From: Pseudomonas aeruginosa PAO1 | Lineage (GTDB): Bacteria; Pseudomonadota; Gammaproteobacteria; Pseudomonadales; Pseudomonadaceae | Strand: one strand, 5' to 3' | DNA length: 64,000 bases | Assembly: GCF_000006765.1 (NCBI RefSeq) | Contig: NC_002516.2 | Part shown: piece by piece, positions 1-64,000 of the stretch | Layout of the letters: each line of letters begins with the position of its first letter | How positions within the stretch are numbered: position 1 is the first letter of the stretch | Program-made: the position numbers and the translations under genes | The notes under the pieces: generated by a model | The model's input: the letters and a program-made list of their open reading frames with translations, nothing else | Database searches by the model: none | Told to the model about the DNA's origin: nothing

Positions 1-1940
1 ACGTGAAGTACTACGAGGAAAAGGCCAAGGGCGGCATCGGCCTGGCCATCTGTGGCGGCTCCTCGGTGGTCGCCATCGACAGCCCGCAGCAGTGGTGGAG
101 TTCGGTGAACCTGTCCACCGACCGGATCATCCCGCACTTCCAGAACCTGGCGGACGCCATGCACAAGCACGGCGCCAAGATCATGATCCAGATTACCCAC
201 ATGGGGCGCCGTTCGCGCTGGGACGGCTACCACTGGCCGACCCTGATGTCGCCGTCGGGTATCCGCGAGCCGGTGCATCGCGCCACCTGCAAGACCATCG
301 AGGTGGAGGAGATCTGGCGGGTCATCGGCAACTACGCGCAGGCCGCCCGCCGCGCCAAGGAAGGCGGCCTGGACGGCGTCGAGCTGTCCGCCGTGCACCA
401 GCACATGATCGACCAGTTCTGGAGCCCACGGGTCAACAAGCGCACCGACGAGTGGGGTGGCAGCTTCGAGGGGCGCATGAAGTTCGGCCTCGAGGTGCTC
501 AAGGCGGTGCGCGCCGAGGTCGGCGAGGACTTCTGCGTCGGCATGCGCATCTGCGGTGACGAGTTCCACCCGGACGGCCTGTCCCACGAGGACATGAAGC
601 AGATCGCCAAGTACTACAGCGATACCGGCATGCTCGACTTCATCGGCGTGGTCGGCTCCGGCTGCGATACCCACAACACCCTGGCCAACGTCATCCCCAA
701 CATGACCTTCCCGCCGGAGCCGTTCCTGCACCTGGCGGCCGGCATCAAGGAAGTGGTCGACGTGCCGGTGCTGCACGCGCAGAACATCAAGGACCCGAAC
801 CAGGCTACGCGGATCCTCGAAGGCGGCTACGTGGACATGGTCGGCATGACTCGCGCGCACATCGCCGACCCGCACCTGATCGCTAAGATCAAGATGGGCC
901 AGGTCGACCAGATCAAGCAGTGCGTCGGCGCCAACTACTGCATCGACCGCCAGTACCAGGGCCTGGACGTGCTGTGCATCCAGAACGCCGCGACCTCCCG
1001 CGAATACATGGGCGTGCCGCACATCATCGAGAAGTCCGCCGGACCGAAGCGCAAGGTGGTGGTGGTCGGCGGCGGGCCGGCCGGGATGGAAGCGGCCCGC
1101 GTGGCGGCCGAGCGCGGCCACGACGTGACCCTGTTCGAGAAGAAGGAGCAGCTCGGCGGCCAGATCACCACCGCCGCCAAGGCGCCGCAACGCGACCAGA
1201 TCGCCGGCATCACCCGTTGGTACCAGCTGGAGCTGGCGCGCCTGGGCATCGACCTGCGCCTGGGCACCGCGGCCGACCCCGAGACCATCCTCGACCTGCG
1301 CCCGGACGTGGTGGTGCTGGCCAACGGCGGACATCCGTTCCTCGAGCAGAACGAACACTGGGGCGCCGCCGAAGGCCTGGTGGTGAGCAGCTGGGACGTG
1401 CTCGACGGCACGGTCGAGCCAGGCAAGAACGTGCTGGTCTACGACACCATCTGCGAGTTCAGCGGCATGTCGGTGGCGGACTTCCTCGCCGACAAGGGCG
1501 CCCAGGTGGAGATCGTCACCGACGACATCAAGCCGGGCGTGGCCATCGGCGGCACCACCTTCCCCACCTACTACCGCAGCATGTATCCCAAGGAAGTGAT
1601 CATGACCGGCGACCTCATGCTGGAGAAGGTCTACCGCGAGGGCGACAAGCTGGTGGCGGTGCTGGAGAACGAATACACCGGCGCGCGGGAAGAGCGGGTG
1701 GTCGACCAGGTGGTGGTGGAAAACGGCGTGCGCCCCGACGAGAGCCTCTACTACGCGCTCAAGCAGGGCTCGCGGAACAAGGGCCAGATCGACGTCGAGG
1801 CGCTGTTCGCGATCCAGCCGCAGCCCTGCCTCAGCCAGCCCGGAGAAGGCTACCTGCTGTTCCGCATCGGCGACTGCGTGGCCCAGCGCAACACCCATGC
1901 GGCGATCTATGACGCGCTGCGCTTGTGCAAGGATTTCTAA
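1..1940 (+). CDS. dgcA: Dimethylglycine demethylation flavoprotein DgcA (Old Yellow Enzyme / 2,4-dienoyl-CoA reductase-like); 5' end truncated by the window
   Basis: OYE TIM-barrel motifs (QITHMGRR, DGVEL..HQH.IDQFWSP..NKRTDEWGGS), Cys cluster CVGANYC, FAD motif VVVVGGGPAG; directly upstream of dgcB. Confidence 0.92.
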   Translation, partial: VKYYEEKAKGGIGLAICGGSSVVAIDSPQQWWSSVNLSTDRIIPHFQNLADAMHKHGAKIMIQITHMGRRSRWDGYHWPTLMSPSGIREPVHRATCKTIEVEEIWRVIGNYAQAARRAKEGGLDGVELSAVHQHMIDQFWSPRVNKRTDEWGGSFEGRMKFGLEVLKAVRAEVGEDFCVGMRICGDEFHPDGLSHEDMKQIAKYYSDTGMLDFIGVVGSGCDTHNTLANVIPNMTFPPEPFLHLAAGIKEVVDVPVLHAQNIKDPNQATRILEGGYVDMVGMTRAHIADPHLIAKIKMGQVDQIKQCVGANYCIDRQYQGLDVLCIQNAATSREYMGVPHIIEKSAGPKRKVVVVGGGPAGMEAARVAAERGHDVTLFEKKEQLGGQITTAAKAPQRDQIAGITRWYQLELARLGIDLRLGTAADPETILDLRPDVVVLANGGHPFLEQNEHWGAAEGLVVSSWDVLDGTVEPGKNVLVYDTICEFSGMSVADFLADKGAQVEIVTDDIKPGVAIGGTTFPTYYRSMYPKEVIMTGDLMLEKVYREGDKLVAVLENEYTGAREERVVDQVVVENGVRPDESLYYALKQGSRNKGQIDVEALFAIQPQPCLSQPGEGYLLFRIGDCVAQRNTHAAIYDALRLCKDF

Positions 1941-1975
1941 GACACGCCTCGTGGCATCCGACCGGCACGGCCGCT

Positions 1976-2003
1976 CCCCCTCTCCCGCAAGCGGGAGAGG
2001 GGG
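1976..2003. repeat. REP-like palindrome CCCCCTCTCCCGC-AA-GCGGGAGAGGGGG
   Basis: Perfect 13-bp inverted repeat between dgcA and dgcB. Confidence 0.8.
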
Positions 2004-2043
2004 CCGATCCAGCGCCGCCTGACGTCCCGCAGGGAGACCAGAA

Positions 2044-4005
2044 ATGCTCGACACCCTCCTTCCCGTCCTGCTCTTCGCCGCCCTGGCACTTGCCGTGCTC
2101 GGCGCCGCGAAGCGCTTCCTCATGTGGCGCCGCGGCCGACCCGCCAAGGTCGACTGGATCGGCGGCCTCTTGCAGATGCCGCGTCGCTACCTGGTGGACC
2201 TGCACCATGTGGTAGAGCGCGACAGGTACATGTCCAGGACCCACGTCGCCACCGCCGGCGGCTTCGTCCTGGCGGCGCTGCTGGCGATCCTGGTACACGG
2301 TTTCGGGCTGCACGGCCGGATCCTCGGCTTCGCCCTGCTGGCGGCCACGGCGCTGATGTTCGTCGGCGCGCTGTTCGTCGCCCGCCGCCGCCTCGACCCA
2401 CCGTCGCGGCTGTCGAAGGGCCCCTGGATGCGCCTGCCGAAGAGCCTGCTGGCGTTCGCCGCGAGCTTCTTCCTCGCCACCCTGCCGGTGGCCGGCATCC
2501 TGCCGGAAGGCTTCGGCGGCTGGTTCCTCGCCGGCCTCCTCGCCATTGGCGTGGCCTGGGGCGTGTCCGAGCTGTTCCTCGGCATGACCTGGGGCGGGCC
2601 GATGAAGCATGCCTTCGCCGGTGCCCTGCACCTGGCCTGGCACCGCCGCGCCGAACGCTTCGGCGGCGGCCGCTCCACCGGCCTCAAGGCGCTCGACCTG
2701 GCCGATCCGCAGGCGCCGCTGGGCGTGGAAAAACCCAGCGACTTCACCTGGAACCAGTTGCTCGGGTTCGACGCCTGCGTGCAGTGCGGCAAGTGCGAGG
2801 CGATGTGCCCGGCGTTCGCCGCCGGCCAGCCGCTGAACCCGAAGAAGCTGATCCAGGACATGGTCATCGGCCTGGCCGGAGGCAACGACGCGAAGTTCGC
2901 CGGCAGCCCCTATCCAGGCAAACCGCTGGGCGAGCACGGCGGCGGCCCGCACCAGCCGATCGTCGCGCTGGATGGCAAGGCCCTGGTCGACGCCGACACC
3001 CTGTGGTCCTGCACCACCTGCCGGGCCTGCGTCGAGGAGTGCCCGATGATGATCGAGCACGTCGACGCCATCGTCGACATGCGCCGCCACCTGACCCTGG
3101 AGAAAGGCGCCACGCCGAACAAGGGCGCCGAGGTGCTGGACAACCTGATCGCCACCGACAATCCCGGCGGTTTCGCCCCCGGCGGCCGGTTGAACTGGGC
3201 GGCCGACCTGAACCTGCCGCTAATGAGCGAGAAGAAGAGCGCCGACGTGCTGTTCTGGGTCGGCGATGGCGCCTTCGACATGCGCAACCAGCGCACCCTG
3301 CGCGCCTTCGTGAAGATCCTCAAGGCAGCCGCGGTGGACTTCGCCGTGCTCGGCCTGGAGGAGCGCGACAGCGGCGACGTGGCGCGCCGGCTGGGCGACG
3401 AGGCGACCTTCCAGAACCTGGCCAGGCGCAATATCGCGACCCTGGCGAAATACCGCTTCACCCGCATCGTCAGCTGCGACCCGCACAGCTTCCATGTGCT
3501 GAAGAACGAATACGGCGCCCTCGGCGGCGACTACCAGGTACTGCACCACAGCACCTTCATCGACGAACTGCTGCGCGCCGGCACGCTGCAACCGGGCCGC
3601 AGCAAGGCCGGCAGCGTCACCTACCACGACCCCTGCTACCTGGGCCGCTACAACGGCGAGTACGAGGCGCCGCGCAACGTGCTGCGCGCACTCGGCATCG
3701 AGGTCAAGGAAATGCAACGCTCCGGCTTCCGCTCGCGCTGTTGCGGCGGCGGTGGCGGCGCGCCGATCACCGACATCCCCGGCAAGCAACGGATTCCCGA
3801 CATGCGCATGGCCGACATCCGCGAGACCGGCGCCGAGCTGGTGGCCGTCGGCTGCCCGCAGTGCACCGCGATGCTCGAAGGCGTAGTGGCGCCGCGGCCG
3901 GAGATCAAGGACATCGCCGAGCTGGTAGCGGAAGCGCTGATAGAACAGGCGGAAGCGCCGGCAAAAAAGCCGTTGCGGCGTGAAGCCGTGGCGGAGGTGC
4001 ATTGA
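2044..4005 (+). CDS. dgcB: Dimethylglycine demethylation membrane Fe-S protein DgcB
   Basis: N-terminal TM helices, two 4Fe-4S motifs (CVQCGKCEAMC, CTTCRACVEEC), CCG domains (YHDPCYLGR, CCGGGGG); SD GGAGA. Confidence 0.92.
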   Translation: MLDTLLPVLLFAALALAVLGAAKRFLMWRRGRPAKVDWIGGLLQMPRRYLVDLHHVVERDRYMSRTHVATAGGFVLAALLAILVHGFGLHGRILGFALLAATALMFVGALFVARRRLDPPSRLSKGPWMRLPKSLLAFAASFFLATLPVAGILPEGFGGWFLAGLLAIGVAWGVSELFLGMTWGGPMKHAFAGALHLAWHRRAERFGGGRSTGLKALDLADPQAPLGVEKPSDFTWNQLLGFDACVQCGKCEAMCPAFAAGQPLNPKKLIQDMVIGLAGGNDAKFAGSPYPGKPLGEHGGGPHQPIVALDGKALVDADTLWSCTTCRACVEECPMMIEHVDAIVDMRRHLTLEKGATPNKGAEVLDNLIATDNPGGFAPGGRLNWAADLNLPLMSEKKSADVLFWVGDGAFDMRNQRTLRAFVKILKAAAVDFAVLGLEERDSGDVARRLGDEATFQNLARRNIATLAKYRFTRIVSCDPHSFHVLKNEYGALGGDYQVLHHSTFIDELLRAGTLQPGRSKAGSVTYHDPCYLGRYNGEYEAPRNVLRALGIEVKEMQRSGFRSRCCGGGGGAPITDIPGKQRIPDMRMADIRETGAELVAVGCPQCTAMLEGVVAPRPEIKDIAELVAEALIEQAEAPAKKPLRREAVAEVH

Positions 4006-4060
4006 TGAGAGTGTCGAGCTTCACATCGAACCCGCTGCTGACCGGGGCAGCACGGATAGC

Positions 4061-4085
4061 GGCCTCTCCCTCCAGGGAGGGGGCC
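4061..4085. repeat. REP-like palindrome
   Basis: GGCCTCTCCCT-CC-AGGGAGGGGGCC, imperfect inverted repeat of the same family. Confidence 0.6.
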
Positions 4086-4123
4086 GCAGGATCGGGTAGC
4101 CGCAGCCACAGGAAGCATTCCGC

Positions 4124-5356
4124 ATGAACGATATCGTCCGTCGCGATCCACGCGCCGAATGGATCGCCCGCAACCGCCTGCATCCGCTGCATGCGGCCAT
4201 GCAGTCCGCCCAAGGCGGCGAGGTGCGCTGGATGGGCCCCCACGGCGTGATCCGCAAGAACCCGCACGCCGTCGGCTTCCTCGGCCCCAACGGCATCCGC
4301 CGCATCGATCGCTCCGGCGGCCAGCAGGGCAGCGGCGCGCGCCGCGCCAGCGTAGCGCAGGAAGCGCAGTTGCCGCTGCATGTGGTCGAGCAACCGGCAT
4401 TCCTCGTCGCGGTGGTCCCGGACATGGTCGGCGGCCGTCTCTCCAGCCACGACAAGGACCTCCTCGGACTGGCCCGCAAGCTCGCCGGCAACGACGGCGC
4501 GGTGCTCGCCGTGGTGTTCGGCGAACACAAGGAAAGCGCCTTCGACAGCGCCGGCGTCGACCGCCTGCTGCACCTCTCCGGCGGCGAGTACGACGGCTAC
4601 GCGCCCGAGCAGCGAATACTCGCCCTGCGCAACCTGGAGAACCAGCTCGCCCCGCGCCACTGGCTGTTCCCGGACAGTCGCAACGGCGGCGGCGAACTGG
4701 GCCGGCGCCTGGCCGCCGCGCTCGGCGAGCGGCCGGCCGGTCGCGTCTGGCAGGTCGAGGACGGCCGCTGCATCGGCCGCGCCGGCGCCGGCCGCGAGGA
4801 CATCCAGCGCGCCCTGCCGCGCCTGCTGCTGGCCGCGGCGGAATGCGCCGAGCCGGTCAGCGAGACCCGCCATGAGGTTCGCGAACTGCACATGGCCGAG
4901 CAGGTGGCGCGCAACCTGCCACGCATCGAGGACCTCGGCCCGGTGGCCGTGGACCCGGCGCGGATTCCCATGGCCGAGGCCGAATTCATTCTCTCCGGCG
5001 GCAACGGCGTGCAGGACTGGACGCTGTTCCACCAGGCCGCCGCCGTCCTCGGCGCCACCGAGGGCGCCTCGCGGGTGGCGGTGGACGACGGGCACATGCC
5101 GCGCAACCGCCAGGTCGGCGCCACCGGTACCTGGGTCACCGCGCGGGTCTACCTGGCGGTGGGCATCTCCGGGGCGATCCAGCACCTGCAGGGCATAGGC
5201 GCCTGCGACAAGGTGGTGGCGGTGAACCGCGACGCCGGCTGCGACATGATCAAGCGCGCCGATCTCTCGGTGATCGGCGACTCGACGGAAATCCTCCGCG
5301 CGCTGATCCGCCTGGCCGAGGCACACCGCAACGGCGCCGCCCGCGATGCGGCCTGA
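4124..5356 (+). CDS. Electron transfer flavoprotein alpha subunit (with N-terminal extension)
   Basis: C-terminal FAD domain motifs GASRVAVD, RQVGATG, YLAVGISGAIQHLQG, VAVNRD. Confidence 0.9.
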   Translation: MNDIVRRDPRAEWIARNRLHPLHAAMQSAQGGEVRWMGPHGVIRKNPHAVGFLGPNGIRRIDRSGGQQGSGARRASVAQEAQLPLHVVEQPAFLVAVVPDMVGGRLSSHDKDLLGLARKLAGNDGAVLAVVFGEHKESAFDSAGVDRLLHLSGGEYDGYAPEQRILALRNLENQLAPRHWLFPDSRNGGGELGRRLAAALGERPAGRVWQVEDGRCIGRAGAGREDIQRALPRLLLAAAECAEPVSETRHEVRELHMAEQVARNLPRIEDLGPVAVDPARIPMAEAEFILSGGNGVQDWTLFHQAAAVLGATEGASRVAVDDGHMPRNRQVGATGTWVTARVYLAVGISGAIQHLQGIGACDKVVAVNRDAGCDMIKRADLSVIGDSTEILRALIRLAEAHRNGAARDAA

Positions 5357-5391
5357 ACCCGCTTCCACGTACCTTTCATCGGTATCGAACC

Positions 5392-6165
5392 ATGACTGAG
5401 CTGAACATCGTCGCGCTGGTCTCCATCGGCGCCCATCCCGCCTCCGGACGCCCGCGCCGTGCCGAACAGGACGCCCGCGCGGTGGAACTCGGCCTGTGTC
5501 TGAGCGGCCCACGCCTACAGGTGCTGCACGCCGGCGACCCGCACGCCGAGGCGCTGCGCGGCTATCTCGGCATGGGCCTGGAACGCTTGTCCGTGCTGGA
5601 ACAGCCGGCCGGCGCCGACGCCCTGCCCGCACTGGCCGAGCACCTGCGCGACTCCCGCGCGCAACTGGTGCTCACCGGCAGCCAGGCGGAAACCGGGGAA
5701 GGCTCCGGGATGCTGCCCTTCCTCCTCGCCGAGCGCCTGGGCTGGCCACTGGTGGTCGGCCTGGCCGAGGTCGAGAAGGTCGAAGACGGCAGCGCTCAGG
5801 TCCTCCAGGCTCTGCCTCGCGGCCAGCGACGCCGACTGCGGGTACGCCTGCCGTTCGTCGCCAGCGTCGACAATGCCGCGCCGGTGGCCCGGCAGAGCGC
5901 CTTCGGCCCGGCTAGGCGTGGCGAGATCGAGGCCCATGAGGTGGAGGTGGTCGACGACCCGCTGCTCGCCGAAGACAGCCTGCAACCGGCCCGGCCGCGA
6001 CCGAAGCGGCTCAAGGTAATCAAGGCGAAGACCGGCGCCGAGCGAATGAAAGCCGCCACCGCCAAGGCCTCCGGCGGTACCGGGCAGGTACTCAAGGATC
6101 TTTCGGCGGAAGCCGGCGCCGAAGCCATCTTCAAGCTCCTGCGCGAGGAAGGCGTGATCCGCTGA
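5392..6165 (+). CDS. Electron transfer flavoprotein beta subunit-like protein
   Basis: LVLTGSQA..GEGSGMLP..LAERLGWP motif; follows the ETF alpha gene. Confidence 0.85.
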   Translation: MTELNIVALVSIGAHPASGRPRRAEQDARAVELGLCLSGPRLQVLHAGDPHAEALRGYLGMGLERLSVLEQPAGADALPALAEHLRDSRAQLVLTGSQAETGEGSGMLPFLLAERLGWPLVVGLAEVEKVEDGSAQVLQALPRGQRRRLRVRLPFVASVDNAAPVARQSAFGPARRGEIEAHEVEVVDDPLLAEDSLQPARPRPKRLKVIKAKTGAERMKAATAKASGGTGQVLKDLSAEAGAEAIFKLLREEGVIR

Positions 6166-6213
6166 AGCGGGTCAGAACGCACTGTGCGCCAGATCACAAG
6201 TTATGACGTGGTG

Positions 6214-6244
6214 ACGATAAATTATTGTACTACGATAATTTATT
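6214..6244. promoter_or_regulatory. Putative operator of the DUF2975/HTH operon
   Basis: 13-bp direct repeat ACGATAA(A/T)TTATT at 6214 and 6232, overlapping the dyad AATTAT..ATAATT (6220-6240); AT-rich island in GC-rich DNA. Confidence 0.55.
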
Positions 6245-6289
6245 CCCTAGTTTCGCCATCCAGACGCGAAACACACAGGGGAACCCGGC

Positions 6290-6859
6290 ATGGCGCTGTC
6301 CACGCATCTCAGCAACCACAAGCTCTATCTGCTCGGCATGCTCTGCGCCATCCTGGCCTGGGGCATGGCCTGCATCGAACTCGGAGCGAACACCCACCTC
6401 TGGTTCTCCGGCCTCAGCGAGCAGGGCTACCTGCAGGCCTGGAGCGATGAAATGCCGCGCCTGGCCAGCGACGGCTTCGTCCTGTCCTGGAGCAGCCGGG
6501 CGCTGCTGATGCTGCTGGACTACCTGCCGACCCTGCTTTCCGCGTTCGGCCTGGCGCTCACCGGCCTGTTCTTCCGCCGCCTGGCCAAGGGCGAACGCTG
6601 GTCGCAGCGCAACGCCAGGACCCTGGTGCACATCGGCCTGCTGTCCTTCCTGGCACTCTTGCTCCAGCCATTTATCAATACGCTGCAAGGTCTTGTACTA
6701 TCTCTCGACCTGCCCGACGGCGAGCGTGTCCTGAGCGTTTCGATAGGACTCACTTCCGAAGCGGCCTACGAGTTTCTCAAGGCGATCTTTCTCTGCTCGT
6801 TCGGCCTGATGATGAGCGAAGCCAGGAAACTGGACGAAGAAGTAAGAGCCTTCATATGA
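6290..6859 (+). CDS. DUF2975-family membrane protein
   Basis: Several hydrophobic helices; C-terminal 'MMSEARKLDEEVRAFI' resembles the DUF2975 tail; paired with a Cro/C1 HTH gene. Confidence 0.75.
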   Translation: MALSTHLSNHKLYLLGMLCAILAWGMACIELGANTHLWFSGLSEQGYLQAWSDEMPRLASDGFVLSWSSRALLMLLDYLPTLLSAFGLALTGLFFRRLAKGERWSQRNARTLVHIGLLSFLALLLQPFINTLQGLVLSLDLPDGERVLSVSIGLTSEAAYEFLKAIFLCSFGLMMSEARKLDEEVRAFI

Positions 6860-6866
6860 CGACCTC

Positions 6867-7073
6867 ATGATCATCATCCGACTAGACGTCATCCTGGCGA
6901 AGAACAAGGTCCGCTCCAAGGAGCTGGCGGAAGCCATCGGTATCACCGAACAGAACCTGTCCCTGCTGAAGAACGGCAAGGTCAAGGGCATCCGCCTCGA
7001 CACCCTGGAGAAGATCTGCGCCTTCCTGGACTGCCAGCCGGGCGACATCCTGGAATACGTCGCGGACGACTGA
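6867..7073 (+). CDS. Cro/C1 (YozG-like) HTH transcriptional regulator
   Basis: IIIRLDVILAK..ELAEAIGITEQNLSLLKNGKVKGIRLDTLEKIC..LDCQPGDILEY signature. Confidence 0.9.
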   Translation: MIIIRLDVILAKNKVRSKELAEAIGITEQNLSLLKNGKVKGIRLDTLEKICAFLDCQPGDILEYVADD

Positions 7074-7104
7074 TCCCCGCTCCACCCTTTCCCAACCAGA
7101 AACC

Positions 7105-7509
7105 ATGAACAGACACCTGAACCTCTCGGGCGTTGCGCTCGCGCTCGCCCTGATCTCGGGCTGCGGCCCCTCCGTCCGCTACCAGTACGTGATGCCGCCG
7201 AGCGAAGCGGGACGCACCTGCGTCGCCCAGTGCCGCACGCAACAGAGCCAGTGCGAAAGCCTCGCGCGCCTGGAATGGCAGAACGAAAACCGCCTGCGCG
7301 AAGCGGAACGGCGCAGCTACCACTATTGCAGCCAGGGCAAGAGCAAGAAGCAGGCGCGCAAGGAATGCCTGGCGCCAGGCTATTCCTCCTCGTTCGGCTA
7401 CAACGGCTTCGGCGGCTCCGGCAACTTCAACTGCAGTTCCGACTACGACCGCTGCTTCACCGACATCTGCGGCGGCACCATCCGCCGCATCGTCGAGCAA
7501 CCTCAATGA
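7105..7509 (+). CDS. Cys-rich lipoprotein, unknown function
   Basis: Signal peptide with lipobox LISG-C; 8 further cysteines. Confidence 0.75.
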   Translation: MNRHLNLSGVALALALISGCGPSVRYQYVMPPSEAGRTCVAQCRTQQSQCESLARLEWQNENRLREAERRSYHYCSQGKSKKQARKECLAPGYSSSFGYNGFGGSGNFNCSSDYDRCFTDICGGTIRRIVEQPQ

Positions 7510-7522
7510 TCGGAGTATCCCC

Positions 7523-7756
7523 ATGAGCCGACGCCTCTTCCCTCTCCTGCCGTTCCTGTTCCTGGTCGGCTGCGCCCAGGGCTATCCCTCCTTCTCCGGC
7601 ATCCTTCCGGACGTCCGCGTCAGCGGCGACGAACGCAGCTACGCCGAGCGTGCCGAAGACTGCCTGAAACGGCGCAACTGCCCGCCGGCCACCGATCGCG
7701 ATCCCTTCGTCGCCGACCCCGGGCACTACTCGCTGGGCGGCAGCTTTCACTGGTGA
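7523..7756 (+). CDS. Small lipoprotein, unknown function
   Basis: Lipobox LVG-C after a hydrophobic signal; SD-like GGAG upstream. Confidence 0.65.
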   Translation: MSRRLFPLLPFLFLVGCAQGYPSFSGILPDVRVSGDERSYAERAEDCLKRRNCPPATDRDPFVADPGHYSLGGSFHW

Positions 7757-7763
7757 AGCCGGG

Positions 7764-7816
7764 TGCCGAAGCCTGGCAACCGACCACGGACCTGGCTTCG
7801 GCAGGCGCTTTTCTTT
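7764..7816 (+). terminator. Possible intrinsic terminator after the lipoprotein pair
   Basis: TGCCGAAGCC (7764-7773) / GGCTTCGGCA (7794-7803), followed by GCTTTTCTTT. Confidence 0.4.
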
Positions 7817-7851
7817 ATCCTGCGCGCCCTTTGAACGACTGGGACGAGATC

Positions 7852-8085
7852 ATGCTGGAGAACACCCTGGAACGCCTGGAAACCCTGGTAGCCGAGCTGC
7901 TGCAACAGAACCAGGCCCTGCGCGACAGCCACGACCAGCTTCAGCAGCAGCTGCGCCAGGCCACCGAGGAAAACGAAACCCTGCAACTCTCCATGCTCGA
8001 GCAGGAAGAAAAGCAGAGCGGCACCCAGGCCCGCCTGGAAGCCCTGGTCGAGCGCCTCAGCGCGCAGCAACCGGTTAGCGCATGA
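7852..8085 (+). CDS. ZapB-like coiled-coil protein (alternative GTG start at 7753)
   Basis: 77 aa heptad-rich 'LERLETLVAELLQQNQALR..' as in ZapB/DUF904; ATGA-coupled to a ZapA-like gene. Confidence 0.7.
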   Translation: MLENTLERLETLVAELLQQNQALRDSHDQLQQQLRQATEENETLQLSMLEQEEKQSGTQARLEALVERLSAQQPVSA

Positions 8086-8372
8086 GCCGCGACGGCGTCC
8101 AGGTCCTGTCGATCCTCGGCCGGGACTATTCGATCCGCGTGCCGGCCGGCGAGGAGAGGGCCCTAGCGGACGCCGCCGCGTTGCTGCAAGCGGAAGTGGA
8201 CGCCAACAAGCGCAAGTTTCCCTACGTCACCAGCAACGAGCTGGTGGTGCTCTCCGCGCTCAATCTCTGCGCCCGCCAGCTCGGCGCGAACGACGGCGAG
8301 TCGCCGCGCCTGCGAGCGGTGGAGCAGCGCCTGGAAGCGCTGGTCGAGCGGATCGCCGGGGCATCCGGCTAG
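8082..8372 (+). CDS. ZapA-like cell division protein (ZapAL/PA5407-like)
   Basis: 'LSILGRDYSIRVP.GEE..L..AA..L...V...K.K....S...L.VL.ALN' ZapA signature. Confidence 0.85.
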   Translation: MSRDGVQVLSILGRDYSIRVPAGEERALADAAALLQAEVDANKRKFPYVTSNELVVLSALNLCARQLGANDGESPRLRAVEQRLEALVERIAGASG

Positions 8373-8545
8373 TCGCGCGCCTGCGGACTCGCCCAATACA
8401 GCTGCCGATGCCCGCGCGCCTGGTAGTCCTTGACCAGCGCGCAGGCCTCGTCGCGCGTCAGGTCGCGGCGCATGACGAAGGCATTGCCGTTGTCGTCCTG
8501 GCGCCACAGGCACCAGCGCGTTTCCTCCGCCGGCTTCGCCGCCAC
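8369..8545 (-). CDS. Small conserved hypothetical protein, 58 aa (absent from the ORF track)
   Basis: Manual translation from GTG 8545: MAAKPAEETRWCLWRQDDNGNAFVMRRDLTRDEACALVKDYQARGHRQLYWASPQARD*; starts 4 nt after the HdeD-family stop. Confidence 0.7.
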   Translation of the reverse strand: MAAKPAEETRWCLWRQDDNGNAFVMRRDLTRDEACALVKDYQARGHRQLYWASPQARD

Positions 8546-8549
8546 CGCG

Positions 8550-9110
8550 TCAGGCCTTCAGGGTCGAAGTCTTGCGCAAGCGCAGCGCGAGCATGACCAG
8601 CAACACGCCGAAGAACACCGCGTAGGCGCCGATCACCCAGACCACCGCCAGCGCCCCGGCGCCGGGGTTGGCGATCATCAGCACGCCGAACAGCACCGAG
8701 ATGGCACCAGAGAGGATCATCCACCATTCGTTCTGGATCGACTTGCGCAGGCGGATCGCCGCGACGATCTGGAAGATGCCCATCGCCAGTGCCCAGCCGG
8801 CGATGATCAGGAGCAGGCCGATGGCGGTCAGTTGCGGCCAGAAGAACGCAACCAGGCCGGCCGCCACGCCGATCACCCCGACCAGCGCCAGCGGCCAGTT
8901 GAACTGCCCATCGCTGCGCATGTTGAACGCGGCGATCAGGGCGAACGCTCCGTCCACCAGCGCGTAGGCACCCCAGAACAGCACCAGCACGGTCAGCGCC
9001 AGGGCCGGCGAGAGCAGGGTCAGGACGCCGAACACCAGCGCCGCCACGCCGCGCAGGGCCACCAGTTTCCAGTGCTTGCCCAGTTCGGCCCACAGGGGAT
9101 TGTTTTCCAC
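8550..9110 (-). CDS. HdeD-family (DUF308) acid-resistance membrane protein
   Basis: 'WKLVALRGVAALVFGVL..WP.LT...L...FWGAYALVDG' pattern, about 6 TM helices. Confidence 0.85.
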   Translation of the reverse strand: MENNPLWAELGKHWKLVALRGVAALVFGVLTLLSPALALTVLVLFWGAYALVDGAFALIAAFNMRSDGQFNWPLALVGVIGVAAGLVAFFWPQLTAIGLLLIIAGWALAMGIFQIVAAIRLRKSIQNEWWMILSGAISVLFGVLMIANPGAGALAVVWVIGAYAVFFGVLLVMLALRLRKTSTLKA

Positions 9111-9226
9111 GCTTGCCTCCAGAGGCCGCCCTTGAGCGGCCCGTTCAGGTTGAGTCCTCCCACCTTAGTCCTTTTGCCGGGAGGCTGTCAGGGGGCGGAG
9201 GCGGGAGGCAAGGCGTGCGCGCGGGC

Positions 9227-9337
9227 TCAGGGCCGGGACTTCTCCGGCGGCCGCTGGCGGCGCCAGCAGGCGAACAGGTTCCAGGCCAGCAGCAGGCTGA
9301 CGAAAGCGGAACTGACGTAGAACAGCAGGTTGTCCAT
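9227..9337 (-). CDS. Putative 36-aa single-pass membrane small protein
   Basis: MDNLLFYVSSAFVSLLLAWNLFACWRRQRPPEKSRP*; strong SD GGAGG about 7 nt before the ATG; fills the gbcA-hdeD gap. Confidence 0.55.
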   Translation of the reverse strand: MDNLLFYVSSAFVSLLLAWNLFACWRRQRPPEKSRP

Positions 9338-9384
9338 GACCTTTCCTCCGCAGCGGCGCCCCGCCAGGGGGCGCCTCGTCCGGC

Positions 9385-10674
9385 TCAGCTGCCGGCCACC
9401 TTGCGCACGTGGGCGGACTCCTCGCCGAGGTTGTTCAGCATGCGCTCGCTGTACCAGTCGAGGAAATTGATCACGCCGAACTCGTAGGTCTTCGAGTATG
9501 GACCAGGCTGGTAGGCGTCGGAGTTGATCCCGCGCTGGTTCTCCTCGGCCAGCCGGCGATCCTGGTCGTTGGTCGCGTCCCATACCTCGCGCAGGCGCGC
9601 CACGTCGTAGTCGACGCCTTCCACCGCGTCCTTGTGCACCAGCCATTTGGTGGTGACCAGGGTTTCCTGGGCGCTGATCGGCCACACGGTGAAGACGATC
9701 AAGTGGTCGCCCATGCAGTGGTTCCAGGAGTGCGGCAGGTGCAGGATGCGCATCGAGCCGAGGTCGGGGTTCTTGATCCGGCCCATGAGCTTCTTGCTGC
9801 CCTGCTTGCCGTCCATGGTCATCGACACGGTGCCGTCCAGCAGCGGCATGCGCACGATGCGATTGCGCAGGCCGAAGCTGGCGTGGGCGTACGGGATCTT
9901 CTCGGCGTCCCAGGCGCTGGTGCAGGCCGCCACCTGGTCCTTGAACGCCTGGCTGGCGCGCGGGTCGGTGACGTCGTCCCACTCCAGCAGGGTCTTCAGC
10001 AGTTCCGGGTGGGAGCCGTTGCAGTGGTAGCACTCGCGGTTGTTCTCGATCACCAGCTTCCAGTTGGCGGCTTCGCGGATGGTGGTCTGCACCGCCACCT
10101 TGGCGTTCTCCATGTCGTACGGCTCCATGTAGTGCTCGAGCGTCGCCAGGAAGTCGTCGATGGCCGGCGGGTTCTCCGCCAGGCTGATGAAGATGTAGCC
10201 GCCGGCGGTCTTCACCTGGATCGGCTTCAGGCCGTACTCCTTCATGTCGAAGTCGGCGCCCATCTCGGTGCCGGCGAACAGCAGGCGGCCATCCAGCTCG
10301 TAGGTCCACTGGTGGTAGGGGCAGACCAGCTTGGCCACCTTGCCCTTCTCGCTCACGCACAGGCGCGAGCCGCGGTGCCGGCAGACATTGTGGAAGGCAT
10401 GCACCTGGCCTTCGGCGCCACGGATCACCAGGACCGGGTTCTTGCCGATCTGCAGGGTGAGGAAATTGCCCTTGGCGGGAATCTCGCAGGTCATGCCGGC
10501 GATCAGCCATTCCTTGTGGAAGATCTCCTGCATGTCGATCTCGAACAGGCGCTGGTCGCAGTAGAAGGGCTGCGGCAGCGAGAAGCTGTGGTCGCGGCTG
10601 CGCAGCATGTCGGCGGTGGCCTTGCGGGCCGGTTCCAGGGGATCGCCGAGACTCAGGGTGGAAGTGACGTCCAT
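9385..10674 (-). CDS. gbcA: Glycine betaine monooxygenase Rieske oxygenase subunit
   Basis: Rieske motifs CRHRG and CPYHQWTY, mononuclear Fe site ECYHC..H; divergent from a reductase gene. Confidence 0.95.
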   Translation of the reverse strand: MDVTSTLSLGDPLEPARKATADMLRSRDHSFSLPQPFYCDQRLFEIDMQEIFHKEWLIAGMTCEIPAKGNFLTLQIGKNPVLVIRGAEGQVHAFHNVCRHRGSRLCVSEKGKVAKLVCPYHQWTYELDGRLLFAGTEMGADFDMKEYGLKPIQVKTAGGYIFISLAENPPAIDDFLATLEHYMEPYDMENAKVAVQTTIREAANWKLVIENNRECYHCNGSHPELLKTLLEWDDVTDPRASQAFKDQVAACTSAWDAEKIPYAHASFGLRNRIVRMPLLDGTVSMTMDGKQGSKKLMGRIKNPDLGSMRILHLPHSWNHCMGDHLIVFTVWPISAQETLVTTKWLVHKDAVEGVDYDVARLREVWDATNDQDRRLAEENQRGINSDAYQPGPYSKTYEFGVINFLDWYSERMLNNLGEESAHVRKVAGS

Positions 10675-10936
10675 CGGTAACTCCTCATGCCGCCCCCGCG
10701 CGGGTGGCGGCGGAAAAAGTGGCTGATACGGTTGCTACGCAAGGTGGCGTTCACAGCCTTCCTCATCCCGGCGCGGCGTCCGGAATCCCGCCCTGCCGAT
10801 GGACGGGCCCCGCCGTGGCGGGAATGAAGGTCAGTCGCTCTACACGTCCGGGCTCTACCCTCCCGGGGTTCATGCAAACCCTCGTCTCGGCTGGTCTGGA
10901 GTGTGGGCCCGCGCCCGCCGCCGACCTTATCCATGG

Positions 10937-11013
10937 GCGACATGACCGCATCCGTTTCCGACGCTCCGGGCCGCGTCCCAGCAGGCAGGTCGCGATAAGC
11001 ATGTAAATGTCGC
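10937..11013. promoter_or_regulatory. Putative GbdR (AraC/GATR-type) operator region between gbcA and gbcB
   Basis: TGTCGC on each strand (10937-10942 minus, 11008-11013 plus); GTCGC repeated at a 20-bp period (10989, 11009). GbdR control of gbcAB is established; the exact site is inferred. Confidence 0.4.
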
Positions 11014-11098
11014 TGGCAGGTAAATGAGCGGCCACGGCGATGCGCACAATCCGCCCCATCAGGCCATCGTTCGGCCCCGTGCGCACGGAGAGATCATC

Positions 11099-12199
11099 AT
11101 GTCGAGCAACTTCCTCAATCCGGTCACCACCCAGACCTGGGCCAACGGCCGGCACCTCGTGCGCTGCGTCAAGGTCATCCAGGAAACCTGGGACGTGCGC
11201 ACCTTCTGCTTCATGGCCGACCAGCCGATCCTGTTCTTCTTCAAGCCGGGCCAGTTCGTCACCCTGGAGCTGGAGATCGACGGCGAGCCGGTGATGCGCT
11301 CCTACACCATCTCCAGCTCGCCCTCGGTGCCCTACAGCTTCTCCATCACCATCAAGCGGGTGCCGGGCGGGCGGGTTTCCAACTGGCTGCACGACAACCT
11401 CAAGGAAGGCCAGGAGCTACCGGTGCACGGTCCGGTCGGCCTGTTCAACGCCATCGACTTCCCGGCCGACAAGGTGCTGTTCCTCTCCGGCGGGGTCGGC
11501 ATCACCCCGGTAATGTCCATGGCGCGCTGGTTCTTCGACACCAACGCCAACGTCGACATGGTCTTCGTCCACAGCGCCCGTTCGCCGAAGGACATCATCT
11601 ACCACCGCGAGCTGGAGCACATGGCCTCGCGGATCGACAACTTCAGCCTGCACATCATCTGCGAGCGCCACGGCCTCGGCGAAGCCTGGGCCGGCTACCG
11701 TGGCTACCTGAACCTGCGCATGCTGGAACTGATCGCCCCGGACTTCCTCGAGCGGGAAATCTTCTGCTGCGGCCCGACGCCCTATATGAGCGCGGTGAAG
11801 CACCTGCTGCAGGGCCACGGCTACGACATGAGCCGCTACCACGAGGAAGCCTTCGGGCCGACTCCGCCGGAGGTCCGCGCCGACGTCAGGGAACTGGCCG
11901 CGGAAGCCGCCGAGGCGCCGGAGGTACCGGTCGCCGACCAGCACCAGGTGGAATTCACCGCCACCGGCAAGAGCATCCGCGTCAGCCCCGGGGAAACCGT
12001 GCACGCCGCCGCCGCCAAGCTCGGCCTGCACATTCCGAAGGCCTGCGGGATGGGCATCTGCGGCACCTGCAAGGTAATGAAGACCGCCGGCGAGGTGGAG
12101 ATGGAGCACAACGGCGGGATCACCGACGAGGATGTCGCCGAAGGCTACATCCTCTCCTGCTGCAGCGTGCCCAAGGGCGACGTGGTCATCGACTACTGA
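11099..12199 (+). CDS. gbcB: Glycine betaine monooxygenase reductase (FAD/NAD-binding + 2Fe-2S ferredoxin)
   Basis: RSYTISS, SGGVGITP, CGP and C-terminal CGMGICGTC..C motifs; start set at ATG 11099 after SD GGAGAG. Confidence 0.93.
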   Translation: MSSNFLNPVTTQTWANGRHLVRCVKVIQETWDVRTFCFMADQPILFFFKPGQFVTLELEIDGEPVMRSYTISSSPSVPYSFSITIKRVPGGRVSNWLHDNLKEGQELPVHGPVGLFNAIDFPADKVLFLSGGVGITPVMSMARWFFDTNANVDMVFVHSARSPKDIIYHRELEHMASRIDNFSLHIICERHGLGEAWAGYRGYLNLRMLELIAPDFLEREIFCCGPTPYMSAVKHLLQGHGYDMSRYHEEAFGPTPPEVRADVRELAAEAAEAPEVPVADQHQVEFTATGKSIRVSPGETVHAAAAKLGLHIPKACGMGICGTCKVMKTAGEVEMEHNGGITDEDVAEGYILSCCSVPKGDVVIDY

Positions 12200-14634
12200 G
12201 GGCGCGAGGGAAACGCCAGGCGCTCCCAGTAGCGCCGCCGCGGCAGTTCCTCGGCCGGCAGCCAGCGTCCGGCGCAGGCCTGCAGCGGCTCGGCGGGAGC
12301 CTTCAGCAGCGAGTCCAGGGCCAGCACGTAGCGCCCCGTCCCCGCGCAGCGGAAGCACAGGTCGTCGTCGAAGCTGTCGAAGCACGGGTACTCGCCGAGG
12401 TCGTCGCGGTAGCGACGCAACGTCCGCTCTTGCACGTCGAGCAGCAGCAGGCGCCACTGGTCCCGCTCCAGCTCGCTTTCCTCGTAGCGCTGGACGTGCC
12501 GGGTCAGCGCCAGGTAGCGACCGTCCGCCGACCAGATCATTGGCGCCGCCAGGTTGCCCAAGCCGATGCCCGACGCGGTCAGCAGGTAGCCGTCGCGGCT
12601 GAACCCGGCGCGCACGTCCTCGTCGCGGTGCATGCCCTCGTAGTGGAAACCGAAGCCCCAGGCGGCGTCCTTCGCGCCCACTGACGGCAAGACGAAGTCG
12701 CCGTCGCTCCAGGGCCGCGGCGGTGCGTCCAGCCAGCGCGACGCGGGGCACAGCCGCCAGGCCGTGCCATCGAACGCCACCCGCGCCTGCTCGTAGTAAT
12801 GCCGCCAGTCGTCGTGGAAGCGGCCGAATGCGTGCCAGGCGCCGGGCTCGGGCAAGCCTTCGTCGAAGCGGCGCAACAAGCCGGGGTCGCCTTCGCCCGG
12901 CCCGCCCGGCGGCTGGTAGGCGTTGCGGCCGAGCAGGTGGAGCAAATGCACCTGGCCATCGATGAAACCTTGCAGGTGTAGATCGGCCAGCGGCTCGGCG
13001 AGCCACTCCAGGCGCCGCTCCCGGCTATCGAGTATGGCCAGGCGCTGCGGCAGGGTCGGCGCCTCGGCGAAGGCCACCACGGCCAGGTAGCGACCGCAAT
13101 CGGACACGCGGTGGTCGAGCGTCCACTCGCCATCCAGGCGCCAGTCGCCCAGGCGCAAGGCATAGGCGCCGCGCTCCGCCTCCTGATCGTCGCGCAACCA
13201 CTCCCAGACGGCCCGGCTGCCATCGGCCAGCGGTGCGCTCTGCAACAGGCATCCCGGCCTGCCGGCCGCGCCATCCAGGGGCAGCAACAGGTCCAGGCGC
13301 GGCATGTCGGCCTCGCGCCAGCGCGGCCGGTCGTCCGCATCGCGAGCGTGCAGAAGGTAGAGGCTGGAATGGCTGTACGAACCCAGCGTGCCGTAGCGTT
13401 CGTAGGTCAGGCAGGGTTGCGCCAGGTCCAGGCCGAAACGCAGCCAGCCATCCTCCAGCCCGAGCAGTTCGGGTCCACCGGCATGGGGCTCGGCGGGCAA
13501 CGCCGACCACGGCGCGCCCAGCGCACGCAGGCCGCCGTCCTCTCGCCAAAGCCAGTAGGTATCCTGCCCCAGGGGCTCGCCTGCTGCCTGCAGCGCCAGC
13601 GCCCGGCCGTCATCGTTCCAAGCCAATGGCGGCGCTTCACGGGACAGGTAGAGGCCGCTGGCCTCGCCGTTTATCCACAGCTCGCCGCGGTTGGCGCGCA
13701 GCGGCGCGAAAGGATCGTCCAGGGCCAGCAGGCTGTCCGGCAGCCAGGGGCGGATTTCCAGCGCGGGCCCGCCAAGCGGGGACGGTAGCGGTTGCGCGCG
13801 CAGATCCCCGCTCCAGCGCTGCCATTCGCTTTCGGGCAGCCAGAGGTCACCGATGGCAACGAAGGCCTCGGCCTCGCTGCCGGCCTTGAGCGCCTGCAGC
13901 TCGAGGCGCTGCGGTGCGTTGGACGTCAGCGGGCTGTGCCGGCCGATCACCTCGCGCTCGGTGACGCTGTCCAGCTCCCAGAAGTTGTCCACGGCACAGC
14001 GGTAAAGCAACCGCTCCTGCCGGTCGAAGATCGCCAGGCCCCACGCGCCTCGGCTCGGTATCGGCGAAACGAAGTGGCGGCCATCGCTGGAAAAGCGTGC
14101 CGAAGGATTGCAGTCGGGGATGAAACAGCCGTCGGGCATCAGGTAGTGGCATACCAGCGGGCCGCCCATGGCGATCTCGCCGCCGTCGAACAGGCGGATC
14201 GGCTCGCCCTCGGGGGTTCGCTCGGGCGCTTCGCCGCCCCAGGCGCTACCTCCCGCCGGCAGCGGTACGTCCAGCGCCTGCGGAGCCTGGCGCTCCAGGC
14301 GCAGGCCACGCTCGAAACGGATCTGCAGCAGCACGCCGCCGATCACCGCCAGCAAGCCACCGCCCAGTCCCAGCCAGAAGCCCGGCAGTGCCTGGCCCAG
14401 GGCGATGCCGCCACCCAGAACCCAGAAGAACAGCGCCTGTTGCAGGCGATACGGCACCTTGCCGCGCCAACGATCCATGGCCCACTCGGCGCCCAGCAGC
14501 AGCGCCCAACCCAGCGCTACCAGCGGCAACGGCAGGAGGACGCCAAGGGCCACCAGCACGGCGATCCAGGCGATCTCGCCGAGGCCTTCGAGCAACAAGC
14601 GGCCGAGCGGCTTGTCTGACATCCGATCATCCAT
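12193..14634 (-). CDS. Large hypothetical membrane-anchored protein (PA5412-like); start uncertain (14622/14634/14706)
   Basis: Long ORF; N-terminal TM helices then repeated 'S.(D/C)GR(H/Y)' beta-propeller-like motifs. Confidence 0.75.
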   Translation of the reverse strand: MDDRMSDKPLGRLLLEGLGEIAWIAVLVALGVLLPLPLVALGWALLLGAEWAMDRWRGKVPYRLQQALFFWVLGGGIALGQALPGFWLGLGGGLLAVIGGVLLQIRFERGLRLERQAPQALDVPLPAGGSAWGGEAPERTPEGEPIRLFDGGEIAMGGPLVCHYLMPDGCFIPDCNPSARFSSDGRHFVSPIPSRGAWGLAIFDRQERLLYRCAVDNFWELDSVTEREVIGRHSPLTSNAPQRLELQALKAGSEAEAFVAIGDLWLPESEWQRWSGDLRAQPLPSPLGGPALEIRPWLPDSLLALDDPFAPLRANRGELWINGEASGLYLSREAPPLAWNDDGRALALQAAGEPLGQDTYWLWREDGGLRALGAPWSALPAEPHAGGPELLGLEDGWLRFGLDLAQPCLTYERYGTLGSYSHSSLYLLHARDADDRPRWREADMPRLDLLLPLDGAAGRPGCLLQSAPLADGSRAVWEWLRDDQEAERGAYALRLGDWRLDGEWTLDHRVSDCGRYLAVVAFAEAPTLPQRLAILDSRERRLEWLAEPLADLHLQGFIDGQVHLLHLLGRNAYQPPGGPGEGDPGLLRRFDEGLPEPGAWHAFGRFHDDWRHYYEQARVAFDGTAWRLCPASRWLDAPPRPWSDGDFVLPSVGAKDAAWGFGFHYEGMHRDEDVRAGFSRDGYLLTASGIGLGNLAAPMIWSADGRYLALTRHVQRYEESELERDQWRLLLLDVQERTLRRYRDDLGEYPCFDSFDDDLCFRCAGTGRYVLALDSLLKAPAEPLQACAGRWLPAEELPRRRYWERLAFPSRPQ

Positions 14635-14753
14635 GATCCATGATCCATCCCACTTTCCTGGCAAAAGCCAAGGGTAATCAAGGCTCCGGCCAACCACCAG
14701 AGCCATCGCGCAGCTCTGTCCTTCTCATACTTGAAAACACCAGGGCGCCAAGG

Positions 14754-15993
14754 TTGTCCACATTCGGACTGGAATTCCATACAGGTGTCTTCTCGCCACC
14801 TTGGCGTTCTCGACGATCGATTGTAAGCATTTGAAGTTAAAGGTAAAAACGACAACTTCAAGTTGGTTTCAGGCTCCAGGAACAAAGCCCTTGCCGATCT
14901 CTGGAGAGGCCTTTCGAGGGTAGGTTGATCACAGACTTATCCACAGACCGTGTGGTCCATGAGACCCCCTGATACCCCGCGGGTTAACGATCGCTATACC
15001 GACGATGTCCACTCGCCCTGGCGCATGGGCTCCGCCAGCACATCCGGCTACCCCTCCGGGTAAATCGCGCTTCTCCTCCGCTCGCGCTAGGCGCAGTCTC
15101 CTGCTCATTTAACGATCAATCCGCCAGAGACCCCGCCGTCCGGCCGCCCCAAGCGTGAGCGAACAATTTTTCCACAGGGCTTTACACTCCCCTTGGGGAA
15201 AACCAGAAAAATATTCACAGGATGAAGAAAAAACCTGGCCTATTCTGGCTCTTCATCCCTTCCCGCCCGGCCTGACCATTTATTGACCAACTCCATGCAG
15301 GCCTTACCTTATAAGGCTTACAGAACTATCCATACAGGTTGTCCACAAGGCTTTCCAGGCCTTTTGTGAGCAACCCTGCGTTTGTGCACATGCCCCCTAA
15401 AGCAAGCCGGCAGCCTGTTGACAGAAAATCCGCTCAATTCTTGACCAATAGCCTGGAAGGCGCGGGCCCTCTGGCTCCCAGCATTCTATAAACAGGCTCT
15501 GCACACTGACCTCAACAGGAATTGGGGGAAATTCCCGGCGGCGGCCGCAACCGCTGTTCCAGCGCCATCGGAGCGGGAGAATTTTGTCTTTTTCCTCAAG
15601 CCGTTACGTCCGCGCAGGGGGTTTGCGGCATTTGCCCCCACTTCGCTCCTTGCTTTTCTATCCACAGGCCTGTCTGGGTCCCGCAGGGACAATGCCCGTC
15701 ACCGTTTCGTCAGCGCTTTTCACCTGAACCTTCATCGTCCTTTCACAAACGGCTGTTTTCGCTCAAAAACCGACCAACCTCCGAAGAGCCCGGCAGGGCG
15801 CCGCGCGGAAGCGACTGCGAACACGTTATTCACATTCGACTCCACAGTGTTTGTGGATTGGCCAGGTTCTCCTGGCATGGGAGTGGAACCGCGTGGATAA
15901 AGGCTTTCAACACCCCCGGCGGAGATAGGGAGGGTGTTGCCGGGGGCACTTTTGCATAGCTCCCGAACAGTTAGCCCACAGAGTTATCCACAG
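14754..15993. promoter_or_regulatory. DnaA-box cluster
   Basis: 10 matches to TTWTNCACA with <=1 mismatch: 14754, 14937, 15168, 15211, 15339, 15382, 15658, 15826, 15892 (minus), 15984; no credible ORF in the region. Confidence 0.7.
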
Positions 15994-16045
15994 GAGATGA
16001 GGAAAGAGCGGCCGCCCCGGTTCATAGAGGCGGCCGAGAGCGGAC

Positions 16046-17086
16046 TCAGGCGCCCATCACCAGGCGGATGTCCCGCGCCAGTTCGCGGACCCGCTCGATA
16101 TCGGTATCCCAGGAACACATGAAACGCGCGCCACCTTCACCGATGAAGGTGTAGAAGCGCCAGCCGCGCGCGCGCAAGGCTTCGATCGCCGGCTCGGAAA
16201 GCTGCAGGAACACGCCGTTGGCTTCTACCGGGAACATCAGGCTGACGCCGGGAACGTCGGCCACCAGTTCGGCCAACAGCCGCGCGCAGCGGTTGGCGTG
16301 ATCGGCGTAGCGCAGCCAAGCATCGTCCTGCAGTACGCCGACCCAGGGCGCGGCGAGGAAGCGCATCTTCGAGGCCAGTTGGCCGGCCTGCTTGCAGCGG
16401 TAGTCGAAGTCCTCGGCCAGGTCGCGGTTGAAGAACAGGATCGCCTCGCCCACCGCCATGCCGTTCTTGGTGCCGCCGAAGCAGAGCACGTCGACCCCGG
16501 CCTTCCAGCTCAGCTCCGCCGGCGAGCAGCCGAGGAAGGCGCAGGCGTTGGAGAAGCGCGCGCCGTCCATGTGCAGGTGCAGGCCGAGCTCCTTGCAGGT
16601 GGCGCTGATCGCCTTCAGCTCGTCCGGGCGGTACACCGTGCCGACCTCGGTGGCCTGGGTGAGAGTCACCACGCGCGGCTTCGGATAGTGGATATCCTGG
16701 CGCTTGAGAGCGATGTCGCGGATCGACGCCGGGGTCAGCTTGCCGACCTCGGTCTGCGCCAGCAGCAGCTTGGAGCCATTGGAGAAGAACTCCGGCGCGC
16801 CGCACTCGTCGGTCTCGACGTGGGCGGTCTCCGAGCAGATCACGCTGTGGTAGCTCTGGCACAGCGCAGCCAGGGCCAGGGAGTTGGCGGCGGTGCCGTT
16901 GAAGGCGAAGAACACTTCGCAATCGGTCTCGAACAACTGGCGGAAGTAGTCCGAAGCACGCGCGGTCCACTGGTCGTCGCCATAGGCGCGTTCGTGGCCG
17001 CGGTTGGCTTCGGCCATCGCCGCCCAGGCTTCGGGGCAGATGCCGGAATAGTTGTCGCTGGCGAACTGTTGGGTGTGATCGGTCAT
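16046..17086 (-). CDS. ltaA: Low-specificity L-threonine aldolase
   Basis: FASDNYSG, GGTKNG (PLP Lys), HMDGARF motifs; start set at MTDHTQQ (346 aa). Confidence 0.95.
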   Translation of the reverse strand: MTDHTQQFASDNYSGICPEAWAAMAEANRGHERAYGDDQWTARASDYFRQLFETDCEVFFAFNGTAANSLALAALCQSYHSVICSETAHVETDECGAPEFFSNGSKLLLAQTEVGKLTPASIRDIALKRQDIHYPKPRVVTLTQATEVGTVYRPDELKAISATCKELGLHLHMDGARFSNACAFLGCSPAELSWKAGVDVLCFGGTKNGMAVGEAILFFNRDLAEDFDYRCKQAGQLASKMRFLAAPWVGVLQDDAWLRYADHANRCARLLAELVADVPGVSLMFPVEANGVFLQLSEPAIEALRARGWRFYTFIGEGGARFMCSWDTDIERVRELARDIRLVMGA

Positions 17087-17166
17087 GTGGGCCTCTGGAA
17101 CGGTTGCCGAGCCCTTGTGGGGCTCCATGCGGTCGTGCCGGCACGGGTACGTGCCGGCACAGTCTG

Positions 17167-17808
17167 TCAGGGTAGCTTGGTCAGCTTCATCTGCTCGACG
17201 AACGGCACCAGCACCTGGCGCATCGCCGTGGCGCTGCCGCCATTGGGCGTGTCGCGGGTGCTGAGGGTCAGTACGTAGCGGTTCTTGATCACTCCGCTGA
17301 GGGTCGAGACGCCCTCCTCGCCCTTGGCCGGGACCATCACTCCCAGCGGGTCGCCCATCCGCGTGGTATCGATCAGCGGCAGGTAGTCCTCGCCGCCGAA
17401 GCGCTCGGCGGTGCCGTTCTTCAGGGCGGTCTCGCGGGTCTTGTGGAGCAGGGTCAGGTTGGTCTGGGTCATCTCGCGCAGCTTGTCCTGCGCCGCCCGA
17501 TAGGCCACCGCGTCGCCCTCGGTCGGCGGCGCCGGCAGGCCGGTGTCGGTGAGGACGATCTCCAGGCGCTTGCTGCCGTCGGCAGCGCCGAAGACCACGG
17601 TGGCGTCGTTGTAGCCGCACTGGCGGGAGAGGAAGTCGTAGCCGAACAGTGGCTTGCCGGCCGGCGGCAAGGCCACTTCGAGTTCATGGCCGGTGCAGGA
17701 ATCGGCCGGCAGCGCAGGCGCGGCGGCCTGCTTTTCATCGCCGCCCCCGCACCCTTGCAGGGATGCGCCGAGCAGCACGGCGGAAAGGAAGATCAGCGGG
17801 CGTTTCAT
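17167..17808 (-). CDS. Lipoprotein of unknown function
   Basis: Signal peptide [20 protein letters not shown] (lipobox). Confidence 0.8.
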
Positions 17809-18023
17809 GGTGTTCTCGCAGGACGAAGAGCACGCAGTTTAGCGCCAGCCCGGGGCGTTCCGCATCGGTTGCCGATTCCCACCGCCATGTCGCAAACGCA
17901 CCTCCCCGTGGCGTGCATAGGCATCTGGGCCGGCAGGGCCGGTCATACCATCGCTGGCAAAGGGACCGCGTGTCCCGTTGCAGCCATTCCGGCGCGGTTC
18001 CGGCGCCGCAGGGAGACCCAGCG

Positions 18024-19277
18024 ATGTTCAGCAAGCATGACCAGATCCGCGGCTACGACGACGAACTGCTCGCCGCGATGGACGCCGAAGAGGCCCGCCA
18101 GGAAGACCATCTCGAACTGATCGCCTCGGAGAACTACACCAGCAAGCGGGTCATGCAGGCGCAGGGCAGCGGCCTGACCAACAAGTATGCCGAGGGCTAT
18201 CCGGGCAAGCGCTACTACGGCGGCTGCGAACACGTCGACAAGGTCGAGCGGCTGGCCATCGACCGCGCCAGGCAACTGTTCGGCGCCGACTACGCCAACG
18301 TCCAGCCGCACTCCGGTTCCTCGGCCAACGCTGCGGTGTACCTGGCGCTGCTCAACGCCGGCGACACCATCCTCGGCATGAGCCTGGCCCACGGCGGCCA
18401 TCTCACCCACGGCGCCAAGGTGTCCTCCTCCGGCAAGCTTTACAACGCCGTGCAGTACGGCCTGGACACCGCTACCGGGCTGATCGACTACGACGAAGTC
18501 GAGCGCCTGGCCGTGGAGCATAAGCCGAAGATGATCGTCGCCGGCTTCTCCGCCTACTCCAAGACCCTCGACTTCCCGCGCTTCCGCGCCATCGCCGACA
18601 AGGTCGGCGCGCTGCTGTTCGTCGACATGGCCCACGTCGCCGGGCTGGTCGCCGCCGGCCTCTACCCGAACCCGATCCCCTTCGCCGACGTGGTCACCAC
18701 CACCACCCACAAGACCCTGCGCGGCCCGCGCGGCGGCCTGATCCTGGCGCGCGCCAACGAGGAGATCGAGAAGAAGCTCAACTCCGCGGTATTTCCCGGC
18801 GCCCAGGGCGGCCCGCTGATGCACGTGATCGCGGCCAAGGCGGTGTGCTTCAAGGAAGCGCTGGAGCCGGGCTTCAAGGACTACCAGGCGCAGGTGATCC
18901 GCAACGCCAAGGCGATGGCCGAGGTGTTCATCGGGCGCGGCTACGACGTGGTTTCCGGTGGCACCGACAACCACCTGATGCTGATCAGCCTGGTGCGCCA
19001 GGGCCTGACCGGCAAGGAAGCCGACGCCGCCCTCGGCCGGGTCGGCATCACGGTGAACAAGAACGCCGTGCCGAACGATCCGCAGAGCCCGTTCGTCACC
19101 TCCGGCATCCGCATCGGCACCCCGGCCATCACCACCCGCGGGCTGCAGGAAGCGCAGAGCCGCGAACTGGCCGGCTGGATCTGCGACATCCTCGACCACC
19201 TCGGCGATGCCGACGTGGAGGCCAAGGTCGCCACCCAGGTCGCCGGTCTCTGCGCGGACTTCCCGGTCTATCGCTGA
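18024..19277 (+). CDS. glyA1: Serine hydroxymethyltransferase
   Basis: [35 protein letters not shown]; SD GGAGA; 417 aa. Confidence 0.97.
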
Positions 19278-19320
19278 GCCCCCCGAAGACGGTCGGGGAG
19301 CCCGACGCGCCCCGGCCCAA

Positions 19321-19339
19321 CCCTCTCCGCGGGAGAGGG
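19321..19339. repeat. REP-like palindrome
   Basis: CCCTCTCC-GCG-GGAGAGGG between glyA1 and soxB. Confidence 0.7.
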
Positions 19340-19362
19340 AGCAACAGTTCAGGAGCATCCAC

Positions 19363-20613
19363 ATGCAACGCTACTCCGGCTTCGGCCTGTTAAAGCATTC
19401 ACTGAGCCATCACGAGAACTGGCAACGCATGTGGCGCACGCCCACGCCGAAGCCGGTCTACGACGTGGTCATCGTCGGTGGCGGCGGGCACGGCCTGGCC
19501 ACCGCCTACTACCTGGCCAAGGAACACGGCATCAGCAACGTGGCGGTAGTCGAGAAAGGTTGGCTGGGCGGCGGCAACACCGCGCGCAACACCACCATCG
19601 TGCGCTCCAACTACCTGTGGGACGAGTCCGCGCTGCTCTACGAACACGCGATGAAGCTGTGGGAGGGCCTGTCCCAGGACCTCAACTACAACGTGATGTT
19701 CTCCCAGCGCGGGGTCTACAACCTCTGCCACACCCTCCAGGACATGCGCGACGGCGAGCGCCGGGTCAGCGCCAACCGCCTCAACGGCGTCGACGGCGAA
19801 TTGTTGAACGCGCAGCAGGTGGCGGAGGAGATTCCCTACCTGGACTGCAGCAAGAGCACCCGCTACCCGATCATGGGCGCGACCATCCAGCGTCGCGGCG
19901 GCGTCGCCCGCCATGACGCGGTGGCCTGGGGCTTCGCCCGCGCCGCCGATGCCCTCGGCGTGGACCTGATCCAGCAGACCGAAGTCACCGGCTTCCGCAA
20001 GCAGGACGGCGCGGTGATCGGCGTCGAGACCAACCGCGGCTTCATCGGCGCGCGCCGTGTCGGAGTGGTCACCGCCGGCAACTCCGGGCACATGGCCAGG
20101 CTCGCCGGCTTCCGCCTGCCGCTGGAGTCGCACCCGTTGCAGGCGCTGGTCTCCGAGCCACTGAAGCCGATCATCGACAGCGTGATCATGTCCAACGCCG
20201 TGCATGGCTACATCAGCCAGTCGGACAAGGGCGACCTGGTCATCGGCGCCGGCATCGACGGCTACAACGGCTACGGCCAGCGCGGCTCTTACCCGGTGAT
20301 CGAGCACACCCTGCAAGCCATCGTCGAGATGTTCCCGGTGCTCTCGCGGGTACGCATGAACCGCCAGTGGGGCGGCATCGTCGACACCACCCCGGACGCC
20401 TGCCCGATCATCGGCAAGACTCCGGTGCAGAACCTGTTCTTCAACTGCGGCTGGGGCACCGGCGGCTTCAAGGCCACTCCCGGCTCCGGAAACGTCTTCG
20501 CCGCCACCCTGGCCAAGGGCGAACCGCATCCGCTGGCCGCGCCCTTCTCCATCGAACGTTTCCACAGCGGTGCGCTGATCGACGAGCACGGCGCGGCGGC
20601 AGTGGCGCACTGA
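19363..20613 (+). CDS. soxB: Sarcosine oxidase beta subunit
   Basis: [41 protein letters not shown]; start ATG 19363 after AGGAG. Confidence 0.97.
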
Positions 20614-20644
20614 CAAAAGCCGCCCGAAGGGCGAAATCCGCTGC

Positions 20645-20666
20645 CCCTCGCCCTTCAGGGAGAGGG
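20645..20666. repeat. REP-like palindrome
   Basis: CCCTCGCCCT-TC-AGGGAGAGGG between soxB and soxD. Confidence 0.6.
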
Positions 20667-20706
20667 TGCCGGTCAACCGGCAAGAACAGTTTCCGGAGGC
20701 TACAAA

Positions 20707-21027
20707 ATGCTGAATATCTTCTGCCCCCACTGCGGCGAACTGCGTTCCGAAGAGGAATTCCACGCCAAGGGTCAGGCCCACATCCCGCGCCCGCTCGACC
20801 CGAACGCCTGCAGCGACGAGGAATGGGGCGACTACATGTTCTTCCGCGACAACCCACGCGGCCTCCATCACGAGCTGTGGGTGCACGCCGCCGGCTGCCG
20901 CAAGTACTTCAACGTCACCCGCCATACGGTGACCTACGAGATCCTCGAGACCTACCTGATCGGCGAGCAGCCCAGCGTCGTCGCCGACGGTGAGAAGAAA
21001 CCCGCCGTACAAGGGGAACCGGCATGA
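20707..21027 (+). CDS. soxD: Sarcosine oxidase delta subunit
   Basis: CPHCG..R.EEEF, W.H..GC Zn-binding motif. Confidence 0.95.
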   Translation: MLNIFCPHCGELRSEEEFHAKGQAHIPRPLDPNACSDEEWGDYMFFRDNPRGLHHELWVHAAGCRKYFNVTRHTVTYEILETYLIGEQPSVVADGEKKPAVQGEPA

Positions 21028-24000
21028 GCCAGATCAATCGCCTGTCCAGCGGCGGCCGCATCGACCGCAACCGCCCGCTGACCTTCAGCTTCAACGGCCA
21101 GCACTACCAGGGCTATGCCGGCGACACCCTGGCCGCCGCGCTGCTGGCCAACGGCGTCGACATCGTCGGCCGCAGCTTCAAGTACTCGCGGGCGCGCGGC
21201 ATCGTCGCCGCCGGCGCCGAGGAGCCCAACGCGATCCTGCAGATCGGCTCCCGCGAAGCCACCCAGATCCCCAACGTACGCGCCACCCAGCAGGCCCTCT
21301 ACGGCGGCCTGGTGGCCACCAGTACCAACGGCTGGCCGAACGTGCAGAACGACCTGATGGGAATCTTCGGCAAGGTCGGCGGCAAGCTGATGCCGCCCGG
21401 TTTCTACTACAAGACCTTCATGTACCCGCAGTCGATGTGGATGACCTACGAGAAGTACATCCGCAAGGCCGCCGGCCTGGGCCGCGCGCCGACCGAGGTC
21501 GATCCGGACAGCTACGACTGGATGAACCACCACTGCGACGTGCTGGTGGTCGGCGCCGGCCCGGCCGGCCTGGCCGCCGCCCTCGCCGCCGCCCGCAGCG
21601 GCGCGCGGGTGATCCTCGCCGACGAGCAGGAAGAGTTCGGCGGCAGCCTGCTGGACACCCGCGAGACCCTCGACGGCAAGCCCGCCGCCGAGTGGGTCGC
21701 GGACGCCGTGGCCGAGCTGCAAGGCCTGCCGGAAGTCATCCTGCTACCGCGCTCCACGGTCAACGGCTACCACGACCACAACTTCCTCACCATCCACGAG
21801 CGGCGCACCGACCACCTCGGCGAGGTCGCCCCGCTCGGCCAGGTCCGCCAGCGTGTGCACCGCGTGCGCGCCAAGCGCGTGGTACTGGCCGCCGGCGCCC
21901 ATGAGCGGCCGCTGGTCTACGGCAACAACGACCTGCCCGGCAACATGCTCGCCGGCGCGGTTTCCACCTATGTACGGCGCTACGGCGTGGCACCGGGCAA
22001 GAAACTGGTGCTGGCCACCAACAACGACTACGCCTACCGCGTCGCCCTCGACTGGCAGGAAGCCGGCCTGCAAGTGGTGGCCATCGCCGACGCCCGGGCC
22101 AATCCGCGCGGCGAGTGGGTCGAGGAAGCACGCCAACGCGGTATGCGGGTGATCACTGGCAGTTCGGTGATCGAGGCTCGCGGCGGCAAGCGGGTCAGCG
22201 GCGCCAAGGTCGCCCGGATCGACCTGCAGGCCATGCGCGCCAGCGGCGGCGAATGGCTGGACTGCGACCTGATCGCCAGCTCCGGCGGCTACAGCCCGGT
22301 CGTGCACCTGGCCTCGCACCTGGGCGGCAAGCCGGAATGGCGCGAGGAAATCCTCGCCTTCGTCCCCGGCGAAGGCCTGCAGAAGCGCATCTGCGCCGGC
22401 GCCGTGAACGGCGTGTTCGGGCTCGCCGAGGTGCTCGCCGACGGCTACCAGGCCGGGAGTCGCGCCGCCCTCGACGCCGGCTACAAGACCGCCGCCGGCA
22501 GCCTGCCGAAGGTCCAGCCGCGCCGCGAGGAAGCGTCAGTCGCGCTGTTCCAGGTGCCCCACGAGAAGCCCACGGCGCGCGCGCCGAAGCAGTTCGTCGA
22601 TCCGCAGAACGACGTCACCGCCGCCGCCATCGAACTGGCCTGCCGCGAGGGCTTCGAGTCCATCGAGCACGTCAAGCGCTACACCGCGCTGGGCTTCGGC
22701 ACCGACCAGGGCAAGCTGGGCAACATCAACGGCCTGGCGATCGCCGCGCGGGCCCAGGGCAAGAGCATCGCCGACACCGGGACCACCATGTTCCGTCCGA
22801 ACTACACCCCGGTGACCTTCGGCGCCGTCGCCGGCCGCCACTGCGGGCACCTGTTCGAACCGGTGCGCTTCACCGCCCTGCACGCCTGGCACGTGAAGAA
22901 CGGCGCCGAGTTCGAAGACGTCGGCCAGTGGAAGCGGCCGTGGTACTTCCCGCGCCGGGGCGAGGACATGCACGCCGCCGTGGCCCGCGAATGCCGCGCA
23001 GTGCGCGAGGCGGTCGGCCTGCTCGACGCCTCGACCCTGGGCAAGATCGACATCCAGGGCCCGGACGCGCGGGAGTTCCTCAACCGGGTCTACACCAACG
23101 CCTGGACCAAGCTCGACGTCGGCAAGGCGCGCTACGGCCTGATGTGCAAGGAAGACGGGATGGTCTTCGACGACGGCGTGACCGCCTGCCTGGCCGACAA
23201 CCACTTCGTCATGACCACCACCACCGGCGGCGCCGCCCGCGTACTGGAGTGGCTGGAGCTGTACCACCAGACCGAATGGCCGGAGCTGAAGGTGTACTTC
23301 ACCTCGGTCACCGACCACTACGCGACCCTCACCCTGTCCGGCCCGAACAGCCGCAAGCTGCTCGCCGAAGTCACCGACATCGACCTGGACAAGGATGCCT
23401 TCCCCTTCATGACCTGGAAGGAAGGCAAGGTCGCCGGGGTGCCGGCGCGGGTGTTCCGCATCTCCTTCACCGGCGAGCTGAGCTACGAGGTGAACGTCCA
23501 GGCCGACTACGCCATGGGCGTGCTCGAAGCGCTCGCCGAGCACGGCGCGAAGTACGGCCTGACGCCCTACGGCACCGAGACGATGCACGTCCTGCGCGCC
23601 GAGAAGGGCTTCATCATCGTCGGCCAGGACACCGATGCCTCGGTCACCCCGGACGATCTCAACATGGGCTGGGCGGTGGGCCGCAGCAAGCCGTTCTCCT
23701 GGATCGGCTGGCGCGGCATGAACCGCGCCGACTGCCTGCGCGAGGATCGCAAGCAACTGGTCGGACTCAGGCCGAGCAACCCGCAGGAGGTACTGCCCGA
23801 AGGCGCGCAACTGGTGTTCGACACCCAGCAGGCGATCCCGATGAAGATGGTCGGCCACGTCACCTCCAGCTACATGAGCGCCAGCCTCGGCCACGGCTTC
23901 GCCCTGGCGGTGGTGAAAGGCGGCCTCAAGCGCATGGGCCAGAAGGTCTACGCGCCGCTGGCGGACGGCCGCTTCATCGAGGCGGAGATCTGCTCCTCGG

Positions 24001-24041
24001 TGTTCTACGACCCCAAAGGGGAGCGGCAGAACGTGGATTGA
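21024..24041 (+). CDS. soxA: Sarcosine oxidase alpha subunit
   Basis: GDTLAAALLANG, VVGAGPAG, KRYTALGFGTDQGK, GcvT-like C-terminal domain (ISFTGELSYE). Confidence 0.97.
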   Translation: MSQINRLSSGGRIDRNRPLTFSFNGQHYQGYAGDTLAAALLANGVDIVGRSFKYSRARGIVAAGAEEPNAILQIGSREATQIPNVRATQQALYGGLVATSTNGWPNVQNDLMGIFGKVGGKLMPPGFYYKTFMYPQSMWMTYEKYIRKAAGLGRAPTEVDPDSYDWMNHHCDVLVVGAGPAGLAAALAAARSGARVILADEQEEFGGSLLDTRETLDGKPAAEWVADAVAELQGLPEVILLPRSTVNGYHDHNFLTIHERRTDHLGEVAPLGQVRQRVHRVRAKRVVLAAGAHERPLVYGNNDLPGNMLAGAVSTYVRRYGVAPGKKLVLATNNDYAYRVALDWQEAGLQVVAIADARANPRGEWVEEARQRGMRVITGSSVIEARGGKRVSGAKVARIDLQAMRASGGEWLDCDLIASSGGYSPVVHLASHLGGKPEWREEILAFVPGEGLQKRICAGAVNGVFGLAEVLADGYQAGSRAALDAGYKTAAGSLPKVQPRREEASVALFQVPHEKPTARAPKQFVDPQNDVTAAAIELACREGFESIEHVKRYTALGFGTDQGKLGNINGLAIAARAQGKSIADTGTTMFRPNYTPVTFGAVAGRHCGHLFEPVRFTALHAWHVKNGAEFEDVGQWKRPWYFPRRGEDMHAAVARECRAVREAVGLLDASTLGKIDIQGPDAREFLNRVYTNAWTKLDVGKARYGLMCKEDGMVFDDGVTACLADNHFVMTTTTGGAARVLEWLELYHQTEWPELKVYFTSVTDHYATLTLSGPNSRKLLAEVTDIDLDKDAFPFMTWKEGKVAGVPARVFRISFTGELSYEVNVQADYAMGVLEALAEHGAKYGLTPYGTETMHVLRAEKGFIIVGQDTDASVTPDDLNMGWAVGRSKPFSWIGWRGMNRADCLREDRKQLVGLRPSNPQEVLPEGAQLVFDTQQAIPMKMVGHVTSSYMSASLGHGFALAVVKGGLKRMGQKVYAPLADGRFIEAEICSSVFYDPKGERQNVD

Positions 24042-24069
24042 CCGGAGAGGGATGCGCTCCTCTCCCCGG

Positions 24070-24091
24070 CCCTCTTCCCGAAGGGAGAAGG
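24070..24091. repeat. REP-like palindrome
   Basis: CCCTCTTCCC-GAA-GGGAGAAGG between soxA and soxG. Confidence 0.55.
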
Positions 24092-24134
24092 CAGACAGGC
24101 TACCAGGGCGCTCGGCGCCCCAAGGTGAAAACGA

Positions 24135-24770
24135 ATGAGCAAGGCAAACGTCTACCAGCAACGCCCCGAACCCGGCGTCCACGCCGAATCGCCGCTGCAC
24201 CATGCCGAGCTGCACAAGCTCGCCGGCAAGACCGCCGCGAAGGCCGGTATCGTCCTGCGCGAGAAGAAGCTGCTCGGCCACCTGGTGCTGCGCGGCGATG
24301 CCGCCGACCCGGCCTTCGCCGCCGCCGTGCACCAGGCCCTCGGCCTGGAACTGCCGGTGGCCCTGACCCTGGTCGCCAGCGGCGAGACCTCGCTGCAATG
24401 GCTGGCCCCGGACGAATGGTTGCTGATCGTCCCCGGCGGCGAGGAATACGCCGTCGAACAGCGCCTGCGCCAGGCCCTGGGCGAGGAGCTGCACTACGCG
24501 GTGGTCAACGTCAGCGGCGGGCAGACGCTGCTCGAACTGAGCGGAGCGAACGTCCGCGAACTGCTGATGAAATCCACCAGCTACGACGTGCATCCGAGCA
24601 ACTTCCCGGTGGGCAAGGCGGTCGGCAGCATCTTCGCCAAGTCGCAATGCGTGATCCGCCATACCGGCGAGGACACCTGGGAGCTGGTCGTGCGCCGCAG
24701 CTTCGCCGACTACTTCTGGCTCTGGTTGCAGGACGCCAGCGCCGAATACGGCCTGCAGGTAGCGGCATGA
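24135..24770 (+). CDS. soxG: Sarcosine oxidase gamma subunit
   Basis: WLAPDEWL, VSGG..LELSG, VRRSFADY.W.WL. Confidence 0.93.
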   Translation: MSKANVYQQRPEPGVHAESPLHHAELHKLAGKTAAKAGIVLREKKLLGHLVLRGDAADPAFAAAVHQALGLELPVALTLVASGETSLQWLAPDEWLLIVPGGEEYAVEQRLRQALGEELHYAVVNVSGGQTLLELSGANVRELLMKSTSYDVHPSNFPVGKAVGSIFAKSQCVIRHTGEDTWELVVRRSFADYFWLWLQDASAEYGLQVAA

Positions 24771-24778
24771 GCAGCCTT

Positions 24779-24797
24779 CCCCTCTCCCCGAGAGGGG
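24779..24797. repeat. REP-like palindrome
   Basis: CCCCTCTC-CCC-GAGAGGGG between soxG and purU2. Confidence 0.65.
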
Positions 24798-24819
24798 ATA
24801 CCGGACCCGGAGCCTCGCG

Positions 24820-25677
24820 ATGAGCCGTACCCCCGACACCTGGATCCTCACCGCCGACAGTCCCAGCCTGCTGGGCACCGTCGACGTGGTGACGCGCTAC
24901 CTCTTCGAGCAGCGCTGCTACGTCACCGAGCACCACTCGTTCGACGACCGCCTGGCGCAACGCTTCTTCATCCGCGTGGAGTTCCGCGCCGGCGACGGCT
25001 TCGACGAAGCCTCCTTCCGCGCCGGACTGGCCGAACGGGTGGCACCGTTCGGCATGCGTACCGAGCTGACCGCGCCGGGCTACCGCAGCCAGGTGGCGAT
25101 CATGGTTTCCAAGGCCGACCACTGCCTGAACGACCTGCTCTACCGCCAGCGCATCGGCCAGTTGCCGATGGACGTGGTGGCGGTGATTTCCAATCACCCG
25201 GACCTGGAGCCGCTGGCGCGCTGGCACGGCATTCCCTACCACCACTTCCCGCTCGACCCGAACGACAAGCCGGCCCAGGAAGCCAGGGTCTGGCAGGTGC
25301 TCGAAGAGAGTGGCGCCGAGCTGGTGATCCTCGCTCGCTACATGCAGGTGCTGTCGCCGGAACTGTGCCGGCGCCTGGACGGCTGGGCGATCAACATCCA
25401 TCACTCCCTGCTGCCCGGCTTCAAGGGCGCCAAGCCGTACCACCAGGCCTACCAGAAGGGCGTGAAGCTGGTCGGCGCCACCGCCCACTACATCAACAAC
25501 GACCTCGACGAAGGGCCGATCATCGCCCAGGGCGTCGAGACGGTCGACCACGCCCACTACCCCGAGGACCTGATCGCCAAGGGCCGCGACATCGAGTGCC
25601 TGACCCTGGCGCGGGCGGTGGGCTACCACATCGAGCGGAGGGTATTCCTCAACGCCAATCGGACCGTGGTGCTGTAA
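24820..25677 (+). CDS. purU2: Formyltetrahydrofolate deformylase
   Basis: ACT domain; INIHHSLLPGFKGAKPYHQA, GATAHY..DLDEGPII. Confidence 0.95.
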   Translation: MSRTPDTWILTADSPSLLGTVDVVTRYLFEQRCYVTEHHSFDDRLAQRFFIRVEFRAGDGFDEASFRAGLAERVAPFGMRTELTAPGYRSQVAIMVSKADHCLNDLLYRQRIGQLPMDVVAVISNHPDLEPLARWHGIPYHHFPLDPNDKPAQEARVWQVLEESGAELVILARYMQVLSPELCRRLDGWAINIHHSLLPGFKGAKPYHQAYQKGVKLVGATAHYINNDLDEGPIIAQGVETVDHAHYPEDLIAKGRDIECLTLARAVGYHIERRVFLNANRTVVL

Positions 25678-25682
25678 GCGCG

Positions 25683-25729
25683 CCCTCTCTTCCCAACCCT
25701 CGCTGAAGGAAGAGGGCCAGGGAGAGGGG
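25683..25729. repeat. REP-like palindrome
   Basis: CCCTCTC...GAGAGGG outer stem with an inner CCCTC/GAGGG stem after purU2. Confidence 0.55.
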
Positions 25730-25883
25730 CGCTTCCCACGGCCTCGCGACCCGAGCAACACCGACAGCCCGCCGGCTGCCAGCATTCTCCGGCCCTGTCG
25801 CGCAACAGACGACTTTCCAGTGCAAAGCCGCGCGGCCGTGGACGCCGCGCATTTGTACCCACAACGACAAAGAGGAAACGCGT

Positions 25884-27083
25884 ATGTCTGGCAATCGTGG
25901 TGTGGTCTATCTCGGCCCGGGCAAGGTCGAGGTGCAGAACATTCCCTATCCGAAGATGCAGGACCCGCAGGGCCGGCAGATCGACCACGGGGTGATCCTG
26001 CGGGTGGTCTCCACCAACATCTGCGGCTCCGACCAGCACATGGTGCGCGGCCGCACCACCGCGCCGGAAGGCCTGGTGCTGGGCCACGAGATCACCGGCG
26101 AGGTGGTGGAGATCGGGCGTGGCGTGGAAACCATGAAGATCGGCGACCTGGTCTCGGTACCGTTCAACGTCGCCTGCGGCCACTGCCGTACCTGCAAGGA
26201 ACAGCACACCGGCGTCTGCCTGACGGTCAATCCGGCGCGTGCCGGCGGCGCCTACGGCTACGTCGACATGGGTGGCTGGGTCGGCGGCCAGGCCGAATAC
26301 GTGCTGGTGCCCTACGCCGACTTCAACCTGCTGAAACTGCCCAACCGCGAAGCGGCGATGGAGAAGATCCGCGACCTGACCTGCCTTTCGGACATCCTCC
26401 CCACCGGCTACCACGGCGCGGTCACCGCCGGCGTCGGCCCGGGCAGCACGGTCTACATCGCCGGCGCCGGTCCGGTCGGCCTGGCCGCGGCGGCCTCGGC
26501 ACGCCTGCTCGGCGCGGCGGTGGTGATCGTCGGCGACGTCAACCCGACCCGCCTGGCCCACGCCAAGAAACAGGGCTTCGAGATCGCCGACCTGTCCAAG
26601 GACACCCCGCTGCACGAACAGATCGCCGCTCTGCTGGGCGAGCCGGAGGTCGACTGCGCGGTCGATGCGGTCGGTTTCGAGGCGCGCGGCCACGGCCATT
26701 CGGGCTCGCAGCAGGAAGCCCCGGCCACCGTGCTCAACTCGCTGATGGGCATCACCCGGGTCGCCGGCAAGATCGGCATTCCCGGCCTGTACGTCACCGA
26801 AGACCCGGGCGCAGTGGACGCGGCCGCCAAGCACGGCGCCCTGAGCATCCGCTTCGGCCTGGGCTGGGCCAAGTCGCACAGCTTCCATACCGGCCAGACC
26901 CCGGTGATGAAGTACAACCGCCAGCTGATGCAGGCGATCATGTGGGACCGGATCAAGATCGCCGACATCGTCGGGGTGGAAGTCATCACCCTCGACGATG
27001 CGCCGAAAGGCTATGGCGAGTTCGACGCCGGGGTGCCGAAGAAATTCGTCATCGACCCACACAACCTGTTCCGCGCGGCCTGA
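25884..27083 (+). CDS. fdhA: Glutathione-independent formaldehyde dehydrogenase
   Basis: ICGSDQH, GHEITG, structural Zn site CGHCRTC..C, LSDILPTGYHG; 399 aa. Confidence 0.96.
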   Translation: MSGNRGVVYLGPGKVEVQNIPYPKMQDPQGRQIDHGVILRVVSTNICGSDQHMVRGRTTAPEGLVLGHEITGEVVEIGRGVETMKIGDLVSVPFNVACGHCRTCKEQHTGVCLTVNPARAGGAYGYVDMGGWVGGQAEYVLVPYADFNLLKLPNREAAMEKIRDLTCLSDILPTGYHGAVTAGVGPGSTVYIAGAGPVGLAAAASARLLGAAVVIVGDVNPTRLAHAKKQGFEIADLSKDTPLHEQIAALLGEPEVDCAVDAVGFEARGHGHSGSQQEAPATVLNSLMGITRVAGKIGIPGLYVTEDPGAVDAAAKHGALSIRFGLGWAKSHSFHTGQTPVMKYNRQLMQAIMWDRIKIADIVGVEVITLDDAPKGYGEFDAGVPKKFVIDPHNLFRAA

Positions 27084-27099
27084 ACCTCCGGCAACAACC

Positions 27100-27121
27100 G
27101 ACGCGGCCCACGGGCCGCGTC
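27100..27121 (+). terminator. Hairpin/terminator after fdhA
   Basis: GACGCGGCCC-AC-GGGCCGCGTC, perfect 10-bp stem. Confidence 0.55.
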
Positions 27122-27205
27122 GTCGTTGGCGCTATCCGGGGGAACTGCCGGCGATAAAATGGATCGGTGATACTGCTGCCATCCATTCGCCTCCCGGAGA
27201 CCGCC

Positions 27206-28123
27206 ATGAACACCGATAGCCCGATCAACCGCGTCGAACAGGTACAGGTCGACGACCTGGCCTGCTGGCGCATCCACACCGCCCATGGCGAGGCGCTGAT
27301 CGCCCAGCAGGGCGCGCAACTGCTCAGCTACCAGCCCCACGAACAGCCGCCGCTGGTCTGGCTCAGCGACGAGGCCGGCTACCGGCGCGGGCAGTCGGTA
27401 CGCGGCGGGGTGCCGGTGTGCTGGCCGTGGTTCGGTCCGCTGGAGCGCAACCCGCAGGAAGTCCGCGGCCAGGTGGAAGATGGCCTGAAGGCGCCCGCCC
27501 ACGGGCTGGTCCGGGCAGTCGACTGGAAAATCGACGACATCGCCGAGGAGGACGGCGACCTCTGCGTCAGCTTCCGCCTCGACGCCCCCGATGGCCTCCC
27601 CGGCTGGCCGCACCCGGCGGCGCTGCGCATGCTGTTCCGCTTCGGCGAGCGCCTGACCCTGCGACTCACCAGCGAGAACCTCGGCAGCAAGCCGCTGGTG
27701 CTCAGCCAGGCACTGCACACCTACTTCGCGGTCAGCGACAGCCGCGAGATCGCCATCGAGGGCCTGGAAGGCGCGCGCTACATCGAGACCCTGGAGAACT
27801 GGGAAGAACGCACTCAGCACGGCGCGGTACGGGTCAAGGGCGAACTGGATCGCATCTACCTCGGTCTCGAACGCGACCTGCTGATCAAGGACCCGCGCTG
27901 GGAACGCAGCATCCACCTGCACGCCCTCGACTCGCGCTCGGCGGTGGTCTGGAACCCCTGGGTGGACAAGTCCCGGCGTCTCTCGCAGTTCGCCGACGAC
28001 GCCTGGCAGCAGATGCTCTGCATCGAGACCGGGCGGGTCTGGGACGACCTCATGGTGGTCGCCCCCGGGCGCAGCGAAAGCTTTGGCGTGCAGATCTGGA
28101 GCGAGCCGCTGAAACGACCCTGA
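27206..28123 (+). CDS. D-hexose-6-phosphate mutarotase (aldose 1-epimerase family)
   Basis: GAQLLSY, RGGVPVCWPWFG, HG.VR, ALHTYF, LCIETG; start set after SD GGAG. Confidence 0.9.
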   Translation: MNTDSPINRVEQVQVDDLACWRIHTAHGEALIAQQGAQLLSYQPHEQPPLVWLSDEAGYRRGQSVRGGVPVCWPWFGPLERNPQEVRGQVEDGLKAPAHGLVRAVDWKIDDIAEEDGDLCVSFRLDAPDGLPGWPHPAALRMLFRFGERLTLRLTSENLGSKPLVLSQALHTYFAVSDSREIAIEGLEGARYIETLENWEERTQHGAVRVKGELDRIYLGLERDLLIKDPRWERSIHLHALDSRSAVVWNPWVDKSRRLSQFADDAWQQMLCIETGRVWDDLMVVAPGRSESFGVQIWSEPLKRP

Positions 28124-28188
28124 GCGGGTCGGCGAGCGGACGGCGCGGCTCGCATCGTCCGCCATGGACCGTTGCGCAGGTGCCGGCC

Positions 28189-28737
28189 CTACAGGTCCGC
28201 TTCCTCCACCACCTTCACCCGCGCCTTGTCGATGGCGTAGGCGGCATCGGCCAGGTCATTGCTCACCTGCTCGATCTTCAGCGTGCCGCTGACCCACAGC
28301 GGGGTGTAGATATCGGTCAGCTTCAGCCCCTGTGGATAACGCACCAGGACGATCTGGTTCGGCGGCGGCGGCGGCACGTGGATGCAGGCGCCCGGATAGG
28401 GCACCAGGAAGAATTCGGTGACGCGGCCCTTGGCGTCGTTCTCCAGCGGCACCGGGTAGCCGCCGAGGCGGATCGCCTTGCCATCCAGGCTGGCGACGGT
28501 CTTGGCCGAATACATCACCGCCGGCATCTTCCGGTCCGACTGCTTCAGGCCCCCCTTGCTGGTGAAGGTGCCGGCGGCCTCCGGGGTGTCGTGGACGATG
28601 TCGGGCATTTCTTCCAGCGCCTTGCGGTCGGCCGGCGGCATCAGTTCCAGCCAGTCGGTCTCGGGCAGTTCGGCGTGGACCAGGGGTGAGGACAACAGGG
28701 CGAGCAGCAACAGGCGGGCGAACGGGAAGCGGCGCAT
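28189..28737 (-). CDS. DUF3299-family exported protein
   Basis: Signal peptide; W.ELMP, G+PVPLE, EFFLVPYPGACIHVPPPPPNQIV. Confidence 0.85.
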   Translation of the reverse strand: MRRFPFARLLLLALLSSPLVHAELPETDWLELMPPADRKALEEMPDIVHDTPEAAGTFTSKGGLKQSDRKMPAVMYSAKTVASLDGKAIRLGGYPVPLENDAKGRVTEFFLVPYPGACIHVPPPPPNQIVLVRYPQGLKLTDIYTPLWVSGTLKIEQVSNDLADAAYAIDKARVKVVEEADL

Positions 28738-28768
28738 GATGGCGGGAATACCGGCGAAGTGAGGAAAC

Positions 28769-28790
28769 GCCGGCCCCCGCGGGGGCCGGC
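28769..28790 (-). terminator. Terminator hairpin after the GlsB/YeaQ/YmgE gene
   Basis: GCCGGCCCCC-GC-GGGGGCCGGC, followed by GTTT on the minus strand. Confidence 0.5.
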
Positions 28791-28798
28791 CAGAGCCA

Positions 28799-29044
28799 TC
28801 AATTCTTCTTGATCAGGCCGTAAATGACCAGCAGTACGACGGCGCCGACCACCGCGCCGATGAAACCGGCCGCCTGGCCAGCCTGGTAGAAGCCGATCGC
28901 CTGGCCGCCGTAGGTGGCCAGCAGCGAACCGCCGATGCCGAGCAGGATGGTCATGATCCAGCCCATGCTGTCGTCACCTGGCTTCAGAAAGCGTGCAACG
29001 AGACCAACGATCAGTCCGACGATGATGGTTCCGATTAATCCCAT
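28799..29044 (-). CDS. GlsB/YeaQ/YmgE-family stress response membrane protein
   Basis: IIVGLIVGLVARFLKPG..MGWIMTILLGIGGS pattern. Confidence 0.9.
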   Translation of the reverse strand: MGLIGTIIVGLIVGLVARFLKPGDDSMGWIMTILLGIGGSLLATYGGQAIGFYQAGQAAGFIGAVVGAVVLLVIYGLIKKN

Positions 29045-29158
29045 GACAGTCCCTCCTTACGGGTGTATGCGCATGTATTGCGCCTGCCATGGGACAGTGT
29101 AGAAAAGCCTTGGGTTCAGTGCCGCCCGCCAACCCAAGGATGGGCGGGCGGCAATCGC

Positions 29159-30241
29159 TCACGCCTCGATCAGCGCCTCGACCTCGGCGATGCGCGCCTG
29201 CAGCGTCGCCCGGTCGGCACAACGCAGGGTGGCGTGGCCGACCTTGCGGCCGTTCTTGAAGGCCTTGCCGTAGTGATGCAGGTGGCAGTCGGCGACGGCG
29301 ACCACCTGAGCCACCGGGGGGACCGCGCCGATGAAATTGAGCATCGCGCTCTCGCCGACCTTGGCGGTCGAGCCCAGCGGCAGGCCGGCGACGGCGCGCA
29401 AGTGGTTCTCGAACTGGCTGCACTCGGCGCCTTCGATGGTCCAGTGCCCGGAGTTGTGCACGCGCGGGGCGATCTCGTTGGCCTTCAGGCCGCCGTCCAC
29501 CTCGAAGAACTCGAAGGCCAGCACGCCGACGTAGTCGAGCCGGGCCAGCACGCGGCCGACGTAGTCCTCGGCCAGCGCCTGCAACGGATGCCCGCTGCTG
29601 GCCACGGAGAGCTTGAGGATGCCGCTGTCGTGGGTGTTGTGCACCAGCGGGTAGAAACGCGTCTCGCCATCGCGAGCGCGCACCGCCACCAGCGAGACTT
29701 CCCCGGTGAACGGCACGAAGCCCTCGAGGATGCACGGCACGCTGCCCAGTTCGGCGAACGCGCCCTGCACGTCGGCCGGCTGGCGCAGGACCTTCTGGCC
29801 CTTGCCGTCGTAGCCCAGGGTGCGGGTCTTGAGCACCGCCGGCAGGCCGATGGCGGCTGCGGCGGCATCGAGGTCGGCCTGGGACTGGACGTCGGCGAAG
29901 TCCGGAGTGGGAATGCCAAGGTCCTTGAACATCGACTTCTCGAACCAGCGGTCGCGGGCGATGCGCAGCGACTCGGCGTTCGGGTAGACCGGCACGAACT
30001 GGGAGAGGAAGGCCACGGTTTCCGCCGGCACGCTCTCGAACTCGAAGGTTACCAGGTCGACCTCGTCGGCCAGTTGCCGCAGGTGCTCCTGGTCGCCGTA
30101 GTCGGCGCGGATGTGCTCGCCCAGGGAGGCCGCGCAGGCGTCCGGCGCCGGGTCGAGGAAAGCGAAGTTCATGCCCAGCGGGGTTCCCGCCAGGGCCAGC
30201 ATGCGGCCCAGCTGGCCGCCACCGATGACACCGATTTTCAT
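29159..30241 (-). CDS. purK: N5-CAIR synthetase
   Basis: GVIGGGQLGRML, TFEFESV, GYDGKGQ, NEIAPRVHNSGHWT. Confidence 0.97.
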   Translation of the reverse strand: MKIGVIGGGQLGRMLALAGTPLGMNFAFLDPAPDACAASLGEHIRADYGDQEHLRQLADEVDLVTFEFESVPAETVAFLSQFVPVYPNAESLRIARDRWFEKSMFKDLGIPTPDFADVQSQADLDAAAAAIGLPAVLKTRTLGYDGKGQKVLRQPADVQGAFAELGSVPCILEGFVPFTGEVSLVAVRARDGETRFYPLVHNTHDSGILKLSVASSGHPLQALAEDYVGRVLARLDYVGVLAFEFFEVDGGLKANEIAPRVHNSGHWTIEGAECSQFENHLRAVAGLPLGSTAKVGESAMLNFIGAVPPVAQVVAVADCHLHHYGKAFKNGRKVGHATLRCADRATLQARIAEVEALIEA

Positions 30242-30271
30242 GGTTCGAGCCTTACCTTCTCAGAGCCTGTC

Positions 30272-30763
30272 TCACGCATCGCGCGGGTCGGGATTGTCCA
30301 GCACGGTTTCGGTCTGGTTGGCGCGGAACTGCTTCAGCGCCTCGTGGTACTGCGGGTGCTTGGCGCCGAGGATGCTCGCCGAGAGCAGCGCCGCGTTGAC
30401 CGCGCCGGCCTTGCCGATGGCCAGGGTGGCGACCGGTACGCCGGCGGGCATCTGCACGATGGAGAGCAGCGAGTCGACACCCGACAGCATCGACGACTGT
30501 ACCGGCACGCCGAGTACCGGCAGGTGGGTCTTGGCCGCGCACATGCCCGGCAGGTGGGCGGCGCCGCCAGCGCCGGCGATGATCACTTCGAGGCCGCGGC
30601 CTTCGGCTTCCTCGGCGTACTGGAAGAGCAGGTCCGGGGTGCGGTGGGCGGAAACCACCTTCACTTCGTAGGGGATGCCCAGCTTGTCCAGCATGTCCGC
30701 GGTGTGACTGAGGGTGCTCCAGTCCGATTTGGAACCCATGATCACGCCAACCAGTGCGCTCAT
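30272..30763 (-). CDS. purE: N5-CAIR mutase
   Basis: [29 protein letters not shown]; 163 aa from ATG 30763. Confidence 0.97.
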
Positions 30764-30958
30764 CGTCGTGCCTCTCTCAAATGCGCCGTCCGGCGCGTCA
30801 GAAACCAACAAGCCACGCTTCGTCGAGGGGCGTGGCTTGTACTGGGCCGAGCCGGCGGGCAGTGCCGGTTCGAAGGCGGCGCAGTATACCGCAAAGGCAG
30901 GCCGGGCGCGCGCCGGGGGCTACCGTCCGTCCCGTTTTTTCGCGCCATGGCGGGAAAC

Positions 30959-30972
30959 TTGCCGCAACTCAA
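30959..30972. promoter_or_regulatory. Putative Anr (FNR-type) box upstream of adhA
   Basis: TTGCCGCAACTCAA vs consensus TTGAT-N4-ATCAA; Anr control of adhA is established. Confidence 0.5.
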
Positions 30973-31110
30973 TGCGCGCCTACCACGAGCGGCCAGACTG
31001 GTTGTCGCGGCGCGCTCCGAGGGAGCGGCGGCCGCGCCGGTTCCGCAGCCTGTCGCGGTGCCCGTCAAAGGCGCCGCGACAGGCGCTCAGCCCCGTCCAA
31101 GGAGATGACC

Positions 31111-32139
31111 ATGACCCTGCCACAGACCATGAAAGCCGCGGTCGTGCACGCCTACGGCGCGCCGCTGCGGATCGAGGAAGTCAAGGTTCCGCTGCCCGGC
31201 CCCGGGCAGGTACTGGTGAAGATCGAAGCCTCCGGCGTCTGCCACACCGACCTGCATGCCGCCGAGGGCGACTGGCCGGTGAAGCCGCCGTTGCCGTTCA
31301 TTCCCGGTCACGAAGGCGTCGGCTACGTCGCCGCGGTGGGCAGCGGAGTGACCCGAGTGAAGGAAGGCGACCGGGTCGGCATCCCCTGGCTGTACACCGC
31401 CTGCGGCTGCTGCGAGCACTGCCTGACCGGCTGGGAGACCCTCTGCGAGAGCCAGCAGAACACCGGCTACTCGGTGAACGGCGGCTATGCCGAATACGTA
31501 TTGGCCGACCCGAACTACGTCGGAATTCTGCCGAAAAACGTCGAATTCGCTGAAATCGCGCCGATCCTCTGCGCCGGCGTCACCGTCTACAAGGGGCTCA
31601 AGCAGACTAACGCGCGCCCCGGCCAGTGGGTGGCGATCTCCGGCATCGGCGGCCTCGGCCACGTCGCCGTGCAGTACGCCAGGGCCATGGGCCTGCACGT
31701 CGCCGCCATCGACATCGACGACGCCAAGCTGGAACTGGCGCGCAAGCTCGGTGCCAGCCTGACGGTCAACGCCCGGCAGGAAGACCCGGTGGAGGTGCTC
31801 CAGCGCGACATCGGCGGCGCCCACGGGGTGCTGGTCACCGCGGTATCCAATAGCGCCTTCGGCCAGGCCATCGGCATGGCGCGCCGCGGCGGCACCATCG
31901 CCCTGGTCGGCCTGCCGCCGGGTGACTTCCCGACGCCGATCTTCGACGTGGTGCTCAAGGGCCTGCACATCGCCGGCTCAATCGTCGGCACCCGCGCGGA
32001 CCTTCAGGAAGCCCTCGACTTTGCCGGCGAAGGCCTGGTCAAGGCGACCATCCATCCGGGCAAGCTGGACGACATCAACCAGATCCTCGACCAGATGCGC
32101 GCCGGGCAGATCGAGGGGCGCATCGTCCTTGAGATGTGA
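31111..32139 (+). CDS. adhA: Zn-dependent NAD alcohol dehydrogenase
   Basis: [28 protein letters not shown]; 342 aa after SD AAGGAG. Confidence 0.96.
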
Positions 32140-32175
32140 CCTGCGGGGCGGCGTCCCGGCGCCGCCCTTGCCTGT

Positions 32176-33084
32176 CTACTCGACGCTGCCCAGCCCGCCT
32201 TCCAGCTTGCGCCAGAGCAGGCGGATCGCCGCCTTGCGTACCAGCGCGCAGCGGTACAGGCGGATTTCCTGCGGCACGAACCATTGCGGCCCGCCACAGA
32301 TCGCCAGCTCGCCGCGCTCCAGTTCGTTGACCACGCTCAGCCGTGGCACCCAGGCCACGCCCATGCCTTGCAGCGCCATGCTCTTCAGGCTGTCGGCCAT
32401 CGCCGTCTCGTAGACTGTGGTGTAGCGCAGGTTGCGCTGGCGCAGCAGCAGGTTGACCCCGCGGCCGAGGAAGGCGCTGGCGCTGTAGGCGAGCAGCGGC
32501 ACGCTCTGGCCGTTCTCCAGGTCGAACAGCGGCTGGCCCTCGGCGTTCACCGCGCAAACCGGCAGCATCTCGGTGCGCCCCAGGTGCAGCGAGGGGAAGA
32601 TCTCCGGGTCCATCTGCAACGCGGCGTCAGGGTCGTAGAACGCCAGCATCAGGTCGCAGCTACCCTCGCGCAGGGAATGCACCGCCTCGCCGACGTTGGT
32701 GGCGATCAGCCGGCTGGCGATGTTCAGCCCCTCGTTGCGCAGCCGCGCGATCCACTGCGGGAAGAAGCCCAGCGCCAGCGAGTGGGCGGCGGCGAACTGC
32801 AGCACCTCGCCCTGCCCGCCTTCCAGGTGGTGCAGGTGGCGCACCACCTGGCCGAGCTGCTCGACCACGCTGCGCGCGGTGACCAGGAACAGCTGCCCGG
32901 CCTCGGTCAGTTCCACCGGCGTGCGCTGGCGATTCACCAGGGTCAGGCCGAGGGCGTCCTCCAGGCTGCGAATGCGCCGGCTGAAGGCCGGCTGGGTGAC
33001 GAAGCGTTTCTCCGCCGCCTGGGAAAAGCTGCGGGTGCCGGCCAGGGCGATGAAATCCTCCAGCCACTTCAGTTCGAGGTTCAC
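32176..33084 (-). CDS. LysR-family regulator divergent from aspA
   Basis: FS.AAEKRFVTQPAFSRRIRSLE HTH. Confidence 0.92.
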   Translation of the reverse strand: MNLELKWLEDFIALAGTRSFSQAAEKRFVTQPAFSRRIRSLEDALGLTLVNRQRTPVELTEAGQLFLVTARSVVEQLGQVVRHLHHLEGGQGEVLQFAAAHSLALGFFPQWIARLRNEGLNIASRLIATNVGEAVHSLREGSCDLMLAFYDPDAALQMDPEIFPSLHLGRTEMLPVCAVNAEGQPLFDLENGQSVPLLAYSASAFLGRGVNLLLRQRNLRYTTVYETAMADSLKSMALQGMGVAWVPRLSVVNELERGELAICGGPQWFVPQEIRLYRCALVRKAAIRLLWRKLEGGLGSVE

Positions 33085-33148
33085 GACGGGAAAGGCTCCG
33101 GTAATGCGATGACACGTCCGCCATCATACCAGCGTCACATCCAACATT

Positions 33149-33163
33149 ATGCCGTTTGTGCAT
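33149..33163. promoter_or_regulatory. LysR recognition box
   Basis: ATGC-N7-GCAT (T-N11-A) between the LysR gene and aspA. Confidence 0.6.
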
Positions 33164-33259
33164 GAGGCAGCGTTTAACAGCATTGGCCACGAAATCGTCA
33201 CATCCTTAGTCTAGTGGGCATCGCGGCACTGGCCGTGTCCCTCTGAGACAAATCCCGTC

Positions 33260-34684
<1,425 letters not shown>

Positions 34685-34757
34685 TCCGATACGAGATCGA
34701 GCGCGCCCAGGTCCGGCTGTCGACGCAGCCGGGCCGCAGCGCAGCCGATCGAAGAAG

Positions 34758-34939
34758 GCTCACCGGTAGAGGGGGAGTACTACCCCCTCGACCTTTAGGG
34801 ATGGATACCCTTCATCCCTTCTTTTATACCCGGCGCCCCGGCCCAGCCGCGGCGCCACGCTCACCGGTCGAGAGGGATACCAACTTTCCCTCTCTACACT
34901 CTGAGGGACACGGCGACCTGCGGTGTCCCTTCTTTTTTT
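34758..34939 (+). ncRNA. Candidate tandem structured RNA / terminator units (2 copies, 101-bp period)
   Basis: Each copy is GCTCACCGGT + hairpin + hairpin + TCTTTT; stems differ in sequence between copies but both pair. Confidence 0.4.
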
Positions 34940-35047
34940 CACCGCTCAAGACGGCCCGCAGATCTTCCCCGTTGCCGAGGTGTTGTGTGGCTGCGCTCAC
35001 CTGTGGATAACGTCCGCGTCATACGTCCTACGAAGGCATATCCCCTC

Positions 35048-36262
35048 TCAACACCCCGTCAACCCTTGCTCCCGCCGCTCCTCCGGGAAGAAATAGGGCC
35101 TCAATACCCGTACCCCGACGCTGTTGCCGGCAAACGCCGCCACCAACCACAACCAGCCATGCAGGCTGCCGGACGCGATCCCGCTGAAATACGCGCCGAT
35201 GTTGCAGCCATAGGCCAGGCGCGCGCCGTAGCCGAGCAGCAGCCCGCCGATCACCGCCGCCGCCAGCGAACGGCGCGGGATGTCCAGGTTCGGCGCGAAG
35301 CGTCCGGCCAGGCCGGCGGCGAGCAGCGCGCCGAGGACGATGCCGATGTCCATCACGCTGGTGATGTCTTCCCACAGCGGCGCGGCCAGCGCCTTGGCGT
35401 TCGCCGGCGTCTGCCAGAAAGCCCAGGCGCCGACGTCCAGGCCCACGCCCTGGGCGATCTTCGCGCCCCACAGGGCGAAGGCCGACGTGATGCCCCAGGG
35501 GCGTCCGGCGAGGTACAGGGTGAGGAAGTTGAGCAGCGCCAGCGCCAACGCGCCCCAGACCAGCGGCCAGGGGCCGCGGAGGAAGCGCCGCCAACCCCGC
35601 CATTCGACGCTCGGCGGGGTTTCCAGGGTGCCGTGGCGGGCCTTCTCCATGCGTACCGTGACCCCGGCGATGCCGATGAACACCGCCAGGCTCAACACCA
35701 GCGCCGGTGCCAGGCCCAGTTCGGCGACCAGCGAGATCGGCGGCAGCGACGGCAGGGCGAACCACCAGCCGACATGCTGGGTGGCGATCAGCGAGCCGAG
35801 GATGAAGAACAGCAGGGTCACCAGCATCCGCGCGTTGCCGCCGCCGACGGTGAACAGGGTGCCGGAGGCGCAGCCGCCGCCCAGTTGCATGCCGATGCCG
35901 AAAATGAAGGCGCCGACGATCACCGAAGTACCGACCGGCGAGACGAAACCGCTCACCGGCTGGCCGAACAGGCTGCCCGCCGCCAGCGCCGGGAAGAACA
36001 GCAGCACCGCCAGCGCCAGCATCACCATCTGCGCGCGCAGCCCGGCGCCGCGCCGTTCGCGGATGAATACCCGCCAGGCGGAGGTGAAGCCGAAGGCGGC
36101 ATGGTAGAGGGTCAGGCCCAGGGCGCCGCCGACGATGAAGAGGATGGCCTGGCGCGCGCTGACCGCGTTGAACAGGAACAGCCCGCCGAGCACCAGCAGG
36201 GCGAAGGCGATCAGGGGGGCGGCGAGCTTGCGCTCGGGCGCGGCGGAAAGGGCGACACTCAT
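35048..36262 (-). CDS. YeeE/YedE-family (thiosulfate transporter-like) membrane protein
   Basis: GIGMQLGGGCASGTL and GARLAYGCNIG motifs; about 10 TM helices. Confidence 0.88.
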   Translation of the reverse strand: MSVALSAAPERKLAAPLIAFALLVLGGLFLFNAVSARQAILFIVGGALGLTLYHAAFGFTSAWRVFIRERRGAGLRAQMVMLALAVLLFFPALAAGSLFGQPVSGFVSPVGTSVIVGAFIFGIGMQLGGGCASGTLFTVGGGNARMLVTLLFFILGSLIATQHVGWWFALPSLPPISLVAELGLAPALVLSLAVFIGIAGVTVRMEKARHGTLETPPSVEWRGWRRFLRGPWPLVWGALALALLNFLTLYLAGRPWGITSAFALWGAKIAQGVGLDVGAWAFWQTPANAKALAAPLWEDITSVMDIGIVLGALLAAGLAGRFAPNLDIPRRSLAAAVIGGLLLGYGARLAYGCNIGAYFSGIASGSLHGWLWLVAAFAGNSVGVRVLRPYFFPEERREQGLTGC

Positions 36263-36298
36263 GGCTACTCCTGGGCGCGAGGGTGATCCGGGGGCATT

Positions 36299-37774
36299 CT
36301 AGTCAGTCGCGACGACGGGTCCAACCAGGGCCTCCCGCCGCCAGGCCTTGCGCAACGCCCGCAGCGCCTCGTCGATACGCGCCTCGGGTACTGCCGCGAA
36401 GCCCAGCACCAGGCCCGCGCGGTCGTCTGGCGCAACGCTGGAGTCGTCCATCCAGTAGTCGCTCAAGGCGCTGACTTCCACCCCGGCGGCTGCCGCCGCG
36501 GCGATCAGGGCCCGCTCCCGCGCCAGGCTGTCGACCCGCACGCACAGGTGCAGCCCCGCCTCCACCGCCGGCAACGGCTGGCAACCCGGCGCCTCTGGCC
36601 AGCCCCACAGCAAGGCGTCGCGGCGGGCGCGGGCGGCGCGGCGCATGCGGCGGACGTGGCGCTGGAAATGCCCCTCGGCGATGAAGTCGGCCATGACCCG
36701 CTGGGTGCCCACCTCCGAATGGCGTACCTCGATGGCCCGCCGCTGGCGGAAGCGCTCGACCAGCGCCGGCGGGACCACCAGGTAGCCCAGGCGCAACGCC
36801 GGGAAGGCGATCTTGCAGAAGGTCCCGACGTAGAGCACCCGGCCCTGTCGGTCCAGCGCGGCCAGCGGCGCCAGCGGCGTACCGCTGTAGCGATACTCGC
36901 CGTCGTAGTCGTCCTCGACGATCCAGCCGTCGGCGCGCTCGGCCCACTCCAGCAGCTCCAGGCGCCGCGCCAGCGACAGGGTGACGCCGGTGGGGTACTG
37001 GTGTGACGGCGTGACATAGGCCAGGCGGCAGCCGGCGATGCCCGCGAGCCGGTCGCTGCGCAGGCCCTCGGCGTCGATGTCGATCCCGTGCGGTACCGCG
37101 CCGGTCGCGGCGAAGGCCAGGCGCGCCGCGCGGTAGCCGGGGTTTTCCACAGCCACCGGATCGCCGTTCTCGAGCAACACCTGGGCGCACAGGCGGATGG
37201 CCTGCTGCGCGCCATGGGTGACGATCACCTGTTCCGCCTCGCAGCGCAGGCCGCGCGCGCTGCGCAGGTAGGCGGCGATCAGCTCGCGCAGGCGCGCCTC
37301 GCCGGCCGGGTCGCCGTAGCCCAGGCAGTCCGCCGGCGGGTTGCGCCAGAAGCGCGCCTGTAGCCGCGCCCAGGTGTCGAAGGGGAACAGGTCGAAGGCC
37401 GGCACGCCGACGCGGAACGCTCGCGGCGCGCCTTCCGGTGGCGGCGCCAGGGCCGCCGGGCCGCGCGGCGCGGGAGCGCTCGGGGCGACGGCGGGGGCCC
37501 TGCCTGGGATTTCCTGCAACTCGGCAACGTAGGTGCCGTCGCCTGTGCGCCCGTCGATATAGCCCTCGGCGTGCAACTGTTCATAGGCCCGCACCACGGT
37601 GTTGCGCGAGACCTTCAGGGCCTGGGCCAGCTCGCGGCTGGCGGGCATCCGCGTGCGGCTGCCGAGGCGGCCGTCGAGGATCCGTTCGCGCAGCGCGGCG
37701 TAGAGCTGGCGGGCCAGGCCCTGGGCGGGGTCGAGGTGGATGCCGGCGGCGTCGAAGGGCAGTACGGTGGCCAT
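36299..37774 (-). CDS. MocR/GabR-family regulator (GntR HTH + PLP aminotransferase domain)
   Basis: LYAALRERIL.G..PASRELA..VSRNTV; YVTPSHQYPTG, EDDYDGEYRY. Confidence 0.93.
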   Translation of the reverse strand: MATVLPFDAAGIHLDPAQGLARQLYAALRERILDGRLGSRTRMPASRELAQALKVSRNTVVRAYEQLHAEGYIDGRTGDGTYVAELQEIPGRAPAVAPSAPAPRGPAALAPPPEGAPRAFRVGVPAFDLFPFDTWARLQARFWRNPPADCLGYGDPAGEARLRELIAAYLRSARGLRCEAEQVIVTHGAQQAIRLCAQVLLENGDPVAVENPGYRAARLAFAATGAVPHGIDIDAEGLRSDRLAGIAGCRLAYVTPSHQYPTGVTLSLARRLELLEWAERADGWIVEDDYDGEYRYSGTPLAPLAALDRQGRVLYVGTFCKIAFPALRLGYLVVPPALVERFRQRRAIEVRHSEVGTQRVMADFIAEGHFQRHVRRMRRAARARRDALLWGWPEAPGCQPLPAVEAGLHLCVRVDSLARERALIAAAAAAGVEVSALSDYWMDDSSVAPDDRAGLVLGFAAVPEARIDEALRALRKAWRREALVGPVVATD

Positions 37775-37805
37775 GGCGGTCTCGGAGGGAAGAAAGCGCC
37801 AGTGT

Positions 37806-37852
37806 GGATTGGACCTGTGGAATTGACCAGCAATGGATCTTCTAGCGGACCA
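37806..37852. promoter_or_regulatory. Putative MocR operator repeats
   Basis: Repeated TTGGACC / TTGACC / TGGATC / GGACC motifs in the short divergent intergenic region. Confidence 0.4.
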
Positions 37853-37901
37853 TTTCCCGGCCTAGTCTGGAGGCACCTTTACCCGGACATGGAACCGAGC
37901 C

Positions 37902-38351
37902 ATGAGCACGTCCCTGCAGATTCGTCCCGTCGGCGCCGGCGACCACGCCGCCTGGCTGCCGCTGTGGGAGGGCTACCAGCGCTTCTACAAGACCGAGATC
38001 GCCGCCGCTACCAGCGACGCCACCTGGCAGCGCTTCCTCGACGCCGACGAACCGATGAACGCCGCCCTCGCCTGGCTCGACGAGCGCGCCGTGGGCCTGG
38101 TGCACTGGATCTACCACCGCTCCTGCTGGACCGTCGGCGACTACTGCTACCTGCAGGACCTGTTCGTCGCCGAGGGCCTGCGCGGCGAAGGCATAGGGCG
38201 CCGGCTGATCGAGCATGTCTACGCCGAGGCCGGCGCCGCTGGCTGTTCGCGGGTGCACTGGCTGACCCACGAGAGCAACAGCGACGCGATGAAGCTGTAC
38301 GAGCGCATCGCCGACAAGTCCGGTTTCCTTCAGTACCGCAGGATTCTCTGA
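37902..38351 (+). CDS. GNAT-family N-acetyltransferase
   Basis: YLQDLFV..RGEGIGRRLIE; HWLTHESN.AMKLY. Confidence 0.9.
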   Translation: MSTSLQIRPVGAGDHAAWLPLWEGYQRFYKTEIAAATSDATWQRFLDADEPMNAALAWLDERAVGLVHWIYHRSCWTVGDYCYLQDLFVAEGLRGEGIGRRLIEHVYAEAGAAGCSRVHWLTHESNSDAMKLYERIADKSGFLQYRRIL

Positions 38352-38359
38352 GGCCCACC

Positions 38360-39034
38360 ATGCGCGAACCCTTGAACTGGCGCCCCGTCGCCACTCCACC
38401 CCACGCCCCGCTCGACGGCCGCTTCGTCAAGCTCGAACCGCTCGATCCGCAACGCCACGGCGACGACCTGTGGGACGCCCTGCAAGGGCCTGGTGCCGAC
38501 CCGTTGCTGTGGGAATACCTGGCCTACGGCCCGTTCGCCGAGCGCCCGGCGTTCGACGCCTGGCTGGCCGGCCAGGCGGCCAGCCGCGACCCGCTGTTCT
38601 TCGCCGTGCGCGAGCGGCGCACGCAGCGCGCCGTCGGCCTGCTCAGCTACCTGCGGATCACGCCGAAGGATGGCGTCATCGAAATCGGCCATATCGCCTT
38701 CGGCGCGCCGATGCAGCGCACACCGGGGTCTACCGAGGCGGTCTACCTGCTCGCCGAACTCGCCCTCGGCCGCCTCGGCTACCGCCGCCTGGAGTGGAAG
38801 TGCAATGCCGGCAACGCCCGTTCGCTGCGCGCCGCCGAGCGCCTGGGCTTCACCTACGAAGGCACCTTCCGCCAGCACATGGTGGTCAAGCAGCGCAACC
38901 GCGACACCGCCTGGTTCTCCCTGCTCGACAGCGAATGGCCGGCGCGACGGGCGGCGTTCGAGCGCTGGCTCGATCCTTCCAACTTCGACGCCGAAGGCCG
39001 CCAGCGGCAGACGCTGGAGGCGCTGCGCGACTAG
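38360..39034 (+). CDS. RimJ/RimL-type GNAT acetyltransferase
   Basis: IEIGHI.F...MQRT..STEA, GYRRLEWKCN..N..S..AA.RLGF.YEG.FRQH.VVK.RNRDTAW. Confidence 0.9.
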   Translation: MREPLNWRPVATPPHAPLDGRFVKLEPLDPQRHGDDLWDALQGPGADPLLWEYLAYGPFAERPAFDAWLAGQAASRDPLFFAVRERRTQRAVGLLSYLRITPKDGVIEIGHIAFGAPMQRTPGSTEAVYLLAELALGRLGYRRLEWKCNAGNARSLRAAERLGFTYEGTFRQHMVVKQRNRDTAWFSLLDSEWPARRAAFERWLDPSNFDAEGRQRQTLEALRD

Positions 39035-39058
39035 CCCCTGGCAGGGACTGCCGGTCGC

Positions 39059-40312
39059 TCAACGGTACTCCGGCAGCCAGTGCAGGCTGGCCAGGATGTG
39101 CGCGACCGCGTTGGCCACGCCGAACAGCAGCACCAGCACGATCGCCGGCGTGCCGCCCCAGGCGCGGAACAGCGGGCTGCCGAAGCGCTTGCGCGAGGCC
39201 CGCGCCATCAGCGCCGGAACGATCACCGCCCAGAACGCCGCGGCCAGCCCGGCGAAACCGATGGCGTAGATGAAGCCGTTGGGGAACAGCAGCCCGCCGA
39301 TGGTCGGTGGGACGAAGGTCAGCAACGCGGTCTTGAAGCGCCCGAAGTGGCTGTCGTCGAACCTGCACAGGTCGGCCAGGTAGTCGAACAGGCCGAGGGT
39401 CACGCCGAGGAAGGAGCTGGCCACCGCCAGGTTGGAGAAGGTGGTGAGCAACGCTTTCAGCGAATCCGACGCGGTGATCCGGTGCAGGTATTCCACCAGG
39501 GTGCCGACGTTGCTGCCGCCGGCGATGATGCCCTTGAACTGCTCGCGCGGGATGGTGCCCAGGGTGCTGGCCTGCCACAGCAGGTAGATGGCCAGGGCGA
39601 TCAGGGTGCCGATCCACAACGAACGGCTGATCCGCTGCGGGTCCTTGCCGTAGTACTTCATCAGGCTCGGCACGTTGCCGTGGTAACCGAAGGAAGTCAG
39701 GCAGAACGGCAGGGTCGCCAGCAGGTAGGGCCAGTAAACCGCGTCCGGCTCGCCGCTGTTGAACAGGATCGCCGGCTGGATGCGCCCGAGCAGGCCGCTG
39801 ATGGAGAGGCCGAAGGTAATGATCATGCCGCCGAGCATCAGCGTGGTGATGCGGTCCACCGCGCGGGTGCTCCACCACACCACCAGCGCCACCGCCAGGG
39901 CGAACAGCAGCCCGGCGAGCTTTTCCGGCAGGGTCACGCCGAGGCCGCTGGACAGGGTGTAGCCGATGATCGAGCCGCCGCCGGAGATATAGGCATAGGT
40001 GAGGATATAGAGGACGAAGGCGATGCTCAGCCCGTTGACCACATTCCAGCCCTGGCCGAGCAGGTCGCGGGTGATGGTCGAGAAGCTCGAGCCCACCGGG
40101 TAGTTGAGGTTGGCCTCGAGGATCATCATCCCCGACAGCAGCATGCAGAACCAGGTGAGCAGGAACACCGCCACCGACCAGCCGAACCAGATGCCGGACA
40201 TGGCGATGGGCAGGGAGAACATTCCGGCGCCGACGGCGGTGCCGGCGATGATCATCGAACCGCCGAGCAGCGAGGGCCGGCGGCTGGGCGTTTGAGCTGG
40301 AGAGGACGACAC
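39059..40312 (-). CDS. mtr: Tryptophan/aromatic amino acid permease (HAAAP family)
   Basis: [41 protein letters not shown]. Confidence 0.92.
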
Positions 40313-40441
40313 CTGGACTTCCCGATAGTCAGCGCCTGCGGCGCGACGCGCCGTTGGGCAGAGGCGGCATTCTAGGCGGCGCGCGCGCCGGGCGCACCCT
40401 GGCAGGGCGAACAGCCAGCCGACGCGGCAACCGATGCCGAT

Positions 40442-40467
40442 AAAAAAAGGGGAGCATCATGCTCCCC
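40442..40467 (-). terminator. Rho-independent terminator of pycAB
   Basis: GGGGAGCAT-G-ATGCTCCCC followed by T7 on the minus strand. Confidence 0.8.
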
Positions 40468-40492
40468 CAGGGACTTTAACCGTCTGTCGCGG

Positions 40493-42316
40493 TCAGCCCG
40501 CAATCTCGATCAGGATCTCGCCCGGGTTGACCCGGTCGCCCTTGGCCACGTGGATCGCCTTGACCGTACCGGCGATGCCGGCCTGGACCTCGGTTTCCAT
40601 CTTCATCGCCTCGGTGATCAACACCGCCTGGCCGGCCTTGACGCTATCGCCTTCCTTCACCAGCACGTCGACGATGTTGCCCGGCATGGTGGTGCTGACG
40701 TGGCCCGGCTCGCTGGCATGCTTGCGGCCGCTGGCGGAGCCGGCGACATATTCGTTGAGCGGCTCGAACACCACTTCTTCCGGCATGCCGTCGATGGACA
40801 GGTAGAAGTGCCGCTTGTTGTCGCTCTTCACGCCGACCCCGGTGATGTCGACGCGGTAGGTCTCGCCGTGCACGTCGATGACGAACTCGGTCGGGGTGCC
40901 TTCCGCGCCGGCGGCGGCGACGCCCTTGCCGGTGGGAATCGGCAGCAGTTCCTCGGGCTTCAGGGTGCCGGCCTCACGCTCTTCGAGGAACTTGCGCCCG
41001 ATGTCCGGGAACATCGCGTAGGTGAGTACGTCTTCCTCGGACTTGGCCAGGTTGCCGATCTCGCTGCGCAGCTTGTTCAGCTCCGGCTTGATCAGGTCGG
41101 CCGGGCGCACGTCGATGACTTCCTCGCTGCCGATGGCCTGGCGCCGCAGTTGCTCGTTGACCTCGCCGGGAGCCTTGCCATAGCGGCCCTGCAGGTACAG
41201 CTTCACCTCGTTGGTGATGGTCTTGTAGCGCTCGCCGGCGAGCACGTTGAAGAACGCCTGGGTGCCGACGATCTGCGAAGTCGGCGTCACCAGCGGCGGG
41301 AAACCGAGGTCGGCGCGGACCCGCGGGATTTCCTCGAGCACCTCGCCCATACGGTTCAGCGCGCCCTGCTCCTTGAGCTGGTTGGCCAGGTTGGAAATCA
41401 TCCCGCCCGGCACCTGGTTGACCTGCACGCGGGTATCCACGCCGGTGAATTCGCTCTCGAACTGGTGGTACTTCTTGCGCACCGCGTGGAAGTACATGCC
41501 GATCTCCTGGATCAGCTCCAGGTCCAGGCCGGTGTCGTAGGGGGTGCCACGCAGCGCCGCGACCATCGACTCGGTGCCCGGGTGGCTGGTGCCCCAGGCC
41601 ATGCTGGAGATCGCCGTGTCGATACGGTCGGCGCCGTTTTCCACGGCCTTCAGCTGGCACATGCTGGCGACACCGGCGGTGTCATGGGAATGCACCACCA
41701 CGTCCAGCGGCAGGGCGTCCTTCAGGGCCTTGACCAGGTCGCCGGTGGCATAGGGGGTGAGCAGGCCGGCCATGTCCTTGATGGCGATGGAGTCGACGCC
41801 CATGTCGGCCATCGCCTTGCCCTGGGCGACGAAGGCCTCGATGGTGTGCACCGGGCTGGTGGTGTAGCAGATGGTGCCCTGGGCGTGCTTGCCGGCGGCC
41901 TTCACCGCCTCGATGGAGACGCGCAGGTTACGCACGTCGTTCATCGCGTCGAAGATGCGGAACACGTCGATGCCGTTGACCGCCGCCTTGGCCACGAAGG
42001 CGCGCACCACATCGTCGCTGTAGTGGCGGTAGCCGAGCAGGTTCTGCCCGCGCAGGAGCATTTGCAGGCGGGTGTTGGGCAGCGCCGCCTTGAGCTTGCG
42101 CAGGCGTTCCCACGGGTCTTCCTTGAGGAAGCGCACGCAGGCGTCGAAGGTGGCGCCGCCCCAGACTTCCAGCGACCAGTAGCCGACGCGGTCGAGCTTG
42201 TCGCAGATCGGCAGCATGTCCTCGGTGCGCATGCGGGTCGCCAGCAGCGACTGGTGGGCATCGCGCAGGATGGTATCGGTGACGCCGGTCTTCTTCGCTT
42301 GGATGGTGTTGCTCAT
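40493..42316 (-). CDS. pycB: Pyruvate carboxylase carboxyltransferase/biotin carrier subunit
   Basis: RDAHQSLLATR, WGGATFD, IKDMAG, biotin site EAMKM. Confidence 0.93.
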   Translation of the reverse strand: MSNTIQAKKTGVTDTILRDAHQSLLATRMRTEDMLPICDKLDRVGYWSLEVWGGATFDACVRFLKEDPWERLRKLKAALPNTRLQMLLRGQNLLGYRHYSDDVVRAFVAKAAVNGIDVFRIFDAMNDVRNLRVSIEAVKAAGKHAQGTICYTTSPVHTIEAFVAQGKAMADMGVDSIAIKDMAGLLTPYATGDLVKALKDALPLDVVVHSHDTAGVASMCQLKAVENGADRIDTAISSMAWGTSHPGTESMVAALRGTPYDTGLDLELIQEIGMYFHAVRKKYHQFESEFTGVDTRVQVNQVPGGMISNLANQLKEQGALNRMGEVLEEIPRVRADLGFPPLVTPTSQIVGTQAFFNVLAGERYKTITNEVKLYLQGRYGKAPGEVNEQLRRQAIGSEEVIDVRPADLIKPELNKLRSEIGNLAKSEEDVLTYAMFPDIGRKFLEEREAGTLKPEELLPIPTGKGVAAAGAEGTPTEFVIDVHGETYRVDITGVGVKSDNKRHFYLSIDGMPEEVVFEPLNEYVAGSASGRKHASEPGHVSTTMPGNIVDVLVKEGDSVKAGQAVLITEAMKMETEVQAGIAGTVKAIHVAKGDRVNPGEILIEIAG

Positions 42317-42331
42317 GTTCTGCTCCTTCCC

Positions 42332-43747
<1,416 letters not shown>

Positions 43748-43873
43748 GGAGGTCTCCCTCTTCGGGGTTGGGAACCTGGTACGGTCGATCCGGATATTCC
43801 GGTCGCTGCATGACCGGCAGGCAGCTCCCGGTCGCACTTTTACCCTACCCCCGCGAGGGTGATTAACAAAAAT

Positions 43874-43885
43874 CAATAATTATTG
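43874..43885. promoter_or_regulatory. Putative PycR operator
   Basis: Perfect palindrome CAATAATTATTG in the AT-rich divergent pycA/pycR promoter. Confidence 0.5.
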
Positions 43886-43945
43886 GGATAGCCATTAGAA
43901 AAGCTTTATAGTCGCCCGACCGATCTCGGTCAGAGTGTGACTGGA

Positions 43946-44896
43946 ATGCGTAAGTCGTTGATGCGTATGACATTACGGCAGCTTCAGGTTTTCCGTGCCG
44001 TATGCGAGAGCCGCTCCTACAGCCGGGCGGCGGAGGAAATGGCCTTGACCCAGCCGGCGGTCAGCCTGCAGATCCGCCAACTGGAAGAGCTGGTCGGCCA
44101 GCCGCTGTTCGAGTACGTCGGCAAGAAGCTCTACCTGACCGATGCCGCCGAAGCCCTGCTGAAGACCAGCACCGACCTGTTCCAGCGCCTGGAAAGCCTG
44201 GACATGCAGCTCTCGGATCTGAAGGGCTCGCTGCAGGGCCAGTTGCGCCTGGCGGTGGAGTCCAGCGCCAAGTACATCACCCCGCACCTGTTCAAGGCGT
44301 TCCAGAACCTGCATCCGGAAGTCAGCCTGAGCCTGACGGTGGTCAACCGCACCCAGGTGATCAAGCGCTTGGCCGACAACCGCGACGACCTGGTGATCAT
44401 GTCCCTGGTACCGCAGGACATGGCCCTGGAGTTCCTGCCCTTCCTGAACAACCCGATCATCGCCGTGGCGCCGCCGGACCATCCGCTGTGCAACGCCGCG
44501 AAGCTGGCCCTGAAGGACCTGGAGCCCTTCCCGCTGCTGGTCCGCGAACCGGGCTCGGGCACCCGCAAGGCTTGCGAGGAGTTCTTCCAGCAACGCCGCG
44601 CGCACTTCTCGCAGATCCAGGAGATCGCCTCGCTGGAGTCCCTGCGTGAAGGGGTGATCGCCGGCCTCGGCCTGGCCCTGCTGCCGCGCCATGCGGCGCA
44701 CCAGGAACTGGCCAACGGCCTGCTGCGCGAACTACCGGTGGAGGAATTGCCGCTCTATCGCAGCTGGTGCCTGGTGCACGCCAAGGGCAAGCGCCTGAGC
44801 CCGGTGGCCCAGGCGTTCGTCGCCTTCGTCCGCGAGGAGCGGGCGCTGATCAGCCAGCTCGCTGGGCGCTTCGCCGGCCCTGGCGGTTCGAGCTGA
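43946..44896 (+). CDS. pycR: LysR-family regulator of pycAB
   Basis: TLRQLQVF..SYSRAAEEM.LTQPAVSLQIRQLE; divergent from pycAB. Confidence 0.88.
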   Translation: MRKSLMRMTLRQLQVFRAVCESRSYSRAAEEMALTQPAVSLQIRQLEELVGQPLFEYVGKKLYLTDAAEALLKTSTDLFQRLESLDMQLSDLKGSLQGQLRLAVESSAKYITPHLFKAFQNLHPEVSLSLTVVNRTQVIKRLADNRDDLVIMSLVPQDMALEFLPFLNNPIIAVAPPDHPLCNAAKLALKDLEPFPLLVREPGSGTRKACEEFFQQRRAHFSQIQEIASLESLREGVIAGLGLALLPRHAAHQELANGLLRELPVEELPLYRSWCLVHAKGKRLSPVAQAFVAFVREERALISQLAGRFAGPGGSS

Positions 44897-45065
44897 GGTA
44901 GGCGGCGGCTACCAGCTCGGGGTAGTCGGCCAGTTCCTGGCGCAGGCGCAGTTCTTCGCAGTGGTCCTCGATCGCCCGGCGGAATTGCATGCGCCGCTGG
45001 TCTTCGAGCTTGCGGCGGGTTTTCGAATCCACGTGCTGGGCATTGGCATCGCTATGACGGGGCAT
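44850..45065 (-). CDS. Small 71-aa protein (resembles the PA3496 family)
   Basis: MPRHSDANAQHVDSKTRRKLEDQRRMQFRRAIEDHCEELRLRQELADYPE..; SD GGGAG; overlaps the pycR 3' end by 47 bp. Confidence 0.6.
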   Translation of the reverse strand: MPRHSDANAQHVDSKTRRKLEDQRRMQFRRAIEDHCEELRLRQELADYPELVAAAYLSSNRQGRRSAQRAG

Positions 45066-45171
45066 CTCGCGTCTCCCATGGCCGACTGGCTGGAGTCGCG
45101 AGCATCGCGCAGCAATGTGACGGTTTGGCGGCAAGCCGGTGAAGACTGCGTTATGCCTTCCCGGCGGCGCC

Positions 45172-46053
45172 TCAGGACGGCTCGCCGCGCTCTTCCTGGT
45201 TCTTCATCACCTTCGGCGACAGGCGCAGGCTGCGCAGGCTGCGCTTGACGCTCTTGAGGTGGTTGACCAGGTCCGGGCCGCGGGCCATGGCCACGCCCAT
45301 CGCCAGCACGTCGATCACCACCAGGTGGGCGATGCGCGAGGTCAGCGGGGTGTAGATGTCGGTGTCCTCGTGCACGTCGATCGCCAGGTTGACCGTGGCC
45401 AGGTCGGCCAGCGGGGTCTGGCTCGGGCACAGGGTGATCAGCGTGGCGCCGGCCTCGCGCACCAGGTTGGCGGTGATCAGCAGGTCCTTCGAGCGACCCG
45501 ACTGGGAAATGCAGATGGCCACGTCGCTGGGCTTGAGGGTCACCGCCGACATCGCCTGCATGTGCGGGTCGGAGTAGGCCGCCGCCGACAGCAGCAGGCG
45601 GAAGAACTTGTGCTGGGCATCCGAGGCCACCGCGCCGGAAGCGCCGAAGCCGTAGAACTCCACGCGCTGGGCGTGGGCGATGGCGGCGATGGCGCGCTCC
45701 AGGGCGTGGGTGTCCAGGTGCTCGCGGACTTCCATCAGGCTGTGCAGCGTGGTGTCGAAGATCTTCAGGCTGAAGTCGGCCACCGAGTCGCTCTCATGGA
45801 TCGAGAACTGGCCGAAGCTGGCGCCGGCCGCCAGGCTCTGCGCCAGCTTCAGCTTGAGGTCCTGGAAGCCGCTGCAGCCGATGGCGCGGCAGAAGCGCAC
45901 GATGGTCGGCTCGCTGACCCCGACCCCATGGGCCAGTTCGGCCATGGAGCTGTGCATGACCGACGCCGGATCGTTGAGAACGTGATCGGCGACCTTGAGT
46001 TCCGACTTGCGGAGCTGTTGGCGGGACTGGGCTATGTGCTGCAGCAGGTTCAC
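45172..46053 (-). CDS. rccR: RpiR/HexR-family regulator RccR
   Basis: N-terminal HTH (SEPTIVRFCR.IG.SGF.DLKL), SIS domain (GFGASG, ISQSG); adjacent to zwf. Confidence 0.85.
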   Translation of the reverse strand: MNLLQHIAQSRQQLRKSELKVADHVLNDPASVMHSSMAELAHGVGVSEPTIVRFCRAIGCSGFQDLKLKLAQSLAAGASFGQFSIHESDSVADFSLKIFDTTLHSLMEVREHLDTHALERAIAAIAHAQRVEFYGFGASGAVASDAQHKFFRLLLSAAAYSDPHMQAMSAVTLKPSDVAICISQSGRSKDLLITANLVREAGATLITLCPSQTPLADLATVNLAIDVHEDTDIYTPLTSRIAHLVVIDVLAMGVAMARGPDLVNHLKSVKRSLRSLRLSPKVMKNQEERGEPS

Positions 46054-46071
46054 AGGCTGGGCTCGATTCTC

Positions 46072-46098
46072 TGTAGTAACCTTGTAGTTATACTACAA
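46072..46098. promoter_or_regulatory. RccR/HexR-type operator
   Basis: Perfect TTGTAGT-TAT-ACTACAA (46082-46098) plus an extra TGTAGT half-site (46072). Confidence 0.8.
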
Positions 46099-46138
46099 AC
46101 AGTCAGCCACGCCCAGCCAACGCCGTCGGGAGCTTGCC

Positions 46139-47605
46139 TTGAGTACACCAGCCACTCCAACGTCCTGCGACATCCTGGTCTTCGGCGGTACCGGCGACCT
46201 GGCCCTGCACAAGCTGCTGCCGGCGCTCTATCGCCTGCACCGGGAGGACCGCCTGCCGGCCGATACACGGATCTTCGCCCTCGCCCGCAGCGCGCTGGAC
46301 AACGCCGCCTTCCTCGCCCTCGCCGAGCGCAACGTCCGCGCGGTGGTGGCGCGCAGCGAGTTCGCCGCCGAACAATGGAAAGGCTTCGCCGCGCGCCTCG
46401 ACTACCTGGCCATGGACGCCTCGCAGAGCGCCGACTTCGGCCGTCTCGCGCGGCACCTGAAGAGCAGCGAGGGCCGGGTGCTGGTGCACTACCTGGCGAC
46501 CTCGCCGAGCCTGTTCGCGCCGATCGCGCAGAACCTCTCCATCGCCGGCCTCGCCGGGCCGCAAGCGCGCATCGTGCTGGAAAAACCGCTGGGCCATTCG
46601 CTGGACTCGGCGAGGGCGATCAACCAGTCCATCGGCCGGGTGTTCGACGAGTCGCGGGTGTTCCGCATCGACCACTACCTGGGCAAGGAAACCGTGCAGA
46701 ACCTGATGGCCCTGCGCTTCGCCAATGCGTTGTTCGAGCCGGTCTGGCGCGCGGCGCACATCGACCATGTGCAGATCAGCGTCAACGAGACCCTTGGCGT
46801 GGAGAACCGTGGCGGCTACTACGACCACGCCGGGGCGATGCGCGACATGGTGCAGAACCATCTGCTCCAGTTGCTCTGCCTGGTGGCGATGGAGGCGCCG
46901 GTGCGTTTCGACGCCGAGGCTGTGCGCAACGAGAAGCTCAAGGTGCTGCAGGCGCTGAAGCCGATCTCCGGGCTCGACGTGCAGGACAAGACGGTACGCG
47001 GCCAGTACGCCGCCGGCAGGATCGGCGGCCAGGAGGTGCCGGCGTACTACTTCGAGAAGAACGTCGACAACGACAGCGATACCGAGACCTTCGTCGCGCT
47101 CCAGGCCGAGGTCGAGAACTGGCGCTGGGCCGGGGTGCCGTTCTACCTGCGCACCGGCAAGCGCATGGCGCGCAAGTGCTCGGAAATCGTCATCCAGTTC
47201 AAGCCGGTGCCGCACAGCCTGATCGACGGCGGCGGCGGGCCGGCCAACCGCCTGTGGATAAGGTTGCAGCCGGAGGAGCGGATCAGCGTGCAACTGATGG
47301 CCAAGACCCCGGGCAAGGGCATGCAACTGGAACCGGTGGAGCTGGACCTCAACCTGGCCGAGGCCCTCAGCCGCAACAAGCGGCGCTGGGACGCCTACGA
47401 ACGCCTGCTGCTGGACGTGATCGAGGGCGACTCGACGCTGTTCATGCGCCGCGACGAGGTAGAGGCCGCCTGGGGCTGGGTCGACCCGATCCTCGCCGGC
47501 TGGCGCGAGCACTACCAGAGCCCGCGGCCCTACCCGGCCGGCAGCAACGGCCCGGAACAGGCGCAACTGCTGCTGGAACTGCAGGGTCGACGCTGGCTGG
47601 AATGA
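46139..47605 (+). CDS. zwf: Glucose-6-phosphate 1-dehydrogenase (second paralogue)
   Basis: FGGTGDLA, EKPLG, RIDHYLGKE, RDMVQNHLLQ, RTGKRM; TTG start. Confidence 0.93.
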   Translation: MSTPATPTSCDILVFGGTGDLALHKLLPALYRLHREDRLPADTRIFALARSALDNAAFLALAERNVRAVVARSEFAAEQWKGFAARLDYLAMDASQSADFGRLARHLKSSEGRVLVHYLATSPSLFAPIAQNLSIAGLAGPQARIVLEKPLGHSLDSARAINQSIGRVFDESRVFRIDHYLGKETVQNLMALRFANALFEPVWRAAHIDHVQISVNETLGVENRGGYYDHAGAMRDMVQNHLLQLLCLVAMEAPVRFDAEAVRNEKLKVLQALKPISGLDVQDKTVRGQYAAGRIGGQEVPAYYFEKNVDNDSDTETFVALQAEVENWRWAGVPFYLRTGKRMARKCSEIVIQFKPVPHSLIDGGGGPANRLWIRLQPEERISVQLMAKTPGKGMQLEPVELDLNLAEALSRNKRRWDAYERLLLDVIEGDSTLFMRRDEVEAAWGWVDPILAGWREHYQSPRPYPAGSNGPEQAQLLLELQGRRWLE

Positions 47606-47685
47606 CGCGGACATTGATCCGGCTCAGGATCGCCCGGCGCGCGCTCGGCTAGAGTCGCGCGCCCACGTCGTTGCGAGCCCGAACC

Positions 47686-49080
47686 ATGACCGCCACCACC
47701 CTCCGCCCCGAACTGCTGTGCCCCGCCGGCACCCTGAAAAGCATGCGCTATGCCTTCGCCTACGGCGCCGATGCCGTCTACGCCGGGCAGCCGCGCTACA
47801 GCCTGCGGGTGCGCAACAACGATTTCGACCACGCCCAACTGGCCGAAGGCATCGCCGAGGCCCACGCACTTGGCAAGCGCTTCTACGTGGTGGTCAACAT
47901 CGCCCCGCACAACGCCAAGCTGAAAACCTTCCTGCGCGACCTGGAGCCGGTGGTCGCCATGGGTCCGGATGCGCTGATCATGTCCGATCCCGGCCTGATC
48001 ATGCTGGTTCGCCAGCATTTCCCGCAGATGCCCATCCACCTGTCGGTGCAGGCCAACGCGGTGAACTGGGCCGCGGTGCAATTCTGGCGGCAGCAGGGCC
48101 TGACCCGGGTGATCCTTTCCCGCGAGCTGTCGCTGGAGGAGATCGAGGAAATCCGCCAGCAGGTGCCGGACATGGAGCTGGAAGTGTTCGTCCACGGCGC
48201 CTTGTGCATGGCCTATTCCGGGCGCTGCCTGCTGTCCGGCTACATCAACCGCCGCGACCCCAACCAGGGCACCTGCACCAATGCCTGCCGCTGGGAATAC
48301 AAGGCGGTGGAGGGCCGCGAGGACGAGCTGGGCAACGTGGTGGCGCGGGAGCCGACCCTGGGACGCGGCGCGCCGACCGAGCAGGTGTTCCTCCTCGAGG
48401 AAGGCAACCGTCCCGGCGAACCGATGGCCGCCTTCGAGGACGAACACGGCACCTACATCATGAATTCCAAGGACCTCCGCGCCGTGCAGCACGTCGAGCG
48501 GCTGGCGCGGATCGGCGTGCACTCGCTGAAGATCGAGGGCCGCACCAAATCCCACTACTACGTGGCGCGCACCGCCCAGGTCTACCGCCAGGCGATCGAC
48601 GACGCGGCGGCCGGCAAGCCGTTCGACCGCGGCCTGATGGACACCCTGGAGTCCCTCGCCCACCGCGGCTACACCGAGGGCTTCCTGCGCCGCCACGTGC
48701 ACGACGAGTACCAGAACTACCAGCACGGCCATTCGTTGTCCGAGCGCCAGCAGTTCGTCGGCGAACTCACCGGCGAACGCCGCGACGGACTGGCCGAGGT
48801 GGAGGTGAAGAACCGCTTCCAGCGCGGCGACAGCGTCGAACTGATGACTCCGCGAGGCAACCTGAGCCTGCGCGTGGAGGACCTGCGCAACGCCGCCGGC
48901 GAGGCCATCGAGGTGGCGCCGGGCAATGGCCACGTGGTCTACCTGGCGCTGCCGGAAGGCCTGGACCTGTGCTACGCGCTACTGATGCGCGATCTCCAGC
49001 CCGGCCAGGATACCCGCCAGCCGCAGGCCGAACGCAGCGGAGGGTGTGCCGGCAAGGGCGCTTGCGGCTGCGCTCACTGA
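47686..49080 (+). CDS. trhP: U32 peptidase-family tRNA hydroxylation protein (TrhP/YegQ)
   Basis: ELLCPAG, HLSVQAN, HGALCMAYSGRCLLS, CTNACRW, SLKIEGR. Confidence 0.88.
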   Translation: MTATTLRPELLCPAGTLKSMRYAFAYGADAVYAGQPRYSLRVRNNDFDHAQLAEGIAEAHALGKRFYVVVNIAPHNAKLKTFLRDLEPVVAMGPDALIMSDPGLIMLVRQHFPQMPIHLSVQANAVNWAAVQFWRQQGLTRVILSRELSLEEIEEIRQQVPDMELEVFVHGALCMAYSGRCLLSGYINRRDPNQGTCTNACRWEYKAVEGREDELGNVVAREPTLGRGAPTEQVFLLEEGNRPGEPMAAFEDEHGTYIMNSKDLRAVQHVERLARIGVHSLKIEGRTKSHYYVARTAQVYRQAIDDAAAGKPFDRGLMDTLESLAHRGYTEGFLRRHVHDEYQNYQHGHSLSERQQFVGELTGERRDGLAEVEVKNRFQRGDSVELMTPRGNLSLRVEDLRNAAGEAIEVAPGNGHVVYLALPEGLDLCYALLMRDLQPGQDTRQPQAERSGGCAGKGACGCAH

Positions 49081-49799
49081 GGGTTGAGCAGGAACACCAC
49101 GTAGCCCCTGAACCAGGGGCTCTTTTCCAGGTAGTCGGGGGCTTGCCAGTCGCCTCCCTGGACCAGGCCGATCCGGTACGGCAGCTGCAGGCGGCTGACC
49201 CGCGGGAGGTAGGCGGCGTGGTTGGGAATGCTGTGGCGCCCCTGGTAGGTCTGCACCACCACTTCATCGACCACGCCCTTGAGCCGGTTGATCGCCGCCG
49301 GCTCGGCGTTGCTGCCCCAGTCGAGCAACCCGGTGATGCTCAAGCGGTATTCGCGGGGCAGGCGCCGGCGCAGGTCGCGGAGGAAATCGACGTACTCGTC
49401 GAGGTAGCGGGTACGCGCATCGAAGTCGATCTGGATGCCGACCACCGGGTTGCCGGCACGCTTCCAGCGCTGCACCTGGTTCAGCACGGCCTGGTAGATC
49501 TGCGGCGTCCAGCGCAGGGTATGGGCGCGGTACACCACCCAGACCTCACCCCGCGCCAGGCGCGGCACCGAGATGCCCTGGGCGATCAGCCGCACGCCCT
49601 CGCCGGGGCGCCGGCGCGACTGGCTGATCTGTCCCTGCAGGATGTACAGCGTCTCGGCCCGCGCCAGCACCGGCTGCGGCGCGACGCCGCTCCACAGCCA
49701 GAAGGCGCCGTAGTCCTCGGCGCGCACCGCGGCCTCGACGGACGGCAACAGCGGCAGGCCCAGCAACAGGCCCGCCAGCCAGGCTCGCCAGCGCCTCAC
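49074..49799 (-). CDS. DUF3142-like exported protein with a GH18-like TIM barrel
   Basis: GTG start overlapping the upstream stop (GTGA); signal peptide; VVGIQIDFDA, LSITGL and VDEVVVQTY strands. Confidence 0.75.
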   Translation of the reverse strand: MRRWRAWLAGLLLGLPLLPSVEAAVRAEDYGAFWLWSGVAPQPVLARAETLYILQGQISQSRRRPGEGVRLIAQGISVPRLARGEVWVVYRAHTLRWTPQIYQAVLNQVQRWKRAGNPVVGIQIDFDARTRYLDEYVDFLRDLRRRLPREYRLSITGLLDWGSNAEPAAINRLKGVVDEVVVQTYQGRHSIPNHAAYLPRVSRLQLPYRIGLVQGGDWQAPDYLEKSPWFRGYVVFLLNPQ

Positions 49800-51997
49800 C
49801 AGTAGTACTTCAGTTCCTTGGCCCAGGAGCTGTCGGCGTAGGTCGACTTGAGCGTACGGAACCATTGCTTGCGCTCGGCCTGCGGGATGTCCTGCTGGCC
49901 GCAGGTGTTGTAGCCGGCCGGGGCGAAGCAGTTGATCGCGCGGAACAGCGCGTAGGCCTTGTCTTCGCGCGGAGCCTTGGGGTTGTCCATGACCAGGCGA
50001 TAGCCATCCAGCCGGGAGTACACCTCGCCCTTGAAGCCGCTCGGGGTGCCGCCCAGCTCGTTGGCCTCGGGCTGGCTGTCCAGCGGCATGCCGTCGAGAC
50101 CGTTGCGCAGGATGAATTCGCCCAGGCAGTTCAGGCCCTTCGGGTCCTTGTCATCGGCGGCCAGCGCCGCGGCCGACTCGGCGATGGCCGGGCAAACGTA
50201 GCCGGACTCGGCCTTGTCGCCCTTCCAGCGGAACAGCTCCAGGCTGTTACCGGCGCCGTAGACATAGCCGAGGCTGGTGCCCAGCTTGGTCTGCGAGGGG
50301 GTTTCGCCGAGCAGCGCGAAGTCCTTGCCGAAGTCGGCGAAGCGGCTGCGGCGCAGGTCCTTGTAAAGGAGAGTGAACAGCGCGGTATCGCGCTCTTCCG
50401 CCGTCGCGCCCTGCTTGGCCTGGCGGCGCAACAGCGCGGCGTCGGCGACGTTGCGCAGGAGGATGCTGCGCAGCAGCGGCTCCTGGACCGGCGAAGCTTC
50501 GGCGAAGACCTTTTCCAACTGGCCGCTGCGCTCGTAGTTGAGCGCCAGGGCCAGCTGCAACTGGCCCTTCTGGTACGGCTGCGCGGCCTGCGGCAACAGT
50601 TCCAGCCAGAGCGCCTCGGCGGCTTTCCAGTCCTTCTGCTGCTCCAGCGCCAGCCCGCGCAGGGTCTTCTGGCTGAAGCCGACGTAGTCGAGGCTGCCGA
50701 CCTTTTGCGGCAGCGCTTCGAGGGTCTTCGCCGGATCCTGGTCGACATAGAAGCGATAGGCCGCCTGCAGGTAGGCGAACAGTTCGGGATGCGCGGCGAA
50801 GCTGGCCTGTTGGGCCTGCAGCGTTTCCCAGGTGAAGCTGCGCGGGGTCGACGGATCGTGGGCGCGCATCTGCACCAGGTCGGCCACCGCCAGCAGCAGC
50901 GGAGTCTGGATGTCGCCGAGCTGGATACCGGTCAGGAGCTTGTTGTCGACCTCCTGGACCAGGTCTTCCAGGGCCATGTTGCGCTGCCCTTGCTCAGCTT
51001 CGGCGAATTGCGCGGCATAGTCCTGGGCCAGCAGCTTCTGGTCGCCGGCCAGCCAATGCACGCGCCGTTGCAAGCCCTTGGCCGAGGCGGCGTAGAGCCC
51101 CTTCGGATACGCCTGCAGGTAGGCCTCGAGGGCGCTGCGGGTCTGTTCCAGGCGAGCCTTGTCGACATTCTGCAGCTCGGGGAAGCCCATGTCGTCGAAG
51201 GCGTTCTGCTGGGCGGCGTTGAGCAGGGTGCGCGCCTGCAGGTACAGGGCGGTTTCCTTCAGCCAGGGCTGCGACACGTCCTGCAACGCCTTGAAGCCCT
51301 GTTCGGCTTCGTCGAAGCGACCGCTGTAGAAGTTGGCCGCAGCCTCCAGGTACGTGGCGAAGGCCTTGCCTGCGGCCGACTCGACGCCTTGCGCGAGCAC
51401 ACCGCCCAGTTCCTCTTGTTCCCAGCCGCAGGCACCGAGCAGGTCCAGGCGGCTGTTGGCCAGGGCCTTGGTCTCCGCCTCGCCCAGCCCGGCGTCACGC
51501 ACCTGGCGAAGAAACGCCAGCGCGCTGTCCTGGTCGTTGCTGCGGCAGCGGCTGCCCTCGCCCTCGAAGAATTCGGCGCCGGCGATCTTTTCCGGTAGCG
51601 CTTCGGCGCCCATCTGCCGGGCCAGTTCGGCGAGCGGCGAGGGCGCTGGCGCAGGCGGCGGTGTCTCGGCCTCGCTCGCCGCCGGCAGCGCGGGCGGCTG
51701 GCTGCCGTCGCCGGGCAGCAGGCGGAACAGGCCGAACGGTACCAGGCCGTAGCCTTCGAGCTTCTCTTCCTCCGACGGCGGCGCCTCCACCAGCCGCCAG
51801 TGGCCGGCGTCGGCCAGCAGCAGGCGCAGGTTGGCGCGGGTGTCGTTGCCCGGGGCGAGGAACGGCAGGGTATCGCAGACACCGCCGCCGACCAGCGACC
51901 AATCGGGATAGCAGGAGTCGTCGCTGCTGGCCTGGGCCAGCGGGGAGAGACCGGCGCCCACCAGCAGGAGGGCGGGAAGAAGCGGCTTCGAGCGCAT
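49796..51997 (-). CDS. Exported alpha-helical (TPR-like) protein, 733 aa
   Basis: Signal peptide; helical repeats (AANFYSGRFDEAEQGF, YLQAYPKGLYAASA); Cys pairs at both ends. Confidence 0.8.
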   Translation of the reverse strand: MRSKPLLPALLLVGAGLSPLAQASSDDSCYPDWSLVGGGVCDTLPFLAPGNDTRANLRLLLADAGHWRLVEAPPSEEEKLEGYGLVPFGLFRLLPGDGSQPPALPAASEAETPPPAPAPSPLAELARQMGAEALPEKIAGAEFFEGEGSRCRSNDQDSALAFLRQVRDAGLGEAETKALANSRLDLLGACGWEQEELGGVLAQGVESAAGKAFATYLEAAANFYSGRFDEAEQGFKALQDVSQPWLKETALYLQARTLLNAAQQNAFDDMGFPELQNVDKARLEQTRSALEAYLQAYPKGLYAASAKGLQRRVHWLAGDQKLLAQDYAAQFAEAEQGQRNMALEDLVQEVDNKLLTGIQLGDIQTPLLLAVADLVQMRAHDPSTPRSFTWETLQAQQASFAAHPELFAYLQAAYRFYVDQDPAKTLEALPQKVGSLDYVGFSQKTLRGLALEQQKDWKAAEALWLELLPQAAQPYQKGQLQLALALNYERSGQLEKVFAEASPVQEPLLRSILLRNVADAALLRRQAKQGATAEERDTALFTLLYKDLRRSRFADFGKDFALLGETPSQTKLGTSLGYVYGAGNSLELFRWKGDKAESGYVCPAIAESAAALAADDKDPKGLNCLGEFILRNGLDGMPLDSQPEANELGGTPSGFKGEVYSRLDGYRLVMDNPKAPREDKAYALFRAINCFAPAGYNTCGQQDIPQAERKQWFRTLKSTYADSSWAKELKYYW

Positions 51998-52055
51998 GAA
52001 TCGTCCTTAATTCGTGGGAGTCGAAAGTGCTACAGCATACTCCGCCGGATCGCGT

Positions 52056-54911
52056 TCAACGAGCCTGGCGCAAACCTTCCTCCAGGGCATGGGCCGGCAA
52101 CGGCCGGCCGATCAGGTAGCCCTGCAGCTCGTCGCAACGCTGGGCCACCAGGAAGTCCCGCTGTTCGATGGTTTCCACGCCTTCGGCGACCACCTTCAGG
52201 TCGAGGCTGTGGGCCATGGCGATGATCGCCCGGATGATCGCCGCATCCTCGCTGTTCTGGGTCAGGTCGCGGACGAACGACTGGTCGATCTTCAGGTAGT
52301 CCAGCGGCAGGCGCTTCAGGTAGCTGAGCGAGGAATAGCCGGTGCCGAAGTCGTCGACCGATAGCTTCACCCCCATCTCGCGCAACTGGCGGAAGGTCGC
52401 CAGGACACTATCGAGGGCGTCCAGCCACTGGCTTTCGGTCAACTCCAGCTCCAGTTGCGCCGCCGGCAGGCCGCTGTCGGCAAGCGCCGAGCGCACTACG
52501 TCGAGCAGGTCGCCCTGGCGCAACTGGTGGACCGAGAGGTTCACCGAGACCCGCAGGTTCAGGCCCCGCTGGCTCCACTCGGCGGCCTGCAGGCAGGCCC
52601 GGCGCAGGACGAATTCACCGATCTCGCCGATCAACCCGCACTCCTCGGCGAGGCCGATGAAGGTCGACGGCGGGATCATGCCCTCCTCCGGATGGTGCCA
52701 GCGCACCAGCGCCTCGACCGAGTCCGGGCGGGCGCTGGCCAGGCACAGCTTGGGCTGGTAATGCACGTCCAGCTGGCCCTCCTCGACCGCCTTGCGCAAC
52801 CGGGTTTCCAGGCGCAGGCGTTCGAGGGTGCTGTCCTGCAGGTTGTCGCGGAAGAACTGGAAGGTATTGCCGCCGAGTTGCTTGGCATGTTGCATCGCCA
52901 GGTTCGCCTGGCTCATCAGCACGGAGATTTCCCGTGCCTGCTCGGAAAACAGGCTGATCCCCAGCGAGGCGCCGAGGATCAACTCGTGGCCGAGCACGCT
53001 CACCGGCTGGCGCAACTGGACCAGCAGGCGTTCGGCCAGGCGCGACAGGGCCGCGGTGCCGGTGCCGCCATCGAGGAGAATGGCGAACTCGTCGCCGGCC
53101 AGACGCGCCAGGGTGTTGGCTTCCGGCGCGGTGCGCCGCAGGCGCTGGGCCATCTCCCTGAGCAACTGGTCGGCGACCTCGTGGCCGAGGCTGTCGTTGA
53201 GCAGCTTGAAGCGGTCCAGGTCGATCAGCAGCAGGGCCAGCCCGCCCTCCTCCTGGCGCGCCCGCTGGGCCGCCTCGTGCAGCCGCTCGCGGAACAACCG
53301 GCGGTTGGCCAGGCCGGTCAGTTCGTCGTAGTGCAGCAGGTGACGCAGGCGCTCCTCGACGTCGCGGCGGGCACTGAGATCGGTGAAGAAACCGACGATG
53401 TGGGTCGCCTCGCCATTGCCGTCGCGCAGCAGGTTGAGCTGCAGCCATTGGGGATAGGGATCGCCATTCTTCCGCGTATCCACCAGTTCGCCCTGCCACT
53501 GCCCGTGCTGGCGCAGCTCGGCGCGGATCTGCCGGTAGTGGCGCTGGGCCTCGGGGGTATTCACCAGCAGGCTGGCGTTGCGCCCGACCACGTCCTCGCG
53601 GCGATAGCCGGTGATGCGACTGAAGGCCTGGTTGACCGCCAGCAGGTTGTAGGCCGGATCGAGGATCACGATGCTCTCGCTGGCCGCCTCGAACACTGTC
53701 GCGGCCAGTTGCTGCTGCTCTTCCAGGCGCTTGCGCGCGCTGATGTCGCTGCGCGTGCCGAGCATCCGCGTCACCCGTCCCCGCGGGTCGCGAGCCATGG
53801 CCCGGCCACGATCCTCCAGCCAGCGCCAGCCGCCCTCCCGGTCGCGCACGCGGTACTCCACCCGGTACAGCTCGCTGCGCCCCTTGAGATGTTCGGCGAG
53901 GGCGCGACGGATGCGCGGCAGGTCGCCGGGGTGGATGCTTTCGATCAGCCTGCGATAGTCCTCGGGACCGTCCCCGGCGTCGCTGAAGACCGCCTCGAGA
54001 TAGGAATGCTGGACCCGGCCGCTCTCCAGGTCCCAGTCCCACAACCCCAGTTCGCTGGCCTCCAGGGCCATGGCCAGGCGCGCCTCGCTCTGGCTGAGCG
54101 CCTGGCTGGTCGCGCCAAGCTCCTCGGTGCGCGCCTCCACCCGGCGCTGCAAGGCGTCGCGGGCGGCGCGCAGCTCGCGTTCGACCAGGCGCCGCTGGCC
54201 GACCTCCTGGGCGAGCTTGCGATTGAGCGCTTCGGCCTCGGCGTTGACGCGTTCCAGGTGCAGGTTCAGCGCCTGGGTCTGGAAGCGTCGCAGCAGCGCG
54301 CCCTGCACCAGCCGGTGGATCTGCCCGGCGACCACCAGCAGCGCCACCAGCAGGATCAGGCCGAGCACGCCCCAGCCCTGCAACAGGCTATGCGGCTGCA
54401 ACAGCAGGAAAACGATGGATGGCAGCAGGCCCGGCAAGGCGAAGGTGAGGAAGGCCGGCAGGCTCACCGCATAGGCGACGCTGGCGGAGAGGATCGCCGC
54501 CGCCACCAGGCCGAACACCAGCACCTGCTGGAGGAAGGCATCGGCCGGGACCAGCATGATCACCGCGAACGCCAGGGTCAGGCCCGAGGCGCCGGCGCCG
54601 CACAGGAAGGTCCGCCGCCAGTGGCGGCTGGCCTGGCGACGGCTATCGGCCTGCTGGAAGGCGGCGACCTGCAGCAGGCGCAGGACGGCGAGCAACACCA
54701 GCCAGACCAGCCAGCCGCCGAGCAGCCAACTGCTGACCTTGCCCCACACCAGGCAGGCGCTGGTCACGCCGCCGAGCAGCATGAGCAGGGTCGGCGTGCG
54801 CGAGCCGAGATAAAGGAGCCGGGTACGCTCGATGGCGATTTCGCGGGCGTAGAGCCGCAGTACATCGGTGCTGCCGCCCGGCAGCGCCAAGGGCTCGACA
54901 TGGACGGTCAT
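52056..54911 (-). CDS. Membrane-bound PAS-PAS-GGDEF-EAL c-di-GMP enzyme
   Basis: N-terminal TM helices, two PAS/PAC domains, AGDEF, VEALVRW, DDFGTGYSSL; start MTVHVEP. Confidence 0.92.
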   Translation of the reverse strand: MTVHVEPLALPGGSTDVLRLYAREIAIERTRLLYLGSRTPTLLMLLGGVTSACLVWGKVSSWLLGGWLVWLVLLAVLRLLQVAAFQQADSRRQASRHWRRTFLCGAGASGLTLAFAVIMLVPADAFLQQVLVFGLVAAAILSASVAYAVSLPAFLTFALPGLLPSIVFLLLQPHSLLQGWGVLGLILLVALLVVAGQIHRLVQGALLRRFQTQALNLHLERVNAEAEALNRKLAQEVGQRRLVERELRAARDALQRRVEARTEELGATSQALSQSEARLAMALEASELGLWDWDLESGRVQHSYLEAVFSDAGDGPEDYRRLIESIHPGDLPRIRRALAEHLKGRSELYRVEYRVRDREGGWRWLEDRGRAMARDPRGRVTRMLGTRSDISARKRLEEQQQLAATVFEAASESIVILDPAYNLLAVNQAFSRITGYRREDVVGRNASLLVNTPEAQRHYRQIRAELRQHGQWQGELVDTRKNGDPYPQWLQLNLLRDGNGEATHIVGFFTDLSARRDVEERLRHLLHYDELTGLANRRLFRERLHEAAQRARQEEGGLALLLIDLDRFKLLNDSLGHEVADQLLREMAQRLRRTAPEANTLARLAGDEFAILLDGGTGTAALSRLAERLLVQLRQPVSVLGHELILGASLGISLFSEQAREISVLMSQANLAMQHAKQLGGNTFQFFRDNLQDSTLERLRLETRLRKAVEEGQLDVHYQPKLCLASARPDSVEALVRWHHPEEGMIPPSTFIGLAEECGLIGEIGEFVLRRACLQAAEWSQRGLNLRVSVNLSVHQLRQGDLLDVVRSALADSGLPAAQLELELTESQWLDALDSVLATFRQLREMGVKLSVDDFGTGYSSLSYLKRLPLDYLKIDQSFVRDLTQNSEDAAIIRAIIAMAHSLDLKVVAEGVETIEQRDFLVAQRCDELQGYLIGRPLPAHALEEGLRQAR

Positions 54912-55087
54912 AGGCGCTTGTTCTTGTAGTGGTTTGCCTTGAAGTGGCCGGAGCATAACCGAGCAGGGGCAGGCTGCCCAAGGCCGGGATAGAGCATTTT
55001 TCCGCAGCCAGGCCCGACGCTGCGCCGGCCTGCGCCGAATGGCGGCCCGGTTTGCCCGGCTTTTCCCCGCCCCGGTAGAATGCCGCG

Positions 55088-57274
55088 ATGAACGACGACC
55101 TCTCCCTCCTGCTGAACTCCCTCAACGACCCGCAGCGCCAGGCCGTGGCCGCGCCGCTGGGCCGCCAACTGGTCCTCGCCGGCGCCGGCTCGGGCAAGAC
55201 CCGCGTGCTGGTGCACCGGATCGCCTGGCTGATCCAGGTCGAGCACGCCTCGCCCTACAGCATCCTGTCGGTGACCTTCACCAACAAGGCGGCGGCGGAG
55301 ATGCGCCACCGCATCGAGCAGTTGCTCGGGATCAATCCGGCGGGCATGTGGGTCGGCACCTTCCACGGCCTCGCCCATCGCCTGCTGCGCGCGCACTGGC
55401 GCGAGGCCGGGCTGAGCGAGAACTTCCAGATCCTCGACAGCGACGACCAGCAACGCCTGGTCAAGCGGGTGATCCGCGAACTCGGCCTCGACGAGCAGCG
55501 CTGGCCGGCGCGCCAGGCCCAGTGGTTCATCAACGGGCAGAAGGACGAGGGCCTGCGGCCGCAACACATCCAGCCCGGCGGCGACCTGTTCCTCGCCACC
55601 ATGCTGAAGATCTACGAAGCCTACGAGGCGGCCTGCGCCCGCGCCGGGGTGATCGACTTCTCCGAGCTGCTGCTGCGCGCCCTGGACCTCTGGCGCGACC
55701 ATCCCGGCGTGCTCGAGCACTACCAGCGGCGCTTCCGCCATATCCTGGTGGACGAGTTCCAGGACACCAACGCCGTGCAATACGCCTGGCTGCGGATTCT
55801 CGCCAAGGGCGGCGACAGCCTGATGGTGGTCGGCGACGACGACCAGTCGATCTACGGCTGGCGTGGCGCACGGATCGAGAACATCCAGCAGTTCAGCGAC
55901 GACTTCGCCGATGCCGAGGTGATCCGCCTGGAGCAGAACTACCGTTCCACCGCGTCGATCCTCAAGGCCGCCAACGCCCTGATCGCCAACAACCAGGGAC
56001 GCCTGGGCAAGGAGTTGTGGACCGACGGCGAGGACGGCGAGTCGCTGAGCCTGTACGCCGCGTTCAACGAGCACGACGAGGCGCGCTACGTGGTCGAGTC
56101 GATCGAGAGCGCGCTCAAGGGCGGCCTGGCGCGCAGCGAGATCGCCATCCTCTACCGCTCCAACGCCCAGTCGCGGGTGCTGGAGGAAGCCCTGCTGCGG
56201 GAGAAGATTCCCTACCGCATCTACGGCGGCCAGCGCTTCTTCGAGCGTGCCGAGATCAAGAACGCCATGGCCTACCTGCGCCTGCTCGACGGCCGCGGCA
56301 ACGACGCGGCGCTGGAACGGGTGGTCAACGTGCCGGCACGCGGCATCGGCGAGAAGACCGTGGAGAGCATCCGCGAATTCGCCCGCGGCAACGATGTGTC
56401 GATGTGGGAGGCGATCCGCCTGATGATCGCCAACAAGGTCCTGCCCGGCCGCGCCGCCAGCGCCCTGACCGGCTTCGTCGAGCTGATCGAGAATCTTTCG
56501 GCGAAGGTCATGGACATGCCGCTGCACCTGATGACCCAGACGGTGATCGAGCAGTCCGGACTGATCAGCTACCACAAGGAAGAAAAAGGCGAGAAAGGCC
56601 AGGCCCGGGTGGAGAACCTCGAGGAACTGGTCAGCGCCGCCCGCGCCTTCGAGAACAGCGAGGAAGAGGAAGACCTCACCCCGCTGCAGGCCTTCCTCAG
56701 CCACGCCTCCCTGGAGGCCGGGGAAACCCAGGCCGACGCCCACGAGGACAGTGTCCAGCTGATGACCCTGCACAGCGCCAAGGGCCTGGAGTTCCCGCTG
56801 GTGTTCCTGGTCGGCATGGAGGAAGGGCTGTTCCCGCACAAGATGAGCCTGGAGGAATCCGGCCGCCTGGAAGAGGAACGCCGCCTGGCCTACGTCGGCG
56901 TCACCCGCGCCATGCAGCGACTGGTCCTGACCTACGCGGAGACCCGCCGGCTCTACGGTAGCGAGACCTACAACAAGGTTTCGCGCTTCATCCGCGAGAT
57001 CCCGCCGGCGCTGATCCAGGAAGTGCGCCTGTCCAATACCGTCAGCCGCCCCTACGGCGGCACCTCGCGCAGTGCCGGCGGCAACCTCTTCAGCGGCGCC
57101 GGGGTGCCGGAGACGCCCTTCTCCCTCGGCCAGCGGGTGCGCCACGCGCTGTTCGGCGAAGGGACTATCCTCAACTTCGAAGGCGCCGGCGCCCAGGCCC
57201 GGGTGCAGGTGAATTTCGAGAGCGAAGGCAGCAAGTGGCTGATGCTCGGCTACGCCAAGCTGGAAGCCCTGTAG
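55088..57274 (+). CDS. uvrD: DNA helicase II
   Basis: AGAGSGKT, TFTNKAA, VDEFQDTN, GDDDQSIY, LEQNYRS, TLHSAKGLEF. Confidence 0.98.
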   Translation: MNDDLSLLLNSLNDPQRQAVAAPLGRQLVLAGAGSGKTRVLVHRIAWLIQVEHASPYSILSVTFTNKAAAEMRHRIEQLLGINPAGMWVGTFHGLAHRLLRAHWREAGLSENFQILDSDDQQRLVKRVIRELGLDEQRWPARQAQWFINGQKDEGLRPQHIQPGGDLFLATMLKIYEAYEAACARAGVIDFSELLLRALDLWRDHPGVLEHYQRRFRHILVDEFQDTNAVQYAWLRILAKGGDSLMVVGDDDQSIYGWRGARIENIQQFSDDFADAEVIRLEQNYRSTASILKAANALIANNQGRLGKELWTDGEDGESLSLYAAFNEHDEARYVVESIESALKGGLARSEIAILYRSNAQSRVLEEALLREKIPYRIYGGQRFFERAEIKNAMAYLRLLDGRGNDAALERVVNVPARGIGEKTVESIREFARGNDVSMWEAIRLMIANKVLPGRAASALTGFVELIENLSAKVMDMPLHLMTQTVIEQSGLISYHKEEKGEKGQARVENLEELVSAARAFENSEEEEDLTPLQAFLSHASLEAGETQADAHEDSVQLMTLHSAKGLEFPLVFLVGMEEGLFPHKMSLEESGRLEEERRLAYVGVTRAMQRLVLTYAETRRLYGSETYNKVSRFIREIPPALIQEVRLSNTVSRPYGGTSRSAGGNLFSGAGVPETPFSLGQRVRHALFGEGTILNFEGAGAQARVQVNFESEGSKWLMLGYAKLEAL

Positions 57275-57311
57275 CGGCGCAGCCCGTGGAGAAGGCCCGG
57301 AGGAGGACGAC

Positions 57312-57740
57312 ATGCTGGCATCCTGGGCCTTCTGGGCACTGCTTTCGGCGCTGTTCGCCGCGCTGACCGCGATCTTCGCCAAGATCGGCCTCGACCGGGT
57401 CGATTCGGACTTCGCCACCTTCATCCGCACCCTGGTGATCCTCGTCACCCTCGGCGGCATCCTCGCGGTCCTGGGCAAGTTCCAGGCCCCGGGCAGCATC
57501 CTGCCGCGCAGCTGGCTGTTCCTGGTGCTCTCCGGGCTGGCCACCGGTGCCTCCTGGATCTGCTATTTCCGCGCCCTCAAGCTCGGCCCGGCGTCGCTGG
57601 TGGCGCCGCTGGACAAGTTCAGCGTGGTGCTGGTGGCACTGCTCGGCGTGGCCTTCCTCGGCGAACGCCTGGACCTGCGCCAATGGCTCGGCGTAGCCCT
57701 GGTGACAGCGGGCGTGGTGGTCCTGGCAATCCGCCCATAA
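57312..57740 (+). CDS. EamA/DMT-family transporter
   Basis: WALLSALFAALTAIFAKIG; SWICYFRAL..GPAS.VAPLDK. Confidence 0.88.
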   Translation: MLASWAFWALLSALFAALTAIFAKIGLDRVDSDFATFIRTLVILVTLGGILAVLGKFQAPGSILPRSWLFLVLSGLATGASWICYFRALKLGPASLVAPLDKFSVVLVALLGVAFLGERLDLRQWLGVALVTAGVVVLAIRP

Positions 57741-57837
57741 GCCCGCTGAATGGCGCTTCGACCTTGGTATAAAGGCGAAAAATCGCGGAAACCCTAGACT
57801 GGCGGCCTCTAATAATTCGTCGTCTGAGGTTCGTTCC

Positions 57838-59331
57838 ATGTACCGTGATCGCGTGCGCCTGCCCTCCCTGCTCGACAAGGTGATGAGTGCGGCCGAAGCC
57901 GCCGACCTGATCCAGGACGGCATGACCGTCGGCATGAGCGGTTTCACCCGCGCCGGCGAGGCCAAGGCCGTACCCCAGGCGCTGGCCATGCGCGCCAAGG
58001 AACGTCCGCTGCGTATCAGCCTGATGACCGGCGCCAGCCTCGGCAACGACCTCGACAAGCAGCTCACCGAGGCCGGCGTGCTCGCCCGGCGCATGCCGTT
58101 CCAGGTCGACAGCACCCTGCGCAAGGCGATCAACGCCGGCGAAGTGATGTTCATCGACCAGCACCTCTCGGAAACCGTCGAGCAGTTGCGCAACCACCAG
58201 CTGAAGCTGCCGGACATCGCCGTCATCGAAGCCGCCGCGATCACCGAGCAGGGCCACATCGTGCCGACCACCTCGGTGGGCAACTCGGCGAGCTTCGCGA
58301 TCTTCGCCAAGCAGGTCATCGTCGAGATCAACCTGGCCCACAGCACCAACCTGGAAGGCCTGCACGACATCTATATCCCGACCTACCGGCCGACCCGCAC
58401 GCCGATCCCGCTGACCCGCGTCGACGACCGCATCGGCAGCACGGCGATCCCGATCCCGCCGGAGAAGATCGTCGCCATCGTCATCAACGACCAGCCGGAC
58501 TCGCCATCCACCGTGCTGCCGCCGGACGGCGAGACCCAGGCCATCGCCAACCACCTGATCGATTTCTTCAAGCGCGAGGTCGACGCCGGGCGCATGAGCA
58601 ACAGCCTCGGCCCGCTGCAGGCCGGTATCGGCAGCATCGCCAACGCGGTGATGTGCGGCCTGATCGAGTCGCCGTTCGAGAACCTGACCATGTACTCCGA
58701 AGTGCTGCAGGACTCGACCTTCGACCTGATCGACGCCGGCAAGCTGCGCTTCGCCTCGGGCAGCTCGATCACCCTGTCGCCGCGGCGCAACGCCGACGTG
58801 TTCGGTAACCTGGAGCGCTACAAGGACAAGCTGGTGCTGCGCCCGCAGGAAATCTCCAACCACCCCGAGGTGGTCCGTCGCCTGGGCATCATCGGCATCA
58901 ATACGGCGCTGGAGTTCGACATCTACGGCAACGTCAACTCGACCCACGTCGGCGGCACCAAGATGATGAACGGCATCGGCGGCTCCGGCGACTTCGCCCG
59001 CAACGCGCACCTGGCGATCTTCGTCACCAAGTCGATCGCCAAGGGCGGCAACATTTCCAGCGTGGTGCCGATGGTCAGCCACGTCGACCACACCGAGCAC
59101 GACGTCGACATCCTCGTCACCGAGCAGGGCCTCGCCGACCTGCGCGGCCTGGCGCCTCGCGAACGGGCCCGGGTGATCATCGAGAACTGTGTCCACCCGT
59201 CCTACCAGGCACCGCTGCTGGACTACTTCGAGGCGGCTTGCGCGAAAGGCGGCCACACGCCGCATCTGTTGCGCGAGGCGCTGGCCTGGCACCTGAACCT
59301 GGAAGAACGCGGACACATGCTGGCCGGCTGA
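57838..59331 (+). CDS. Acetyl-CoA hydrolase/transferase (succinate CoA-transferase type)
   Basis: SGFT.AG..K, QAGIGSIANAV, YSEVLQD, NGIGGSGDFARN. Confidence 0.92.
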   Translation: MYRDRVRLPSLLDKVMSAAEAADLIQDGMTVGMSGFTRAGEAKAVPQALAMRAKERPLRISLMTGASLGNDLDKQLTEAGVLARRMPFQVDSTLRKAINAGEVMFIDQHLSETVEQLRNHQLKLPDIAVIEAAAITEQGHIVPTTSVGNSASFAIFAKQVIVEINLAHSTNLEGLHDIYIPTYRPTRTPIPLTRVDDRIGSTAIPIPPEKIVAIVINDQPDSPSTVLPPDGETQAIANHLIDFFKREVDAGRMSNSLGPLQAGIGSIANAVMCGLIESPFENLTMYSEVLQDSTFDLIDAGKLRFASGSSITLSPRRNADVFGNLERYKDKLVLRPQEISNHPEVVRRLGIIGINTALEFDIYGNVNSTHVGGTKMMNGIGGSGDFARNAHLAIFVTKSIAKGGNISSVVPMVSHVDHTEHDVDILVTEQGLADLRGLAPRERARVIIENCVHPSYQAPLLDYFEAACAKGGHTPHLLREALAWHLNLEERGHMLAG

Positions 59332-59708
59332 GGCTGAACCGTTTCATCCGCAACTATTTCCAGCGCCCGGACGATTAATTCTTCCGGGCGTCTGGACAGG
59401 GCAGAAAAAACCACGTAAAAACATATTTCGGCGGCCTTTTCTCTTGCCGCCATCGCAACACGCCGACTCGGCCCTTCCGCTTTTCCTGCTGTAACACTTC
59501 GTTGTTTCTTTCGGTAACGCACCATGACGGTGCAGAGCGGTACAGTTACGCACCGAAACAACCCATACAGTTCGGAAACACACCCCGGTGATCCAACGCA
59601 ATTCTCCGCAACTGTTCCTATTCTTGTTGACCTGTTAGTCAGATCATATTGCTCAGTTAATCACTAGCAACCTGACTACCCACCACAAGTGGGAAGGATC
59701 GACACATC

Positions 59709-59912
59709 ATGGAACGTACCCTCGGTTCCAACACTTTCGACATCGCTCGCTCCAACCGCCGCAGCAGCAGCCTGCTGGGCACCATGAAACTGTGGCAGCG
59801 CCGCATCCAGAGCCGTCGCCAGCTGGCCCGCCTGGACTCCCGCCTGCTCGCCGACGCCGGCATCAGCGAAGCCCAGCGCTACGCCGAGCTGAACAAGCCG
59901 TTCTGGCGCTAA
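59709..59912 (+). CDS. DUF1127-family small protein
   Basis: WQRR..SRRQLARLDSRLLADAGIS..KPFWR; SD GGAAGG. Confidence 0.9.
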   Translation: MERTLGSNTFDIARSNRRSSSLLGTMKLWQRRIQSRRQLARLDSRLLADAGISEAQRYAELNKPFWR

Positions 59913-59967
59913 GCGATACTGTAACGCCCCGGTTCGGCCCAGCCTGAACTGTACCGTAGGCCGCTCC

Positions 59968-61113
59968 TTACCGAGCGGCCTTCACGTATCTGGAAGAAGC
60001 CTTTTCCTCCAGCAGTTCACGGTACAGCTCGCTCCAGCGACGCCCCATCTCTTCGGCGGTGAACAGTTGCCGATAGCGGGCCTCCGCGTTCCTGCCCATT
60101 TCCTCCGCCTGCTGCGGATGCTCCCAGAGCCAGCGCATCGCTTGGCGAAACGCGGCCGGCTGGCTGGGCGGCACGACCAGGCCGGTCTCGCCATGGATAT
60201 TGATGTAGCTGGTGCCGGTGCCGATCTCGCTGGAGATCATCGGCTTGCCGTACATCGCGCCCTCCAGCAGGGAGATGCCGAACGCCTCGGAACGCAGGTG
60301 CGACGGAAAGACCATGGCGTAGCTGAGTTGCAGCAGGGCGACCTTGTCCTCGTCGTCCACCCGCCCGAGGAAGTGCACGTTGCGCAACCCCAGCGCCGCG
60401 GCCTGGGCATACAGCTCGGCCTGCAACGGCCCGGCACCGACGATCACCACCGGGTAATCGGTGCCCTGCAACGCATCCAGCAGGATATGCAGGCCCTTGT
60501 AGTAGCGCATCACCCCGACGAACAGGAAGAACCGCGGCCCGAGTTTCTCTCGCCAGTGCTCCAGACGCTGTGTCGCAGGCTTCGGGTAGCCGTCCTTGTC
60601 CAGGCCGTAGGTGATCACCCGGGTCTTTTCTCGGTACTGGCGGAGCACGTCGCTGGTACTGAAGTAGTTGGGCGAGGCTGCGACGATGCGATCCACGCTG
60701 TGGAGGAAACGACTCATCAGCGGCCGGTACAGTTTCAACAGGACGCGCTGGCGGATGATGTCCGAATGGTAGGTGACCACGCTCGGCTTGTTCATACCGG
60801 TGAGGAAATGCACCAGGTCCATGAACGGCCAGGGGAAGTGGTAGTTGACCACGTCCGCCTCCGCCGCCAGCTCGCGGAACTGCTTGAACACGCTCAGGGA
60901 AAACCCGGTGGAAGCGAGCTGCAGGTCGAGCCTGGCGCGATGCACCACATGTCCGCCGAAGGGCACGACAGGCGGATGCGGGTCGCTGCTCAGGGTCAGG
61001 ACGTGGTTGTCGATCCCCCACGACCCGCTGCTCTCGCAAAGCTGGAAGATCACCTGTTCGATCCCGCCTACCGTTTCGCTCAGGTAGGTCTTGTAGAAGT
61101 GCAGTACCCGCAT
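59968..61113 (-). CDS. wbpZ: GT4 glycosyltransferase, A-band (CPA) LPS
   Basis: GGIEQVI, YYKGL, SEAFGISLLEGAMYG; cluster order. Confidence 0.92.
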   Translation of the reverse strand: MRVLHFYKTYLSETVGGIEQVIFQLCESSGSWGIDNHVLTLSSDPHPPVVPFGGHVVHRARLDLQLASTGFSLSVFKQFRELAAEADVVNYHFPWPFMDLVHFLTGMNKPSVVTYHSDIIRQRVLLKLYRPLMSRFLHSVDRIVAASPNYFSTSDVLRQYREKTRVITYGLDKDGYPKPATQRLEHWREKLGPRFFLFVGVMRYYKGLHILLDALQGTDYPVVIVGAGPLQAELYAQAAALGLRNVHFLGRVDDEDKVALLQLSYAMVFPSHLRSEAFGISLLEGAMYGKPMISSEIGTGTSYINIHGETGLVVPPSQPAAFRQAMRWLWEHPQQAEEMGRNAEARYRQLFTAEEMGRRWSELYRELLEEKASSRYVKAAR

Positions 61114-62241
61114 TCAGCCCTCCACGGCACGACGATAGGCTGCAGCGGTGAGATTCGCGCAACGCTTCCAGGAAAACTGCTCCGCCCGTCGCAGGCCGGC
61201 TTCCCGGCAGCACTCCCAGTAGACGGTATCCTCGGTCATGCGGACCAGCATGTCAGATAGCCCATTGGCATCATCCGGGTCAATATAGCTGCCCGCCTCG
61301 CCGGCCACCTCCGGCATTGCGGAGAGTCGCGTGAGCAATACCGGCGTGCCGCTGGCCATGGCTTCCAGCACAGGCAGGCCGAAGCCTTCGTAGATCGAGG
61401 GGAAGACCAGCGCCCGAGCGCCCGACATCAACTCGGCGACCCGCTCGTCCGGCAGGTAGCCGAGCAGCCGCACCGTTCCCGAAGCCAGCGCCTGGCGCAG
61501 TTCGTCGTCGAGCGAGCGACTTTCCCATCCCGGCATGCCGACGATCATCAGCGGAAAACGCTGGCGGACCGCCGCCGGCAGTTGCCCATGGGCGCGCAGG
61601 GCCAGCGACAGGTTCTTGCGCGGTTCGAGGGTTCCTACGCAGAGGAAATACCCGCGCGGCACCAGGCCATGCGCGCGCAAGGGCTCGCGCAGGGACTCCC
61701 GGTCCCGCGGACGGAACCGCGCGGCATGGCCGAGGGGCGCCACCACGAAGCGCTCGCGCGGCAGGCCGAAATACGCCTGCGCCTCGTCGGCGATCGCCTG
61801 CGAGTCGGTCAGGATCAACCGCGCCTTTTCCATCCCGCGCGCCAGCCGGCGTTCTATTTCGCGCAAGCGGGCGGCGGGTTGCGTCGCCGGATAATGCAGG
61901 TGGGTCAGGTCGTGCAGGGTCATCAGCATCGGCCCGTCGAAGTCCAGCGGCCAGAGACTGGGCTCATGGTAGAGATCGACCGGCGGCCGACCGCTATCGA
62001 AACGCCGCTGCTCCAGCCAGCGTCGTGCCCGGTAGGCTCCGGGCAGGTTGCGCAGCCAGGGCGACAGACGCGAATAGCCGGGCAGCGCCGCCGCCGGCAG
62101 GTCGCCGCTCCAGCCCCAGCCATGGAACAGGGAAAACTCGAAGTCCGCGTGCGCCTGCAACGCGCCCAGCAACTCGACCAGGTAATGCCCGATGCCGGTC
62201 CGCGGCGCCTGGAGAATCCGCGCGTTAACCGCAATCCGCAT
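61114..62241 (-). CDS. wbpY: GT4 rhamnosyltransferase, A-band LPS
   Basis: RTGIGHY, GTLEPRKNL, YEGFGLPVLEAM; 375 aa. Confidence 0.92.
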   Translation of the reverse strand: MRIAVNARILQAPRTGIGHYLVELLGALQAHADFEFSLFHGWGWSGDLPAAALPGYSRLSPWLRNLPGAYRARRWLEQRRFDSGRPPVDLYHEPSLWPLDFDGPMLMTLHDLTHLHYPATQPAARLREIERRLARGMEKARLILTDSQAIADEAQAYFGLPRERFVVAPLGHAARFRPRDRESLREPLRAHGLVPRGYFLCVGTLEPRKNLSLALRAHGQLPAAVRQRFPLMIVGMPGWESRSLDDELRQALASGTVRLLGYLPDERVAELMSGARALVFPSIYEGFGLPVLEAMASGTPVLLTRLSAMPEVAGEAGSYIDPDDANGLSDMLVRMTEDTVYWECCREAGLRRAEQFSWKRCANLTAAAYRRAVEG

Positions 62242-63607
62242 GTACTGCCTCGCCATGCGCCGGGGCCTTGCCGAGGGCGAGCAGGATCCGCGCGATCAGT
62301 TGCCGACTCGCCTCGTGCCAGCCGATCCAGCGCCATTCGCCGACCGGTCGCTCGGCCGGGAACTCGCCCGTGGCTTCGAAGCGGGTGACCAGGTTCGCCA
62401 GGGTCTGCGGATCGGCGAGGTCGAAGTAGGCCATGAATTCGCCGCCGATCTCGCGGAACACCGGGATGTCGCTGCCCATCGCCGGCAGGCCGCGCTGCAT
62501 GGCCTCCACCAGCGGCAGGCCGAAACCTTCCACATAGGACGGGAAGACCAGCGATGCGGCATGGGAGTATGCGTACTCCAGGCTCTTGTCGGAGAGGTCG
62601 TTGAACATGAACAGGCGCTTGTTCAGCTCCGGATGCTGCCGCACCCGTTCCACCAGCGCCTCGCACTTCCAGCCGATGCGTCCGGCGATGCACAACCGCG
62701 CCTGCGAACCCTGGGCCCAGGCACGCTCGAAGGCATCCAGCAGGTAACCGTGGTTCTTCCGCGGCTCGATGGTGCTGACCATCAGGAATACCGGCGCCTT
62801 GGCCTTGAACATGCGCAGCAGATCGGGCTCGACGGAGGCGCCGTCCTCCACCAGGTCCAGCTCCGAACCCAGGTGGAAATAATCGAACCAGCGTTGCGCG
62901 ACCTTCTCCGGGCCGATGCGCCGCAGCATCTCCGCGCGCACTTCGTCGCGGATGGTCTCGGAAATCGCGACGTAGCCGTCGGCGGTGGCCGCGATCCAGT
63001 CGAACCAGTGGTTGAACACCTTGACCAGTCCGGCATCGCAGAATTGCGGATGGGTCAGGGGAATCAGGTCGTAGATCACCGAGACGATGCCCACGCCCTC
63101 GCTCTTGAGGCGTTCCGCCAGCGGGAAGAAATCGGCGTGCCAGGAGGAGTCCAGCAAGACCAGTTGGTCGCCGGCCCGATGTTCGAGCGGGGTCGCGCGC
63201 ACGGGTGCAGGCTGCTGCTTGCCGAGGATGCGGTCGAGCAGGCGCAGCGGAATGCTGAGGAAGGCGAAGGCGAACAGGCGGCAGGCTACATAGAGAAGGC
63301 GCCGGGCCCACGGCGAGGAACGGAACGGGCGGCGCTTTTCCAGGGTGCGCTGGCCCAGCCAGAAGTAGTTGGCGGCTCGCTCCACCAGGATGCGCAGGCG
63401 TACCAGCGGCGAATGCGGCCGCGGGTCCAGCGGCGCCAGGCTGTGGACCTGATACAGGGTGCCGTCGAGCATTGCCACCGGGATGCACTCCACCGTCTCG
63501 TCGGCTTCCGGCAACTCGCGGATGACGTTGCGCACCACCCGCTGAATACCAGAATTGACCTTGGGATGCTCGAACACATAGGTGCATTCGACCAACAGAC
63601 GCGTCAT
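62225..63607 (-). CDS. wbpX: GT4 rhamnosyltransferase, A-band LPS
   Basis: NSGIQRVVR, STIEPRKNH, VEGFGLPLVEAM; 460 aa. Confidence 0.92.
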   Translation of the reverse strand: MTRLLVECTYVFEHPKVNSGIQRVVRNVIRELPEADETVECIPVAMLDGTLYQVHSLAPLDPRPHSPLVRLRILVERAANYFWLGQRTLEKRRPFRSSPWARRLLYVACRLFAFAFLSIPLRLLDRILGKQQPAPVRATPLEHRAGDQLVLLDSSWHADFFPLAERLKSEGVGIVSVIYDLIPLTHPQFCDAGLVKVFNHWFDWIAATADGYVAISETIRDEVRAEMLRRIGPEKVAQRWFDYFHLGSELDLVEDGASVEPDLLRMFKAKAPVFLMVSTIEPRKNHGYLLDAFERAWAQGSQARLCIAGRIGWKCEALVERVRQHPELNKRLFMFNDLSDKSLEYAYSHAASLVFPSYVEGFGLPLVEAMQRGLPAMGSDIPVFREIGGEFMAYFDLADPQTLANLVTRFEATGEFPAERPVGEWRWIGWHEASRQLIARILLALGKAPAHGEAVHADCG

Positions 63608-64000
63608 GGAGTGCTCTCCGCGGAAGTGGGGTCCAGAGCCGCCTCGCCGGAGCGGCTGATATGGGTTTCGGCGCCCAGCCAGGAGCAACCGACGAAGTCT
63701 TCCTGGCGGTTGTTGATGACATGGAAGACCAGGCCGTAGTCGCGCCATTCGAAGTTGCGGTCCAGGTGCGAGTCCAGCCGCGACAGGCTCAGCGCCACCG
63801 AGTAGTGCCCCTTGCCCAGGCGCATGTCGAAGGCGAAGCGGTAGGTGATGCGCTCGCCGGCCTTCAGGTCGGTGAGGGCCTTGTCCAGGCGGTGGGTATT
63901 GATCCCGTACATCGGCTGGCCGAGGCGGTCCTTGATCATGAAGCCGAGGATCAGCCGCTCGATGTCCTGGCGAACCTCGACCTCGACTTCCAGCGTCACC
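63604..64000 (-). CDS. wzt: ABC transporter ATPase Wzt, C-terminal carbohydrate-binding domain (partial)
   Basis: LGFMIKDRLGQPMYGINTH..GHYSV.LSL pattern of the Wzt C-domain; upstream of wbpX. Confidence 0.85.
   Translation of the reverse strand, partial: VTLEVEVEVRQDIERLILGFMIKDRLGQPMYGINTHRLDKALTDLKAGERITYRFAFDMRLGKGHYSVALSLSRLDSHLDRNFEWRDYGLVFHVINNRQEDFVGCSWLGAETHISRSGEAALDPTSAESTP

Follow-up and report, generated by a model that had tools for sequence, protein, structure and literature searches.

A conserved composite DnaA-box array in an origin-proximal gap of Pseudomonas aeruginosa PAO1, a candidate replication-control locus

The gap between PA5412 and ltaA in the chromosome of Pseudomonas aeruginosa PAO1 holds a dense group of DnaA boxes, and these boxes are organized in a tandem array, in which degenerate copies of one composite unit recur with a period of about 160 bp. 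The cluster of consensus boxes is statistically significant, lies outside oriC and is conserved in relatives, which is how this class of loci is defined operationally. Judging from the sequence, we are inclined to regard the gap as a chromosomal, origin-proximal, non-origin candidate DnaA-binding array, and the array is a strong candidate for a replication-control locus. A first-pass annotation had proposed a datA/DARS-like locus or a cryptic origin. Its picture of a dense, non-random, non-coding and conserved non-origin cluster holds, its link to the datA and DARS families does not, and the cryptic origin is a weak reading; the main feature, a structured composite unit common to many Pseudomonas species, was missed.

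A composite unit in the PA5412-ltaA gap

The window analysed here is a stretch of 64,000 nucleotides, in which the gap is bounded by the start of PA5412 and the stop of ltaA. The array presumably lies about 173 kb from dnaA, given the length that we take the PAO1 chromosome to have. Exact matches of published primers place the gap at PAO1 6,091,513, in the PA5412-ltaA (PA5413) interval (PMC5521831). The surroundings of the array are as follows.

12193..14622, minus strand: PA5412, 809 aa, no family match, downstream neighbour of the array (from the translation)
14623..16045, no strand: non-coding gap of 1.42 kb with the whole array inside (from translations, GC3, a GC dip and no Rfam match)
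14816..14855, no strand: 40-bp stretch with the highest AT content in the gap (70%)
16009..16036, minus strand: GC-rich hairpin directly past the ltaA stop, bounding the array, likely the ltaA terminator
16046..17086, minus strand: ltaA (PA5413), low-specificity threonine aldolase, 3' end towards the array (from the translation)

The actual neighbouring genes are gbcB, PA5412 and ltaA, in agreement with the earlier statement that dnaA, rpmH and gidA are not among them. The N-terminus of PA5412 is hydrophobic by eye, and one perfect DnaA box lies within this gene, at 13671. The GC content of the gap is 51-58% compared to 64-73% in the flanks. The GC3 of its ORFs is 0.43-0.62 compared to 0.87-0.92 in the flanking genes, which rules out a hidden gene or pseudogene; the low GC content and the lack of an ORF with normal codon usage had both been recognized in the first pass. 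So had an AT-rich tract at about 14815-14870, which reaches 70% AT across 40 bp from 14816 and is one of just three such 40-mers across the 64 kb. Only two promoter-like sites occur in 14500-16200, both towards the PA5412 end of the gap; one of them (14847..14820, minus strand) overlaps the 14816-14855 tract and would likely serve PA5412. GATC is not enriched in the gap.

A scan of 14754-15992 for TTWTNCACA found 4 perfect and 9 one-mismatch boxes (n = 13; 11 on the plus strand, 2 on the minus strand). The perfect boxes, all on the plus strand, start at 14937, 15168, 15826 and 15984, exactly where the first-pass annotation had put them; its total of 10 boxes with at most one mismatch, 9 of them on the same strand, correctly pointed to a cluster but was too low. 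Shuffling the region itself (56% GC) 1000 times with dinucleotides preserved gives an expectation of 0.08 perfect boxes and 1.74 boxes with at most one mismatch, and the observed counts (4 and 13) were matched in 0 of the 1000, which rules out chance or a composition artefact. Over the full 64 kb, 9 perfect boxes were observed and 0.6 are expected. An extended context, TTATCCACAG, typical of high-affinity sites, surrounds the boxes. The elements of the array, with nhmmer E values from a profile built without the window, are listed below.

14754..14762, plus strand: DnaA box TTGTCCACA, one mismatch, solo, in phase
14937..14945, plus strand: perfect box TTATCCACA, solo, with a very weak inverted CCACA core 5 bp later
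15099..15203, plus strand: repeat unit 1 (E 2e-9)
15103-15117: palindrome of unit 1, GCTCATTTAACGATC, one mismatch to the Fis consensus
15168-15176, plus strand: perfect box of unit 1, TTTTCCACA
15194-15202, minus strand: inverted partner of unit 1, TTTTCCCCA
15211..15219, plus strand: extra box ATATTCACA, one mismatch
15270..15374, plus strand: repeat unit 2 (E 1.7e-12)
15274-15288: palindrome of unit 2, GACCATTTATTGACC, perfect Fis consensus
15339-15347 and 15365-15373: box of unit 2, TTGTCCACA, and its inverted partner
15382..15390, plus strand: extra box TTGTGCACA, one mismatch
15422..15534, plus strand: repeat unit 3, top-scoring (E 3.9e-13)
15432-15446, 15497-15505 and 15523-15531: palindrome, decayed box CTCTGCACA (two mismatches) and inverted partner of unit 3
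15590..15598, plus strand: box TTTTCCTCA, one mismatch
15658..15666, plus strand: box CTATCCACA, one mismatch, in phase, remaining unit modules decayed
15753..15857, plus strand: repeat unit 4 (E 1.9e-9)
15761-15775 and 15826-15834: palindrome and perfect box TTATTCACA of unit 4
15852-15860: inverted partner of unit 4, reaching 3 bp past the profile match
15892..15900, minus strand: box TTATCCACG, one mismatch
15950..15958, plus strand: box TTTTGCATA, one mismatch
15984..15992, plus strand: perfect box TTATCCACA, solo, in phase (158 bp past the unit 4 box)

Four modules make up the unit: an AT-rich 15-bp palindrome at -65 that fits the Fis consensus, a 6-bp inverted repeat, the strong DnaA box (position 0) and, at +26, a weaker box in the opposite orientation. 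The start-to-start distance of 26 bp (a 17-bp gap) is kept by the inverted partner in all four intact units; the weaker boxes at 15365 and 15852 noticed in the first pass are real and are such partners. The units recur every 158-171 bp, and 158-231 bp separate the main boxes. DnaA boxes stand at eight in-phase positions about 160 bp apart; seven of these boxes have at most one mismatch, three of the seven being perfect. A fourth perfect box lies further out at 14937, 231 bp ahead of the next box. Five extra one-mismatch boxes (three plus, two minus) are located between the in-phase positions. The box at 15658 is 161 bp past the unit 3 box and 168 bp ahead of the unit 4 box, whose 5' flank, GCGAACACG, is shared with fluorescens-group units. 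In P. aeruginosa, the box is the surviving module at in-phase positions where the other parts of the unit have decayed. On the other hand, unit 3 is the best-preserved unit and yet has lost its box, which counts against a DnaA array. A sigma-70 promoter in each unit was rejected by inspection: the TTGATC-like and TATAAG-like hexamers are 19-21 nt apart, which is too long.

Across 22.9 kb of arrays, the Fis consensus is matched by the palindrome 19 times compared to 0.48 in shuffles, although this consensus is loose and AT-rich palindromes fit it easily. In 15 of 18 cases, the palindrome starts 65-66 bp ahead of the box. The IHF consensus WATCAANNNNTTR has no match with 0 or 1 mismatch in 14700-16045, in a scan that does recover the IHF site of datA, and just one 0-mismatch match across 22 arrays. 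Since IHF is required for the hydrolysis activity of datA, the lack of its consensus counts against the reading as a datA-like array.

The rigid spacing of palindrome and box (65 bp start to start, approximately 62 bp centre to centre, about six helical turns) and the 160-bp period, which suggests a wrapped, ordered nucleoprotein array, would also suit a nucleoid-organizing site, where arrays of DnaA and a bending protein fold the origin-proximal domain or anchor it and do not act directly on the activity of the initiator. In the window, as in 14 of 14 fluorescens-group loci, TTATCCACA is carried by the C-rich strand, a weak hint at a fixed orientation relative to replication; however, this comparison rests on noisy 13-kb skews, and five loci do not fit. 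There is no known proteobacterial precedent for DnaA in such a role, and nothing here distinguishes nucleoid organization from titration. We consider a purely organizing role rather improbable.

Conservation of the array in other Pseudomonas species

With a profile built only from the units of other Pseudomonas species, nhmmer recovered four full units in the window (E 1e-9 to 4e-13), ungapped over approximately 105 bp, all inside the gap and none elsewhere in the 64 kb. The homology to orthologous loci is visible only through this profile: a blastn comparison of the gap with 80 such loci gave nothing at E<=1e-3, and only weak patches under relaxed scoring. In two pairs of sister species, the box columns are 91-99% identical compared to 68-73% for the remaining gap, which indicates that the boxes are under purifying selection. 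Furthermore, the boxes and their flanks are invariant in 12 fluorescens-group species. Among the findings that would refute its reading, the first-pass annotation had named a lack of box conservation, and the boxes are conserved across Pseudomonas.

Species of both the aeruginosa and the fluorescens groups have related arrays, which occupy adjacent intergenic gaps of the gbc-ltaA-glyA neighbourhood. Compared with the fluorescens-group arrays, the one in P. aeruginosa is more decayed, a point against the array reading. In close relatives, the array is upstream of an EF-G paralogue; in the fluorescens group, it is located between the 3' ends of the convergent genes gbcA and etfB. Some related arrays thus occupy a position between convergent genes, which calls for no promoter. 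A further point against the array reading is that no array was found within 6 kb of ltaA in the koreensis, syringae and stutzeri subgroups, which implies that the array either is not universal in Pseudomonas or lies elsewhere in these subgroups. One species (L001) has boxes in four gaps within 10 kb, with profile matches in three of them. In the approximately 2 Mb examined (the window, 80 ltaA loci and 80 dnaA loci), the family is restricted to the gbc-ltaA chromosomal neighbourhood. An integrated plasmid or phage origin was ruled out, as blastn found no match in PLSDB or a phage collection; a scan of viral contigs for the box-plus-flank motif returned one unrelated contig of 41% GC.

This distribution bears on the possibility that the array is a neutral or selfish, satellite-like tandem repeat in which the DnaA box is incidental. 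Tandem arrays that occupy several gaps in one species and different gaps in each lineage would fit such a repeat, and so would the conservation of the modules other than the box, which one unit of the window retains after losing its box. We nevertheless think it quite unlikely: the sister species preserve the boxes far better than their surroundings, boxes persist alone at in-phase positions after the unit has decayed, and the family is confined to one neighbourhood in the DNA examined and absent from the plasmid and phage collections.

It is also unlikely that DnaA acts here as a transcription factor, with the array adjusting the expression of PA5412, or of an unannotated RNA of the gap, to the replication cycle. 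DnaA does regulate gidAB-parAB in P. aeruginosa (PMC13438810), the array is upstream of PA5412 here and of the EF-G paralogue in close relatives, and there is the promoter-like site at 14847..14820 (minus strand). However, 13 boxes over 1.2 kb far exceed the needs of a promoter, the two promoter-like sites in 14500-16200 both lie by the PA5412 end, and the fluorescens-group array stands between gene ends. A PA5412 homologue is absent from all 80 related loci, every one of those that retain the array included, and PA5412 was for this reason dropped as a synteny anchor. As for an RNA, the gap of the window has no Rfam match, the single match in locus L011 is a spurious miRNA on a REP-like palindrome, and the RNAalifold covariation term of +0.74 gives no support for covariation; a known RNA family or structured RNA is ruled out on these grounds.

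Relation to oriCI and oriCII

The oriCII of P. aeruginosa lies upstream of gidA beside oriCI (PMC13438810; bioRxiv 10.1101/2025.08.05.668638); it is a dense DnaA-box cluster that the chromosome can replicate without and that DnaA binds in vitro (PMC13438810). The comparison with oriCII that the first pass called for shows that the gap is neither oriCI nor oriCII. Whereas oriCII is at the gidA promoter region, the array is about 173 kb away in the PA5412-ltaA interval, and the unit profile has no similarity to dnaA/gidA-region loci from metagenomes, with no match in 894 kb of dnaA/oriC loci. In the Pseudomonas-like oriC2 of locus L082, unlike in the window, the boxes are tightly packed by a strong AT-rich element. 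In a chromosomal origin, the boxes stand close enough together for DnaA-ATP to oligomerize; their spacing is 2-60 bp in Pseudomonas-like oriC1/oriC2 and 158-231 bp for the main boxes of the window. The AT maximum is 78-83% in the L081 and L082 origins and 70% (40 bp at 14816) here. An oriC is sought by dnaA, rpmH or gidA, whereas the flanks of the gap are PA5412 and ltaA.

These results make a cryptic or back-up replication origin, i.e., a third ARS, very improbable. Two functional origin sequences are already present in P. aeruginosa (bioRxiv 10.1101/2025.08.05.668638), and the gap combines many boxes with an AT-rich tract (14816-14855) between the boxes at 14754 and 14937, approximately 60-80 bp from them. 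However, repeated 13-mers or a DnaA-trio run by a strong box were not seen by eye, the tract coincides with the likely PA5412 promoter, and spacing, AT maximum and profile all differ from those of the known origins as described above. In addition, the papers cited here give just two P. aeruginosa ARS fragments, both from the dnaA-gidA region (as summarized in bioRxiv 10.1101/2025.08.05.668638).

Proposed role and comparison with known systems

We infer a role in replication control along the following lines. DnaA would sit on the strong boxes for most of the cell cycle, and a DNA-bending nucleoid protein, for which Fis is the best sequence-based guess, would occupy the palindrome between successive boxes. 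The bending may fold the DNA and bring DnaA molecules on neighbouring boxes into contact. As the locus would be replicated approximately 173 kb after initiation, the sink would be doubled early in the cycle. The net outcome would be less free or active DnaA and a restraint on re-initiation, by titration and possibly also by a stimulated hydrolysis of DnaA-ATP as at E. coli datA.

Neither at PA5412-PA5413 nor near gbcA is a DnaA-box cluster described in the literature searched, which does not contain the sequence motifs of the unit either; outside this search, 129 predicted boxes are given in a supplementary table of PMC13438810. A multi-kb cassette has been inserted at 15513/15514, mid-array in unit 3, as a neutral site (PMC5521831). 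The accessible part of that report mentions no growth defect for the insertion, which counts against the array reading, although the cassette leaves both halves of the array in place. If the array does act on initiation, this "neutral" integration site may not be neutral for replication control. The array is also a precise, short and deletable target in laboratory strains, with a unit of three separable modules, and bears on how Pseudomonas, which includes an opportunistic pathogen and soil and plant-associated species, times initiation beyond Hda.

Control of DnaA from outside the origin is understood mainly in E. coli, through datA and DARS1/2; DnaA-box clusters also act in B. subtilis, and Streptomyces likewise has a non-origin DnaA-box cluster. 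To our knowledge, datA and DARS1/2 have not been traced beyond E. coli and its close relatives. datA acts by titrating DnaA and, together with IHF, by stimulating the hydrolysis of DnaA-ATP. Like the window array, it is a non-coding element of about 1 kb that carries several consensus boxes and lies outside oriC, on the origin-proximal part of the chromosome. A datA-type cluster has at least 4-5 boxes within non-coding DNA of about 1 kb; 13 were found here in 1.24 kb, and the same scan gives 6 boxes for datA, about half as many. In E. coli datA, two consensus boxes are 162 bp apart (2745 and 2907 in locus L162), with an IHF site at 2810, 65 bp from one of them, and this core is echoed by the unit period of 158-171 bp and the palindrome 65 bp ahead of the box. 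However, the window boxes form a tandem repeat in which every strong box is paired with an inverted one at +26, the site in between matches the consensus of Fis and not that of IHF, and the flanking genes differ from those of datA, which lies in the glyVXY-queG gap. The unit profile matches the datA locus at E 0.17 or worse, i.e., there is no sequence similarity. Membership of the datA family is thus ruled out by the lack of sequence similarity, synteny and an IHF consensus.

DARS1 and DARS2 resemble the array in being DnaA-box elements away from the origin, with boxes in both orientations. The DARS core consists of three boxes, of which I and II are inverted and 5 bp apart, and DARS2 depends on Fis and IHF sites (PMC6868365). 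In the window, the inverted partner follows 17 bp after the box, and the third adjacent box and the IHF consensus are absent; in the sole 5-bp inverted pair (14937 / 14951), the partner has three mismatches. Without the three-box core, membership of the DARS family is also ruled out. The DnaA-box clusters (DBCs) of B. subtilis, whose joint deletion leads to early initiation (PMC3245932), are located near yet outside oriC as the window array is, and because their definition is operational, the array would fit it if DnaA binds. They belong to a different phylum, have no sequence relation to the array and are not known to consist of tandem composite units that include a bending-protein site.

On this comparison, the best reading is that the array would work like datA or the B. 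subtilis DnaA-box clusters without belonging to either by sequence. More tentatively, and short of an even chance in our view, Pseudomonas may have its own, hitherto undescribed replication-control locus, a genus-wide family of composite units (a site for a bending protein, a DnaA box and an inverted DnaA box) with geometry rigid to the base pair in origin-proximal gaps (a proximity known from PAO1), which would be a functional counterpart of datA/DARS2 evolved independently of the enterobacterial elements. If confirmed, the rigid 65 bp / 26 bp geometry, taken together with the way it echoes the datA core, would point to a convergent design rule in DNA that regulates DnaA.

Box content and genomic setting of the gap

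The cluster of DnaA boxes (consensus TTWTNCACA) reported by the first-pass annotation lies in a 1.42 kb non-coding gap, 14623..16045, between the start of PA5412 and the stop of ltaA (PA5413). The four perfect boxes are exactly where that annotation placed them (14937, 15168, 15826 and 15984), and the cluster is dense and mostly on one strand; at ≤1 mismatch, however, 14754-15992 holds 13 boxes (11 on the + strand), not 10. Dinucleotide shuffles of the region (n=1000) gave 0.08 perfect and 1.74 near-perfect boxes, and 0/1000 reached the observed counts. The sites at 15365 and 15852, listed earlier as weaker boxes, are real, being two inverted partners of the repeat units described below. The absence of an ORF with normal codon usage also held, the GC3 of the gap ORFs being 0.43-0.62 versus 0.87-0.92 in the flanking genes. 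A structured RNA found no support, as an Rfam search of the gap returned no match.

Genes flanking the gap (window coordinates)
11024-12199, + strand, gbcB
12193-14622, - strand, PA5412, encoding an 809-aa protein without a family match
16046-17086, - strand, low-specificity threonine aldolase gene (ltaA)

The threonine aldolase gene is followed by glyA and soxB. PA5412, with a normal GC3 of 0.87 and a hydrophobic N-terminus (by eye), has no match in Pfam or NCBIfam and no tblastn match in 80 related Pseudomonas loci; it looks like a species-specific gene adjoining the array. Tandem ATGGATC repeats (ATGGATCATGGATCATGGATGATCGGATG) at 14615-14650, on the coding strand directly upstream of the chosen PA5412 start, supply several ATGs in frame, which leaves the actual start codon in doubt.

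Four primers in the S1 Table of PMC5521831 have exact matches in the window (14756, 15494, 15514 and 16175), and that paper gives the cassette insertion point as PAO1 position 6,091,513. This corresponds to window 15513/15514, and the window therefore represents PAO1-like 6,076,001-6,140,000 in standard orientation. The + strand GC skew is negative in the window, which fits the left replichore. Taking the PAO1 length to be 6,264,404 bp, we place the gap ~173 kb from dnaA; in other genomes the array is presumably near the origin, judging by gene numbering. The insertion point cuts repeat unit 3 (15422..15534) between its decayed box and its inverted partner, and keeps both array halves in place. 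One laboratory integrates arabinose-inducible and lacZ reporter cassettes there, treating the site as neutral, and the consulted part of its paper mentions no growth defect (PMC5521831).

Outside the gap, five further perfect boxes were found at 13671(+), 28331(-), 35002(-), 37143(+) and 47253(-), compared with about 0.5 expected in the rest of the 64 kb. Four of the five are TTATCCACAG; one lies within PA5412, one is intergenic just 3' of aspA, and one is within a MocR-like regulator gene, and none (0/5) is accompanied by other modules of the repeat unit. They agree with a 2026 paper that predicts 129 boxes in PAO1161 and reports the left chromosome arm to be enriched in them; its consulted part does not discuss the cluster (PMC13438810).

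Architecture of the repeat unit

The boxes of the gap belong to a composite repeat unit that is arrayed in tandem. Its consensus is aactGATCATTTTTTGATCAAacgCCTGCAGGCCtcgatttacgtGGCCTGCAGcggttcGCGAACAccTTATCCACAGaagcgccCACAGagaTTGGGGGCAAC, and its four modules all lie at fixed distances.

Modules of the unit
Module 1: 15-bp AT-rich palindrome
Module 2: CAGGCC/GGCCTG inverted repeat
Module 3: strong DnaA box, flanked 5' by GAACA
Module 4: inverted weak box

All four intact units in the window share the same geometry (palindrome at -65, box at 0, partner at +26), and the unit period is 158-171 bp. A first profile, built from 38 fluorescens-group units only, found matches in the 64-kb window on the + strand of the gap and nowhere else, one of them without any DnaA box. 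When 71 units from loci other than the window were used for a second profile, it gave four gap-free matches in the gap, each of roughly 105 bp.

Second-profile matches in the gap
15099-15203, E 2e-9
15270-15374, E 1.7e-12
15422-15534, E 3.9e-13
15753-15857, E 1.9e-9

Elsewhere in the 64 kb the unit profile scored no better than E 0.1, and it had no match in 894 kb of dnaA/oriC loci or in E. coli datA.

The 15-bp Fis consensus GNNYAWWWWWTRNNC has 19 perfect matches in 22.9 kb of arrays (22 loci) versus 0.48 in shuffles, and 70 versus 9.7 with one mismatch. The palindrome starts 65-66 bp ahead of the next box in 15/18 cases, including 15274 to 15339 in the window and species of both groups; the two centres are about 62 bp apart, close to six turns of the helix. 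As the Fis consensus is a permissive one, Fis should be taken as a lead rather than a finding. The IHF consensus has no match in the window gap at 0 or 1 mismatch, and the 22 arrays contain only one perfect match.

Related arrays and retention of the boxes

Among 80 ltaA loci (one genome per species), DnaA-box clusters recur in the ltaA neighbourhood. The cluster is directly 3' of ltaA in aeruginosa-group species (loci L001, L022, L037, L050, L057, L058 and L061), in the glyA-ltaA gap of L004 and L023, and, in a dozen fluorescens-group species, in a 0.8-1 kb gap just past gbcA, between convergent gbcA and etfB. Representatives of koreensis, syringae and stutzeri lack an array out to 6 kb from ltaA; in the putida-group loci the 6-kb flanks end before the gbcA-distal gap. 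Plain blastn detected almost no similarity shared by the gap and the related loci, and the common unit was found by reading the sequences. Control of neighbouring gene transcription is weakened as an explanation, because PA5412 is missing from all related loci, the neighbour varies by lineage (an EF-G paralogue takes its place in close relatives), and convergent genes enclose the fluorescens-group arrays.

The fluorescens-group array (L011 9990-10700 and 11 other loci, alignment A1) is a roughly 620-bp element of four orthologous units, squeezed between the 3' ends of gbcA and the ETF beta-subunit gene. It is much better preserved than that of P. aeruginosa and has invariant stretches beyond the boxes, such as CGTGACTTAT and CTGTGGAAAAC. 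REP-like palindromes lie beside the arrays of several relatives (L022 about 2590-2745; L037 about 7230-7320; L011 9975-10010 and 10690-10780), for example GGAGCGAGCTTGCTCGCGAAC paired with its own complement; one of them produced a spurious Rfam 'mir-2238' match.

The boxes themselves are kept in relatives. In two sister-species pairs, box columns are 91-99% identical versus 68-73% for the remaining gap, the ltaA genes being 92-94% identical, and across 12 fluorescens-group species all main boxes, and likewise parts of their flanks, are invariant. In P. aeruginosa, the in-phase boxes at 15658 and 15984 (≤1 mismatch; 161, 168 and 158 bp from their neighbours) survive where the other modules have been lost. 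Unit 3 is a counter-example, in which the other modules are kept but the box has decayed (CTCTGCACA). These sequence comparisons point to the boxes as the part of the array under selection. A neutral repeat family would fit the repeat behaviour, including the units in several gaps of L001, but is at odds with this selective retention. In L001 (Pseudomonas sp. BN417), boxes occupy four intergenic gaps in the 10 kb around ltaA and gbcAB (1577-1787, 5073-5680, 8648-8721 and 10010), three of which also match the unit profile; the unit family may therefore spread locally.

Proposed role and comparison with known systems

The best-supported reading of the sequence is that the gap would serve as a non-origin DnaA-binding array. 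DnaA would occupy the strong boxes, and the palindrome lying between one box and the next would be bound by a bending protein, whose folding of the DNA could let neighbouring DnaA molecules interact. Lying 173 kb from oriC, the locus would be duplicated early, and the DnaA sink would be doubled soon after initiation. The effect may be titration, datA-like stimulation of hydrolysis or DARS-like nucleotide exchange, among which sequence alone does not choose. A nucleoid-organising role is inseparable here from titration; there is one weak hint of a fixed orientation to replication, in that the C-rich one of the two strands carries TTATCCACA in the window and in 14/14 fluorescens-group loci, but five other loci do not fit.

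A cryptic origin, the other option of the first-pass annotation, is the least likely reading on architecture. The gap is not oriCII (oriC2), the second P. aeruginosa ARS with which comparison had been advised; that element lies upstream of gidA, adjoining oriCI (PMC13438810; bioRxiv 10.1101/2025.08.05.668638). In the two most Pseudomonas-like of the dnaA loci taken from metagenomes (L081 and L082), the boxes of oriC1 and oriC2 are 2-60 bp apart, next to a 78-83% AT element, whereas in the gap 158-231 bp separate the main boxes and AT content peaks at 70%, within a tract where a promoter-like site for PA5412 is also found. Plasmid or phage DNA was rejected, the gap having no blastn match in PLSDB or in the phage collection searched. 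A viral contig (L161, IMG/VR, 41% GC) has a tight box cluster at about 1030-1200 (TTATCCACA and TTATCAACA, with GCGAACAAG flanks) beside an extended run of A and T only; the contig is unrelated to the Pseudomonas array, and the cluster resembles a DnaA-dependent origin of a phage or plasmid.

Under the identical box scan, E. coli datA (L162) has six boxes in about 1 kb, 2 of them perfect and 4 with one mismatch, in addition to its known IHF site. Its two consensus boxes, at 2745 and 2907, have a spacing of 162 bp, and the IHF site at 2810 lies 65 bp from the first; similarly, the Pseudomonas array has a period of 158-171 bp and a palindrome 65 bp from the box. This is resemblance, not homology, and the matching distances may reflect coincidence or a shared design constraint. 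In the DARS core, boxes I and II are inverted across a 5-bp gap (PMC6868365), whereas the inverted partner here follows a 17-bp gap. Of the proposed datA/DARS-like locus, the box cluster outside oriC and an echo of the datA core spacing stand, whereas a profile match to datA, an IHF consensus and the DARS core geometry are missing. The literature searched, which leaves out most subscription journals and hence possibly an earlier mention, has no account of the locus or of the unit motifs. On its sequence, the locus belongs to a known class, the non-origin DnaA-box cluster, and is set apart by its unusual, rigid, repeated composite architecture, conserved across the genus.

Follow-up and report, generated by a model that had tools for sequence, protein, structure and literature searches.

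A TfeC-type DUF3142 gene and an upstream PA5441-family gene form a conserved two-gene unit in Pseudomonas aeruginosa

TfeC of Yersinia pseudotuberculosis (PDB 8Y6T and 9VTV) is reported to be a chitinase from a separate branch of GH18 and, since a publication of 2026, an antifungal effector of T6SS4 that damages fungal cell walls (PMC13577199, PMC13162877, PMC13625719). The primary paper is cited here through reviews (Zhu et al. 2026, Nat Microbiol 11:240, doi 10.1038/s41564-025-02208-z). Two further groups of systems are relevant for comparison. One comprises the classical GH18 enzymes such as hevamine (1HVQ), ChiD (4LGX) and SleL (4S3J), which measure 270-400 residues. SleL is a peptidoglycan N-acetylglucosaminidase of the GH18 family that cuts the spore cortex. 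The other group includes the PelB/PelA, PgaA/PgaB and AlgK/AlgL pairs, where the gene for an exported TPR-like protein lies next to the gene for a periplasmic glycan-cleaving enzyme.

The locus analyzed here is contained in a 64,000-nt stretch of the P. aeruginosa PAO1 chromosome (the window). It encodes a 241-aa protein that is 44% identical to the product of the Yersinia tfeC gene across the whole mature protein (BLASTP, 217 residues, E 3e-58) and has the same fold (VIA Z 28.8, rmsd 1.8 Å over 206 residues of the model). The two proteins share the motifs Q-x-D-x-D, T-G-L-L-D-W and Q-T-Y-Q-G as well as an N-terminal signal peptide, and in both species a PA5441-family gene precedes the enzyme gene and overlaps its start. 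The surroundings differ: the Yersinia pair lies beside a PAAR-pyocin toxin gene and its immunity gene, whereas the P. aeruginosa pair adjoins no T6SS-related gene and has a GGDEF-EAL gene upstream. Furthermore, chitinase activity has been reported for TfeC only, the P. aeruginosa protein being known here from its sequence and model. Relative to the Pel, Pga and alginate systems, the P. aeruginosa pair lacks a synthase, a porin domain and a conserved c-di-GMP receptor, its enzyme is of a different family, and it is complete with two genes. The analogy with these systems that had been drawn in the initial annotation finds no support beyond the combination of a TPR protein with a hydrolase.

Organization of the locus

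The features of the locus are listed in Table 1. Three co-oriented open reading frames are found in the window sequence (the first of them alternatively extending to position 54956), and they are separated by a short gap and by a stop/start overlap exactly as the initial annotation had described. Its assignment of signal peptides to the last two products was likewise correct: both are of the Sec type, with cleavage predicted between PLAQA and SSDD in one protein and between PSVEA and AVRAE in the other. The neighboring genes are trhP (U32 family), uvrD and scpC; no synthase or porin gene is present among them, in line with the earlier remark, nor was any T6SS gene found among the scanned neighbors of the P. 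aeruginosa pair.

A sequence scan of the 58-bp gap revealed neither a terminator-like hairpin nor a promoter-like site. A TTGAAC/TATGCT pair that had been spotted by eye as a candidate promoter was discarded, its 14-nt spacer being too short. Contigs assembled from RNA libraries span the gap in three out of four runs; however, since they also span the convergent junction with trhP, the bridging of the gap does not prove the existence of a single transcript.

Table 1. Positions of the genes, junctions and conserved segments in the window.
Feature	Position	Strand	Remarks
TfeC-type DUF3142 gene, 241 aa	49074..49799	-	Sec signal peptide, residues 1-23, followed by a minimal GH18-like barrel
PA5441-family gene, 733 aa	49796..51997	-	Signal peptide, residues 1-23; all-helical, TPR-like center, 8 Cys, invariant C-terminal Y-Y-W
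PAS-PAS-GGDEF(AGDEF)-EAL membrane protein gene (PA5442-like)	52056..54911	-	Neighbor, outside the conserved unit
GTGA overlap between the stop of the 733-aa gene and the GTG start of the 241-aa gene	49796..49799	-	Read in the sequence
58-bp gap separating the GGDEF-EAL gene from the PA5441-family gene	51998..52055	-	AAGGA Shine-Dalgarno before the ATG
Codons of G121-I-Q-I-D-F-D127, putative catalytic strand	49419..49439	-	Q-x-D-x-D where GH18 has D-x-D-x-E
Codons of L153-L158 (LSITGL), conserved barrel strand	49326..49343	-	T156 and L158 invariant
Codons of V177-Y185 (VDEVVVQTY)	49245..49271	-	Invariant Y185, aligned to the Tyr of GH18 MxYD

Fold and conserved residues of the 241-aa protein

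The 241-aa protein matches Pfam DUF3142 with 53 bits. Its AF2 model (pLDDT 93.2) retrieves the TfeC structures 8Y6T/9VTV in Foldseek with an E-value of 3e-24 and TM-scores of 0.79/0.89, and a phmmer search of the PDB with the protein sequence returns 8Y6T with an E-value of 5e-52. The product of the Yersinia gene used in the comparison (L012:5628-6395) coincides with the 8Y6T chain from residue ~24 onward, that is, just past the predicted cleavage site. Altogether, these data identify the 241-aa protein as the P. aeruginosa counterpart of TfeC, within the TfeC branch of DUF3142.

The next-best structural entry is SleL (Z 15.9 versus 28.8 for TfeC). GH18 enzymes, SleL included, superpose on the model at Z 14-16 over 195-206 residues, so the GH18-like TIM-barrel fold initially proposed for this protein is borne out by structure comparison of the model. 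In profile comparisons, the strands bearing the catalytic residues and the Tyr align as well. However, the barrel is a minimal one. Once the signal peptide is removed, about 218 residues remain; several helices and all accessory domains seen in the classical enzymes are missing, and the protein carries no binding domain of its own. The Pfam GH18 profile (PF00704) aligns to residues 119-196 at 14.5 bits, below its gathering threshold of 29.6 (E 0.028), and an hhalign comparison of P. aeruginosa ChiC with the family profile produced no useful alignment.

The three strands singled out from the letters alone could all be located (VVGIQIDFDA at residues 118-128, LSITGL at 153-158 and VDEVVVQTY at 177-185), and the first of them does carry an Asp at the position of the GH18 catalytic Glu. 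Where the classical motif reads D-x-x-D-x-D-x-E, the 241-aa protein has V-x-x-Q-x-D-x-D, that is, Asp replaces the catalytic Glu and Gln replaces the middle Asp. In the profile alignment with SleL, D125 falls opposite an Asp and D127 opposite the catalytic Glu (E 0.042), while Y185 aligns to the Tyr of the (I/V)MTYD motif. None of the residues Q123, D125, D127 and Y185 varies among 85 relatives (26-76% identity), a conservation far beyond chance, and the LSITGL strand lies 28 residues from the D-x-D motif in 83 of these 85 sequences. Both Q-x-D-x-D and the Tyr of Q-T-Y are present in TfeC too. Since TfeC is a reported chitinase, the presence of Asp in place of Glu need not denote a dead enzyme. 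With all of the family-invariant residues (Q-x-D-x-D, T-G-L, Q-x-Y) retained, the 241-aa protein most likely cleaves GlcNAc-containing glycans in the manner of GH18 enzymes, with Asp127 predicted to act as the acid.

Pairing with the PA5441-family gene

The 733-aa protein encoded immediately upstream, which is PA5441 of strain PAO1, matches the NCBIfam model NF053584 ('T4P_rel_PA5441') with 940 bits against a cut-off of 300 (positions 3-727 of 727) and is 99% identical to a sequence cluster with 1324 members. Its AF2 model (pLDDT 82.7) is all alpha. The model matches only TPR arrays, with Foldseek E-values of at least 1.5e-3 and VIA Z-scores of at most 12.1 over residues 168-490, Z 9-12 being the chance range for helical repeats. 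The Pfam TPR profiles gave no match to the window protein and a weak TPR_16 match to one homologue; a protein-cluster search returned the protein's own clusters and generic TPR clusters only. The initial description of the middle protein as exported and TPR-like is compatible with these results. Earlier work had modeled the C-terminal part of PA5441 alone on the TPR protein PilW and called the protein a putative pilus biogenesis protein. PA5441 has been detected in PAO1 proteomics and was reportedly recovered in a fly-virulence screen alongside twitching-motility genes (D'Argenio et al. 2001, quoted at second hand). Fly virulence is the only phenotype on record for PA5441, and the name of the NCBIfam model presents the protein as type IV pilus-related; neither the phenotype nor the pilus label is an obvious consequence of having a chitinase as partner.

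Besides the genome samples counted below, related loci were sought with a short degenerate pattern derived from the TfeC peptide. As the initial annotation had proposed to check, the co-occurrence of the two exported genes was determined, and they turned out to be adjacent in every genome found to have either: in about 39 genomes from two classes of Pseudomonadota, Yersinia included, the TfeC-type gene immediately follows a PA5441-family gene. Within the Pseudomonadaceae, 31 of 151 genomes have a PA5441-family gene and all 31 have the short DUF3142 type directly downstream. Three of 401 genomes in the class-level sample (Gammaproteobacteria) have the PA5441-family gene, and the same three have the TfeC-type gene. 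The phylum sample added the same arrangement in four more genomes, three of them in another class. In Yersinia and Buttiauxella the two genes are arranged in the same way, and the product of the gene upstream of Yersinia tfeC is 34% identical to the 733-aa protein. In one genome (G391), a weak DUF3142 relative faces a convergent 801-aa gene, which was compared with PA5441 and found to be unrelated (probability 2.8%).

The two genes are also tightly joined. In 13 other loci the small gene starts within the large one, by up to 31 nt, or at most a few nucleotides past the stop of the latter; stop and start codons overlap or almost touch at all 10 loci read. Both proteins bear Sec-type signal peptides in each of the 14 homologous pairs examined. 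From pair to pair, the sequence identities of one protein correlate with those of the other (r 0.89), a value not reached in any of 5000 permutations. Complex prediction with the mature forms of both proteins gave ipSAE values of 0.21 and 0.00, which speak neither for nor against an interaction. No third gene is common to the 14 compared loci. We conclude that the conserved unit consists of two genes, not three, and is complete without synthase or porin.

The initial annotation had viewed the locus as an undescribed stand-alone module. Stand-alone it is, although not wholly undescribed, the enzyme being 44% identical to a published protein of solved structure (8Y6T). The new point is the fixed pairing with the PA5441-family gene; we found no mention of it in the literature consulted, in which the primary TfeC paper is represented here by reviews. 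For two unknowns, PA5441 and the product of the unnumbered DUF3142 gene that follows it, this provides a concrete hypothesis, namely that they make up a single unit centered on a TfeC-type chitinase. A large exported partner is encoded beside every TfeC-type gene found, and work on TfeC only may miss half of the system.

Possible roles of the pair

We favor, with a probability of roughly 0.6, a joint reading in which a Sec-exported TfeC-type enzyme that cleaves GlcNAc-containing glycans and a translationally coupled, exported PA5441-family partner act as a pair. The disulfide-rich partner is made in step with the enzyme through the overlapping stop and start codons; both proteins probably meet in the periplasm and work together there. 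As the enzyme lacks a binding domain, the large protein may carry it, target it or bind the substrate on its behalf; alternatively, it might restrain the enzyme. A more general proposal, which we regard as tentative and less likely than not, is that no TfeC-type chitinase can do without an exported PA5441-family partner, which would be needed for its folding, targeting, release or control. If this were true, P. aeruginosa would carry an unrecognized two-protein glycan-cleaving weapon or wall tool. Fungi, Candida among them, could be its targets, and the phenotype that PA5441 mutants showed in the virulence screen could find an explanation. With a signal peptide on each protein, the question also arises of how a Sec-exported enzyme becomes a T6SS substrate, T6SS cargo rarely having such a peptide.

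Other roles for the pair were envisaged. It could be a housekeeping unit for wall remodeling in the periplasm, in which the glycan strands of the cell's peptidoglycan are the substrate of the GH18-like enzyme, much as SleL acts on spore cortex. The TPR-like protein would place the enzyme or keep it in check, for example so that type IV pili or other machines can pass through the wall. This appears rather unlikely. Sec export of both proteins would suit such a role, as would the housekeeping character of the neighboring genes (with no T6SS among them), the company of twitching-motility genes in the fly-virulence screen and the pilus-related NCBIfam label. SleL, a peptidoglycan-cleaving enzyme, is moreover the best structural match after TfeC and, apart from TfeC, the only PDB entry that the sequence profile matches; however, its margin over ordinary chitinases is less than one Z unit, and the characterized relative, TfeC, acts on fungal chitin. 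The pair is also patchily distributed (see the genome counts above), with many piliated relatives lacking it, as would hardly be expected of a core wall function.

In a second scheme, the two genes would encode an effector and its immunity protein, the large exported product inhibiting the glycosidase in the periplasm and so protecting the producing cell and its sisters. Strict co-occurrence, coupled translation and the periplasmic location predicted for both proteins from their signal peptides are what such a pair would display; TfeC is described as a T6SS effector, and the Yersinia pair adjoins a toxin gene that has its own immunity gene. Nevertheless, we consider this scheme improbable: immunity genes are usually small and downstream, whereas the partner here has 733 residues and is encoded upstream; the producer has no obvious target for a chitinase; and the ipSAE values given above add no support for an inhibitory complex.

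An equally poor candidate is the three-gene operon of the initial annotation, in which the PAS-GGDEF-EAL protein (Pfam EAL 253 bits, GGDEF 141 bits, plus PAS) would steer, via c-di-GMP, a TPR scaffold and a hydrolase for the remodeling or sensing of envelope glycans: the genes do lie on one strand across a terminator-free gap bridged by RNA-library contigs, but such bridging is uninformative, as seen at trhP, and neither exported protein has a c-di-GMP-binding domain in Pfam or NCBIfam. Comparison of loci places this gene outside the conserved unit. Of 14 genomes compared within the genus, only two have its orthologue next to the pair, namely P. aeruginosa and one other (G001 and G130), so that the arrangement does recur; in 11 of the 14, however, the orthologue (66-69% identical) is found about 2-21 kb away from the pair, and in one it is absent. 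No GGDEF-EAL gene is present at six pair loci of other Pseudomonadaceae genera, and none belongs to the gene set common to the 14 loci. The apparent tie of the pair to c-di-GMP signaling is dissolved by these data; in P. aeruginosa itself, read-through from the PAS-GGDEF-EAL gene into the pair is possible.

Locus layout and the TfeC-type small gene

The genes analyzed here lie in DNA of 66-71% G+C, flanked by trhP (U32 family, convergent), uvrD and scpC; judged from the NCBIfam name assigned to the large gene, this is the PA5440-PA5443 region. The nearest genome compared (G001) has 83% of sampled words in common with the window and encodes five locus proteins that are 99.5-100% identical. The large and small genes, referred to below as the pair, meet in a GTGA overlap. 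A 58-bp gap containing an AAGGA Shine-Dalgarno sequence separates the PA5442-like gene from the large gene; no terminator-like hairpin was found on scanning this gap. The 3' ends of trhP (+) and the small gene (-) share 7 bp (49074-49080), an overlap where the scan found no terminator-like site for either gene.

Features of the locus, in window positions
Feature	Position	Strand	Remarks
PA5442-like gene	52056-54911	minus	951 aa from the ATG chosen in the initial annotation; upstream ATG at 54956 also open
Large gene (PA5441 family)	49796-51997	minus	733 aa
Small gene (TfeC-type DUF3142)	49074-49799	minus	241 aa, GTG start

Pfam assigns the small protein to DUF3142 (53 bits), the match covering profile positions 21-104 of 202 only. 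Among 1.84 billion cluster representatives, 616 relatives were found at E <= 0.001; 85 of them, with identities between 26% and 76%, were aligned. Ten residues are invariant in this alignment (W36, R91, Q123, D125, D127, Y136, T156, L158, Y185 and F236), and T-G-L follows the D-x-D motif at a distance of 28 residues in 83 of these sequences. The AlphaFold2 model made from the same alignment (mean pLDDT 93.2) gave as top Foldseek match the Yersinia pseudotuberculosis chitinase TfeC (8Y6T, 9VTV; E 3e-24), followed by GH18 chitinases, hevamine and the GH18 enzyme SleL (E 1e-7 to 1e-4). With a second structural aligner, VIA, the model superimposed on TfeC with a Z of 28.8 (rmsd 1.8 A, 206 residues), on SleL with a Z of 15.9 and on dozens of GH18 enzymes with Z values of 14-15.6 over 193-208 residues. 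The family profile matched 8Y6T at E 3e-70 and SleL at E 0.042, the latter alignment placing D125 onto the GH18 Asp and D127 onto the catalytic Glu; the Pfam GH18 model aligned to residues 119-196 at 14.5 bits, under its threshold. The initial annotation had recognized by eye three GH18-like strands and an Asp in place of the GH18 Glu. These calls were correct: the strands were rightly quoted, the GH18 likeness is borne out by Foldseek, VIA and the SleL profile alignment, and the Asp is D127.

According to three 2026 reviews (PMC13577199, PMC13162877 and PMC13625719, citing Zhu et al., Nat Microbiol 11:240), TfeC is a novel chitinase on a distinct branch within GH18, which the T6SS4 of Y. pseudotuberculosis delivers and which breaks down fungal-wall chitin and kills Candida albicans. 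Using a degenerate pattern derived from a TfeC peptide, we found a tfeC-type gene in Yersinia pestis NCTC5923, Y. similis and Buttiauxella ferragutiae. From residue 24 on, the Y. pestis ORF (locus L012:5628-6395) and the 8Y6T chain do not differ; thus, the match begins just past a signal peptide that is predicted for the ORF and ends A-M-A. This ORF shows 44% identity to the small protein of the window, and Q-I-D-F-D, T-G-L-L-D-W and Q-T-Y-Q-G-R are common to both. Because TfeC, reported to be active, has the same Asp, the Asp-for-Glu replacement does not point to a lectin or an inactive enzyme. The TfeC-type enzyme family has been known since 2025-2026 (structures released in February and November 2025); the P. 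aeruginosa small gene is a new member.

Ten of 151 Pseudomonadaceae genomes (G113, G139, G147, G140, G031, G131, G071, G083, G058 and G060) carry a second DUF3142 type, the canonical one, with a full profile match (about 300 bits) and ORFs of 406-491 aa. These genes never adjoin a PA5441-family gene; two of the ten genomes also have the pair at another site.

Pairing of the large and small genes

A PA5441-family gene scoring above the cut-off is present in 31 of 151 Pseudomonadaceae genomes, and in all 31 the short DUF3142 type lies directly downstream on the same strand. Of 401 Gammaproteobacteria genomes, sampled evenly over the families, three have the PA5441 family, and the same three have a strong short-type DUF3142 match. 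Four further genomes, three of them in another class, came from a phylum-wide sample and all have the pair arrangement, as do Yersinia and Buttiauxella (783 and 709 bits, respectively, for the upstream gene). Co-occurrence of the two exported genes, a check named in the initial annotation, was thus observed in two classes of Pseudomonadota, the genes being adjacent wherever found. The large and small genes are also the only ones common to 14 loci compared all against all. Pairwise identities of the large and small proteins correlate with an r of 0.89, a value reached in none of 5000 permutations, which shows joint inheritance of the pair, not contact. Neither the three reviews on TfeC nor the other texts consulted mention the obligate PA5441-family partner or the dual signal peptides.

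In the ten loci read, the small-gene start falls between 31 nt inside the large gene and a few nt past the stop of the latter. The 31-nt overlap, with an (A/G/T)TGGG start, is found in six species (loci L001, L002, L003, L008, L011 and L012), where the stretch encoding the conserved W-x-K-x-L-x-Y-Y-W end also yields, in another frame, the first ten small-gene codons (M-G-K-T-...-L-L-V). In the corresponding stretch of P. aeruginosa (49796-49830), the codon at this start position is CTG, and the GTG of GTGA, ten codons on, fits as start.

The pair of locus L030 (genome G870, another class of Pseudomonadota) is 43% and 52% identical to that of P. aeruginosa, the Yersinia pair 33% and 43%. That the L030 pair is the nearer of the two hints, on sequence identity, at horizontal transfer of both genes as a unit. 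In Y. pestis NCTC5923, the pair is directly preceded by genes for a 512-aa PAAR and S-type pyocin protein and a colicin-type immunity protein (L012:453-3089). Thus, Yersinia, unlike Pseudomonas, has a T6SS toxin-immunity pair next to the chitinase pair. In B. ferragutiae (L011:6171-7579), the cellulose biosynthesis genes bcsO and bcsQ are divergent from the pair.

The large protein and its possible role

No Pfam family was found for the large protein, which matches NCBIfam NF053584 ('PA5441 family protein') at 940 bits (cut-off 300); public records name its relatives YfiO- or YbgF-like. AlphaFold2 gave an all-helical model from 26 sequences (pLDDT 82.7). Foldseek matched it to TPR scaffolds only, with E values no better than 1.5e-3 and low TM, and the wide VIA search aligned residues 168-490 to the TPR arrays LGN, YfgM, BamD, YbgF and TadD at Z 9-12, a range that the search itself calls common for helical repeats. 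The term TPR-like, used in the initial annotation, is therefore a fair description of the central part. All 14 homologues inspected begin with a signal peptide, have 6-9 cysteines in the mature protein and end in Y-Y-W or I-Y-W; S-S-D follows the signal peptide in ten. Earlier literature reports detection of the protein in PAO1 proteomes and modelling of its C-terminal part on PilW; PA5441 is also on record as one of the genes recovered in a screen for fly virulence.

The analysis establishes the fold and family, the conserved residues and export signals, the strict pairing and the coupled reading frames. We envisage that the small protein would be an active glycosidase using Asp127 on GlcNAc-containing polymers, with fungal chitin and the cell's own wall as candidate substrates in P. 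aeruginosa. Both proteins would meet after export, and the large one might be a carrier for the small one, a subunit for targeting or binding, or a restraint on it. Such a role would make sense for a small barrel of about 218 residues that is without a binding domain. A single attempt at predicting the complex of both mature proteins gave ipSAE values of 0.21 and 0.00.

The PA5442-like gene

The PA5442-like product, a membrane protein, carries two PAS domains, a GGDEF and an EAL domain. It has A-G-D-E-F as GGDEF motif, with E-A-L and D-D-F-G-T-G-Y both intact; from these motifs, it may be mainly a phosphodiesterase. Its best NCBIfam matches (DibA, 595 bits) fall below their cut-offs. With the sensor part as query, one clear orthologue per genome was identified in the genus (66-69% identity). 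In two of 14 genomes (G001 and G130) it adjoins the PA5441-family gene; the distance between them is about 2-3 kb in two others and 12-21 kb in nine, and in one genome no orthologue was found. In six loci of other Pseudomonadaceae genera, the 5-7 kb upstream of the pair contain no GGDEF-EAL gene. The initial annotation had proposed this gene as a member of a putative operon; gene order places it outside the conserved unit. Of four RNA-library runs, three have contigs across the 58-bp gap and all have contigs across the GTGA junction; since the convergent trhP junction is bridged too, these contigs are uninformative on transcripts.

In genome G556 of the genus (C55:85042-85880), the close orthologue of the PA5442-like gene (96-97% identical) matches as two pieces abutting at residue 121/122, which suggests a frameshift. 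Within the PA5442-like gene, contigs of two RNA libraries contain joints that leave out 171 and 2509 bases (52360-52532 and 52360-54870); with flanks of only 20-22 letters, these are probably assembly artefacts.
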